A DNA stretch of 27,367 bases from an uncultured Clostridia bacterium (lineage in GTDB: Bacteria; Bacillota; Clostridia; Peptostreptococcales; Anaerovoracaceae). Numbering within the stretch: position 1 is the first letter of the stretch; every line of letters starts with the position of its first letter. Where the stretch lies: assembly GCA_946402595.1 (NCBI GenBank), contig CAMIWY010000001.1, forward strand, positions 1 through 27,367, in the 5' to 3' direction. The position numbers and the translations under genes were made by a program. Of the stretch, positions 1-27,367 are shown in pieces. The notes beneath the pieces are model-generated. The model saw nothing but the letters and a program-made list of their open reading frames with translations. It had not been told where the DNA came from and did no database searches.

Positions 1-2
1 TA

Positions 3-518
3 GGAAGAGCTTTGCCTGTGGAATGCTTCCCGGGAGACAATCTGGCGCTGCACCAGGGTATGGAAGCTGCAAATGCAGGTGATGTGCTTGTATTCGACAT
101 CAAAGGCTTCACGGAAGCGGGCCATTTCGGAGATATGATGGCTACAGCTTGCAAAGTGAAGGGGATCGCAGGTGTAGTGATCGACGGCAGCTGCCGCGAC
201 TCAGAGGATATCAGAGAACTTGGGCTTCCGGTGTTCGTAAAGGCGTTTAATCCGCGCGGAACAGTTAAGGAAAGCCTGGGAAGAGTGAACGTGCCGGTCG
301 TATGCGGCGGAGTGACAGTCAAACCGGGAGATATCATCTACGGAGACTGTGACGGAGTAGTCGTAATACCTCGGGAGAATGAAGATGAGGTATTTGCAAA
401 GGCACTTAAGAAATATGATTATGAGACCGAGGTGCGCGGAAAACTCCTTAGCGGCATGAGCACTATGAAAGTGTATGGATTTGACAAGCTTGTAGAGAAG
501 AGGCTTTCAGACAGATAG
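3..518 (+). CDS. RraA family / 4-hydroxy-4-methyl-2-oxoglutarate aldolase-like protein, 5'-truncated by the window edge
   Basis: Frame is open from base 3 (GRALPVECFPGDNLALH...), so the true start lies upstream of the window. GDVLV.D, G.FGDMMA, G.VIDGSCRD and V.PGDII.GD.DGVVVIP motifs are typical of the RraA/HMG aldolase fold. Confidence 0.85.
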   Translation, partial: GRALPVECFPGDNLALHQGMEAANAGDVLVFDIKGFTEAGHFGDMMATACKVKGIAGVVIDGSCRDSEDIRELGLPVFVKAFNPRGTVKESLGRVNVPVVCGGVTVKPGDIIYGDCDGVVVIPRENEDEVFAKALKKYDYETEVRGKLLSGMSTMKVYGFDKLVEKRLSDR

Positions 519-575
519 ATCAAAAAACTAACCATTCTAAGAGAGACTGAAACTAAAGATAGAAAGGAATAGGCC

Positions 576-1250
576 ATGAAACCTGAACTCACATTACCTA
601 AAGAAGTTATTGAAGCATTCAGCAAACTCGATACACCGAGCATCTCAGATGCAATGGACAAACTGAGGATCACGGGAGGATGCCTTGGCATCCATCCTGT
701 TGTTCCTGATACATATATCTGCGGGCAGGCATTTACCATCCACTATGCACCTTGCGGCGAAGAGGTAAAGGGTACTGTAGGAGACTTCATCGATGACATC
801 ATGCCTGGCGAGGTAGCTGTGATCGACAACAACGGAAGGCTGGACTGCACGGTATGGGGCGACATCATGAGCTATTATGCAACAAAGCACGGGATCGCCG
901 GAACGGTTATCGATGGCGTTTGCAGAGACATCAACGTGATTAGAAAGCTCAAATATCCTATCTTCAGCAAAAGCACATATATGGTCACGGGCAAAGACAG
1001 GGTCTACGTAGACCACATCAATGAGCCTGTAAGCATAAGTGGTGTGCAGGTATGCCCGGGAGATCTGATCTGCGCAGACAACACAGGCGTTGTGGTGGTA
1101 CCGTTTAAAAGAGCAGAAGAAGTACTCAAAGTTGCGCATGAGATCGAAGCCGTTGAGCAGGTCATCATGGCCAAGATAGAAGAGGGCATGACACTCAAAG
1201 AAGCCAGACAGCAGACCGGATACCACAAACTGCAGACACCTGAGGACTGA
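576..1250 (+). CDS. RraA family / HMG aldolase-like protein (second paralogue)
   Basis: RBS GAAAGGA upstream. D..SISDAMD, VWGDIMS, G.VIDGVCRD and V.PGDLI.AD.TGVVVVP motifs. Confidence 0.88.
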   Translation: MKPELTLPKEVIEAFSKLDTPSISDAMDKLRITGGCLGIHPVVPDTYICGQAFTIHYAPCGEEVKGTVGDFIDDIMPGEVAVIDNNGRLDCTVWGDIMSYYATKHGIAGTVIDGVCRDINVIRKLKYPIFSKSTYMVTGKDRVYVDHINEPVSISGVQVCPGDLICADNTGVVVVPFKRAEEVLKVAHEIEAVEQVIMAKIEEGMTLKEARQQTGYHKLQTPED

Positions 1251-1268
1251 TTCATTCAAGAGATACAA

Positions 1269-2165
1269 ATGACTGACGATAGGAGTCAAAAAAAGAAATT
1301 ATCGATGCAGGCGGCGATTCTCCTGATGGCAGCAGTAGCTGTTGCCAGGGGGTCGTCGTTCATATTCTCCAAGCTGCTCCTTCAGACGCTGGAGCCGTTC
1401 AATCTGCTTGGGGTCAGATCGCTCACGGCATTCCTGATCCTATTTGCCGTGTTCGGTCGAAGGGTCATCGCGGCTGTAAAGGAAAACAGCAGGGTTCTGA
1501 AGGCGGGAGCCCTGCTTGGAGCCATGTTTTTTCTGATAATGACCCTTGAACTTAACGGCCTGAAGCACACGACTGCATCGACCGCATCCTTCATAGAGAA
1601 TTCCGCGGTAGTGCTGGTGCCGCTGTTTGAGGCCGTCATTCTATGGAGAAGACCTGACGGGGTGACCATCGTGTGCGCTGTGTTTTGCCTTGCTGGCGTT
1701 GGGTCGATCGCAATGGGGGATCTGAGCGGCAGGATCGGCATCGGAGAGCTAATGTGCATGATGGCTGCCCTGCTTTATACTGGGGCAATCATAGTTATGG
1801 ACAGAGAAGCAAAGAGGTGTGACGCGTTCACGGTAGGGATCCTTTACGTCGGCTTCATGGGCCTGTTCGGGATGATTGGATCGTTTGCAGCCGAGGCCCC
1901 GCACTTTCCGCAGACCCCATCTGAATGGGTATTGCTGCTGATGCTGGCCGTCATATGCTCGAGCTTCGGATTCGCCATGCAGCCGGTAGCGCAGAGGACT
2001 ATATCTTCTGAAACAGCAGGTGTTCTGACAGCACTCAATCCTCTCACTACAGCAGTGCTGGGAACCGTTGTACTGACTGAGCCGTTCGGAATAAACAGCA
2101 TCATCGGCGCCATACTGATATTAGCAGGAGTTGTAATACATAACACACAAAAAAAGGATCTCTAG
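1269..2165 (+). CDS. DMT/EamA family transporter
   Basis: 298 aa, about 10 hydrophobic segments in two repeats; ends with the EamA-type 'LG...L.EP.....IIGAILIL.GV' segment. Confidence 0.85.
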   Translation: MTDDRSQKKKLSMQAAILLMAAVAVARGSSFIFSKLLLQTLEPFNLLGVRSLTAFLILFAVFGRRVIAAVKENSRVLKAGALLGAMFFLIMTLELNGLKHTTASTASFIENSAVVLVPLFEAVILWRRPDGVTIVCAVFCLAGVGSIAMGDLSGRIGIGELMCMMAALLYTGAIIVMDREAKRCDAFTVGILYVGFMGLFGMIGSFAAEAPHFPQTPSEWVLLLMLAVICSSFGFAMQPVAQRTISSETAGVLTALNPLTTAVLGTVVLTEPFGINSIIGAILILAGVVIHNTQKKDL

Positions 2166-2238
2166 GATTCAATTAAGAATGATGTTTTCAGCCCTCCTGA
2201 TCATATGAGATGTGTTAATTGAATCAGACGTGCTGAGG

Positions 2239-2281
2239 GTCGTCAAACTGTCGTCAAACTGTCGTCAAAACTGTCGTCAAA
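2239..2281. repeat. Four tandem copies of GTCGTCAAA(CT), about 11-bp period
   Basis: Copies read directly at 2239, 2250, 2261 (one extra A) and 2273; on the minus strand TTTGACGACAG repeated. Confidence 0.95.
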
Positions 2282-2283
2282 TC

Positions 2284-2330
2284 AAAAACCGAAGTCCTGA
2301 AACGTAGTAATTGCAAGGGCTTCGGCTTTT
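2284..2330 (-). terminator. Long hairpin downstream of the tRNA; probable (possibly bidirectional) intrinsic terminator
   Basis: CCGAAGTCCT (2289-2298) pairs with AGGGCTTCGG (2316-2325) with one mismatch/wobble, 17-nt loop, A/T tracts on both sides. Confidence 0.6.
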
Positions 2331-2338
2331 ACTTTTGC

Positions 2339-2414
2339 TGGTGCGCGCGGCGGGGATCGAACCCGCGGCCTTCTCATTCGGAGTGAGACACTCTATCCAC
2401 TGAGCTACGCGCGC
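2339..2414 (-). tRNA. tRNA-Arg(CCG)
   Basis: Reverse complement folds as a 76-nt cloverleaf: GCGCGCG acceptor stem, GCTC/GAGT D arm, TCTCA-CT CCG AA-TGAGA anticodon arm, GCGGG-TTCGATC-CCCGC T arm, encoded CCA. Confidence 0.97.
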
Positions 2415-2455
2415 ATGACGCAGGATTGGATCAGCAATCCTGCTTTTTAAGTTGT

Positions 2456-3454
2456 TTATTTATATTCCTGTTTTCTAGGTCTTCCCATCAGTGTCTCCAG
2501 GGCATCCTCAACTCTGATGTTGCCCTGGATGACATTGTAGATGGCCTCGGTGATAGGCATCTCTACGCCGGCTCTCTTGGAGAGCTCGTAAGCTGCCTCT
2601 GCAGTGAACATTCCCTCAACTACCATGCCGATGGACTTGCGTGCCTCCTCAGGATCCATACCCTGGCCGATGAGGCGTCCGCATCTGAAGTTGCGGGAGT
2701 GCATGCTGGTGCAGGTAACGATCATGTCGCCGACACCTGAGAGACCTGCGAAGGTCTCGAATTTTGCACCAAGTGCCATTCCGAGACGGGTCATCTCTGC
2801 GATGCCTCTTGTCATCATGGCTGCTCTTGTGTTGTCGCCGAATCCCATGCCGTCGATGATTCCTGAACCAACAGCCATTACGTTCTTGACTGAACCTGCG
2901 AGCTCCATGCCGAGCATGTCGTCGTTGGTGTAGATTCTGAATCTGTGTGTCGAGAAGAGATCGCTTATCGATCTTGCCGTGCGAGGGTCTCTGGAAGAAA
3001 CGGATACTGCTGTCGGTACGCCGATGCCGACTTCCTCAGCGTGAGACGGCCCGGAGATGCATGCGTATCTGTTCATGTCGAAGCCGACTTCCTCAGCGAC
3101 CTCGGACATTCTCATGAGGGTCTTCTGCTCGATACCCTTTGCGATGTTCATTGCGAGGGCGTCTTCCTTGATGAAAGGCATTGCGGACTTCAGCGCTGCT
3201 CTGAAGTGCTGTGCAGGAATCGAGAAAACGACGATGTCTGCGTCCTTCAGTGCTGCTTCGTTGTCTGTGTAGAAGTGATAATCACCTTCAAGCTTGACGC
3301 CCGGGAGATAGTCTGTGTTCTCCATTGCCGCTTCCATGCGGTCGAGGTGGGCCTTGTCGATATCGAAGATGTTGACTGTGCAGCCCTTGGCTGCAACGAT
3401 TGTTGAAAGTGCGGTGCCGAAGCTTCCGGCGCCTATGAATGTAACGGTGCTCAT
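2456..3454 (-). CDS. gpsA: NAD(P)H-dependent glycerol-3-phosphate dehydrogenase
   Basis: Start moved to ATG 3454 (MSTVTFIGAGSFGTAL, RBS AGGAGG). Rossmann GAGSFG, ISGPSHAEEV, KNVMAVGSG, GLSGVGDMIVTCTS.HSRN motifs. Confidence 0.95.
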   Translation of the reverse strand: MSTVTFIGAGSFGTALSTIVAAKGCTVNIFDIDKAHLDRMEAAMENTDYLPGVKLEGDYHFYTDNEAALKDADIVVFSIPAQHFRAALKSAMPFIKEDALAMNIAKGIEQKTLMRMSEVAEEVGFDMNRYACISGPSHAEEVGIGVPTAVSVSSRDPRTARSISDLFSTHRFRIYTNDDMLGMELAGSVKNVMAVGSGIIDGMGFGDNTRAAMMTRGIAEMTRLGMALGAKFETFAGLSGVGDMIVTCTSMHSRNFRCGRLIGQGMDPEEARKSIGMVVEGMFTAEAAYELSKRAGVEMPITEAIYNVIQGNIRVEDALETLMGRPRKQEYK

Positions 3455-3514
3455 AATCAGCCTCCTGATGAATTCATTTTGATGCGATAAGTCAGAGGAG
3501 TATTCCTGCTGGCA

Positions 3515-3551
3515 AAAGATGACAACGAGAACCGTCCCCAATGTCATCTTT
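3515..3551. repeat. ACCGTCCC-loop hairpin repeat, copy 1
   Basis: AAAGATGACA / TGTCATCTTT arms around a 17-nt spacer ACGAGAACCGTCCCCAA. Confidence 0.75.
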
Positions 3552-3554
3552 CGA

Positions 3555-3583
3555 ATTATACAGGGTTTTGGGAGGAGTGACAA
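3555..3583 (-). promoter_or_regulatory. sigma-A promoter for gpsA (and probably tRNA-Arg)
   Basis: Minus strand TTGTCA (3583-3578), 17 nt, TATAAT (3560-3555). Confidence 0.75.
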
Positions 3584-3606
3584 GTGTGAGGGCACTTTGA
3601 CAGGGT

Positions 3607-3639
3607 ATGTGTCAAAAAGGACCGTCCCTGTTGACACAT
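3607..3639. repeat. ACCGTCCC-loop hairpin repeat, copy 2
   Basis: ATGTGTCAA / TTGACACAT arms around AAAGGACCGTCCCTG; 23 nt identical to the copy at 21023. Confidence 0.8.
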
Positions 3640-3646
3640 CATGTCA

Positions 3647-3675
3647 TAGGCATGGGAAAGTATTTGTGCTAAAAT
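3647..3675 (+). promoter_or_regulatory. Candidate extended -10 promoter for the phosphatase gene
   Basis: TAGGCA (3647-3652), 17 nt, TAAAAT (3670-3675) preceded by TG-N (TGC). Confidence 0.45.
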
Positions 3676-3682
3676 GATTGCC

Positions 3683-4309
3683 ATGGAACAGATTTTATAC
3701 CTGATAAGACATGGACATACGTCGGGGACGAGGAGTGACCTCTTCTACGGCGCGACTGATCTGCCGATCACTGAAGACGGCTACATGGAAGTCGAATCGT
3801 TTGCTGCGGACGGGGTGTATCCGGATCCTGAGGGAGCTTCTGTATGGACTTCGGGCATGCTGAGGACGGAGCAGACTCTGAATGCGATGTACGGTGACAT
3901 AGAGCACAGTCATGAGCCTCTGCTGAAGGAGATAAACCTGGGCAAGTTCGAGATGAAGACCTACAGCGAGATCATGGAGGACGACTACGGCCGCGCCTGG
4001 CTCAGCGGTGAGCTTGAGACTCTGTCTTTCGAGGGCGGTGACAGCCACGAGAGCTTCAACAGGCGCGTGACTGAAGGCGTATGGAACATTCTCCGCGAGG
4101 CTGAAAAGGCGGGTAAAGACAAAGTCATCGCCGTACTTCATGGTGCGGTCATAACCTATCTGATGTACAACGCTTTTCCGGAACAGTACACGGACATGTG
4201 GATGTGGACTCCTAATCCGGGAACAGGGTACAAGGTGACCGTAAGAGAAGGCAGGCCTGTCTCCTGGACGACGGTCGGCGAGACGGGTGAGAGGGTCGTG
4301 CCGCTGTAG
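3683..4309 (+). CDS. Histidine phosphatase family protein (phosphoglycerate mutase/CobC-like)
   Basis: LIRHGHT catalytic motif, S...RT.QT, L.EINLG.FE, FEGG.S, and second His in VLHGAVI. Start is 3683 (preferred) or 3674. Confidence 0.88.
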   Translation: MEQILYLIRHGHTSGTRSDLFYGATDLPITEDGYMEVESFAADGVYPDPEGASVWTSGMLRTEQTLNAMYGDIEHSHEPLLKEINLGKFEMKTYSEIMEDDYGRAWLSGELETLSFEGGDSHESFNRRVTEGVWNILREAEKAGKDKVIAVLHGAVITYLMYNAFPEQYTDMWMWTPNPGTGYKVTVREGRPVSWTTVGETGERVVPL

Positions 4310-4362
4310 ATTCTTAGGGGATCTCATGAGATGGGCAAAACGACTGCAGGGTCAGGTTTCTG

Positions 4363-5055
4363 ATGATAGAACTTAACGACAACGCAATTGAATACATGCA
4401 GCGCCTCGGGTTCCGCGACCTCATACTCGGTGCGGAGAAGTTCACCACCTGATGCGATCCTCCGAGGATGGAGGTGTCGGTGAGTTTCACCGACGGGAGC
4501 AGGGAGCTGAATGAAGAAGGCGCAAAATACAGTCTGGATGAGACGTTACTTGGCAGAGCCTGGATTCCGCTCGAAGGCCTTATACTAACACCGCCGGTGA
4601 GGGTGAGATATGAAAAACACCCGTGGATCGAGGCTTTTGAGTTTGACGGGGTCAGGGCTGCTCCGGCAAAACGCAAGGGCATCGGGACCAAGGGCGCAAA
4701 AGGCTTCGTGAGGTCACTCAGCACGATCTATTCAGGTGCTTACGATGACTACCGCACATTCGGAGGAGATGAAAACTTCGACGCAGCCGGATACTTCAGA
4801 CATGCGGCAGAACATTTTGCCCGCATGGCAGAGGATGACGGCAGACGTAAGATGGCTGCAAAGTTCTGCGGCTTTGCTGAGAACATGTGGCGTGAGGGCG
4901 ACCGGGAGATGCTGGACATATGCATGGATGCTGTTATCCCCGTCCTTAAAGAAAATGTTTACATGAGAGCGGTCCTGGACGATACTATAACTGAAGAGTT
5001 CCGCAAATACCTAGAGGTAAACGGATCGGCAAACAATATACTGGAAGCAAATTAG
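4363..5055 (+). CDS. Putative selenoprotein, 230 aa: N-terminal U-C motif domain plus helical C-terminal domain
   Basis: ATG 4363 is in frame with the 4468 ORF: MIELNDNAIEYMQRLGFRDLILGAEKFTT-UGA(4450-4452)-CDPPRMEVSV... SECIS-like hairpin at 4476-4494. The coding status of 4468-5055 is firm; UGA readthrough is inferred. Confidence 0.6.
4476..4494 (+). promoter_or_regulatory. Candidate bacterial SECIS hairpin
   Basis: Perfect 8-bp stem GTCGGTGA/TCACCGAC with a GUU apical loop starting 31 nt after the in-frame UGA. Confidence 0.5.
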
Positions 5056-5069
5056 CAGGAGAGAGAATC

Positions 5070-5642
5070 ATGGCTTCGAAGAAGAACAAAAGAGAATTAA
5101 AGTTCACGCTCAATGACAATGACTATAAGGCCTTCGGCAAGTACCGCATACTGTACACTGAACAGGGACATAAGATGGTCAGAAGGCAGAGGCTGACATA
5201 TCTGTTCGGTGCAGCGATGATCGCCCTCCTGTTTACTGTATTCAAAGTGGAGCAGAGCAGCTTCAGGTACCTTATGTATATCATAGCAGGCGCTTTGGCT
5301 GTAGTGGGTATTTTCTTCGCGGAGGCCCTCGTGCTGAGACAGCAGGACAAAGCGATAGAGGCATCCGCCAACACCGCAGAGAGAGTCAACGCCGGTGAGA
5401 ACACGGTCAGGTTCGATGATGACACTTTCACCACATCCGGCAACGGGGATGATCAGGTGTTTAAATACAGTGACATCAAGCTGATCGATCTTACGGAAGA
5501 AGCCATATATGTATGGATGAGCGACACTATGATCATGCCGCTGCCGCTGCACGCCTTCAGAGGTATGGAAGAGATGAAGGAACTCTGCAAGTGGCTCAGG
5601 GCAAAAGTCGATGAGCAGAACGGAGAGGGCAAAGCTGAATAG
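5070..5642 (+). CDS. YcxB family membrane protein
   Basis: Two N-terminal TM helices, then a PH-like YcxB segment (..F.Y..IK.I..TEEAIYVW......PLP..AF). RBS GGAGAG. Confidence 0.75.
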   Translation: MASKKNKRELKFTLNDNDYKAFGKYRILYTEQGHKMVRRQRLTYLFGAAMIALLFTVFKVEQSSFRYLMYIIAGALAVVGIFFAEALVLRQQDKAIEASANTAERVNAGENTVRFDDDTFTTSGNGDDQVFKYSDIKLIDLTEEAIYVWMSDTMIMPLPLHAFRGMEEMKELCKWLRAKVDEQNGEGKAE

Positions 5643-5741
5643 CATGTGCCGCACCCGCAGCTTGTTTGTAAGATTTCACTAACAACGCTGGATGGCGGTG
5701 TTGTTCGTTGTGAAAAACAACAACAAAATCGCGAAAAGTTG

Positions 5742-5770
5742 TTGACATAACTCAACAAGGTTGCTATATT
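5742..5770 (+). promoter_or_regulatory. sigma-A promoter of the met leader-metNIQ operon
   Basis: TTGACA (5742-5747), 17 nt, TATATT (5765-5770); start site expected near 5777-5778. Confidence 0.85.
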
Positions 5771-5823
5771 ACACTCTAGACGGGAGATAATCCCACCTTA
5801 TTCTATGAAAGGAGCACATTCAC

Positions 5824-5892
5824 ATGACAGGAAGAAGCATGATGATGGAAATGGGAATGATGGGCATGTGCATGTGCAGAGCCGATGAATAG
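5824..5892 (+). CDS. Met-rich leader peptide MTGRSMMMEMGMMGMCMCRADE (22 aa; 9 Met, 2 Cys)
   Basis: Strong RBS AAAGGAG (5808-5814) 9 nt before ATG 5824; stop TAG 5890-5892; lies between the promoter and terminator upstream of metN. Confidence 0.85.
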   Translation: MTGRSMMMEMGMMGMCMCRADE

Positions 5893-5901
5893 CATAGGAT
5901 A

Positions 5902-5967
5902 AGGTCATAACGAAGCCGACACTATGAGTTTTCTCATGTATCATACCGGGGCAGGTCGTTAGGACCT
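5902..5967 (+). promoter_or_regulatory. Candidate antiterminator helix of the met attenuator
   Basis: Hand pairing: AGGTC 5902-06/GACCT 5963-67; TAACGA 5908-13/TCGTTA 5956-61; GCC 5915-17/GGC 5950-52; TATGA 5923-27/TCATA 5941-45. Overlaps and excludes the terminator. Confidence 0.65.
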
Positions 5968-5978
5968 GCCCCGGTTTT
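5945..5978 (+). terminator. Attenuator terminator upstream of metN
   Basis: Perfect 13-bp stem ACCGGGGCAGGTC/GACCTGCCCCGGT, GTTAG loop, short T tract (5975-5978). Confidence 0.85.
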
Positions 5979-6031
5979 CGTAAGATAATCATTTCACTGA
6001 TCAGTAGAAGGCAAAGGCAGAGGTAAAGAAA

Positions 6032-7102
6032 TTGAGTGACTGTATTATCAGCCTGCAGGGAGTGACCAAGGAATTCGGTACCAAGGGCGGCAAGGTTGTC
6101 GCGCTGAGGGACATAAACCTGGATATCGAGAGAGGCGACTCCTTCGGCATCATAGGACTTTCCGGAGCGGGGAAGTCGACCCTCGTGAGGACCATCAATC
6201 TTCTCGAGCAGCCCACGGAGGGCAAAGTCCTGTTTGACGGAAACGTTCTGACGGGTCTCAGGAGCAGAGATCTCAATCTGCACAGGCGCAAGATATCCAT
6301 GATTTTCCAGCAGTTCAACCTGCTGATGCAGAGGGACGCCATTGGAAATATCTGCTTCCCGATGGAGATAGCAGGGGTTCCGAAGGCGGAGGCAAGAGCC
6401 CGTGCTGAAGAACTTCTCAAGGTAGTTGATCTTGAGGACAGGGCGCACTCGTTCCCGTCGCAGCTGTCAGGAGGACAGAAGCAGAGAGTGGCGATCGCGA
6501 GAGCTCTTGCATCGGATCCTGAAGTCATACTTTGTGACGAGGCAACATCGGCTCTCGACCCTAAGACTACACGTTCTATACTGAAGCTGCTGAGGCAGAT
6601 CAATGAAGAGCGAGGAATCACACTGGTGGTCATCACTCACGAGATGGGAGTCATCAAGCAGCTCTGCAACAAGGTCGCAGTTATAGAAAACGGTGAGATC
6701 GTGGAGCAGGGGGATGTGGACGAAGTGTTCACCAAGCCTAAGACAAGAGCGGCGCGCAAGCTGTTCTTCCCTGACAGCGAGGACAGAGAGACCGCTGAGA
6801 CGAGAACGGCAACGAAGAACAGGCTGAGGCTCGTATTCAATGAGAAGACGGCATACAAACCGATCATCTCGAACATGATCCTCGAGACGGGTGAACCGGT
6901 CAACCTGCTGTATGCAAATCTGGATGCTCTTCTCGATGAGCAGATAGGACAGATGGTCATCTGTCTGTCGGATAATAAGGAAGCGGCAGAGAGACAGAAA
7001 GCGTACCTCATCAAGGAGGGCGTGGACTTTACAGAAATACCGGAGGATTCAGACTACTATGACTATCCTCTGCACGGATTCGGAGAGGAGGTGACAGAGT
7101 AA
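6032..7102 (+). CDS. metN: Methionine ABC transporter ATP-binding protein
   Basis: GLSGAGKST Walker A, LSGGQKQRVAIARALA signature, LCDEATSALDP, ITHEM, C-terminal NIL-type domain. TTG start with GAGGT RBS; the stop overlaps the metI start (TAATG). Confidence 0.95.
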   Translation: MSDCIISLQGVTKEFGTKGGKVVALRDINLDIERGDSFGIIGLSGAGKSTLVRTINLLEQPTEGKVLFDGNVLTGLRSRDLNLHRRKISMIFQQFNLLMQRDAIGNICFPMEIAGVPKAEARARAEELLKVVDLEDRAHSFPSQLSGGQKQRVAIARALASDPEVILCDEATSALDPKTTRSILKLLRQINEERGITLVVITHEMGVIKQLCNKVAVIENGEIVEQGDVDEVFTKPKTRAARKLFFPDSEDRETAETRTATKNRLRLVFNEKTAYKPIISNMILETGEPVNLLYANLDALLDEQIGQMVICLSDNKEAAERQKAYLIKEGVDFTEIPEDSDYYDYPLHGFGEEVTE

Positions 7103-7764
7103 TGGATACAGGCACATTGGTATCATTACTGGGAGAAGGCCTTCTCCAGACACTGTACATGACAGTGCTCGGAACACTGATGTCATATGTGATCGGACTT
7201 CCGATTGGAGTCTCACTCATAGTCACCGGACCTAACGGTATAAGACCGGTAGCCATATATAACAAGGTGATGGGCTTCATCGTCAACGTAATAAGATCCG
7301 TACCTTTCCTCATACTGATGATCGCCCTGATGCCGTACATCAGGAAGGTGATCGGCACCGGCATCGGAACCAGCGCAACGACAGCAGCACTCGTGGTAGC
7401 GGCAGCGCCGTTTGTGGCAAGGCTGGTGGAGCAGTCACTGCTCGAGGTAGATCCGGGAGTCATCGAGGCAGCGCAGGCGATGGGCGCCGGCAACTTCCAG
7501 ATAATACGCAAAGTCCTGCTTCTTGAGGCAAGGCCGTCTCTTCTGAACGGAGCGGCGGTCGCGACTATCAATATCCTCGGCTACTCCGCAATGGCGGGAA
7601 TAGTCGGAGGCGGCGGACTCGGCGACCTGGCCATCAGATACGGACTGTACAGATTCCAGCCGTCGATCATGTGGATCACGATAATCGTCCTCGTCATACT
7701 GGTGCAGATACTGCAGGAAGCAGGCATCAGATTAGCGGCCAGAATGGACAACAGGATAAACTAG
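7102..7764 (+). CDS. metI: Methionine ABC transporter permease
   Basis: LLQTLYMT, VNVIRSVPFLILMIAL, ARLVEQSLLEVDPGVIEAAQAMGA, GYSAMAGIVGGGGLGDLAIRYG motifs. Confidence 0.95.
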   Translation: MDTGTLVSLLGEGLLQTLYMTVLGTLMSYVIGLPIGVSLIVTGPNGIRPVAIYNKVMGFIVNVIRSVPFLILMIALMPYIRKVIGTGIGTSATTAALVVAAAPFVARLVEQSLLEVDPGVIEAAQAMGAGNFQIIRKVLLLEARPSLLNGAAVATINILGYSAMAGIVGGGGLGDLAIRYGLYRFQPSIMWITIIVLVILVQILQEAGIRLAARMDNRIN

Positions 7765-7862
7765 CCAAATAACTCACCAACAAAATGTGAGAAGTGGATA
7801 TATAATCAATTATAATTGTCATTAACAAGGTATTAATGGGTAATGAGAAAGGAGAACCAACA

Positions 7863-8696
7863 ATGAAGAATCTAAGAAAACTGAGCGTATTTGCAGTAGT
7901 CCTTGCACTCGTATTCGCATTCACAGCATGCGGCGGATCCGGCGGCGGAGAATCGGAACCTGATCCTGAGAAGGTCATTAAGGTAGCTGCATCCCCGACA
8001 CCTCATGCAGAGATACTCAATTCTGTAGCAGACAAGCTGGCAGAGGACGGATGGACGCTCGAAGTAGTCGAATTCGATGACTATGTACAGCCTAACGTTG
8101 CTACAACAGACGGAGATGTAGATGCGAACTACTTCCAGCACGTTCCGTATCTTGACCAGTACAATGAGGAAAACGGAACGAACCTCGTTGCTGTAGCTGA
8201 TGTACACTATGAGCCGATGGGCGTATATGCAGGCACCAAGGACAGCTTTGACGCTATCGCTGATGGAGACAAGATCGGAGTTCCTAATGATGTTACCAAC
8301 GAGGCAAGAGCACTTCTCCTGCTCGAGGCCAACGGAGTCATCAAGCTCAAGGACGGTGCAGGCGTAGCTGCAACCAAGGCAGACATCGTTGAGAATCCTA
8401 AGAATGTCGAGATCGTTGAACTTGAAGCAGCAACTATCCCGGCTTCACTTCCGGACCTCGCATTAGGCGTTATCAATGCCAACTATGCTATCGGAGCAGG
8501 ACTCAAGCTTGACGAGTCACTTGCTTATGAGGCAGAGGATTCACTCTCCGCTGATACATATGTAAACGTACTCGTTGTAAACGAGGAGAACAAGGACAGC
8601 GAGAAGACAAAGGCTCTCATCGCAGCACTGCAGACTGATGAAGTAAAGCAGTTCATCACAGATACATTCAACGGCGCGGTACTGCCTAAGTTCTAG
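7863..8696 (+). CDS. metQ: Methionine ABC transporter substrate-binding lipoprotein (MetQ/NlpA)
   Basis: Start ATG 7863 after GAAAGGAG; signal peptide with lipobox FTAC; ASPTPHAEIL, F.DYVQPN, DANYFQH.PYL, PND.TN.ARAL.LL motifs. Confidence 0.95.
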   Translation: MKNLRKLSVFAVVLALVFAFTACGGSGGGESEPDPEKVIKVAASPTPHAEILNSVADKLAEDGWTLEVVEFDDYVQPNVATTDGDVDANYFQHVPYLDQYNEENGTNLVAVADVHYEPMGVYAGTKDSFDAIADGDKIGVPNDVTNEARALLLLEANGVIKLKDGAGVAATKADIVENPKNVEIVELEAATIPASLPDLALGVINANYAIGAGLKLDESLAYEAEDSLSADTYVNVLVVNEENKDSEKTKALIAALQTDEVKQFITDTFNGAVLPKF

Positions 8697-8754
8697 AAAT
8701 AATCACACAGACTTTTCCCGGACGGACAGATATCCGTCAGAGACAATAAGATCA

Positions 8755-8784
8755 GACAAAAGGGGATTTCGGTCCCCTTTTGTC
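8755..8784 (+). terminator. Intrinsic terminator after metQ
   Basis: GACAAAAGGGGA/TCCCCTTTTGTC 12-bp stem plus a T-G pair, TTCG loop. Confidence 0.85.
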
Positions 8785-8892
8785 ATGTGTTTGGACTATA
8801 ATAAATGAGGAGCAGAACGGTGCATACATTCGTTGCCTGACGGTACACATATGCAGCGCCTGCTGACTGAAAGAGAGAGGCGGAATAAAACG

Positions 8893-9942
8893 GTGAAATA
8901 CCTATATATACTTCTGGTTTTCATACCAATTACCATAGCGGGAAAGATAATGGGCTTTTCAGACACTGCCCTGTTCCTCTGCAGTGCACTTGCGATAGTG
9001 CCGCTGGCAGGAGTCATGGGCAAAGCCACTGACGATATCGCGGGCTTTGCCGGACAGAGGATAGGCGGTCTGCTGAATGCGACATTCGGAAATGCAACGG
9101 AGCTCATCATAGCGTTCGTAGCGATGAAGGAAGGGCTGTTCGATGTAGTCAAGGCTTCACTTGCAGGATCGGTCATCGGGAACATCCTGCTGGTGCTGGG
9201 CATGTCTATGCTGGCAGGCGGACTGAAATACAAGACGCAGACATTCAACCGGAATTCCATAAATATAACATCGAGCATGCTGCTCCTGTCGGTGCTCGGG
9301 CTCTCGATACCGGCTATATTCACGCATGCTCTTCCTGAGGAGAGCCTTAATTCGCAGTATGAAGGACTCAGCGTGATCATTGCGGTTCTGATGCTGCTGG
9401 TCTATGTGATGCAGTTCGTATTCACCTTCGTGACTCACAGGGCACTGTATGAGGAGTCTGTAACTGCGGACGATGAAGAGGAACACAATGCGAGCCTGCC
9501 GAAGGCCATTGGCCTCCTGGTCGCATCAACTGTCTGCATCGCCGTGATCTCGGAGATATTCGTCGGGACGGTCGAGCCTATGGCGGACAGCGCAGGTCTA
9601 AGCAGGACATTCGTCGGAATCATCCTGGTACCGATCATAGGAAATGCGGCTGAACATTCATCAGCCATCATAATGGCGTACAAGAACAAGATGAACGCTG
9701 CGATAGAGATCGCTCTCGGATCCAGCCTTCAGATAATACTGTTCGTAGTACCTGTGCTGACACTTCTCAGCCTGTTCTTCACGCCGATGAGCATCGTGTT
9801 CACACCGTTCGAGCTCGTCTCGGTGACAGGTGCGGTACTCATCGCGAACCGCGTTGCTTCAGACGGTGAGTCGAACTGGCTCGAAGGACTGCAGCTTGTG
9901 ACGGTATACATCATGATTGGCGCAGCTTTCTTCTTCGTGTGA
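8893..9942 (+). CDS. Calcium/proton exchanger (CaCA family, ChaA/Cax type)
   Basis: Alpha-repeat motifs LNATFGNATELII, GSVIGNILLVLG and IIGNAAEH. GTG 8893 start preferred (RBS GAGAGG/GGCGG) over the track's 8833. Confidence 0.92.
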   Translation: MKYLYILLVFIPITIAGKIMGFSDTALFLCSALAIVPLAGVMGKATDDIAGFAGQRIGGLLNATFGNATELIIAFVAMKEGLFDVVKASLAGSVIGNILLVLGMSMLAGGLKYKTQTFNRNSINITSSMLLLSVLGLSIPAIFTHALPEESLNSQYEGLSVIIAVLMLLVYVMQFVFTFVTHRALYEESVTADDEEEHNASLPKAIGLLVASTVCIAVISEIFVGTVEPMADSAGLSRTFVGIILVPIIGNAAEHSSAIIMAYKNKMNAAIEIALGSSLQIILFVVPVLTLLSLFFTPMSIVFTPFELVSVTGAVLIANRVASDGESNWLEGLQLVTVYIMIGAAFFFV

Positions 9943-10003
9943 CAGGAAGGATCCCGGCAGCACTGTGTGCGGCTGCCGGCCGGTATAACTAATAATGGAA
10001 TCT

Positions 10004-10031
10004 AGGGCGCGGCCGTGGAGCTGCGCTTTTT
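10004..10031 (+). terminator. Intrinsic terminator after the Ca2+/H+ exchanger
   Basis: GCGCGGC/GCTGCGC stem, CGTGGA loop, TTTTT tail; a second GC-rich hairpin (9954-9979) precedes it. Confidence 0.65.
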
Positions 10032-10135
10032 AGTGTCTTCATTTTGCACCACGATTATTATATAATCTACTATGTATGATTATGTTACCAATTAGCCGCT
10101 CCGGGCGGCGGATATGATTATAAAAGGAACAGATT

Positions 10136-13100
10136 ATGGACAAGAATTTCATCAAGGTAGACAAATGGGGAGAGTGTCTGTGGGGCATTGACGAGACCGG
10201 CAGACTCTTCATCAACGGAGGGCAGGCCGAGAGCGTGGATGACAGCGGTATTCCATGGGAAAACTACCGCACACTCATCGCAGAAGCCGCGGTCATCGGT
10301 GAAGTGACGTTCCCTGAAGGGGCATCGCTTGCCGGACTCTTTAAGGGCTGCAAGGGACTCGAGGCAGCAGACCTCAGCGGTTTCAATACAGCAGGCGTAA
10401 CTGACATGCGCTCGATGTTCGAAGGCTGCACCAGACTGAGAGAGCTGGATATATCCTCCTTCGACACGACCGGATGCTCAGACATGAACAGAATGTTCGC
10501 AAAGTGCGCAAGACTTACGGACATCCTGCTCGGACCTGAATTCAGCCTGAACGGAGACGGAACGACTTCATGCGACAGACTCGCAGTCAAGGAAGCCGGC
10601 AAGTACAGAAGGGCAAGAGTCATCTCCGCAGAGGGCTGCCTGGTCATCTATCATGAGAATGCAGGCAGGGATATCTCAACTGAGAGGAAGACAGTCCCTG
10701 ATTTCAGATACCTGATCGAGGATCCGATGTATGCGTCGCCTGGTGAAAAGTTCATCTTCATCGGATGGAACACCGAGGCTGACGGTTCGGGCACCATGCT
10801 CCAGCCAGGCCAGGAGATCAATAATGTCGATGAGGATCTCAACCTGTATGCCGTATGGGCGAGCGCACCTGAGATCGGAGAGGTGCGTCCTGTTGATGAG
10901 TTCACCTTCGGACAGCCGATACCTTTCGAACTGCCTGAGATCGTTTCTGCCGGAGACCCTAATGTAACCGGCTACCTTGAGGTCAGCCCGAACGGAGAAG
11001 AGGGCACATGGCAGGCGATAGACCACAACACGATCCTGCCTGTAAAATGCAACGGCTGGCTTGTAAGACTCTGCGCTTCCAACAGTGTAGGCAAAACGGT
11101 TTCGAACGCCGTTGAGCTGAGGATCAAGAAGGCCGCCAAGGATATGTCAGGCGTACGCTGGGCTGAAGACAGCAACATGACATATGACGGCACACCTAAG
11201 CACGTATGGATCGAAGGCCTCCCGGTCGGAGTGCATGCTGAGTACGAAGGCAACACCGCGACTGAGGCGGGCACCTATGTTGCGACCGTAAACCTTGATT
11301 TTGACGAAGACAATTTCAGCGAACCTTCGATCATGAAGGAATATGAGTGGTCTGTCAGAAAGGCTTCATATGACATGTCGCAGGTACACTGGGACTATGA
11401 GGATGCCTTTACCTATGACGGCACCGAAAGAAGCGTTGAGCTCACAGGACTCCCTGAGGGCGTTACAGCGACATATGAAAACAACATAGCTGCAAGAGCC
11501 GGAATCTATACCGCAACGGCAACTCTCCATTACGATGAGACCAACTACGAAAAGCCTGCGGACATAGTTCCGTGCGTATGGGAGATAGAGAGAGCGGTGA
11601 TCGATCCGCTGACACTGGAGTGGTCTGACTATGGCAAGTTCGTATATGACGGACAGCCAAAGTCCGTACGCATCCTCAACCTTCCGGATGATGCGGAGAT
11701 CGACTATGACGGAGCCGAGGAGACACCGGCCGGCAAATACCTTGCGAGAGGAACATTCACCGGAAACTACAGAGCTTCCGGTCCTGTGGAGTATGAGTGG
11801 GAAATCACCAAGGCTTCATATGACATGGGAGCCGTAAGATGGGGCTATGACAAGCCTTTCGATTTTGACCGCGAGACACACGAAGTCACCCTGGAAGGAG
11901 TTCCGGAAGAGCTCGGAGTAAAATACCGCAATCAGGTCGGCATCGCTGCCGGTGACTACAAGGCAGTTGCGATGTTCATCAACCCGGATACTCACAACTA
12001 CTTCACTCCGGAAGACATGACTCTTAACTGGAATATCAAAAAGAGAGTCATAGATATGTCCGGCGTAAAGTGGAACTATCAGGGACCTTTCACATACGAC
12101 GGTGAGACCAAGAGCGTCGAGCTGACCGGAGTGCCTGAAGGCATTCACGTTGACTATGAGAATGCAAGCGGATTCAACGCCGGAGTATATAACGCACACG
12201 CTGTCCTTGAGTATGATTCGGACAACATGTACGCTCTGCAGCCTGCTGACTGCCAGTGGAAGATCAACAAAGACAGATTCGACATCTCCGGAGTGCACTG
12301 GGATTACAGCGAAGCTTTCACATATGACGGAAGAGAGCACGGAGTATATCTCGAGGGACTCCCTGAAGGCATCAATGTTGAGTATTCAGACAATATCAAG
12401 ATAGACGCAGGCAAGTATGTAGCTACGGCATCGCTCAGCCCGAGCGATCCTATGAACTATGAGACACCTGAGGTCAACGGCTGCACATGGGCCATCAATA
12501 AGGCACAGATAGAGAAGCCGGGTCTTGAGTGGACAGACTGCAGCGGTTTTGTCTTCGATGGAACCGACAAGATCGTAGAGATCACGAGTGACATCGGAGA
12601 TGATGTTACTGTTGAGTACGCATTCAATAAGTACCACAATGCCGGCAGATACTATGCCAAGGCACTGTTCACGGCTGTCGATGACAGCAACTACCTGCCG
12701 CCGAAGCCGATGGGATATTCGTGGAGCATCAGCAAGGCAGACCCTGACATCACAGGCGCAGTGTGGGATTACACATCGCCGTTTACATACGATGGCAGCA
12801 GGAAGAGCGTAAGACTTTCAGGCGTGCCGGAAGGTGTAAGGGTAAGCTATACCAATGCCAGCGCTACGGATGCGGGTGATTACACAGCTATCGCCAGATT
12901 CACAGTAAGCGACACTGCCAACTACAATACGAGCATTCCTGACATGACACTCGACTGGAGCATCGAGAAGGCCGAGTACGATCTCAGAAATGCAAAATGG
13001 CAGGAGGAGAGAAAGTTCACATACGACGGCTATGAGAAGGAGGTCGTTATCAACGGACTTCCGGACGGCCTTGAACCTGTATACAGCGGAAACACTGCAG

Positions 13101-16100
13101 CAAATGCAGGCGTTTACATGGCTGAGGCAGCGTTCGCATTTGATGAGAAGAATTATGAGAGACCTGAGTTCCGCGAATGCACCTGGGAGATAGACAAGGC
13201 ACCGGTAGATATATCCGGGATCAGCTGGTCTTATGAGAAGCCGTTCACATATGACGGATCCGAGAAGACTGTCTATGCTGTCGACATTCCTGAAGGCTGC
13301 TACGCTGTATACGGAAACACAAGAGCATCACAGGCCGGAACATATGTCGGAACTGCAGAGATAAGACCTGAAGATACTGCCAACTACACTCCGGTCAAGC
13401 TCGGCAATGTCACCTGGAGAATAGAGAAGGGTGACTACGATATGAGCCACGCATACTGGGATTACGACAGGCCGTTTACATATGACGGAACTGAACATAA
13501 GGTCGTGATCAAGGGCCTGCCTGAGGGTGTAACACCTACATACAGAAACAACGAGGCAGCTGATGCCGGCACATATGAGGCATCAGTAACGTTCAGAGGC
13601 GCAGATGAAAGGAACTATAAAGTACCTTCCTTTGCAAACTGTGAGTGGACTGTAAAGAAGGCAGATTTTGACATGTCATCCGTCCAGTGGAACTACAGCG
13701 GAGAGTTCAGCTACACCGGGAGGATGCATGAGGTCGAGCTGAGAGGCCTGCCTGAAGGCGTACGTCCGGTATATTCGGGCAATGCAGCAGCAGCGACAGG
13801 CTTCTACGAAGCAACAGCTGACCTGATCCCGTTTGACCAGAGCAACTACAACAAGCCGTACGTAGACAGCTGCAAGTGGCGCATCGTCAAGGCTGACTAC
13901 GAGATGGGTGCCGTAAAGTGGGACTACACAGATGCCAAGGTATATAACGGAAGAGTCCAGAGTGTAATGCTCGAGCAGCTTCCTAACGGAGTCAGCGCTG
14001 ACTACAGGAACAACGAGGCGACCGGTGCTGGCAAGTATACCGCAAGGGCCATCCTCAAGGTATCCGATGAGGCCAACTACAATACACCGACCGTAGCAGA
14101 CTGCGACTGGGAGATCATCAGGGCAGACTACGACATGAGCGGAGCTGAGTGGGATTACCAGCCTGATTCATTCACATACGACGGAGAGAGAAAGAGCATA
14201 GAACTCTTCAATCTCCCGGAGAATGTCACGGCGGCATACGAGGGCAACAGCGGATTCCTCGCAGGAGACTATGTTGCCACGGCTTCCTTCAGAACATCAG
14301 ACAGCAACTTCAATGCTCCTGAGACAGTCACCTTCCCTTGGCACATCGGCAAGGCGGAGTATGACATGTCCGGCGTGAAGTGGGACTACACCGGAGAGTT
14401 CGTCTACGACGGAACTCCTAAGAGGGTCGATCTCACAGGCGTTCCTGAAGGACTCAGTGTGGAGTACGAAGACAACTCGGCAACCGATGCAGGAACCTAC
14501 ATCGCTGTTGCCAGATTCAGGACCAACACGGGCAACTACAGCACTCCTGATCCTATGAGCTGCACATGGACCATAAACAAGGCTGATCCGGATATCCGCA
14601 GACTCAGATGGGACTATTCACAGCCGTTCACCTATGACGGAAGCGAGATGAAGGTAGAGCTCGCAGGCATTCCTGAGACAATCACGGCTGAATACTACGG
14701 CAACACAGGAACTGAAGTAGGACACTATTCAGCACATGCGACTCTCAGGTCGGTCAATCCTGAGAACTATAACGATCCGGCCATCGCTGACTGCGACTGG
14801 GAGATCGTTAAGGCAGAGTATGACATGTCCGATGCAAGATGGACCGGCGATATGAGATATGTCTATGACGGTACAGAGAAGTCTATCTCTCTCACAGGAC
14901 TGCCTGATGGTGTCCTGCCGATATACGACGGCAATACTGCAACAGAGGCAGGTGAATATACCGCTTCGGCAGACCTCATATACGATGAGCACAACTACAT
15001 CCAGCCGCATATCGGAACTATGGACTGGAGGATCGACAAGGCCGTATACGACATGTCCGGAGTTTCATGGGATTACGAGGACAGCTTTACATATAACGGC
15101 GAGGAGAGATCGATCGCCCTCAAGGGACTGCCGGCAGGCGTAACAGCAGCCTACACGGGCAACACAGGTATCAATGCCGGTGAGTATGAAGCTTCTGCAG
15201 AGCTCAGCTATGATGAGAGGAACTACTTCAGACCTGAATTCGGACCTGTAAGATGGCGCATAGGAATGGCGGATGCACCTGTGGACATAAGCGGCATCAG
15301 CTGGAACTATGAAGGACCGTTCGTATATGACGGAACACCTAAGGGCGTAGCGCTCACGGAGAGAGCTAAGGAACAGGGATTCCTTGAGAGACTGCGCGGA
15401 GTCGCACCTGAGATGGAGCTTGTAGGCGTACCTGAGGGATTCGAGGTAGTATACGAGGACAATACTGCGACGGATGCAGGCGTATACTACGCCAAGGCAA
15501 AACTCGTAAATCCCGCTGACACCAACTACAGAGAGGTCGTCCTGCCTGAGTGCAGATGGGAGATCTCCAAGGCGGGCATAGACATGTCAGGCGTTCACTG
15601 GGATTATGAGAGCCCGTTCGTATATGACGGTGAGGAGAAGAGCGTTCAGCTCGCAGGACTCCCTGAAAATGTCACAGTAATCTATAAGGGAAGTACTGCG
15701 ACAGGCGCCGGCGAATATGAGGCCATGGCTGAGATCGAAGCGGCTGATCCTGTAAACTTCGAGACACCTGAACCTGTCAGAGGATGCTGGTGGCAGATCC
15801 TCAAGGCGAAGTATGACATGTCAGGAGTAGAATGGGCGTACAGCGATGACATCATCTACAACGGTGAGGAGAAGACCGTGAAGCTCACAGGTCTGCCGGA
15901 CGGCGTCACTGTACAGGGATACAGAGGCAACACCGCGATCGATGCCGGTACATACATGGCTGAAGCGATCCTCGACTACAGCAACAAGGACAACTACGAG
16001 GAGCCTACTGTAGCAAGCCTGAAGTGGAGGATCCAGAAGAAGAAGATCAACACATCCGCTGTAAGATGGGATTATGACCCGAGCACGCTGTTCGTATATG

Positions 16101-16522
16101 ATGAGCAGCCTAAGAAGGTAAGCCTTATCGGGCTGCCTAATGATGCTGAAGTCGTATACATCGACAATGTCAAGATCAATGCCGGCACATACACCGCAAG
16201 AGCCAGACTTACATACGATACAAGAAACTGCGAGGCTGACGAGATCGCTGATCTCAAGTGGAAGATCGAGAAGGCGAACTATGATACCGAGCATGTTCAC
16301 TGGAGCTATGACAAGCCTTTCGTCTACGATGCATATGAGAAGAGCATCGTACTGAGAAATGTTCCTAAGTCGATCGATGTCAGATACAGGGACAACAAGG
16401 CTATTGCCGTCGGAACATACACGGCCAAGGCTTACCTGACATACGACAGTGAGAACTACAATGCACCTGAGATCGATACGACCATCGACTGGGCTATCGT
16501 TTCGGGCAGAAATGAAGAGTAA
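10136..16522 (+). CDS. 2128-aa multidomain protein: BspA/DUF285-like LRR N-terminus, InlB B-repeat-like domain, then 23 tandem ~77-aa MBG-like repeats
   Basis: N-terminal 'FNT..VTDM.SMF.GC..L..LD.S.FDT' repeats; 'Y..N...F.GWNT.ADGSG....PG......LYAVW' near 10640-10860. In-frame TAA at 10121 fixes the start; RBS AAAGGA. Confidence 0.85.
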   Translation: MDKNFIKVDKWGECLWGIDETGRLFINGGQAESVDDSGIPWENYRTLIAEAAVIGEVTFPEGASLAGLFKGCKGLEAADLSGFNTAGVTDMRSMFEGCTRLRELDISSFDTTGCSDMNRMFAKCARLTDILLGPEFSLNGDGTTSCDRLAVKEAGKYRRARVISAEGCLVIYHENAGRDISTERKTVPDFRYLIEDPMYASPGEKFIFIGWNTEADGSGTMLQPGQEINNVDEDLNLYAVWASAPEIGEVRPVDEFTFGQPIPFELPEIVSAGDPNVTGYLEVSPNGEEGTWQAIDHNTILPVKCNGWLVRLCASNSVGKTVSNAVELRIKKAAKDMSGVRWAEDSNMTYDGTPKHVWIEGLPVGVHAEYEGNTATEAGTYVATVNLDFDEDNFSEPSIMKEYEWSVRKASYDMSQVHWDYEDAFTYDGTERSVELTGLPEGVTATYENNIAARAGIYTATATLHYDETNYEKPADIVPCVWEIERAVIDPLTLEWSDYGKFVYDGQPKSVRILNLPDDAEIDYDGAEETPAGKYLARGTFTGNYRASGPVEYEWEITKASYDMGAVRWGYDKPFDFDRETHEVTLEGVPEELGVKYRNQVGIAAGDYKAVAMFINPDTHNYFTPEDMTLNWNIKKRVIDMSGVKWNYQGPFTYDGETKSVELTGVPEGIHVDYENASGFNAGVYNAHAVLEYDSDNMYALQPADCQWKINKDRFDISGVHWDYSEAFTYDGREHGVYLEGLPEGINVEYSDNIKIDAGKYVATASLSPSDPMNYETPEVNGCTWAINKAQIEKPGLEWTDCSGFVFDGTDKIVEITSDIGDDVTVEYAFNKYHNAGRYYAKALFTAVDDSNYLPPKPMGYSWSISKADPDITGAVWDYTSPFTYDGSRKSVRLSGVPEGVRVSYTNASATDAGDYTAIARFTVSDTANYNTSIPDMTLDWSIEKAEYDLRNAKWQEERKFTYDGYEKEVVINGLPDGLEPVYSGNTAANAGVYMAEAAFAFDEKNYERPEFRECTWEIDKAPVDISGISWSYEKPFTYDGSEKTVYAVDIPEGCYAVYGNTRASQAGTYVGTAEIRPEDTANYTPVKLGNVTWRIEKGDYDMSHAYWDYDRPFTYDGTEHKVVIKGLPEGVTPTYRNNEAADAGTYEASVTFRGADERNYKVPSFANCEWTVKKADFDMSSVQWNYSGEFSYTGRMHEVELRGLPEGVRPVYSGNAAAATGFYEATADLIPFDQSNYNKPYVDSCKWRIVKADYEMGAVKWDYTDAKVYNGRVQSVMLEQLPNGVSADYRNNEATGAGKYTARAILKVSDEANYNTPTVADCDWEIIRADYDMSGAEWDYQPDSFTYDGERKSIELFNLPENVTAAYEGNSGFLAGDYVATASFRTSDSNFNAPETVTFPWHIGKAEYDMSGVKWDYTGEFVYDGTPKRVDLTGVPEGLSVEYEDNSATDAGTYIAVARFRTNTGNYSTPDPMSCTWTINKADPDIRRLRWDYSQPFTYDGSEMKVELAGIPETITAEYYGNTGTEVGHYSAHATLRSVNPENYNDPAIADCDWEIVKAEYDMSDARWTGDMRYVYDGTEKSISLTGLPDGVLPIYDGNTATEAGEYTASADLIYDEHNYIQPHIGTMDWRIDKAVYDMSGVSWDYEDSFTYNGEERSIALKGLPAGVTAAYTGNTGINAGEYEASAELSYDERNYFRPEFGPVRWRIGMADAPVDISGISWNYEGPFVYDGTPKGVALTERAKEQGFLERLRGVAPEMELVGVPEGFEVVYEDNTATDAGVYYAKAKLVNPADTNYREVVLPECRWEISKAGIDMSGVHWDYESPFVYDGEEKSVQLAGLPENVTVIYKGSTATGAGEYEAMAEIEAADPVNFETPEPVRGCWWQILKAKYDMSGVEWAYSDDIIYNGEEKTVKLTGLPDGVTVQGYRGNTAIDAGTYMAEAILDYSNKDNYEEPTVASLKWRIQKKKINTSAVRWDYDPSTLFVYDEQPKKVSLIGLPNDAEVVYIDNVKINAGTYTARARLTYDTRNCEADEIADLKWKIEKANYDTEHVHWSYDKPFVYDAYEKSIVLRNVPKSIDVRYRDNKAIAVGTYTAKAYLTYDSENYNAPEIDTTIDWAIVSGRNEE
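11132..16504 (+). repeat. 23 degenerate protein-level repeats (consensus A.YDMSGV.W.Y..PF.YDG..K.V.L.GLP.GV...Y.GN.A..AG.Y.A.A.......NY..P....C.W.I.K)
   Basis: Counted by the W..../(Y/F).YDG and terminal W.I.K anchors in the translation; repeats are strongly diverged at DNA level. Confidence 0.9.
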
Positions 16523-16531
16523 ACCAATTAT

Positions 16532-17791
16532 ATGAACAGTTATCTTATAGCTATAATCGCGCTGGTCCTGTGCTCGACTTTCTTCTCGGGCACAGAGACC
16601 GCGTTCTCCTCGGTCAACAAGATCAAGATGAAGAATCTTGCTGCCGAGGACAACAAGAGGGCGGCGACTGTCCTCGACCTGACGGAGAATTTTGACAAGC
16701 TGATCACAACGATCCTTGTCGGAAACACTATCGCCAACATAGCCATGACGACTGTGGCGACCGTATACGGGATACAGACATGGGGGGCAAGAATAGGACC
16801 TACACTCGCTACAGTAATGGTCACTATCCTTGTACTGGTACTGGGAGAGATTTCACCTAAGATCATCGCAAGAGAGTACGCGGAAGAGGTGGCGCTGTTC
16901 CTTGCGCCTTTTGTCAAGGCTCTCATCATCATAATGACGCCGCTGACATTCATCTTCATGGGCCTTAAGGTCCTGCTCAAGAAGATAGTCGGAAAGAACA
17001 CCGAGCCGGAGTTCTCAGAGGATGAGCTTCTGACAATTGTTGAAGAGGCTGAGGCAGGCGGTGCTATCGGTGAGGAACAGAGCGAGCTCATTGCCAACGC
17101 GATAGAATTCAATGATGTCGAGGCAATGGACATCCTCACCCCGAGAGTTGACATAGTCGCAATAGAAAAGGGAACGCCGGTCGCTGAGATCAAGCAGGTA
17201 TTCAGGGAGTCCGGACTCTCCAGGCTTCCTGTATACGAAGATGACCTCGACAACATCATCGGAGTTCTCAACCAGAAAGACTTCTACAATAATAACGTAA
17301 AGAACATCAAGGACACAGAGAAGTTCATAAAACCGGTAGCATATGTCGCGGAGACGATCAAGGCGGCTGTCCTGCTCAAGAAGATGCAGGCCAAGAAGAC
17401 GCATATCGCGATCGTCGTTGATGAATACGGCGGAACGACCGGTCTTGTCACGCTTGAAGACATCATCGAGGAGATCGTCGGTGATATCTATGACGAGCAC
17501 GACACCGTAGCATCCAAGGAAGTGAGACCTGCAGGTGACAACACTTACCTTGTTGCCGGCAATGCCGATCTTGAGGACTTCTTCGAACTCTTTGATGAAG
17601 AGATAGAGGCCGATGCCAATACGGTCAACGGCTGGGTCATGATCGAGCTCGACAGACTGCCTAAGGAAGGCGATGAATTCGATTACGAGTCTAAGCACAA
17701 GGTCTTCCATGTGAGAGTCACCAAGGCAGATGCGAGAAGAGCACTCATGACAAGAATATCCGTGGAGGACAAGGTCGAAGAGGATAATTAA
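16532..17791 (+). CDS. CNNM/DUF21-CBS-CorC (hemolysin-family, HlyC/CorC) Mg2+/Co2+ transport-related protein
   Basis: FFSGTETAF, TILVGNTIANI, GEISPKIIA, SRLPVY, A.VVDEYGGT.GLVTLEDIIEEIVGDI.DEHD, C-terminal CorC domain. Confidence 0.92.
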   Translation: MNSYLIAIIALVLCSTFFSGTETAFSSVNKIKMKNLAAEDNKRAATVLDLTENFDKLITTILVGNTIANIAMTTVATVYGIQTWGARIGPTLATVMVTILVLVLGEISPKIIAREYAEEVALFLAPFVKALIIIMTPLTFIFMGLKVLLKKIVGKNTEPEFSEDELLTIVEEAEAGGAIGEEQSELIANAIEFNDVEAMDILTPRVDIVAIEKGTPVAEIKQVFRESGLSRLPVYEDDLDNIIGVLNQKDFYNNNVKNIKDTEKFIKPVAYVAETIKAAVLLKKMQAKKTHIAIVVDEYGGTTGLVTLEDIIEEIVGDIYDEHDTVASKEVRPAGDNTYLVAGNADLEDFFELFDEEIEADANTVNGWVMIELDRLPKEGDEFDYESKHKVFHVRVTKADARRALMTRISVEDKVEEDN

Positions 17792-17874
17792 CAGGTGCAA
17801 AAGGCAACTGGATATAAAAAATTTGCCACATAATGCAGCCTGCATGAAATATTTAAGAAAGGGAAGTTATAACT

Positions 17875-20655
<2,781 letters not shown>

Positions 20656-20742
20656 TAATTTCAGTAAAGATCACTGAAGAAATGCACTGCATGGAACAGT
20701 AAGTTTACTAAGGAAGAACCCATACAGAAAGGGGAATGAACA

Positions 20743-21021
20743 ATGGCTGTAATACTTATTATTCTGGTGATTATCGCGGTAATCGTAGTTATTTGCTATA
20801 ACTCTCTTACCAAGGCGAAGAACCGCATCGAAATGGCTGAGGAAGAACTCAGAAAGTATGAAGAGTCCGGAACAGAAGAGGACATCCTCAATGCGAGGAA
20901 GTACCTGACTGCCGTTCTCAGAGACTACAACAACATGGTCGAGACATTCCCGACCAGCATCGTTGCGGAGATGTTCAATTTCCCTAAGATGCACACAGAG
21001 GACTTTGATGAGGGACTGTAA
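20743..21021 (+). CDS. Miniature LemA-family protein (92 aa)
   Basis: N-terminal TM helix plus YNSL..AKNRI, joined directly to the LemA-like C-terminus AR.Y....RDYN..VETFPTSIVA.MFNF. RBS AAGGGG; upstream of DUF2207 as is usual for lemA. Confidence 0.7.
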   Translation: MAVILIILVIIAVIVVICYNSLTKAKNRIEMAEEELRKYEESGTEEDILNARKYLTAVLRDYNNMVETFPTSIVAEMFNFPKMHTEDFDEGL

Positions 21022-21022
21022 A

Positions 21023-21054
21023 ATGTGTCAAAAAGGACCGTCCCTTGTGACACA
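21023..21054. repeat. ACCGTCCC-loop hairpin repeat, copy 3
   Basis: TGTGTCA / TGACACA arms around AAAAGGACCGTCCCTTG; ATGTGTCAAAAAGGACCGTCCCT identical to 3607-3629. Confidence 0.8.
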
Positions 21055-21080
21055 CCTGCTGACACAGAAGGAGAACTGAC

Positions 21081-23009
21081 ATGGATACCAGGATACGCAA
21101 GAGGTCTCTGGCTGCGAGAGCGGCTGCGGTAATCGCTGTAATCGGACTCATCCTGATGCTCGTGCCGTTTACGGGAGGCACTTCCCATGCAGCGGACAAC
21201 ACGATGTATGCCACCGACTTTAATGTCGATGTGGATGTCGCCGAGGACAACAGCTACGATTACCATGAATATATCAATGTATACTATGCAACACCTCACC
21301 ACGGGATATACAGATACATTCCTATGAGGGGGTACAGAGTCGGCGGTGTTCAGGTGCCGGGCTACGACTATGAGACATACTCTGACTCCGGAAACAAGGT
21401 CATCAAGATAGGAAGTGCTGACTATGTTCTGACCGGTGAGAATCCGTACGATATCTACTACAAGATCACCATGTGGGAGGATGAGAACACTGAGAAGGAC
21501 ATGCTCCTTCTGAATCTCATCCCGACCGACTGGGAAACGGACATCGGCAATGTGAAGTGCACTGTCAACATGCCTAAAAAAGCTGATCTGAGCAAAGCTG
21601 AAGTATTCTCAGGCCCATATGGCACCTCGTCCAATGAGGACAATGCTGAACTGACAACATCAGAAGACGGACAGACCATCACTGTTACGGCGAAGGATCT
21701 CCCGGCGCATCACGGAATCACGCTTTCACTTGAACTGCCTCAGGGCTACTGGGTAGGTGCTCCTGAGTTCGGAAAGCTCGGGCTGAACAGCGTCCTGCTC
21801 TTTGCGCTCGGACCTATCGGTGCATTCCTGCTGTGGTACTTCTATGGCAGAGATGATCACATGACCAGGACTCTGGAGTTTTATCCTCCGGGTGAGCTGA
21901 CACCGGGTGAGATCGGATATATCATCGACGGCAAGGTCGATAAGTCTGACATCGTATCCAATATTGTTTACATGGCAAACAAAGGGTATCTGAGCATCGA
22001 GCAGAAAAGTCGCAAGGAATTCATATTCCACAGAGGTGCTGAACCTTCTGACGAGCCGCAGTTCATCAGAACCCTGTGGAAGGGCCTTTTTGCAAGCGGC
22101 AACAAGACAGCCAACAGCAGTAAGCTGGGCGTTTCGTTCGGGACCAAATACGAGAGGGCATGCGAGCAGCTCGGTGAGATGTTCATCGGACCGAATGCTG
22201 TACACAGGTCAGACTCGATCATGGCAAGGGTAGGATGCGCACTGGCTGCACTGATGCCTTCAGCTGCATTCTGCATCTGGGCGTCGACAACAGGATCAGA
22301 TATGATGATGTTCGGCTTCATATGGGCATCGATACATCTCATCGCGGTTATCTGGCTGATGTGCTCGGTATATGACAGGATCCGCAGCTCGAGCAAGATA
22401 AAGACTGTACTCAAGTGTCTGGCTGCGATATGGCTGTTCTACATGGGAATAGGAATGCTGCCGGTTATTGCGAGCTCGATGGAGCACCTCACCGGACCTA
22501 AGAGCATGATACTCCTCGGATTCCTGATCCTGGGAACGCTCATCGCGGTATTCTTCTCAGTCATAGCAATAGCCAGGAAGGGCGAGTACACAAGGCTGAT
22601 GGGAAGGATCCTCGGTTTCAGAGACTTCATCAGGACTGCAGAACTTGATAAGCTCAACGAGCTTGTAGAGGATGATCCTGAATACTTCTACCACATCATT
22701 CCGTACGCTTACGTATTCGGACTGACCAATAAGTGGATCAAGAACTTTGAGAATATCCCGGTCGTAACTCCTGACTGGGCAAGGACAAGTGCCGGCAGAT
22801 ATGACGGCTTCGACTACTATATGATGGGAAGAATGATGAGTGACTGCAACGCAAGCGTCAACAACCACATCGTGCTTCCTCAGTCGAGCAGTGGCGGAGG
22901 CTGGTCCGGCGGCAGTTCCGGCGGAGGCAGCTGGAGCGGTGGAGGCGGCTTCAGCGGAGGCGGCTTCTCAGGCGGCGGCGCCGGAGGCGGCGGAGGCGGA
23001 GGCTGGTAG
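21081..23009 (+). CDS. DUF2207 domain-containing membrane protein
   Basis: Signal-like N-terminus, HGIYRYIP, IKIGSAD....G...Y.I.Y, EFYPP..LTP.EIGYIIDG, GFRDFI..AE...L......P.YFY.I.PYAYVFG, Gly/Ser-rich tail. RBS GAAGGAG. Confidence 0.88.
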   Translation: MDTRIRKRSLAARAAAVIAVIGLILMLVPFTGGTSHAADNTMYATDFNVDVDVAEDNSYDYHEYINVYYATPHHGIYRYIPMRGYRVGGVQVPGYDYETYSDSGNKVIKIGSADYVLTGENPYDIYYKITMWEDENTEKDMLLLNLIPTDWETDIGNVKCTVNMPKKADLSKAEVFSGPYGTSSNEDNAELTTSEDGQTITVTAKDLPAHHGITLSLELPQGYWVGAPEFGKLGLNSVLLFALGPIGAFLLWYFYGRDDHMTRTLEFYPPGELTPGEIGYIIDGKVDKSDIVSNIVYMANKGYLSIEQKSRKEFIFHRGAEPSDEPQFIRTLWKGLFASGNKTANSSKLGVSFGTKYERACEQLGEMFIGPNAVHRSDSIMARVGCALAALMPSAAFCIWASTTGSDMMMFGFIWASIHLIAVIWLMCSVYDRIRSSSKIKTVLKCLAAIWLFYMGIGMLPVIASSMEHLTGPKSMILLGFLILGTLIAVFFSVIAIARKGEYTRLMGRILGFRDFIRTAELDKLNELVEDDPEYFYHIIPYAYVFGLTNKWIKNFENIPVVTPDWARTSAGRYDGFDYYMMGRMMSDCNASVNNHIVLPQSSSGGGWSGGSSGGGSWSGGGGFSGGGFSGGGAGGGGGGGW

Positions 23010-23026
23010 AGCCATAAGAAGGGTTT

Positions 23027-23701
23027 ATGAAGAAGAAATATATAATATTTGATTTTGACGGGACTTTAGTTAATACGAACGATATAATCATTGCTTCATG
23101 GCAGGCGACATTCGAGCACTACCTCGGATGCAGGAAGCCGGTCAGGGAGATCGAGGCGACCTTCGGAGAGACTCTGATGCACACTATCAGCGTGAAGCTG
23201 CCGGGTGCGCCTGTGAATGAGGTGATCGATTACTACCGCGCATACCAGGATTCGCATAAGGACGAGGACATCGTATATGTGTTTGACGGTATAAAGGAGC
23301 TCGTTGACGGGCTGCGTGCTCGTGGACTTAAGATCGGCGTTGCGACTTCGCGTACTACTTACAGCTTCAATAATTATATGAAGCAGTTCGGCATGGAGGG
23401 TACAGTCGATGAGGTCGTGACCATGGACGATGTCACAAAGCACAAGCCGGATCCTGAGTCACTGAATGTGTGTCTGGCAAAACTGTCGGGATTCCCGGCA
23501 GATGCGCTTCCTGAAGAAGTGAAAGAACAGGCAGTCATGATCGGTGATACAAAATTCGATATCGGATGCGCCAACAATGCCGGAATAGACAGTGTCCTGG
23601 TCGGATGGAGCCACTATGTCGACGAAGAGGACATGGCGGAACACGGTTTTGCACCGACATACAGGATAGACAGACCGGATGAGCTTCTGGATATTATTTA
23701 G
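23027..23701 (+). CDS. HAD-superfamily hydrolase, subfamily IA (PpaX/phosphoglycolate phosphatase-like)
   Basis: DFDGTL motif I, GVATSR motif II, KHKPDPE motif III, MIGDTKFDI motif IV. Confidence 0.9.
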   Translation: MKKKYIIFDFDGTLVNTNDIIIASWQATFEHYLGCRKPVREIEATFGETLMHTISVKLPGAPVNEVIDYYRAYQDSHKDEDIVYVFDGIKELVDGLRARGLKIGVATSRTTYSFNNYMKQFGMEGTVDEVVTMDDVTKHKPDPESLNVCLAKLSGFPADALPEEVKEQAVMIGDTKFDIGCANNAGIDSVLVGWSHYVDEEDMAEHGFAPTYRIDRPDELLDII

Positions 23702-23718
23702 AAACGGAGAAATTATTA

Positions 23719-24835
23719 ATGCTGCAACTTGACGAGATAAGAAGCCAGCTTCCGGAGGTGAAAGATAAACTCGCGGAAGTGGGAGGTTATCTTTGACCCG
23801 GCGGGTCTTGCTAAGAAGATACAGGTGCTTGAGGACGAGAGCCTCAAGGCGGGATTCTGGGATGACCAGAGGAACGCGCAGAAAGTTTTAAAAGAGAAAA
23901 AGTCTCTCGAAGACCGTCTGAATCTGTACAATAAGCTTTCTGACGAGCTTGACGAGATACCTGAACTGATCGAGATAGCGGAAGAACTCGAGGACGAGGA
24001 TGAAGCGAAGAGCGTCATCAGGGGTTTTGACCGCATCAAAGACGAGCTGGAAGATCTCAAGACCGGCATGCTGCTGTCCGGAAAATACGACAGCAGGGAT
24101 GCTATACTCAGCATACATTCAGGAACGGGCGGAGTCGATGCCAATGACTGGGCGGAGATGCTCGAGAGAATGTATCTGAGATACAGTGAAAATAAGGGCT
24201 TCAGGACTAAGATCCTGGACAGACAGGATGATGTCGACTACGGCATCAAGAGCTCGACTATCCTGGTGCAGGGAGACAATGCGTACGGCATGCTTAAGTC
24301 TGAGACCGGAGTCCACAGGCTTGTAAGGATCTCGCCTTTCAATGCAATGGGCAAAAGGCAGACTTCCTTCGCAGCGGTGGAGGTCGTTCCGGATATCGGC
24401 GACGACATCGAGGTAAACATCAATCCGCAGGATCTCAAGATAGATACTTACAGATCGGGAGGTGCCGGCGGACAGCACGTAAATACTACGGACTCTGCTG
24501 TCAGGATCACGCATCTGCCGACTGGTATAGTCGTCACATGTCAGAACGAGAGATCCCAGATCATGAACCGCGAGGTCGCGATGAAGATCCTGGTCTCCAA
24601 GCTGACAAGGCTTGCTGAAGAGGAGCACAAGGAGAACCTCAACGAGATCAAGGGCGATCAGTCCATGGCGACCTGGGGTTCGCAGATCAGGAACTATGTC
24701 TTCCAGCCGTACACTCTTGTCAAGGACACCAGGACAGGAGCAGAGGTCGGCAATGTTGACGCCGTCATGGACGGAGACATTGATGTGTTCGTCAGAGCCA
24801 AGCTGTCACAGGACGCGCAGGAAGCCATAAAATAA
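23719..24835 (+). CDS. prfB: Peptide chain release factor 2, with programmed +1 frameshift
   Basis: ATG 23719 gives 25 codons ending CTT TGA C (23791-23797); the +1 frame continues DPAGLAKK... into the 23825 ORF with SPF anticodon and GGQ motifs; about 371 aa. Confidence 0.96.
23782..23797 (+). promoter_or_regulatory. prfB +1 frameshift cassette (internal SD plus slippery CTT-TGA-C)
   Basis: GGAGGT-TAT-CTT-TGA-C matches the conserved RF2 autoregulatory site. Confidence 0.95.
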
Positions 24836-24841
24836 GGTACA

Positions 24842-27367
24842 ATGCTGAGACTTTTCGCAGGAAGAGAGAATATCGATAAGGAGCGTTTCATCTATGACCG
24901 CATCAGGGAATGCGGGGGTGAGACGCTTGTTATTGTGCCTGACCAGTACACTCTGGTGGCTGAGGAGCAGGCGCTTAAGTACACCGGCACGGACTGCCTG
25001 TTCGATACTGAGATCATCTCCATGAGCAGGCTGGGGCTGAGACTCCTGACCGAACAGGGGACTGAGTCTGTGGACATGCTGGACAGATACGGGAGATTCA
25101 TGCTCCTGACGAGGCTCATCAAGGAGCACACGGAGGACTTTGACATCTTCAGAAGGTCGGCCGGAAAGCAGGCCTTTACCACCATGCTCAGCGACTTTAT
25201 CTCGGAATTCAAGCAGCAGGAATGCACGCTTGATGAGATAGCTGCAATGCTTGACGGCGATGATGCTGACGCGATCCTGAGAGCCAAGCTTGAAGAGCTG
25301 AGAGGTGTAATCGAAGCATACGAGGAGAAGGTGTCCGGCAAGTACACCGATTCCGAAGACTATATATCCATGTATATCGGGGCGATCGGAAAGTCCCGTA
25401 TGATACGCAGCAAGCACATATGGATATACGGATATGACAGCATAACACCGAAGTTCACAAGAGCGATGCTTGAGCTGTCCGCAGCTGCAAAGTCGGTGAA
25501 CTTCATACTAAACAGAAGTGATTTCGGGCTCGATGAGCAGCTGGAGGGCATGCTGAGGGCAAAATGCCGTGAGCTGGACCTGCCGTTCAGCTGCGGGGAG
25601 ATCGGTCCGGAATATGAAACGGACAAAACGGAAACGGTCAGGCGCATCGAAAGAGGTCTGTGGAACGACAGGCTGCCTGAAGCTGAAAGAGCTGAGAACA
25701 GAGAGTTTGAGGCTGAGGACCTGACGGTTGTATGCGCTGCCAATCCTTATTATGAGGCTGAGAGCGCCGCTGCATATATATGGCACCTCGTCCGTGACCT
25801 CGGGTACCGGATGAGAGACATCCAGGTGATCGCAAATGATGAAGGCGCGATGCACCCGGTAATAAAGAGAGTATTTGCTGAGTACGGACTGCCGGTGTTC
25901 ATGGACTCCGCGAGAGACATTACGGACACGGCGCCTGTCAGCTTTGTCGTGGATCTGCTGTGGTTCCTCGTGCACGGGATGAATGCCCAGTACCTGTTCG
26001 CTCTGCTCAAGACGGGCCTTGCAGGAGTGCGGGCAGAGGATGTCGAGGATCTTGAGAATTATGCAAGGACATATCATATCCGCGGCACTATGTGGGAGCG
26101 TGACTTCAGATACGGAGAGGATGCTCTCGGAACAGCCGCATTCAGCAGACTGAATGATATCCGCCGCGATGTTATGACAAAAGTCGGTGAGCTGAGGAAA
26201 GCTGCTGCGGCCGATCAGACGACTGCAGAGTTCGTTGAAAGATTCAGGGCTTACCTTGAGGACACCTGGCATCTTGAAGAGATGGTGACCTCGATGGTGG
26301 ATGAGGAGAGCAGTCTCGGCTTCCATGATGAGGCGCAGAGGACCTCGGAGAGCTATGACAAGGCACTGTCCCTGCTTGACCAGATCAATGAGATCATGGG
26401 TGATGCGGAGTTTGATCTGAAGGAATTCACGGAGATATACGTTGCGGGCCTTACAAGTGTTGAGGTCGGGGTCATCCCTCCGGCGGCCGACCGGCTGTCC
26501 GTGGGGACCATGATCAGGACCCGCCCGAGGCCGGTACGCGCCGCGGTCATACTCGGCGCGAACGAAGGCACACTGCCTATGCAGCCTTCGCCGGAGGGAC
26601 TCTTCTCGATCGACGAGAAGGAGTACTTCAGGAACAAGGGCTTTGCCCTCGGTTCGCTTGATGACATCAAGATGCAGGAAGAGGATGCAGCCATGTACAG
26701 GATGCTGTCCAGACCTTCTGACAAGCTGTACATAAGCTGGTCGATGACTGACAACGAAGGCTCCGAGCTGAGCCCTTCATCTCTCATCGACTCACTGAAG
26801 ATGCTGCTTCCGTGCCTGGAGAAACCCGGCAGGATCCTTAAGGACGCTGTAAGCGCCGGATGGGGCGATGCCGGCATCACAGGAGGCGCAGTAGGTGACC
26901 TCATAGATATGCCGGGCGAGTCAATGCGGCATATGATAGACAGGATCAAGGACAGAAACGCACCTGAAGGAGAAGACCCGCTGATGAGGAGCCTTCTCAG
27001 CTGGTACAGGAAAGAACACGGTGACGAGCTCGGGACGATGCTCAGCGCTGCGGGAGAGGAGAACATACAGAAACCTCTCGGCAGGGACATCGCAGGAAGG
27101 CTGTTCGGACGTACCGACGGATCACTCGTGCTGAGCGCAAGCTCAATAGGCAGCTATTTTGACTGCCCGTTCAGATACTTCATAGACAGAGGACTCAGGC
27201 CTAAGGAGGAGAGAGACTTCTCAAGCGACCCGAGGTCGATAGGAGATGCTTACCACGAATGCCTCATGAGCGTAGCGAGGAGGCTGATTGGTGACAGAGA
27301 ACTGCTGAAGCGGATCGCTGAGTACAGAGAGGCTGCTGAGCAGTCAGGTGCAGAGCCTGCAGACCCT
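24842..27367 (+). CDS. addB: ATP-dependent helicase/nuclease subunit B (AddB-like), 3'-truncated by the window edge; missing from the ORF track
   Basis: ATG 24842 and base 27367 are in the same frame (842 codons); the first roughly half and the final segment were translated by eye without stops. IVPDQYTL.AE, LENYA....I.G..W, and the nuclease-domain entry LSASSI.SYFDCPFRYFI...L.P...R......IG..YH. Confidence 0.85.
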   Translation, partial: MLRLFAGRENIDKERFIYDRIRECGGETLVIVPDQYTLVAEEQALKYTGTDCLFDTEIISMSRLGLRLLTEQGTESVDMLDRYGRFMLLTRLIKEHTEDFDIFRRSAGKQAFTTMLSDFISEFKQQECTLDEIAAMLDGDDADAILRAKLEELRGVIEAYEEKVSGKYTDSEDYISMYIGAIGKSRMIRSKHIWIYGYDSITPKFTRAMLELSAAAKSVNFILNRSDFGLDEQLEGMLRAKCRELDLPFSCGEIGPEYETDKTETVRRIERGLWNDRLPEAERAENREFEAEDLTVVCAANPYYEAESAAAYIWHLVRDLGYRMRDIQVIANDEGAMHPVIKRVFAEYGLPVFMDSARDITDTAPVSFVVDLLWFLVHGMNAQYLFALLKTGLAGVRAEDVEDLENYARTYHIRGTMWERDFRYGEDALGTAAFSRLNDIRRDVMTKVGELRKAAAADQTTAEFVERFRAYLEDTWHLEEMVTSMVDEESSLGFHDEAQRTSESYDKALSLLDQINEIMGDAEFDLKEFTEIYVAGLTSVEVGVIPPAADRLSVGTMIRTRPRPVRAAVILGANEGTLPMQPSPEGLFSIDEKEYFRNKGFALGSLDDIKMQEEDAAMYRMLSRPSDKLYISWSMTDNEGSELSPSSLIDSLKMLLPCLEKPGRILKDAVSAGWGDAGITGGAVGDLIDMPGESMRHMIDRIKDRNAPEGEDPLMRSLLSWYRKEHGDELGTMLSAAGEENIQKPLGRDIAGRLFGRTDGSLVLSASSIGSYFDCPFRYFIDRGLRPKEERDFSSDPRSIGDAYHECLMSVARRLIGDRELLKRIAEYREAAEQSGAEPADP

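Follow-up and report, generated by a model that had tools for sequence, protein, structure and literature searches.

The A-type carriers IscA, SufA and HesB carry C-terminal Cys-x-Cys ligands. Among selenoproteins, the HesB-like family TIGR01911 (HesB_rel_seleno) is distinguished by the motif UxGP (PMC13188914; Zhang et al. 2006, PMC1794560), and CC/Se-type selenoproteins are already listed in a 2026 review (PMC13188914). The bacterial SECIS consensus is the model of Zhang and Gladyshev, summarised in Fig. 2 of the same review (PMC13188914): an apical loop of 3-9 nt with a G in the first two loop positions, a stem of 4-16 bp, a UGA-to-loop distance of 16-37 nt and a minimum free energy (MFE) of -7.5 kcal/mol or lower.

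Here we analyse a locus in a stretch of 27,367 nt (hereafter 'the window') from an uncultured Clostridia bacterium of the family Anaerovoracaceae (GCA_946402595.1, contig CAMIWY010000001.1, positions 1-27,367 of the forward strand). As judged by comparison with related loci, positions 4363-5055 very probably constitute one real selenoprotein gene encoding 230 residues, with an IscA/HesB-like N-terminal domain in which selenocysteine (Sec) would stand directly before a cysteine, fused to a helical C-terminal domain.

Gene structure and conservation of the UGA codon

With UGA 4450 read as Sec, the whole gene (4363..5055, + strand) comprises 230 codons followed by a TAG stop. The frame runs exactly as the preliminary description had it: 29 sense codons from the start ATG 4363 (4363..4449, + strand) lead to a single TGA (4450..4452, + strand; Sec30), immediately followed by TGC (4453..4455, + strand), which encodes Cys31, the partner of Sec30 in a U-C dipeptide, and by the remainder of the open reading frame up to TAG 5053-5055. 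The ORF finder lists a 195-aa ORF from ATG 4468, which is in the same frame as the gene starting at 4363.

When 301 genomes from the same order were searched with stop codons read through, the protein was located in five others of the same family, each with exactly one TGA, and the full-length frame was matched at the loci of 16 GTDB species (residues 1-217/226), again with one TGA each. Our set of 35 loci consists of six found by protein search, 28 found by scanning the DNA of a single genome for each GTDB species, and the window's own. The loci from the DNA scan lie in Anaerovoracaceae, Mogibacterium, Baileyella intestinalis and Candidatus Crickella, and include the chromosome of M. pumilum ATCC 700696 as well as M. 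timidum ATCC 33093, M. kristiansenii and B. intestinalis. At the Sec column all 35 loci have TGA followed by TGC or TGT, and a sense codon is found there in none (0/35). The protein sequence on either side of the TGA is conserved among the 35 loci, with identities as low as about 30%; residues invariant throughout the alignment of the domain include C30(U), C31, P33, P34, E37, V40, F42, Y83, P87 and W88.

Searching 1.8 billion representative proteins with a profile returned truncated products, 29-residue N-terminal fragments and products with a 'W' at the Sec column; the DNA behind these 'W' products has TGA at that column. P0065, a database protein that crosses the Sec site and is 42% identical to the window protein, was called with TGA translated as W. 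The same profile search yielded distant relatives with Cys-Cys at the Sec site (P0128, P0142 and P0144) or with a single Cys there (P0118 and P0168). Inside the subfamily we found no Cys-containing orthologue, the Cys forms appearing in distant relatives only. The preliminary description had proposed looking among homologues for either Cys or a conserved TGA with conserved flanks at this column: the conserved TGA is present at all loci examined in the subfamily, and Cys occurs in distant relatives.

Two hairpins downstream of the UGA

An 8-bp hairpin with a G-led GUU loop had been reported 31 nt downstream of the UGA. This hairpin (hairpin 2; 4475..4495, + strand) is present: the stem of 8 bp (4476-4483/4487-4494), extended by a U-G pair at 4475/4495, carries the apical loop GUU (4484-4486), and the spacing from the A of the UGA to the loop is exactly 31 nt. 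Folded alone, it reaches -12.6 kcal/mol, with z = -5.3 against dinucleotide shuffles. Hairpin 2 stays within every limit of the bacterial SECIS model, having a 3-nt loop that begins with G then U, a stem of 8-9 bp, a distance of 31 nt and an MFE of -12.6 kcal/mol.

We aligned 29 distinct sequences over 66 nt around the UGA, with no gaps. Hairpin 2 is paired in 98.7% of the cells of this alignment, and none of its eight pairs is invariant (0/8), with changes on both sides in five of the eight. None of 500 shuffles matched the observed percentage of paired cells, and the same holds for the number of double-changed cells, for the further pair types and for the covariation score (0/500 each); the count of double-changed pairs was matched by 9/500. 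Slid controls for hairpin 2 were all far lower, and RNAalifold, run unguided, recovered both this hairpin and its neighbour (hairpin 1, below). The covarying pairs at alignment columns 36-54, 39-51 and 42-48 connect third codon positions. At pairs 39-51 and 42-48, exchanging G-C for A-U leaves the encoded amino acid unchanged on either side; at pair 36-54 the residue of the 5' codon changes as well (Val, Met or Ile). Because G-C/A-U switches between third codon positions are not explicable by selection on the protein, the pattern points to selection on the RNA. The first loop position is G in all sequences and the second is U in most, and a distant relative (L090) has a like hairpin over the same coding motif, 3' of its UGA. 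An Rfam scan of positions 4200-5200 at E<=10 returned chance-level matches only, with no SECIS family among them. Taken with its geometry and its covariation, hairpin 2 is best described as a predicted bacterial SECIS element, under RNA-level selection at synonymous sites within a coding region.

The CCUCC/GGAGG pairing at 4459-4463/4470-4474 had been put forward as a competing hairpin. This does not hold: hairpin 1 (4459..4474, + strand; CCUCC 4459-4463, a 6-nt loop and GGAGG 4470-4474) lies directly 5' of the SECIS hairpin and forms together with it: the two coexist in the minimum-energy structure (-20.7 kcal/mol) as well as in the consensus from RNAalifold. It is conserved as well, both hairpins recurring at every related locus examined. 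Its four inner pairs are invariant in 29/29 sequences, and it shows no covariation. Two third codon positions within it are fixed, namely the U of the first Pro codon and the G of the codon preceding Glu, even though that codon specifies Met, Leu, Pro or Ala in different sequences; the adjacent third position, in the loop, is free to vary. At a divergent locus (L070) the place of hairpin 1 is taken by another sequence, which is still hairpin-forming. We regard hairpin 1 as a conserved RNA feature. The bacterial SECIS model does not demand a second hairpin, whereas here the 4-5 bp CCUCC/GGAGG hairpin stands between the UGA and the SECIS stem.

Predicted domains of the read-through protein

AlphaFold2 (AF2), Foldseek and hhalign together point to a CC/Se-like N-terminal domain of the IscA/HesB fold at aa 1-102 (4363..4668, + strand). 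The AF2 model of this beta-rich N-domain, based on a 28-sequence alignment (pLDDT 87.2), puts the Sec30-Cys31-x-Pro-Pro segment into the loop that joins the second strand (19-27) to the third (35-43); the first 35 residues contribute one helix and one strand to the domain. Its top Foldseek matches were IscA (1s98, 1r94 and 1x0g; E. coli IscA and cluster-bound IscA among them) and SufA (2d2a), with a probability of 1.00 and TM 0.55-0.63 over ~100 residues. AlphaFold DB clusters annotated as 'FeS cluster biogenesis domain' match the N-domain with TM up to 0.72, both sides of this comparison being predictions.

At the level of sequence models, no NCBIfam model matched the read-through protein, and Pfam gave a weak DUF7674 match only. 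The CC/Se model NF041239 (cut-off 40 bits) gave no match to the window protein at E<=10 and reached two of seven relatives, only at E 0.05, and no PF28096 match is on record for the full-length relatives. The N-domain has no sequence match to PF01521 (A-type carriers), and a profile search of the sequences of solved structures with the N-domain returned nothing meaningful. For comparison by hhalign we took genuine CC/Se family members encoded by genomes within the same class, the majority of these members having one TGA. The N-domain aligned with these NF041239 members at a probability of 97.5% (E 6.8e-12, 89 columns) over the full lengths, with the U-C dipeptide placed on the family motif. 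The likeness of the first part of the protein to HesB-like 'CC/Se' proteins, suggested in the preliminary description, is thus borne out as remote homology and as a predicted IscA/SufA fold, but does not extend to membership, the protein falling below the cut-offs of NF041239 and TIGR01911. The N-domain is a distant relative of the CC/Se motif family that lies below the family's model cut-off.

TIGR01911 was also considered as the parent family. Its HMM gave no match to the window protein, and it was rejected as a direct relative at an hhalign probability of 0.2%. The CC/Se members themselves do relate to TIGR01911 (hhalign 87%, E 3.9e-6), which links the window N-domain with TIGR01911 transitively.

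The second half of the protein had been described as a helical domain of about 120 aa, and helical it proves to be in prediction: the full-length AF2 model (pLDDT 91.9) has helices from residue 112 on, and we delimit an all-helical DUF7674-like domain at aa 103-230 (4669..5052, + strand) by the AF2 model and a sub-cut-off Pfam match. Pfam DUF7674 (PF24722) scores 14.7-16.5 bits against the window protein, the gathering cut-off being 27; among relatives, 31/97 match DUF7674 at E<=0.01 (best 1.1e-7), and three have a precomputed PF24722 match. A Foldseek comparison of the full-length model with the PDB matched the N-domain to IscA/SufA and found no solved-structure match for the C-domain. The domain has a near-invariant motif, F-C-G-F-x-E-N-M-W-R-E-G. 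Its most conserved cysteine, Cys169, is present in 81/97 relatives and replaced in the other 16/97, so it is not an obligatory third ligand. A literature search on DUF7674 found no mention of it.

Domain architectures and gene neighbourhood

The Sec domain occurs in three forms: alone (107-122 residues), joined to the DUF7674-like domain (214-251 residues), and joined to a 70-residue C-terminal domain (175 residues). Against winged-helix families the 70-residue domain gives consistent but sub-threshold matches (HTH_27 in 10/18 members; MarR_2 with a best E of 1.8e-4), and a profile search of solved-structure sequences with the 175-residue variant returned nothing meaningful. We consider the 70-residue domain, seen in sister proteins of Mogibacterium, to be a probable winged-helix domain. 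The public products of both the DUF7674-like and the 175-residue forms are all truncated, and either unnamed or 'hypothetical'.

In the window, the upstream neighbour (3674..4309, + strand) is a gene of the histidine phosphatase family (Pfam His_Phos_1, E 2.3e-27), which is found upstream in 10 loci. The downstream neighbour (5070..5642, + strand) encodes a YcxB-like membrane protein (Pfam YcxB, E 2.8e-5), found downstream in 11 loci; it begins 14 nt after the stop codon of the Sec gene, with which it is probably co-transcribed, and is followed by metN/metI. The gene order of the DUF7674 form is gpsA (on the opposite strand), histidine phosphatase, Sec gene, YcxB-like gene and metN-metI. This order may simply have been inherited and need not reflect a functional link, since every carrier of the DUF7674 form comes from a single bacterial family. 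As a clue to function the neighbourhood offers nothing consistent, the stand-alone and winged-helix forms lying among unrelated housekeeping genes.

Alternative readings of the UGA codon and the selenocysteine machinery

Were the UGA a true stop, the locus would comprise an upstream ORF of 29 codons and, translated separately from ATG 4468, a protein of 195 residues. Gene callers do produce 195-aa and 140-aa products as well as stray 29-aa peptides (P0162), GGAGG at 4470-4474 resembles a Shine-Dalgarno sequence, and UGA-U is a good termination context. However, the GGAGG lies 3' of ATG 4468 rather than 5' of it and is paired in hairpin 1. The Met at 4468, which the gene callers use as start, is replaced by Leu, Pro or Ala in relatives, so that the homologues do not begin there; had they done so, it would have spoken against a selenoprotein by the terms of the preliminary description. 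Furthermore, the 29 codons before the UGA and the five that separate it from 4468 show protein-level conservation and a coding pattern. At all loci examined the start pattern M-[IV]-x-L-N-x-x-A is found 28-30 codons 5' of the TGA, and over the 13 codons before the TGA divergence amounts to 0.64 at third positions versus 0.34/0.36 at positions 1/2. Third positions thus diverge about twice as fast as positions 1 and 2, which argues that this 13-codon stretch is translated in frame. The ribosome binding site at 4363 had been noted as weak, and this is true of the window gene and its nearest relatives; in more distant relatives GGAGG/GAGG sites are clear before the equivalent start. Finally, a protein starting at 4468 would lack the N-terminal 35 residues that give the helix and strand of the predicted domain, and CC/Se proteins align with the N-domain over its entire length. 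We therefore consider termination at UGA 4450 to be improbable.

Slightly less probable still is the reading of the UGA as a standard amino acid (Trp, Cys or Gly), whether by a reassigned code or by near-cognate suppression. Some metagenome gene calls do give Trp under an alternative code, but these calls are software choices: in the window, TGA is the stop of 3/20 long ORFs, and since it ends ordinary genes there the code is not reassigned. The genome, moreover, has a dedicated Sec pathway. In this metagenome-assembled genome (MAG; 336 contigs, 74% complete), selA, selB, tRNA-Sec and selD were all detected above their family cut-offs, so that the four genes whose presence the preliminary description had wanted confirmed (selA, selB, selC and selD) are indeed there. 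The selB match is partial, covering positions 1-363 of the profile and ending on its contig at position 363 of 581, so that it stops short of demonstrating an intact SECIS-binding part of SelB there. Two tRNA-Sec genes are present, one of them beside selA/selB, and selD of the window genome is itself interrupted by one TGA. Insertion of a standard amino acid also sits poorly with the covarying SECIS-type hairpin after the codon and with the aligned residue in relatives, which is Cys, the usual counterpart of Sec.

It is hardly credible that the TGA reflects a misassembly, a nonsense mutation private to this strain or a pseudogene. The source is indeed a fragmented MAG (336 contigs, 74% complete), but an identical TGA is present at 35 loci whose assemblies are independent of one another, complete or isolate genomes included. 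With 30+ such assemblies in agreement, an error of assembly is implausible, and there is purifying selection on both sides of the TGA.

Discussion

We favour the reading of 4363-5055 as a single selenoprotein gene. Decoding by SelB at a hairpin is the established route of bacterial Sec insertion, and it can be applied to the features present here. A ribosome arriving at UGA 4450 would meet hairpin 2 (4476-4494, with G-U in its loop, 31 nt 3' of the codon), which would recruit SelB-GTP-Sec-tRNA(Sec), and selenocysteine would be inserted at UGA 4450 in place of termination.

As to what the protein does, the juxtaposition of selenol and thiol on an exposed loop that Pro-Pro makes rigid, in a fold that in other proteins holds Fe-S clusters, suggests a redox couple or a soft-ligand site. 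The Sec30 selenol and the Cys31 thiol may form a redox-active selenenylsulfide couple; alternatively, Sec30-Cys31 may be a binding site for a soft ligand (metal, Fe-S or persulfide/perselenide). In either case the fused C-terminal domain could couple the state of the Sec-Cys pair to a partner or an output. Judged solely from fold, motif and fusions, then, the Sec-Cys pair would be redox-active or metal-binding.

The placement of the Sec domain before a probable DNA-binding domain suggests a sensing role. The IscA-fold Sec-Cys domain might be a portable sensing module rather than a carrier, its state being set by redox or by a soft ligand (metal, Fe-S, sulfur or selenium species) and passed to the fused domain, which is DUF7674-like in the window and probably winged-helix in M. 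pumilum, M. diversum, M. timidum and Baileyella. This proposal is tentative, and we think it rather less likely to be right than wrong. If true, the winged-helix form would act as a transcription factor of the one-component type, with selenocysteine as its sensor residue; in the literature searched, the coverage of which was incomplete, we found no description of a Sec-sensor transcription factor.

What appears to be new here is an Anaerovoracaceae-wide subfamily that has the predicted Sec at every locus examined and lies outside curated models, together with its domain fusions and the arrangement of two hairpins after the UGA. The Anaerovoracaceae, a lineage of the gut, rumen and mouth, would thereby gain a selenoprotein that has been overlooked, cultured Mogibacterium strains included; a literature search linking Mogibacterium to a specific selenoprotein found none. 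Since the public protein records that we examined are cut at the UGA, selenoproteome counts and proteomic databases miss this selenoprotein. More broadly, the superfamily of CC/Se and IscA-fold selenoproteins would extend beyond the curated models, its Sec domain having been recruited into multi-domain proteins, and this recruitment offers a first handle on the function of the CC/Se family. The presence of winged-helix fusions in culturable strains opens both Sec insertion and the idea of a Sec sensor to direct testing. The putative SECIS element, for its part, provides a clean example of RNA-level selection at synonymous coding sites.

Of the systems described to date, the A-type carriers (PF01521; 1s98, 1r94, 2d2a and 1x0g) have the fold that is predicted for the N-domain. 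Residues 32-102 of the window protein contain no Cys, the domain ending in F-E-F-D-G, and the N-domain therefore lacks the C-terminal Cys-x-Cys ligands of these carriers. TIGR01911 is likewise a small domain related to IscA/HesB, whose Sec lies in the loop that follows the second strand and is itself followed by Pro, but its motif is U-x-G-P, as compared to U-C-D-P-P in the window protein (U-C-x-P-P in the subfamily). The closest resemblance is to the CC/Se family (NF041239/PF28096), with which the protein shares the order of elements, a Sec or Cys beside a second Cys in the same loop, a UGA with a downstream hairpin and occurrence in anaerobic Clostridia. The subfamily differs from CC/Se by a signature of its own (T/S-U-C-[AD]-P-P, S-V-x-F-T-D and R-Y-E-x-x-P-W), by an extra segment after strand 3 and by having no Cys form seen inside it. 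While CC/Se proteins are single-domain and about 100 residues long, the window protein has 230 residues and two domains, and we describe it, as far as sequence comparison allows, as a putative divergent two-domain branch of a known family of predicted selenoproteins.

Genomic context and selenocysteine machinery

The selenoprotein gene (positions 4363–5055, plus strand) lies at positions 2456–7764 of the window among genes in the order gpsA (on the minus strand), histidine phosphatase gene, selenoprotein gene, YcxB-like gene, metN and metI. This order from gpsA to metI is conserved in 10–16 related loci, with identity of the Sec protein as low as 41%. Of the 20 long ORFs in the whole window, 12 end in TAG, much the most frequent stop codon, and 3 in TGA, the least frequent.

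In the metagenome-assembled genome to which the window belongs, we detected two tRNA-Sec genes: C55:3034–3127 on the minus strand (L014; 69.5 bits) and C35:4330–4423 on the plus strand (L015; 68.1 bits). The two are identical at 93 of 94 positions and one of them adjoins selA/selB; the pair stems from a genuine duplication or from the presence of two strains in the assembly. The selD gene (L001; C69:415–1359) contains one in-frame TGA, which falls in a G-G-U-G motif and is followed by a hairpin beginning 11 nt 3' of the UGA: selD, too, is a selenoprotein gene.

Further relatives and domain fusions

A more distant IscA-fold family is represented by tandem paralogues on a metagenome contig (L090:298–597 and L090:622–918), both with an in-frame TGA (S-S-U-G-G and N-T-U-C-G); the hairpin downstream of the second closely resembles the window's SECIS hairpin. 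On another metagenome contig, the gene encoding P0083 (L089:34–387) has two in-frame TGAs: the conserved one and, 5' of it, another at the ninth codon of the product as called. The start may have been called wrongly, or the extra TGA may encode a second Sec. The 58-residue metagenome fragment P0124 has Arg at the column of Sec30 (I-T-S-R-C-A-P-P) as well as an internal deletion; this could be a degenerate gene copy in which TGA has become CGA, or else the result of an error in sequencing.

In Mogibacterium pumilum, M. diversum, M. timidum and Baileyella intestinalis (L064:3001–3525, L065:3001–3525, L071:3001–3525 and L072:3001–3519), the same Sec-Cys IscA-fold domain has a 70-residue domain fused C-terminally to it; database records hold the fusion protein in a truncated 140-residue form only. 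Winged-helix matches to the 70-residue domain are consistent, if sub-threshold (HTH_27, MarR_2, DIP2311-like_C), and the fusion protein may be a DNA-binding regulator containing selenocysteine.

Follow-up and report, generated by a model that had tools for sequence, protein, structure and literature searches.

The DNA studied was the forward strand of contig CAMIWY010000001.1, positions 1–27,367 (the whole of this 27,367-nt stretch being referred to below as the window), from an uncultured rumen bacterium of the class Clostridia, family Anaerovoracaceae (assembly GCA_946402595.1). On its plus strand lie metN, the gene for an ABC ATPase with a TTG start (6032–7102; best match NCBIfam TIGR02314, E = 1.8e-99); metI, encoding the permease (7102–7764; NF008049, E = 2.1e-57); and metQ, encoding the substrate-binding lipoprotein (7836–8696; NF008285/TIGR00363, E = 3.9e-61). 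The match of metN to TIGR02314 scored 333 bits, which value is under the 499.7-bit equivalog cut-off.

The region 5' of metN contains, on the same strand, a promoter of the sigma-70/SigA type (5742–5770), composed of a −35 box TTGACA (5742–5747), a 17-nt spacer, and a TG-extended −10 box TATATT (5765–5770). This promoter matched 11 of the 12 consensus positions and similar boxes (TTGACA...TATATT/TATAGT) were found in relatives; transcription is inferred to start at approximately 5777. A Shine–Dalgarno sequence, AGGAG (5810–5814, plus strand), is located 9 nt 5' of the ATG at 5824, with which codon a leader-peptide ORF begins (the uORF, 5824–5892, plus strand; 22 codons, MTGRSMMMEMGMMGMCMCRADE) that ends at the stop codon TAG in 5890–5892. 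Nine of those 22 codons are AUG (41% Met), eight of them internal and including an MMM and an MM run (5839–5847, 5851–5853, 5857–5862, 5866–5868, and 5872–5874). Among the 18,194 small ORFs of 8–40 codons in the genome the uORF was the only one with nine Met; it is not a chance ORF. Further downstream on the plus strand, an intrinsic terminator (5945–5978) consists of a 13-bp G+C-rich stem (5945–5957/5963–5975), the loop GUUAG (5958–5962), and a U tract (5975–5978). In the window this tract is short (UUUU-C, that is 4 U), for which reason a simple terminator scan missed the element, whereas close relatives carry 5–7 U. An earlier note, made from the sequence alone, had claimed a sigma-A promoter, a uORF with a ribosome-binding site and nine AUG among its 22 codons, and a 13-bp terminator, all of which claims held.

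The predicted fold of 5778–5990 had a free energy of −77.1 kcal/mol (z = −5.3), a stability that none of 200 shuffled sequences attained. In the minimum-free-energy structure the plus-strand segment 5795–5807, ending 2 nt 5' of the Shine–Dalgarno sequence, pairs with 5893–5905, which segment lies directly 3' of the uORF stop codon, thus forming a 13-bp long-range helix (P1) that encloses the whole uORF. Inside P1, a second helix (helix B) joins 5814–5826—a strand containing the last Shine–Dalgarno base and the start codon AUG (5824–5826)—to 5865–5877 (CAUGUGCAUGUGC), where the Met-Cys-Met-Cys codons are located. Two further hairpins are predicted, likewise on the plus strand: a small 5'-terminal one, GGGA-GAUAA-UCCC (5782–5794), that was present in every predicted fold, and a middle hairpin (5918–5942) with arms 5918–5928:5933–5942 and core 5924–5928:5933–5937. 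At the site of the 5'-terminal hairpin some relatives (L004, L008, and L013) have other sequences that are nonetheless complementary.

We compared 68 distinct leaders from several genera of the Anaerovoracaceae (Mogibacterium-labelled rumen and gut MAGs), 65 of which entered the statistics on helices, antiterminator, and masking. Genes for MetN, MetI, and MetQ were situated 60–290 nt 3' of the leader in nearly all the loci collected. P1 was paired in 89.8% of the cells, with double changes in 11 of its 13 pairs; helix B in 98.7% of the cells, with double changes in 6 of 12 pairs. In the terminator, which was detected in 65 of the 68 leaders, 12 of the 13 stem pairs underwent double changes, and the apex, GGUC-GUUAG-GACC, remained almost invariant while the base covaried. 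Taken jointly, P1, helix B, and the terminator were paired in 91.7% of the cells versus 27–54% in slid controls, and showed double changes in 29 of 38 pairs, a number reached by 0 of 500 shuffles. Covariation hence shows a default fold in which P1 and helix B make up one long, interrupted hairpin that buries the start codon, with the terminator following. The earlier note, which had advised a search among relatives for conserved Met-rich uORFs and covarying hairpins, had missed both P1 and the start-codon-sequestering helix B; that search was positive for the uORFs and for covariation in those three helices.

The coding character of the uORF was equally well conserved. The motif AAAGGAG, followed 4–10 nt downstream by an in-frame, stop-free ATG, was found in 66 of the 68 leaders, and in 66 of the 68 the spacer between the start codon and the Met run had one of six lengths—15, 18, 30, 33, 36, or 39 nt—that are all multiples of three and devoid of stops. 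The Met content was 8–10 in 67 of the 68. Whereas the Met codons were invariant in the collected leaders, the flanking codons varied freely, and the non-Met residues were variable (E/D/N/T/V, G/R/N/E, and C/R/Y), within a peptide core that is also conserved at the amino-acid level, namely MM(M)-E/D-M-G/R/N-MM-G-M-C-M-C. The nucleotide conservation of the Met-run region was extreme, synonymous sites included, with GGC and UGC changing only under compensation. In L016, L048, L073, L132, and L134, for instance, the swap of a Cys for an Arg codon (UGC to CGC/CGU) was matched by compensatory changes in 5814–5826; therefore, the residue sensed would be Met, with the Cys codons serving for pairing. 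The stop codon shifts among at least three sites across the leaders. In 64 of 65, the first paired base of the antiterminator described below fell between −2 and +16 nt from it; in 55 of 68, the last Met codon preceded the stop by 4–6 codons. In the window 10 nt separate the antiterminator strand from the stop codon and about 28 nt separate it from the last Met codon, a geometry that the earlier note had put forward and that held.

The antiterminator strand, AGGUC-A-UAACGA-AG-GCC (5902–5917, plus strand), is complementary to the segment 5950–5967 of the same strand—the upper 5' arm, the loop, and the top of the 3' arm of the terminator—through the pairs 5902–5913 with 5956–5967 plus 5915–5917 with 5950–5952. 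The predicted duplex amounted to −16.7 kcal/mol in the window versus −9.6 for shuffles, and to between −15 and −20 kcal/mol across the leaders versus about −9, and 82.9% of the cells were paired versus 20–50% when slid. Covariation was slight, however, with double changes in only 11 cells, by which the shuffle controls were barely exceeded; the support for this helix comes mainly from the conserved complementarity and the invariant terminator apex. In the most remote genera the complementarity dwindled to 6 bp (UCUAAC:GUUAGA), which pairing is not predicted to win.

Regarding these alternative pairings, the earlier note had proposed a helix of about 19 bp between 5902–5927 and 5941–5967 that would consume the 5' arm and the loop of the terminator. 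This claim held in part: the core just described is real and its target must be corrected to the terminator apex instead of the whole 5' arm; we rejected the distal part (5923–5927:5941–5945), which was paired in 58% of the cells in relatives and belongs to a region that forms a hairpin of its own, 5918–5928:5933–5942. The same note had also suggested that a third pairing, CATAG (5893–5897) with CTATG (5922–5926), could act as the protector. That pairing exists, and 96% of it is kept, but it failed as the main protector, in being weaker than P1 and in engaging the same CAUAG strand that P1 uses, and would at most be a possible intermediate; the main protector would instead be the long hairpin formed by P1 and helix B around the uORF. 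As to the middle hairpin, the core was paired in 86.6% of the cells, though the strands can also pair with 5893–5897 (96% of the cells) and with the Met-codon stretch 5851–5857 (95%), both against a high background. The latter pairing (5851–5857:5931–5937) covaried to some extent, although high values were also obtained in the slid and shuffle controls (a purine-rich stretch against a U-rich one), and some conserved pairings are possibly by-products, since AUG/CAU-rich sequence is intrinsically self-complementary.

The nucleotides 5902–5905, the last four of the P1 3' strand, are common to P1 and to the antiterminator. In a transcript ending at 5967, the antiterminator constituted the minimum-free-energy structure only when 5893–5905 was free; and at this decision point the P1 5' strand had to be unavailable for the antiterminator to prevail over the nascent terminator (ddG −5.4 versus +1.2 to +3.1 kcal/mol). 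Over the 65 leaders, antiterminator pairing had a median probability of 0.49 without any mask; masking the 5' part raised this value to 0.80, and placing a ribosome at the stop codon lowered it to 0.23. Because the complete terminator is more stable than the antiterminator by about 20 kcal/mol, the latter must act kinetically. In equilibrium folding with ribosome masks, including the fold of 5778–5990 with 5875–5905 blocked that the earlier note had suggested, the terminator was always favored at full length, so that the antiterminator is visible solely at intermediate transcript lengths. Thermodynamic folding, which ignores the bulk of the ribosome, furthermore kept P1 closed around a stalled ribosome.

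As to known regulators, no SAM riboswitch (SAM-I/IV, II/V, III/SMK, VI, or SAM-SAH) or T-box, nor any of the Rfam amino-acid leader families (Thr, His, Leu, Trp, Phe, and others), matched within 5600–6100 at E ≤ 10, and at gathering scores nothing relevant to the leader was found in the whole window; the view of the earlier note that the signatures of SAM, SMK, and T-box elements were missing thus held. The sole Rfam matches in the leader at E ≤ 10 were Atu_C4 (13.8 bits) and DnaX (11.1 bits), both at chance level. As a positive control, the single SAM-I element of the genome was recovered with 83.9 bits, 5' of metK.

Beyond the collected leaders, Met-rich uORFs that are unrelated in sequence, likewise accompanied by terminators, occurred 5' of metQ/metN in other lineages (Oscillospiraceae-type MAGs and another Anaerovoracaceae genus). 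A separate inspection was made of five members of the family that had given no BLAST match: L153 carried a divergent Met-rich uORF plus a terminator, L154 a 5-Met ORF of doubtful status, and the remaining three had metQ-first operons, in one of which (L163) inspection of the upstream region revealed a terminator-like hairpin and no Met-rich ORF.

A related sequence was present in metatranscriptomes from several rumen and gut studies, where assembled contigs spanned the leader and metN. In being assembled contigs, these data are silent on 3' ends, transcript levels, and termination.

We consider it likely that the leader 5' of metNIQ is a ribosome-mediated transcription attenuator that senses Met via the elongator Met-tRNA. 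All the predictions of a Met attenuator that could be tested at the level of sequence came out positive, the earlier proposal that charged Met-tRNA is sensed through ribosome stalling being supported to that extent; the function is inferred, as are the stalling itself and the dependence on Met, in the absence of experimental data. In the mechanism that we propose, a ribosome would load at the strong Shine–Dalgarno sequence and AUG (5810–5826) while transcription of the leader continues, and would then meet eight AUG codons within 36 nt (5839–5874). With Met plentiful, the ribosome would reach the stop codon and cover 5893 to approximately 5905, and upon its release helix B and P1 would re-form; the toehold 5902–5905, for which P1 and the antiterminator would compete, would be unavailable in either circumstance—on account of the ribosome or of P1—as 5956–5967 emerges, and therefore the terminator would nucleate and transcription would halt. 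If charged Met-tRNA were scarce, the ribosome would stall in the helix B loop, and at any of the eight Met codons its footprint would melt helix B, thus re-exposing the Shine–Dalgarno sequence and the AUG beside the P1 5' strand and leaving P1 to close an 85-nt loop around the ribosome. P1 would then open, or never form, so that 5893–5917 would remain free for the full antiterminator; whose pairing of 5902–5917 with the terminator apex (5950–5967) would keep the terminator hairpin from closing and allow readthrough into metN. An untranslated leader folds as P1, helix B, and terminator, and would therefore be in the off state. The step from stalling to antitermination remains an inference because the P1 5' strand is upstream of the Shine–Dalgarno sequence, where a ribosome stalled at a Met codon would not cover it, and the folding calculations keep P1 closed; the coupling is less direct than in the trp leader.

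One alternative is that the leader is an undescribed riboswitch or tRNA-binding RNA, whose hairpins would bind, as an aptamer, Met, SAM, or uncharged tRNA-Met (the CAU anticodon facing the AUG repeats), the ORF being incidental or secondary. In its favor speak the extreme nucleotide conservation of the Met run even at synonymous sites, the covariation across a 38-pair structure, the placement of the AUG repeats in the helix B loop, and a terminator loop that is conserved in sequence, as in the expression platforms of riboswitches. Nevertheless, we judge this possibility unlikely. The reading frame is kept over six spacer lengths, conservation extends to the Shine–Dalgarno sequence and its spacing, and the location of the stop codon follows that of the antiterminator strand; invariant AUGs are what the coding of Met predicts, since Met has a single codon, and the conservation of synonymous sites is accounted for by helix B. 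Moreover, the recurrence of sequence-unrelated Met-rich uORFs 5' of Met-transporter genes fits codon sensing and not one aptamer, neither a multi-helix junction nor a conserved unpaired core, as aptamers typically have, is evident, and no Rfam match was obtained.

The leader could, alternatively, be a translation-dependent attenuator without specificity for Met, responding to the overall translation rate, to a ribosome-targeting antibiotic, or to nascent-peptide arrest (ermC-, tnaC-, or SecM-like) by the Met/Cys-rich peptide in the exit tunnel. The conservation of the peptide core at the amino-acid level would agree with this reading, as would the frequent responsiveness to antibiotics of Firmicute leader ORFs of similar size; but the genes regulated are always those of the Met importer and never resistance genes, the non-Met residues are variable and the Met codons are not, and the independent uORF families share only Met richness and a met-transport context, so that this explanation, too, seems improbable to us. 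Still less credible—very unlikely, in our opinion—is a functional Met/Cys-rich micropeptide, either metal- or oxidant-binding or the precursor of a RiPP, that would have its own terminator and be merely co-located with metNIQ. Such peptides can act as ligands of Cu or Ag or as scavengers of oxidants, and the ORF does have a strong Shine–Dalgarno sequence and a terminator of its own; yet genes for modification, export, or metal handling are absent nearby, the ORF is invariably placed directly 5' of metN and on the same strand, the sequence that follows the stop codon is complementary to the terminator apex, a conserved helix buries the start codon—odd for a gene meant for expression—and the Cys can be replaced by Arg.

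A Met-sensing attenuator would belong to a known class of mechanism, leader-peptide attenuation, its novel part being the specificity for Met, no case of which was found in the literature searched. With the trpL, hisL, leuL, thrL, pheL, and ilvL leaders of E. coli and Salmonella the metNIQ leader has in common a short ORF equipped with a Shine–Dalgarno sequence and rich in operon-related codons, an intrinsic terminator 5' of the first gene, an alternative pairing that involves part of the terminator sequence, a stop codon at which the terminating ribosome abuts the antiterminator strand, and an untranslated fold that terminates. A further likeness concerns trpL, whose leader start site can become sequestered once the first round of translation is over. 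In contrast to those leaders, the amino acid is Met and the operon encodes a transporter instead of a biosynthetic pathway; the 5' strand of the putative protector is upstream of the Shine–Dalgarno sequence, with the whole uORF inside the protector hairpin; instead of a "segment 1," the loop and 3' strand of this hairpin contain the regulatory codons; the target of the antiterminator is the terminator apex (the loop and the tops of both arms) and not the full 5' arm; and there is no similarity in sequence or in Rfam.

Among the Firmicutes, a His-codon leader has been described 5' of hisS paralogues/hisZ in bacilli (Naville and Gautheret, 2010; PMC2965389) and a Leu-rich attenuator peptide in the ilv-leu operon of Staphylococcus aureus (PMC5794164). 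Those leaders are likewise ribosome-read codon runs with terminators that replace the usual Gram-positive control by T-boxes or riboswitches, but the amino acids, the genes, and the lineage (here Peptostreptococcales, Anaerovoracaceae) are different, and no relationship in sequence exists. In Actinobacteria, Cys-codon leader peptides were predicted 5' of cys/cbs operons, without conserved terminators, Rho being proposed, and explicitly with nothing for methionine (Seliverstov et al., 2005; PMC1262725). These are also leader peptides for a sulfur amino acid predicted by comparative genomics, though they consist of Cys runs, whereas the Cys codons of the metNIQ leader are structural and replaceable. 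No leader peptide for Met was found to have been described in the open-access literature that we searched, including PMC4239095, PMC1262725, and PMC2965389; most papers in subscription journals were outside our reach. SAM-I, SAM-III, and Met T-boxes control the genes for Met transport and biosynthesis in most Firmicutes. SAM-I (S-box), SAM-III (SMK), and Met T-box elements occupy the same position, the 5' leader of metNIQ-type operons, and have the same terminator/antiterminator output, but sense SAM or uncharged tRNA directly by RNA and without translation, and the metNIQ leader matches none of their models.

A bolder reading, which we consider fairly likely, is that these leaders represent a family of ribosome-read Met attenuators that replace S-box/T-box control of Met import in the Clostridia of gut and rumen, with an architecture that has no described counterpart among leaders of the trp/his type: an ORF inside a covarying hairpin, whose inner helix buries the start codon—which burial would limit translation to one pioneer ribosome—and whose outer helix vies for a 4-nt toehold with an apex-invading antiterminator. 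As a part of that reading, the unrelated Met-rich leaders 5' of metQ/metN in Oscillospiraceae-type MAGs and another Anaerovoracaceae genus may suggest a repeated convergent invention.

Met is, to our knowledge, not among the textbook specificities of leader-peptide attenuation; in Gram-positive bacteria, control of the met genes is generally ascribed to SAM riboswitches, T-boxes, and protein repressors. If true, a Met attenuator at the main importer of this amino acid would widen the known range of specificities and would mean that such leaders exist in Clostridia; Met would, moreover, be a special case because the same amino acid also starts the leader peptide. With its start codon buried in a helix and its ORF enclosed by a hairpin, the leader would provide a testable variant of the way in which the position of a ribosome is converted into an RNA fold, and a covariance model together with the peptide signature would permit this element, which at present carries no annotation, to be annotated in dozens of MAGs. 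For the abundant and mostly uncultured Anaerovoracaceae of rumen and gut, the attenuator would explain how Met uptake is tuned: metK would respond to SAM, and the importer to charged tRNA-Met.

The earlier note, read from sequence alone, had described a promoter, an SD and a Met-rich uORF, and that description held when we re-read 5500-6300. The -35 element TTGACA (5742-5747) and the TG-extended -10 element TATATT (5765-5770), separated by 17 nt, together match 11/12 consensus positions, while the SD AGGAG (5810-5814) lies 9 nt 5' of the ATG at 5824, which codon opens a uORF of 22 codons (5824-5892; stop TAG, 5890-5892) with the product MTGRSMMMEMGMMGMCMCRADE. Nine AUG codons are present, the eight internal ones all falling inside 36 nt, plus two Cys codons; the 1.81-Mb assembly has 18,194 ORFs with lengths of 8-40 codons, and no other one of them contains nine Met. 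The terminator coordinates were likewise correct, folding having recovered a G+C-rich 13-bp stem (5945-5957/5963-5975) with the loop GUUAG, followed by UUUU-C; that U tract is short, and the site was not flagged by a simple terminator scanner. The fold of the leader reached -77.1 kcal/mol (z = -5.3), a stability equaled by 0/200 shuffles. The next genes encode MetN (6032-7102; its best NCBIfam match falls under the equivalog cut-off), MetI (7102-7764) and MetQ (7836-8696), and then a Ca2+/H+ exchanger (cax), beyond which we observed a 2128-aa ORF (10136-16522, + strand); a tRNA gene occupies 2342-2414 (- strand).

The leader was detected by BLASTN in 22/24 genomes of the same genus, the match extending exactly over 5797-5973, and, among 400 genomes sampled from the family, in 18, belonging to 8/121 genera. 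An exact-pattern scan for the Met-run core in one genome for each of 185,579 species returned 103 stretches. At least 68 of these were small ORFs, in records titled Anaerovoracaceae, "Mogibacterium sp." or uncultured Clostridiales MAGs of rumen and gut origin, with MetN, MetI and MetQ 60-290 nt downstream in nearly all; at least 12 others, located inside long ORFs of unrelated phyla, were rejected as chance matches. The comparative set comprised 68 distinct leaders. Some individual copies are unusual. One MAG (G024) carries two leaders on separate contigs (C46:31126-31303 and C83:26689-26865), which could reflect either two metNIQ operons or strain heterogeneity within the bin. In another (L008, from genome G023) a tandem partial second uORF copy, MMMELRMMDMCMCAPK, occurs at 1711-1761, 3' of the terminator and before the metN ribosome-binding site, without an obvious SD. 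Deletion variants lack the 3' arm of the terminator, so that metN directly follows the apex (L005, L109), the stretch from the 3' strand of the outer helix P1 to the middle hairpin (L018), or the P1 5' strand together with the SD (L011); whether these are real constitutive or dead alleles or else assembly errors, either is conceivable.

That the uORF is translated is suggested by the pattern of its conservation. The consensus peptide is M-x(3-9)-M-M-(M)-[EDNTV]-M-[GRNE]-M-M-G-M-[CRY]-M-[CR]-x(3-9), in which the Met codons are invariant—the conserved Met-rich uORF that had been proposed as a check in related Clostridia—and the flanks vary in length and sequence. When the first ATG 4-10 nt 3' of the SD was taken irrespective of frame, that codon was in frame with the Met run, without an intervening stop, in 66/68 leaders. 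The spacers between the two measured 15, 18, 30, 33, 36 and 39 nt, and six lengths all divisible by three would be unexpected for a non-coding RNA, with the caveat that the relatives are not independent. The stop codon occupies at least three different positions (e.g., ...RADE*, ...GADIA*, ...RAGNSIG*), and in 64/65 leaders pairing of the antiterminator strand begins -2 to +16 nt from it. In five leaders (L016, L048, L073, L132, L134) an Arg codon (CGC or CGU) stands in place of UGC and the partner strand has changed to compensate; the two Cys codons are thus dispensable as Cys, and the invariant "synonymous" positions of GGC and UGC are explained by RNA pairing.

Two helices, P1 and B, were absent from the earlier note. 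With a covariance model built from 17 leaders we aligned 65 distinct leaders (alignment A4), in which the "off" structure consists of these two and the terminator. P1 (5795-5807 with 5893-5905) has the SD and the complete uORF inside it, exhibits double changes in 11/13 pairs, and has wholly different sequences in distant genera (e.g., GAUUAAUUAC/GUAAUUAAUC). In helix B (5814-5826 with 5865-5877) the Met-Cys-Met-Cys codons are paired to the start codon and to the final base of the SD; double changes occur in 6/12 pairs, and 98.7% of the cells are paired. The terminator has such changes in 12/13 pairs. Over the three helices 91.7% of the cells were paired, versus 27-54% with the partner slid, and the double changes in 29/38 pairs were reached by 0/500 shuffles. 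A4 was fitted to the very structure being tested, but a plain MAFFT alignment analyzed by RNAalifold recovered the same three helices. Immediately 5' of P1 we also noted a small hairpin (GGGA/UCCC, 5782-5794), at whose position some relatives (L004, L008, L013) have different yet self-complementary sequences; it might stabilize the 5' end of the leader.

Whereas the base of the terminator covaries freely, its apex GGUC-GUUAG-GACC is nearly invariant, which difference points to a second constraint on the apex. The post-stop strand is complementary to it (5902-5906/5963-5967, 5908-5913/5956-5961, 5915-5917/5950-5952), forming an antiterminator duplex of -16.7 kcal/mol in the window and of -15 to -20 kcal/mol across most of the genus, compared with about -9 for shuffled partners. 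The alignment of this strand in A4 used sequence alone, and 82.9% of the antiterminator cells were paired there, versus 20-50% when slid; since only 11 cells contained double changes, the support consists in conserved complementarity and not in covariation. In the most distant genera the duplex is reduced to UCUAAC:GUUAGA. A distal extension of the antiterminator claimed previously (5923-27:5941-45) failed, being paired in only 58% and not conserved; that region folds as a separate hairpin, the core of which is paired in 86.6%. The proposed CAUAG:CUAUG "protector" held in part: the pairing is 96% conserved, but the same CAUAG goes into P1. As a separate observation, the Met-Gly-Met stretch AUGGGAA (5851-5857) is complementary to UUCUCAU (5931-5937) in the 3' half of the middle hairpin (5918-5942), with 95% of cells paired over 65 leaders and a G-C to A-U change at one position; strands that are purine-rich and U-rich, respectively, give a high background, and an extra relay from ribosome position to that hairpin is a possibility.

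Nucleotides 5902-5905 are common to P1 and the antiterminator. On folding growing transcripts under ribosome masks we found that at full length the terminator wins under every mask by about 20 kcal/mol, so that the choice must be kinetic. Once 5963 has emerged, all contexts show a partial antiterminator (5908-5913:5956-5961 plus 5915-17:5950-52). With the transcript end at 5967, when five 3'-arm bases are out, the full antiterminator is favored only where the 5' strand of P1 cannot pair (ddG -5.4 kcal/mol); if P1 can form, the nascent terminator has a slight advantage (+1.2 kcal/mol), and a ribosome occupying the stop codon raises this to +3.1 at 5967 and +8.3 at 5969. Over 65 leaders, the median equilibrium probability of pairing between the post-stop strand and those five bases was 0.80 when the 5' part was masked, 0.49 unmasked, 0.45 with a ribosome on the distal Met codons only, and 0.23 with one at the stop.

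The mechanism that we propose is an inference. In an untranslated leader, or with the ribosome at the stop or departed, 5902-5905 would be held in P1 or covered, and transcription would terminate. Whichever of the eight Met codons a ribosome stalled on, helix B would necessarily melt, because each of them lies in the loop or the 3' strand of B and no more than one footprint from either of its strands; the SD and AUG, adjoining the P1 5' strand, would again be exposed, and P1 would face closure of an 85-nt loop around a ribosome. Its opening would permit the full antiterminator and transcription into metN. That a stall opens P1 is the weakest link, resting on inference only: the energy model by itself keeps P1 closed around the stalled ribosome, although that model takes no account of the bulk of the ribosome or of others that may be queued or initiating. 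The element would function like the classical leader-peptide attenuators, most of whose sequence-level criteria it meets, and departs from the trp paradigm in precisely this step.

The Rfam check against SAM, T-box and SMK yielded no known family explaining the leader: at gathering scores the tRNA was the sole match in the whole window, and at E<=10 within 5600-6100 only two matches appeared, both at chance level. The element is outside every Rfam leader, SAM or T-box family. The single SAM-I riboswitch of the genome (G000:C36:1432-1541, locus L150; 83.9 bits) directly precedes metK, encoding S-adenosylmethionine synthetase (L150:1605-2801), so that S-box control is present in the organism but unused for the importer. 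Elsewhere in the genome, at G000:C11:563-811 (-) and G000:C77:4046-4302 (+), two T-box matches scored 66.9 and 62.3 bits, short of the gathering threshold of 93.

Against an aptamer, codon sensing is favored because Met richness recurs without RNA similarity, other Met-rich uORFs with terminators and no sequence relation preceding methionine transporter genes. A second family, MKKLSA..VMKMMGMCMCSMCMFCC.. (27-43 codons, Met/Cys-rich; in L105, MKMMGMRMGTMCMLC..), was matched by pattern scan in Bacillota and Oscillospiraceae MAGs (L062, L064, L080, L105, L111, L114) in the order uORF, strong terminator, metQ lipoprotein gene, metN; by its appearance, it may be an independent Met-codon attenuator of a metQ-first operon. 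In another Anaerovoracaceae genus (L153, genome G042) a divergent uORF, MRKTMLMCKLDMMNMK.., lies upstream of metN; its sequence, MRKTMLMCKLDMMNMKNSICSSGWFALRSM, has 7 Met of 30 and lies ~166-76 nt 5' of metN, with a terminator (CAGGC..GCCTG + T6) between the two, directly before metN, and showed zero BLAST similarity to the window leader.

Related sequence occurs in rumen and gut metatranscriptome runs of several studies, three of which runs contain leader-to-metN contigs (5600-6171, 5708-6217, 5831-6357; identity ~94-95%). Being assembled, and possibly derived from relatives or from DNA carry-over, these contigs indicate presence at most, not attenuation. The original observation is thus confirmed, and its interpretation is supported by comparative sequence analysis only, from which a Met-sensing leader-peptide attenuator appears likely, its function being inferred; in the detailed route from stalling to antitermination, also inferred, our confidence is clearly lower. 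The open-access literature searched, from which most subscription journals are missing, contained no account of a leader peptide for Met, so that the absence is not proof. In Actinobacteria Cys leaders were found and nothing for Met (Seliverstov et al., 2005, PMC1262725); in Firmicutes the first amino-acid leader peptides reported were those for His, and a T-box was described before a Lactobacillus Met transporter (Naville and Gautheret, 2010, PMC2965389); Leyn et al. (2014, PMC4239095) do not mention leader peptides. The element would be novel in combining a new amino-acid specificity, that for Met, with the unusual architecture of an ORF enclosed within a hairpin.
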